From positions 1 through 6,272 of the forward strand of contig JAQUVR010000036.1 of NCBI GenBank assembly GCA_028693335.1: a stretch of 6,272 bases of DNA, read 5' to 3'. The stretch is from Candidatus Iainarchaeum sp. (lineage in GTDB: Archaea > Iainarchaeota > Iainarchaeia > Iainarchaeales > CSSED10-239). This document shows, piece after piece, positions 1-6,272 of this stretch (position 1 is its first letter; each line of letters opens with the position of its first letter). The translations under genes and the position numbers were made by a program. The notes under the pieces are model-generated. The model worked only from the letters and a program-made list of their open reading frames with translations. It made no database searches and was not told the origin of the DNA.

Positions 1-133
1 GATCTTTATTTAAAAAATAAGAAGAAACTCTTTTTTTAAGATTTTTTGCTTTTCCAATATAGATAATAGCCCCTTCTTTATCTTTATAGATATAACAACC
101 AGGGTTATTTGGTATTTTACTTAAATCAATCAT
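1..133 (-). CDS. uvrC: UvrC excinuclease ABC subunit C, N-terminal GIY-YIG part only (5' partial gene; continues beyond the left edge)
   Basis: My own translation of the minus strand from ATG 133..131 gives [44 protein letters not shown]. This matches the hallmark UvrC N-terminus (P-x-x-PG-[VC]-Y ... [VI]-IY-[VI]-GKAK-x-L-K-x-R-V-x-SYF, GIY-YIG nuclease motif). The frame is open to position 1. An alternative in-frame ATG lies at 145..143 (MVKNMIDL...). It is missing from the ORF track because it is truncated by the window edge. Family recognition is from memory of UvrC sequences, not a search. Confidence 0.8.
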
Positions 134-404
134 ATTTTTTACCATAAATCTTATCTCTATGTTCTAGATATCTAAATATTATTTTATCATTTTTTTTATC
201 AACCCAAAATATTAAAATAAATTGTGCAGTAATATGAATTCTTTTATATTTTTGTAATGGTTTTTTAAGATTTTTATAATGATCTAAAAATTCGTTTTTT
301 TTAATTTCTTCTATTTTTGTAAATAAATAAATAGCTAATGATTTATCCTTTAAAGATAATTTTTTAATTATTTTATCTAATTCAGGATGAATCTCATATT
401 CCAT
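126..404 (-). CDS. Type II toxin-antitoxin system toxin, RelE/ParE superfamily (92 aa)
   Basis: 92-aa ORF. Its C-terminal pattern [37 protein letters not shown] fits the RelE-type signature (R-x-R/H-x-x-x-[FY]-R/I-[LIV]... hR-x-x-x-Y), and its N-terminus [14 protein letters not shown] resembles archaeal RelE proteins. The ATG at 404 lies 1 nt after the stop (406-408) of the upstream small ORF, the classic antitoxin-toxin arrangement. The toxin stop TGA (128..126) sits inside the uvrC start region. Confidence 0.72.
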
Positions 405-405
405 A

Positions 406-654
406 TTAGTAATCTATTTTATATCTTTTTTTAAGTTCGTCAACAGATTTGAATTTTATTCCTGATTTATATTTTTTATCGCCAGCTAATATTTTCTTAA
501 CAAATTCTGGTCTTAATTCTGGTTCAAGATTTGTTTTTGAATATTGTGTTACAACTAAAGTTATTGCTTCTGCTTTGTTTTTTAGGTTGTATTGTGCTTT
601 TATGATGTTTAAAGTTTGATTGATTTCGATGGGTAAATCGATTAATGCTTTCAT
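406..654 (-). CDS. Putative antitoxin, ribbon-helix-helix-like (82 aa from the SD-supported start; the ORF track extends to 705)
   Basis: The internal ATG at 654..652 is preceded by GGAGG (667..663 on the minus strand) with an 8-nt spacer. The product starts MKALIDLPIEINQTLNIIKAQYNLKNKAEAITLVVTQY: a short beta-strand followed by two helices, typical of RHH (CopG/Arc/MetJ-like) antitoxins. It is reminiscent of small archaeal DUF2683-type partners of RelE (recalled, not searched). It sits immediately upstream of the toxin and is translationally coupled to it. Confidence 0.62.
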   Translation of the reverse strand: MKALIDLPIEINQTLNIIKAQYNLKNKAEAITLVVTQYSKTNLEPELRPEFVKKILAGDKKYKSGIKFKSVDELKKRYKIDY

Positions 655-662
655 GTACTTTG

Positions 663-702
663 CCTCCATTAATAATTGTATATATATATTAATGGTTGTT
701 AA
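663..702 (-). promoter_or_regulatory. Candidate TA-module promoter/operator plus RBS
   Basis: On the minus strand: TTAACA (702..697), 16-nt spacer, TACAAT (680..675), then GGAGG (667..663). A perfect 8-bp inverted repeat CCATTAAT (666-673) / ATTAATGG (688-695) with a 14-nt spacer brackets the -10-like element. This is the geometry expected for an autorepressing RHH antitoxin operator. The ATATATATA run could alternatively be an archaeal TATA box. AT-rich context makes chance matches likely. Confidence 0.33.
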
Positions 703-718
703 CATTTATTAATTTGTC

Positions 719-3535
719 TTATTTAATAATTTTTTTTAAAAATTCACCAGTATAGCTTTTTTTATGTTTTATAATTTCTTCAGGAGATCCTTTAGCTATT
801 ATATCTCCACCATATTTTCCACCATCAGGCCCAAGATCTATTATGTAATCACAAGATTTTATAATATCTAAATTATGTTCAATAACAACAACAGTATTTC
901 CTTTTTTGACTAATCTATCTAAGACTTCAATTAATTTTTTAACATCATGGAAATGCAGACCAGTTGTAGGTTCGTCTAAAAGATAAATAGTATTACCTGT
1001 ATCTCTTTTAGATAATTCTTTAGTTAATTTTATTCTTTGTGCTTCACCACCAGACAATGTTACTGAATTTTGACCAAGTTTAATATAAGATAGACCAACA
1101 TCCATTAATGTTTCTAATTTTCTTTTTAAAGATGGAATATTTTCAAAAAAATAATATGCTTCTTCTACTGACATATCAAGAACATCTGCTATGTTCTTAT
1201 TTTTGTATTTAATTTCTAATGTTTCTTCATTAAATCTTTTACCCTTACACTCTTCACAATCAACATAAATATCAGGCAAAAAATTCATTTCAATTTTAAT
1301 TTGTCCATCTCCTTGACAAGCTTCACATCTTCCACCTTTGACATTAAAAGAAAATCTTCCAGCATCAAATCCTCTGATTTTAGAATCCTCTAGTTTACTA
1401 AACAGATCTCTAATATCATCAAGAACCTTTGTGTATGTTGCTGGATTTGATCTAGGCGTTCTTCCAATTGGTGATTGATCAATTGAAATTACTTTGTCAA
1501 TTTTTTCTGGAATTTCAATATTTTTTACTTTACCAATATTCATTTTAGATTTATAAAACTTATTCATTAAAAATGGATAAAGTGTTTCATAAATTAAAGA
1601 AGATTTTCCAGATCCAGAAACACCAGTAACACAGCTGAAAACACCAATTGGTATTTCAACATTAATATTTTTTAAATTATTTTCTGAAGCTTCAATTATT
1701 TTTATAAACTCTTTAGTTTTTCTTCTTTCTTTTGGGATAAGAATAAATTGATTACCAGAAAGATATTGTCCAGTTAATGATTCTTTATTCTTCATAATTT
1801 CTTTTGGTGTTCCACTTGCAATAATATTTCCACCGTGTATTCCTGCGCCAGGTCCAATATCAATAACATAATCTGCTTGTTTTATGGTGTCTTCATCATG
1901 TTCAACAACAATTACAGAGTTACCAATATCTCTTAACTTAAATAAAGTATCAATTAATTTTTGATTATCTTTTTGATGTAAACCAATTGATGGTTCATCA
2001 AGAACATATAAAACGCCAGTTAGGTTTGTTCCAAGATTAGTTGCAAGTCTTATTCTTTGGGATTCTCCACCAGATAATGTTCCTGCATTTCTTGACAATG
2101 TTAAATATCCTAAACCCACTTTTTCTAAAAACTCTAATCTAGAATTAATTTCTTTTAGAATATGTTTTGCAATTTCTTCTTCTTTTTTAGATAATTTTAT
2201 TTTTTTAAAAAAATCAATTAATTCTAAAATAGACAAATCTGTGAGATCAACAATAGATCTATCAGAAATTTTTACAAATAATATTTTTTTCTTTAATCTT
2301 TTTCCATTACAACTTGGACAAGGAGAACTATTCATGAATTTTTCCATTTCTGTTCTTCTGTATTCTGATTCTGTTTGTTTATAAAGTCTTTGAGTTTGTG
2401 GTAATAATCCTTCCCATGTGCCAGTATAGTTAAAACTAGAAGTTCCATTTTTTCCATTTAAATTAAAATTAATATTATCTTCTGAACCGTACATCAATAT
2501 CTTATATTGTTTTTCAGTTAAATCTTTAATTGGAGTTAAAGCAGAAAAACCGTAAGCCTTTGCAACGGTTGCAAGATGTTGACCTCTCCAACCATCAATA
2601 GCATTTCTATATATTGCAATTGCACCATCTGCTATTGATTTGTTTTTATCTGGAATTATTAGATCTTCATCAAAATCCATTTTAATTCCAAGACCAGAAC
2701 ATTCTTCACAAGCACCAAAAGGAGAATTAAAAGAAAACATTCTTGGTTGTAGTTCTTCAAAGGACAAACCACAGATTGGACAAGACATCTTGGAAGAGTA
2801 GATCTTTTCTTTGTTGTCTATTAATATTTTAACAATCCCATCAGTTGATCTTTTTATAGCTAGTTCAACATTTTCAACAATTCTAGATTTGTTTTCTTGA
2901 TCTACTTTTATTTTATCAATTACAATATCAATATCATGCATTTTATATCTGTCAAGAATTATTTTTTCATCTGTTCTTTTAATTTCTGAGTTTACTCTAA
3001 CTCTTGTATAACCTTCTTTATTTAGATCTAAAAATAATTTTTCATAAGTTCCCTTTTTCTTTTGAATTATTGGGCAAAGGATTGTGATTTCTTTATTTAA
3101 AAAATCATTAAATATATTCTCTGAGATTTTTTGAGGGCTCATAGCTTGAATCTTTATGTTGTGATCTGGACAATAAGCTGTTCCTATCCTTGCAAATAAT
3201 AATCTTAAATAATCATAAATTTCTGTAACAGTTCCAACAGTAGATCTTGGATTTTTGGAAGTTGTTTTTTGTTCTATTGATATTGCTGGTGACAATCCTT
3301 CAATTGAATCAACATCTGGTTTTTTCATCATCCCAAGAAATTGTCTAGCATAGCTAGATAATGATTCAACATACCTTCTTTGACCATCAGCATAGATGGT
3401 ATCAAACGCTAATGTTGATTTGCCTGAGCCAGATAATCCAGTAATAACAACTAATTTTTCTTTAGGGATCTCTATATCTATGTTTTTTAGGTTATGTTCT
3501 CTTGCGCCTTTAATAATAATTGATTTAGAAGTCAT
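719..3535 (-). CDS. uvrA: UvrA excinuclease ABC subunit A (938 aa, full length, class I architecture)
   Basis: Two ABC ATPase modules are present: Walker A GLSGSGKST and GVSGSGKSS, and signature motifs LSGGESQR and LSGGEAQR followed by LYVLDEPSIGLH and IYLLDEPTTGLH. Zinc-module cysteines are also present (CPDH, CPICG...CEEC, CPSCNGKR, CEACQGDG...CEECKGKR). The N-terminus IKGAREHNLKNIDIEIP is canonical UvrA. Length is typical. Confidence 0.97.
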   Translation of the reverse strand: MTSKSIIIKGAREHNLKNIDIEIPKEKLVVITGLSGSGKSTLAFDTIYADGQRRYVESLSSYARQFLGMMKKPDVDSIEGLSPAISIEQKTTSKNPRSTVGTVTEIYDYLRLLFARIGTAYCPDHNIKIQAMSPQKISENIFNDFLNKEITILCPIIQKKKGTYEKLFLDLNKEGYTRVRVNSEIKRTDEKIILDRYKMHDIDIVIDKIKVDQENKSRIVENVELAIKRSTDGIVKILIDNKEKIYSSKMSCPICGLSFEELQPRMFSFNSPFGACEECSGLGIKMDFDEDLIIPDKNKSIADGAIAIYRNAIDGWRGQHLATVAKAYGFSALTPIKDLTEKQYKILMYGSEDNINFNLNGKNGTSSFNYTGTWEGLLPQTQRLYKQTESEYRRTEMEKFMNSSPCPSCNGKRLKKKILFVKISDRSIVDLTDLSILELIDFFKKIKLSKKEEEIAKHILKEINSRLEFLEKVGLGYLTLSRNAGTLSGGESQRIRLATNLGTNLTGVLYVLDEPSIGLHQKDNQKLIDTLFKLRDIGNSVIVVEHDEDTIKQADYVIDIGPGAGIHGGNIIASGTPKEIMKNKESLTGQYLSGNQFILIPKERRKTKEFIKIIEASENNLKNINVEIPIGVFSCVTGVSGSGKSSLIYETLYPFLMNKFYKSKMNIGKVKNIEIPEKIDKVISIDQSPIGRTPRSNPATYTKVLDDIRDLFSKLEDSKIRGFDAGRFSFNVKGGRCEACQGDGQIKIEMNFLPDIYVDCEECKGKRFNEETLEIKYKNKNIADVLDMSVEEAYYFFENIPSLKRKLETLMDVGLSYIKLGQNSVTLSGGEAQRIKLTKELSKRDTGNTIYLLDEPTTGLHFHDVKKLIEVLDRLVKKGNTVVVIEHNLDIIKSCDYIIDLGPDGGKYGGDIIAKGSPEEIIKHKKSYTGEFLKKIIK

Positions 3536-3625
3536 TTTTTATTCATATTTTGTTTTTTAATTAAAATAAATTAAAATTAGTTTTAATATATAATATATGT
3601 TAAAAACATTATATATTCCTTTCTA

Positions 3626-3869
3626 GGGGGGTGTTGTCCACTGCAACTGGTTTCGCTCAGTTGACACGCAGTATAACCGGTTTCGCTCGGTTAACGCGCA
3701 ATTATAATTTTCATAAAAAACGAAATGGAAAGAAAGCCTCGGGAAAGAAGAATGCGGTCGCTCAGTTGAGACGCAGTATAACTGGTTACGCTCAGTTGAC
3801 ACGCAATAAACTTTTTCAAAAAAAGTTTAATCAAAAACAAGATGAAAAGAAAACTCGGGAAAAAAAAAA
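3626..3869 (+). ncRNA. Candidate structured non-coding RNA (unclassified), consisting of two ~105-118-nt modules; the strand assignment is tentative
   Basis: This is a GC-rich island in a very AT-rich genome. It has repeated hairpins with a conserved 8-nt loop (GTTTCGCT / GTTACGCT) and compensatory stem substitutions between units A and B. AU-rich hairpins occupy equivalent positions in both modules (3708-3714/3725-3731 and 3808-3816/3820-3828). Both purine-rich tails share CTCGGGAAA. I recognise no known RNA family. There is no expression evidence. Confidence 0.35.
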
Positions 3870-3879
3870 CTATTTATAA
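3631..3879 (+). CDS. Hypothetical 82-aa highly basic repeat protein (doubtful; overlaps the repeat island)
   Basis: The frame is open from GTG 3631. The repeat periods (30 and 105 nt) are multiples of 3, giving TGFAQLTRSI / TGFARLTRNY / AVAQLRRSI / TGYAQLTRNK. Against coding: the G-run SD candidate abuts the GTG with no spacer. Arg is encoded CGC/CGG/CGA (7 of 8), whereas Arg is mostly AGA in the stretches of the other genes I translated. The 3' end also overlaps the convergent membrane-protein gene by 10 nt. Confidence 0.2.
   Translation: MLSTATGFAQLTRSITGFARLTRNYNFHKKRNGKKASGKKNAVAQLRRSITGYAQLTRNKLFQKKFNQKQDEKKTREKKNYL
3644..3811. repeat. Nested direct repeats: four 30-nt units (A 3647-3676, B 3677-3706, C 3752-3781, D 3782-3811), forming two tandem pairs 105 nt apart inside a GC-rich island
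   Basis: Hand alignment gives A/D 26 of 30 identical, A/C 25 of 30, A/B 22 of 30 and B/D 22 of 30. The core is CTGGTTTCGCTCAGTTGACACGCA. The stretch 3631-3700 has 37 of 70 G+C, versus 7 of 80 for the adjacent 3541-3620. Each unit contains a 6-N8-6 dyad: CAACTG/CAGTTG, TAACCG/CGGTTA, TAACTG/CAGTTG. Confidence 0.9.
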
Positions 3880-3884
3880 AATAG
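3860..3884 (-). terminator. Possible terminator of the membrane-protein gene: weak hairpin plus T10
   Basis: The minus strand reads CTATTT-TAT-AAATAG (3884..3870; 6-bp stem, 3-nt loop, stop codon TAG inside the 3' arm), followed directly by ten T (3869..3860). An oligo-T tract alone is a typical archaeal termination signal. As a bacterial intrinsic terminator the stem is weak. Confidence 0.35.
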
Positions 3885-4562
3885 ATCTGGATTACGATCC
3901 ACAAATTTATTAATAATCCCATTTAATAAAAATTGATCTCCTTTTTTAAGATAAATATATCCTAAGATCGATGCAAATAATGCACCAATTGCATCTAAAA
4001 TAAAATCAATCATAGTATCAATAACACCCAGTCTAGTGTTACAATATCCCTCATTTGGACAAAGATCTCTAGACTTTTGCATATTAGTACCAAATACAGA
4101 ATCCATTCCAAACTCAAAAATCTCCCAAATTGCACCAAAAGCCAAAGATATTGAAAAAATAATTACACAAATAAAAACCGGACTAGTTTTGATTTTTTCA
4201 GTTTTATATAAGACATACATAACCCCAAAAGCAATTAAACTTAATGCAAAACCAGAAAATACATGTAATAAAGAATCCCACCACCAATATCTAAAATAAA
4301 AATTTTGTACTTCTCCTAAAAAAACACCAGCATAAATAAAAAGAATTATGGCTAATTGTAGTTCTGATGGTAAATAAATACGATATCTTTTTTGAAAAAA
4401 ATACGGGATAAATATTAAAATAGTTGCAAGAATAGTAACAAAGAAAAAATCCCAGCGTTTATTAGCAAATTCAACAATTAAAGCTATAATTAATGTAAGC
4501 ACTATAAAATAGGTTATATATTTTTGAATCCTATCAAAACCAACAATATTTTTTTTAAACAT
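3870..4562 (-). CDS. Integral membrane protein, about 6 TM helices; possibly DUF2238/YjdF-like
   Basis: 230-aa ORF with six hydrophobic segments (YFIVLTLIIALIV, FFFVTILATILIFIPYFF, LQLAIILFIYAGVFLG, LLHVFSGFALSLIAFGVMYVLY, VFICVIIFSISLAFGAIWEIF, MIDFILDAIGALFASILGYIYL). The motifs D-x-L-x-H-x-x-x-GF, WE-x-x-EF and GT...D-x-x-x-D...IGA resemble my recollection of E. coli YjdF. That family call is memory-based and unverified. A weak AAGGT lies 11 nt upstream of the ATG. Confidence 0.85.
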   Translation of the reverse strand: MFKKNIVGFDRIQKYITYFIVLTLIIALIVEFANKRWDFFFVTILATILIFIPYFFQKRYRIYLPSELQLAIILFIYAGVFLGEVQNFYFRYWWWDSLLHVFSGFALSLIAFGVMYVLYKTEKIKTSPVFICVIIFSISLAFGAIWEIFEFGMDSVFGTNMQKSRDLCPNEGYCNTRLGVIDTMIDFILDAIGALFASILGYIYLKKGDQFLLNGIINKFVDRNPDLFYK

Positions 4563-4699
4563 ATTATTTATTTACCTTAAAAATATCCAATTCTATATAA
4601 ATATATTTATTCCAAAGAGTTTAATAATTATATCTGTTTTAATAAACATTATAAGATTTGGAATCTATTTAAAAACTCTTTTTTACTTTAAATATATTT

Positions 4700-5731
4700 A
4701 TGCTTTCAACTGCTAAATTTGTTTTTTCAAAATCAAAAATAATAGAAGAATATACAAAATTATCTAATATTAGTGATCTTCTAGCCTATAGTGTAAAAAC
4801 AAATCCTTATTTGGTATCAACATTACAAGAAAAAAAAGATTGTATGTTTTTAGTTCATCACATAAATGAAACAAAAAATATACAAAATAAGACAAATATT
4901 ATTTATATGTTGCACTCTCCAGAAAAAGAAGAACTAGATCTAATTTTTCAAAATGAGATTTCTTTTTTTATTGTTGATAATATTAAAGATTTAGAATTTT
5001 TTTTAGACTATATAGAAAAAAACAATAAAAAAGTTAATCTTTTACTAAGAATGAGAATAAAAGAATATACAGTTAATACAGGAAAATATTTTGTATATGG
5101 TTTTTATTCAGATCAAATAAATGAATTAATTCCAAAACTTAAAAAAAATAGAAATGTTGAAAAATTAGGTGTGCATTTTCATAGAAAAACACAAAACTTA
5201 TCAGAATGGAATTTAATAAGAGAACTTGAAGATTCTATATCTAATGAAACTTTTGAAATTATTGATTTTTTAGATATTGGAGGTGGAATTCCAATAGATT
5301 ATAAAAATATTAAAGCAGAAACCATTATAGATGTTTATAATAAAATAAAAGCATTAAAAGAATTTTTAAATGAAAAAAACATAAAAATGATAATTGAACC
5401 AGGAAGAGCAATTGCTGGGCCTAGTGGTAAATTAATTTGTAATATTAAGAATATTGTTGATAATACCATTTTTATTGACGCATCTGTGTTTAATAGTCAA
5501 ATGGATATTATTGTTTCAAATATTAAATTATTGGTAGATGGGGAAAGAGAATCAGGATCTTACTATGTAATCAAAGGATTAACTCCAGCGTCAGAAGACA
5601 TATTTAGATATAGAGTGTATTTAGATGATCCAAAAATTGGGGATCAAATAATCTTTTTAAATGCTGGAGCTTATATTTATCATACAGATCTTTTTTCTCT
5701 AGATAAATTAAAAGTTGAATTTGTTGATTAA
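4700..5731 (+). CDS. PLP-dependent decarboxylase family protein, fold-type III (Orn/DAP/Arg decarboxylase family 2), short (343 aa) and divergent
   Basis: Family motifs appear in the correct order: YSVKTNP (putative PLP lysine K33, codon 4796-4798), GVHFHRKTQ (HxHxGSQ-like), FLDIGGGIP (fits the family GGG signature), IIEPGRAIAG (EPGR motif), GLTPASED (position of the GP-x-C-x-S-x-D motif) and NAGAYIY (GAY motif). No SD is present. The AT-rich upstream region includes TATTTAAAA about 30 nt before the ATG. Confidence 0.82.
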   Translation: MLSTAKFVFSKSKIIEEYTKLSNISDLLAYSVKTNPYLVSTLQEKKDCMFLVHHINETKNIQNKTNIIYMLHSPEKEELDLIFQNEISFFIVDNIKDLEFFLDYIEKNNKKVNLLLRMRIKEYTVNTGKYFVYGFYSDQINELIPKLKKNRNVEKLGVHFHRKTQNLSEWNLIRELEDSISNETFEIIDFLDIGGGIPIDYKNIKAETIIDVYNKIKALKEFLNEKNIKMIIEPGRAIAGPSGKLICNIKNIVDNTIFIDASVFNSQMDIIVSNIKLLVDGERESGSYYVIKGLTPASEDIFRYRVYLDDPKIGDQIIFLNAGAYIYHTDLFSLDKLKVEFVD

Positions 5732-5751
5732 TTTTTAGTAGGTGAATTTTA

Positions 5752-6272
5752 GTGTTAAAAATAGTAACTAATATAAGAAAAGATCTAAAAAAAAACTCAG
5801 ACAAAAAAACAAAAGAAAGCTCAAAAAGATTTTTTAAAGAAGAAGTTGTGCTCTATGGAGTAAAAAGTGCAATTGTTTCAAAAATTGCAAAAAAATATTT
5901 TCAAGAAATAAAAGAATTAAATAAAAAAGAACTATTTTTAATTTGTGAAGAACTTTTAAAATCCAATTATTGTGAAGAAGCATATATTGTTTCAAATTGG
6001 TTGCCTAAAAAAATAGATATTTTAGAAAAAAAAGATATTAAAATTTTTAAAAAATGGATAGATCTCTATATTAACAATTGGGCTAAATGTGATGGTTTTT
6101 GTAATCATACAATAGGAGATCTCTTAGAGAAATTTCCAGAAATTTTGCCTGAGATAAAATCTTGGTCAAAATCAAAAAATAAATGGTTAAAGAGGGCATC
6201 AGCAGTATCATTAATTCTTCCTGCTCGTCGGGGCAAATATTTAACAGATGTCTTTGAAATATCTGACGTTTT
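5752..6272 (+). CDS. DNA alkylation repair protein, AlkD/AlkC-like HEAT-repeat family (3' partial; continues beyond the right edge)
   Basis: My own translation from GTG 5752 is open to the window end (173 codons): VLKIVTNIRKDLKKNSDKKTKESSKRFFKEEVVLYGVKSAIVSKIAKKYF...KKWIDLYINNWAKCDGFCNHTIGDLL...IKSWSKSKNKWLKRASAVSLILPARRG. The W-x-x-x-D motif (NNWAKCD) and the later W-x-x-R-[AS]-A block match the DNA_alkylation (AlkD-like) family as I recall it. AGGTGA at 5740-5745 lies 6 nt upstream of the GTG. An in-frame TGA at 5743-5745 closes the frame upstream. It is missing from the ORF track because it is truncated. Confidence 0.78.
   Translation, partial: MLKIVTNIRKDLKKNSDKKTKESSKRFFKEEVVLYGVKSAIVSKIAKKYFQEIKELNKKELFLICEELLKSNYCEEAYIVSNWLPKKIDILEKKDIKIFKKWIDLYINNWAKCDGFCNHTIGDLLEKFPEILPEIKSWSKSKNKWLKRASAVSLILPARRGKYLTDVFEISDV

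Follow-up and report, generated by a model that had tools for sequence, protein, structure and literature searches.

A cluster of hairpin units beside uvrA in Candidatus Iainarchaeum, probably an array of an intron-related element spread across DPANN archaea

Introduction

The described systems closest to the locus reported here are the bulge-helix-bulge (BHB) introns of archaeal tRNA genes. Transposed introns have been described at non-canonical positions in Thermoproteales, and disrupted tRNA genes in DPANN (PMC4090602, PMC5829648, PMC3293823); as for the splicing endonucleases of DPANN, inserts in these enzymes have been linked to a broad specificity and to the many disrupted tRNA genes (PMC5829648). 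The partial tRNA duplications that adjoin the inserts described below are like those of the Caldiarchaeum model (PMC3293823). Our locus, a G+C-rich island between two protein-coding genes of a DPANN archaeon, is homologous to such introns, its intact hairpin units (A, B and D) scoring 37.6-48.2 bits against a model that includes intron copies, and one conserved core recurs in different tRNAs, at different positions, in relatives of the organism. Unlike BHB introns, the same core is also found free-standing, in arrays, at the ends of protein genes with long duplications, and within a MITE. The copies at the locus itself lie outside any tRNA gene, and a reading by hand found no complementary a/b pair spaced from units A-D as a BHB requires; that these units might themselves form a BHB was rejected on sequence. 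To our knowledge, a 26-nt core conserved throughout a superphylum has not been described for BHB introns.

Several families of small repeats offer further terms of comparison. The REP/BIME, ERIC, Correia and Rickettsia palindromic elements are, like the element described here, short, G+C-rich, imperfect palindromes that are extragenic and multi-copy, form clustered composite arrays and vary between strains. REP/BIME repeats, however, are arranged in inverted pairs, whereas the units found here are direct tandem repeats and the element is archaeal; furthermore, it differs from the bacterial hairpin repeats in its tight linkage to tRNA genes and introns and in its long, variable flank duplications. 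With regard to the REP-RAYT association, no RAYT or transposase gene was present in the 8-kb windows around the matches, and no GTAG-type 5′ signature was seen. MITEs are likewise non-coding, small, multi-copy and assembly-breaking, but their terminal inverted repeats are absent both from the 54-85-nt form of the element and from the island, and their fixed short target duplication contrasts with the variable 12-102 nt observed here, a duplication of 8 bp being confined to a 303-nt element of the genome DAOVBM01. In comparison with the PATE derived from IS200/IS605, the DNA upstream varies (positions -10 to -2) and shows no conserved target, the duplications are long, and tnpA and tnpB are absent nearby. 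A CRISPR array differs as well, given that the units abut in pairs and that the tails intervening between them are themselves repeated.

The Window and Its Genes

The window, i.e., the whole stretch of 6,272 nt that was analysed, is a contig of a Candidatus Iainarchaeum MAG (DPANN; Diapherotrites/Iainarchaeia) with an overall G+C content of 25.9%, and in a homologue search one of its products, a DUF2238-type membrane protein, matched with 100% identity a protein from a MAG named ‘Candidatus Iainarchaeum sp.’ The minus strand carries an ORF for a YafQ-like toxin (126-404), a DUF2683 ORF (406-705), uvrA (719-3535, start codon at 3535) and the gene of the DUF2238-type membrane protein (3870-4562), and the plus strand a gene for a PLP-dependent decarboxylase (4700-5731); neither ARAGORN nor Rfam detected a tRNA in the window. 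The island (3626-3869) lies between the stop codon of the membrane-protein gene and a conserved AT-rich spacer that precedes uvrA. This spacer, extending from the side of the uvrA start codon to the island (3583-3625), is near-identical in the orthologous locus L036, as judged by alignment and composition, and its TATA-like runs, usable from either strand, make it a putative promoter. Bacterial-type promoters and terminators, the object of a kind of scan that is ill-suited to archaea, were no more frequent in the window than expected from shuffled sequence.

Anatomy of the Island

A first-pass annotation of this DNA had described four 30-nt units forming two tandem pairs 105 nt apart, and all of the coordinates and strings that it quoted proved correct. 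So did its G+C count of 37/70 for positions 3631-3700; the 7/80 that it gave for the DNA just upstream holds for 3546-3625, the count for 3551-3630 being 12/80. All of the clustered units have the same, direct orientation, and the members of a pair abut with 30 nt from start to start. For the detection of individual units we used a covariance model, R1, built from copies in other genomes, intron copies included, which matches units A, B and D, and on the plus strand of the window only.

Read on the plus strand, the island opens with a ‘head’, GGGGGGTGTTGTCCACTGC (3626-3644), which is seen at the same locus in L036 and L120-L128 and also opens the paralogue L071; in relatives with 70% protein identity, it is present without any hairpin unit. 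Unit A follows (3644-3670; 37.6 bits against R1, E 1.4e-10), with the stem CAACTG (3644-3649)/CAGTTG (3658-3663), the loop GTTTCGCT and the tail ACACGCA. Unit B (3672-3703; 46.5 bits, E 2.8e-13) has the stem TAACCG (3674-3679)/CGGTTA (3688-3693), again around GTTTCGCT, and the tail ACGCGCA, so that both variable stem pairs have changed in a compensatory manner with respect to unit A. Tail 1 (3706-3752, plus strand) is purine-rich on the plus strand, has an AU-rich hairpin at about 3708-3731 in the minimum-free-energy structure, and recurs as tail 2 with 72% identity. Unit C (3750-3775, plus strand) was recognised by sequence, as R1 does not detect it: the degeneration noticed in the first-pass annotation amounts to the loss of the 5′ arm, while the 3′ part of the loop, the 3′ arm and the tail are kept (GAATGCGGTCGCTCAGTTGAGACGCA). 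Its equivalent is degenerate also in L036, L123 and L124, and intact in L071. Unit D (3777-3808; 48.2 bits, E 8.4e-14), with the stem TAACTG (3779-3784)/CAGTTG (3793-3798), a terminal U.G pair and the loop GTTACGCT, is an exact match to the pan-DPANN consensus.

Downstream of unit D, a 10-bp AT-rich hairpin, TAAACTTTTT-caa-AAAAAGTTTA (3807-3829), was found by an inverted-repeat search and by alignment with the orthologue, in which it reads GAACCTTTTT/AAAAAGGTTC, two compensatory pair changes preserving the pairing. Tail 2 (3823-3869, plus strand), the 47-nt repeat of tail 1, closes the island; on the minus strand it presents oligo-T runs (T10 at 3860-3869) immediately after the stop codon of the membrane-protein gene and would be a candidate terminator, archaeal-like in appearance. 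The head and the hairpin at 3807-3829, both conserved at this locus, and the TATA-like box upstream would also fit a genuine plus-strand ncRNA gene, which counts against a view of the island as an insertion.

The modular organisation is borne out by repeat searches, which returned two repeats, one of 84 nt (3653-3736/3758-3841) with 77% identity at a spacing of 105 and that of the 47-nt tails (3706-3752/3823-3869) at a spacing of 117, and by the core GGTTNCGCTCNGTT, which with up to two mismatches gives three matches in the window against 0.07 expected, a number reached in none of 200 shuffles. Tandem Repeats Finder, run on the window, did not report the array. Between 3500 and 3950, pairing is restricted to local hairpins and AT-rich chance pairs, with no terminal inverted repeats. 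Folded as a whole, the island has an unremarkable energy (z = -0.74 for the plus and -0.58 for the minus strand), and for this reason the structural evidence presented here is comparative rather than thermodynamic. The covariance models of Rfam 15 gave zero matches to the island even at E values up to 10, in agreement with the first-pass annotation, which had recognised no known RNA family. Other candidates, namely C/D and H/ACA boxes, hammerhead or hatchet-type ribozyme cores, an integron attC site and a k-turn, were rejected on sequence, as was an archaeal origin-recognition box at the head, where the polarity of the G-run is unfit.

A Conserved Hairpin Core in DPANN Genomes

Species-representative genomes were scanned with a 26-nt pattern derived from units A, B and D, AACNGGTTNCGCTCNGTTNANNCGCA, which is found at more than 119 sites, with about one chance match expected; all of the family loci were picked with a single exact pattern, by which diverged copies are hidden, and the copy numbers are lower bounds. 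The island is hence no one-off. All of the matches are in archaeal MAGs, and nearly all of these bear the label DPANN or just archaeon; among them are Woesearchaeota, Nanoarchaeota, Nanohaloarchaea and Forterrea, as well as automatically labelled bins of ‘uncultured archaeon/Methanosarcinales’, and the G+C content of the genomes spans 24-57%. Several MAGs have multiple matches, DAOVBM01 on at least 10 contigs, while a scan of viral contigs for the motif gave no matches. At the related loci, Rfam 15 identified tRNA only (18 and 8 loci) and no family for the motif, and no account of the motif came to light when the literature was searched for its sequence and for the subject.

Copies are almost always intergenic, 116 of the 123 lying outside ORFs of at least 110 aa, and their orientation with respect to neighbouring ORFs is random (30:39 and 35:35). 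Clustering of the proteins encoded up to about 4 kb from the 119 copies showed no enriched family, be it a transposase, an integrase, a reverse transcriptase or another, and this speaks against mobility. A Pfam search of the 4.3-kb segment between the repeats of L088 found a DDE fragment and a methyltransferase only, and in 690 kb of flanking DNA few decayed copies of the motif were seen, which likewise counts against a selfish insertion.

Comparison of 110 distinct copies defines the core of the element as a 6-bp hairpin, N-AACYG/CRGUU-N′, closed by the loop GUUWCGCU and followed by the tail ACRCGCA(A), and usually by a second hairpin. The loop and the tail ACRCGCA are invariant in all 110 copies. 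Variation in the stem is concentrated at two pairs, -1:19 and 4:15, which covary and are the very pairs that differ between units A and B; the compensatory changes on which the first-pass annotation had based its case for a selected structure thus hold at the level of the family. Pair -1:19 is Watson-Crick in 107 of the 110 copies (C:G in 71, U:A in 20, G:C in 11 and A:U in 5), a count reached by none of 10000 shuffles, and pair 4:15 occurs as U.G (53), U:A (30), C:G (16) or G:C (5). In alignment A2, which was chosen with the search pattern and can therefore vary at the free positions only, 97.8% of the stem cells are paired and covariation scores 0.36, whereas shuffled alignments score 0.10 and registers slid along the alignment no more than 0.06. 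A further correlation links positions 4 and 22, which are complementary in the Watson-Crick sense in about 95% of the copies. Three registers of a closing helix outside the hairpin were tested, and none found support beyond pair -1:19. The commonest form of the stem contains a U.G pair, which on the opposite strand is a C.A mismatch, and full pairing is possible on one strand only. Taken together, these data support the view that selection maintains the hairpins as structures of a single strand and that the sequence of their loop is conserved.

tRNA Introns, tRNA Ends and Free Inserts

In relatives, the motif occurs within tRNA genes at positions 37/38, in the D-loop and at 59/60, and the Rfam tRNA model spans it in L004, L033 and L092. 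Where it lies in a tRNA gene as an intron, it forms the 5′ part of a bulge-helix-bulge intron, the boundaries having been established for the 59/60 class and for L097. Of the 14 copies that follow a T-loop, 11 have, 50-60 nt past the motif, a stretch exactly complementary to nt 54-57, and this is followed by 2 nt, U60 and the matching strand of the T-stem, so that excision restores the tRNA; the other 3 cases are interrupted by contig ends. This arrangement is the BHB geometry at position 59/60, with a central helix of 4 bp and bulges of 2+1 nt at both junctions, and the central helix covaries (UUCG/CGAA in six cases, UUCA/UGAA in five). The D-loop intron of L097, read by hand, has GUCC as a and GGAC as b. 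The AACYG arm of the intron has a second possible partner, a GGUU/CAGUU stretch that lies distally and immediately precedes the 3′ splice helix, and this pairing would provide the outer BHB helix, by which the intron is predicted to be removable by the tRNA splicing endonuclease.

The association with tRNAs is not limited to introns. In L003, L088, L100 and L112 the motif begins exactly at nt 74 of the tRNA, and near tRNA T-loops it is found in the sense orientation about 34 times and in antisense 6 times. The types of second hairpin are common to intron copies and free copies. The strand that folds is probably RNA, as is suggested by the strand asymmetry, by pairs of the U.G type, by the preference for the sense orientation at tRNAs and by the fit to the BHB geometry.

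About a quarter of the cases (31 sites) are inserts of 54-85 nt flanked by a direct duplication of 12-102 nt and composed of 0-7 nt, the motif and the second hairpin, which is unrelated to the motif and occupies the opposite end. The flank duplication is the end of a gene, of which one intact copy remains. At the 3′ end of the insert, the duplication edge falls 0-8 nt from the gene terminus, the termini concerned, partly read by hand, being tRNA nt 1, the tRNA 3′ end, the start codon and the stop codon. The 5′ junction of the free inserts is ragged (0-7 extra nt) and the 3′ junction defined. A further context is provided by DAOVBM01, where at least 14 contigs carry a MITE of 303 nt that contains the motif; the terminal inverted repeats of this MITE measure 12 nt and its target duplications 8 bp.

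The uvrA Locus in Relatives

Orthologous loci were gathered by protein homologue search and contig look-ups. L036 and L120-L122 represent the orthologous locus, with 87% protein identity and 86-88% identity of the flanking DNA; there, the same head and the same 10-bp AT hairpin accompany a single module, made of a degenerate and an intact unit. A paralogous copy elsewhere in the MAG of L036, L071, has the head and two modules, and L123 and L124 (84% identity) the head and three units. In L125, with the same protein from another sample and adjoining uvrA, there are three units, all of which carry the stem-breaking GCTTTCGTT, and the sharing of this change is evidence that the units of the array have changed in concert. 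In L136 (71%) the units have diverged, and one of the differences, C3:G16 to U:A, is compensatory. At L126-L128 (70%), where uvrA is nearby, the head is followed by AATGAC only and no units are present, and L131 and L133 have neither head nor units.

The first-pass annotation had named loss of the island, or breakage of its stems, in relatives as a finding that would count against its interpretation; units are missing from L126-L128, L131 and L133, and the stems of L125 are broken. As the number and the presence of modules differ among relatives, the array is better described as a labile insertion beside a conserved head than as a fixed regulator of uvrA.

Nature and Origin of the Island

On the evidence presented above, the island is probably an expandable cluster of a DPANN-wide, putatively mobile, intron-related hairpin element, a selfish insertion where it lies outside tRNA genes; the cluster consists of two modules, with three intact hairpin units and one that is decayed. 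The array would most likely have arisen by insertion beside the conserved head, downstream of the DUF2238 membrane-protein gene, and may later have grown and shrunk by unequal recombination or gene conversion between modules. In its free form, the 54-85-nt unit, which is polymorphic between close relatives, would behave as a selfish insertion. A specific role of the array in the control of uvrA seems improbable.

As to the way in which the element spreads, it is conceivable, if doubtful, that the motif marks a mobile element, new to the literature and present throughout DPANN, which either descends from excised BHB tRNA introns or is the same thing as they are, and that these have been retroposed. 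According to this proposal, the intron RNA, with the hairpin as its 5′ end, would be copied into DNA and inserted at the termini of transcripts or genes; a target-primed or RNA-end-linked insertion would generate the long and variable flank duplications, whose outer edge coincides with nt 1 or 73 of a tRNA and with start or stop codons, and landing in tRNA loops would create new spliceable introns. Duplications that are long and variable, 5′ junctions that are ragged and edges that coincide with gene termini do resemble the outcome of target-primed or RNA-end-linked insertion. The related loci also recall SINE-like retroposons in being small, structured, tRNA-linked units with variable long duplications and a ragged 5′ junction; in the window array itself, such duplications are represented only by the repeated tails, no reverse transcriptase was found in the flanks, and the elements lack an A-tail; the similarity is one of resemblance only. 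We know of no SINE-like retroposons in archaea.

A different explanation, and an unlikely one in our judgement, is that the island is a stand-alone non-coding RNA gene on the plus strand, whose head and modules act in trans through a loop recognised by an RNA or a protein; the introns and trailers of tRNAs would then harbour further genes for the same RNA module. Archaeal C/D box sRNAs are known both as free-standing genes and within the intron of tRNA-Trp. Read as a composite, the island could be a genuine gene of this kind: the stems covary, the loop and tail are invariant and the structure forms on the plus strand only; conservation is extreme across the DPANN phyla, unpaired nucleotides included, and a core so nearly invariant suits a functional RNA, or a module for protein binding, under selection by the host no less than it suits a selfish element; the head and the 3807-3829 hairpin have been retained, the orthologue showing compensatory changes; a TATA-like run (3608-3617) lies just upstream; and a paralogous head-plus-modules copy exists in L071. 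A gene family, however, leaves unexplained why the motif also occurs in a cut-and-paste MITE and in duplication-flanked inserts, and it sits poorly with the random orientation of copies relative to neighbouring genes, with the ordinary folding energy of the whole island and with modules that vary in number and integrity, to the point that a unit has decayed in L036, L123 and L124 and all stems are broken in L125. The modular RNA favoured by the first-pass annotation thus survives as regards its selected hairpins and conserved loop, and fails as an RNA specific to this locus, since the motif is present at more than 119 unrelated sites. Decidedly less credible is the remnant of a single-stranded DNA transposon (REP/BIME, or PATE derived from IS200/IS605) with a hairpin recognised in trans by an HUH/Y1 transposase. 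A short G+C-rich hairpin with covarying stem, conserved loop and conserved flank, dispersed extragenically in many copies, clustered in arrays and associated with assembly breaks, is what such a remnant would look like, and G.T pairs are possible in single-stranded DNA too; against it, none of the 119 copies has a tnpA, tnpB or RAYT-like gene nearby, IS200/IS605 elements leave no target duplication, in contrast to the 12-102 nt found here, and the sense bias at tRNAs (~34:6) and the intron geometry point to RNA.

The other proposal of the first-pass annotation, an array of 6-N8-6 dyads bound by a double-stranded-DNA-binding regulator and serving as operator or iteron of uvrA, is very improbable. 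Iteron and operator arrays, like the island, consist of direct repeats that are in phase, have dyad symmetry and precede a gene, and the spacings of 30 and 105 bp and the location 91-276 bp upstream of uvrA would suit them, but pairing in the island is strand-asymmetric, the commonest form having U.G on one strand and C.A on the other, and the arms covary to maintain pairing instead of keeping a fixed half-site. Furthermore, the motif occurs in more than 100 unrelated contexts, the interiors of tRNA genes included; from 0 to 3 intact units are found among relatives that all retain uvrA, some of which have no units adjoining it; and the island lies beyond the conserved AT-rich, promoter-like spacer. 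We attach next to no probability to a small repetitive protein encoded by the 82-aa plus-strand ORF (3631-3879). The ORF does exist, gene callers predict one of 104 aa over the orthologous island, and 18 of 25 residues are identical between the two; yet the 82-aa ORF has no Pfam match, the protein similarity is only that of a translated DNA repeat, indels of 37 and about 105 nt in the orthologue fail to preserve a protein, and elsewhere the same DNA motif is found in tRNA introns and non-coding positions.

Implications for DPANN Genomes

One and the same hairpin core is thus found in three settings, i.e., in BHB introns at three tRNA positions, at tRNA 3′ ends and in free inserts, and this bears on how archaeal tRNA introns reach new positions and genes and on why DPANN have so many disrupted tRNA genes. 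Covariance model R1 provides a searchable marker by which the gain, loss and movement of introns can be followed across the superphylum. If retroposition were true, archaea would have their own equivalent of the SINE-like process, and the unusual extent to which tRNA genes are disrupted in DPANN would have a direct mechanism; if, instead, the core were an RNA module recognised by protein, it would represent a new conserved RNA motif of organisms with very small genomes.

At a more practical level, G+C-rich islands in AT-rich genomes call for caution and are not to be taken as locus-specific regulators. The element explains, in addition, one class of the breaks seen in assemblies of DPANN MAGs. 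Among the 80 motif matches listed, at least 14 lie within about 120 nt of a contig end, and the contigs of several relatives end inside the island itself.

Motif-bearing inserts at gene termini

In archaeal metagenome-assembled genomes, the 26-nt hairpin motif can lie in inserts of 54-85 nt that are bracketed by direct duplications of 12-102 nt (loci L005, L008, L010, L014, L037, L038, L040, L043, L045, L050, L059, L096, L118 and others), and the outer edge of each duplication falls 0-8 nt from a gene terminus, be it nucleotide 1 or the 3' end of a tRNA, a start codon or a stop codon. At L038 the insert is now read through by the gene, which has gained about 20 codons. Nanohaloarchaea have a second conserved hairpin, AAGCCAYGC-N4-GCRTGGCTT, behind the motif, and then a T-rich run. 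The motif itself is placed right behind stop codons or tRNA ends; L019 and L031 (Nanohaloarchaea) carry it at an identical position in two different genomes, and the observation also covers L026, L041, L076, L099, L100 and L110.

The motif also lies within larger units. The genome DAOVBM01 contains, on at least 14 contigs, a 303-nt MITE (L011, L027, L074, L111, L113 and L114) whose terminal inverted repeats are GTAAGTAAAAAG / CTTTTTACTTAC and whose target duplications measure 8 bp; its highly structured interior combines the motif with four further hairpins. At L088, a tRNA-Ser 3' half plus a motif element form a 103-nt direct repeat (78-180 and 4365-4467, 99% identical), enclosing a 4.3-kb segment that encodes a fragment of a DDE transposase as well as a methyltransferase; this segment resembles either an integrated element or a segmentally duplicated stretch, with the tRNA-plus-element unit as its putative boundary.

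Complementarity within the motif and a shared stem change in the L125 array

In about 95% of 110 copies, the base at motif position 22 (A/G) is Watson-Crick complementary to the one at stem position 4 (U/C); in the window, the corresponding pairs are 3648/3666, 3678/3696 and 3783/3801. Position 4 has a partner already, position 15, and no helix register accounts for the complementarity in these 110 copies. The complementarity could come from a base triple, from an alternative pairing or from the history of subfamilies.

In L125, a relative with an array at the orthologous uvrA locus (reverse complement of ~2080-2480), GCTCAG is replaced identically by GCTTTCG, breaking the stem, in three of three units. 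Because all the units have this one stem-disrupting change in common, the comparison indicates that gene conversion or re-amplification inside the array, and not independent drift, would be its source.

Sequences surrounding the window array

The array is preceded by a head, GGGGGG-N-GTCCA(C/G)T (window 3626-3644), also found in L036, L071 and L120-L128. It is kept downstream of the DUF2238 membrane-protein gene even in 70%-identity relatives devoid of hairpin units, where AATGAC follows it, and it also opens the paralogous array L071; it could be a fragment from the 5' part of a tRNA, a target site or a promoter element.

Within the array, a 10-bp AT hairpin (3807-3829) is maintained in the orthologue by two compensatory pair changes. 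The purine-rich tails correspond, on the minus strand, to oligo-T runs (T10 at 3860-3869) right behind the membrane-gene stop codon, an arrangement resembling archaeal terminators.

Directly downstream of uvrA, on the minus strand (126-705), a 92-aa ORF and a 99-aa DUF2683 ORF look like a candidate toxin-antitoxin pair, the former scoring 53 bits against the YafQ-family toxin model, below its cut-off of 87.
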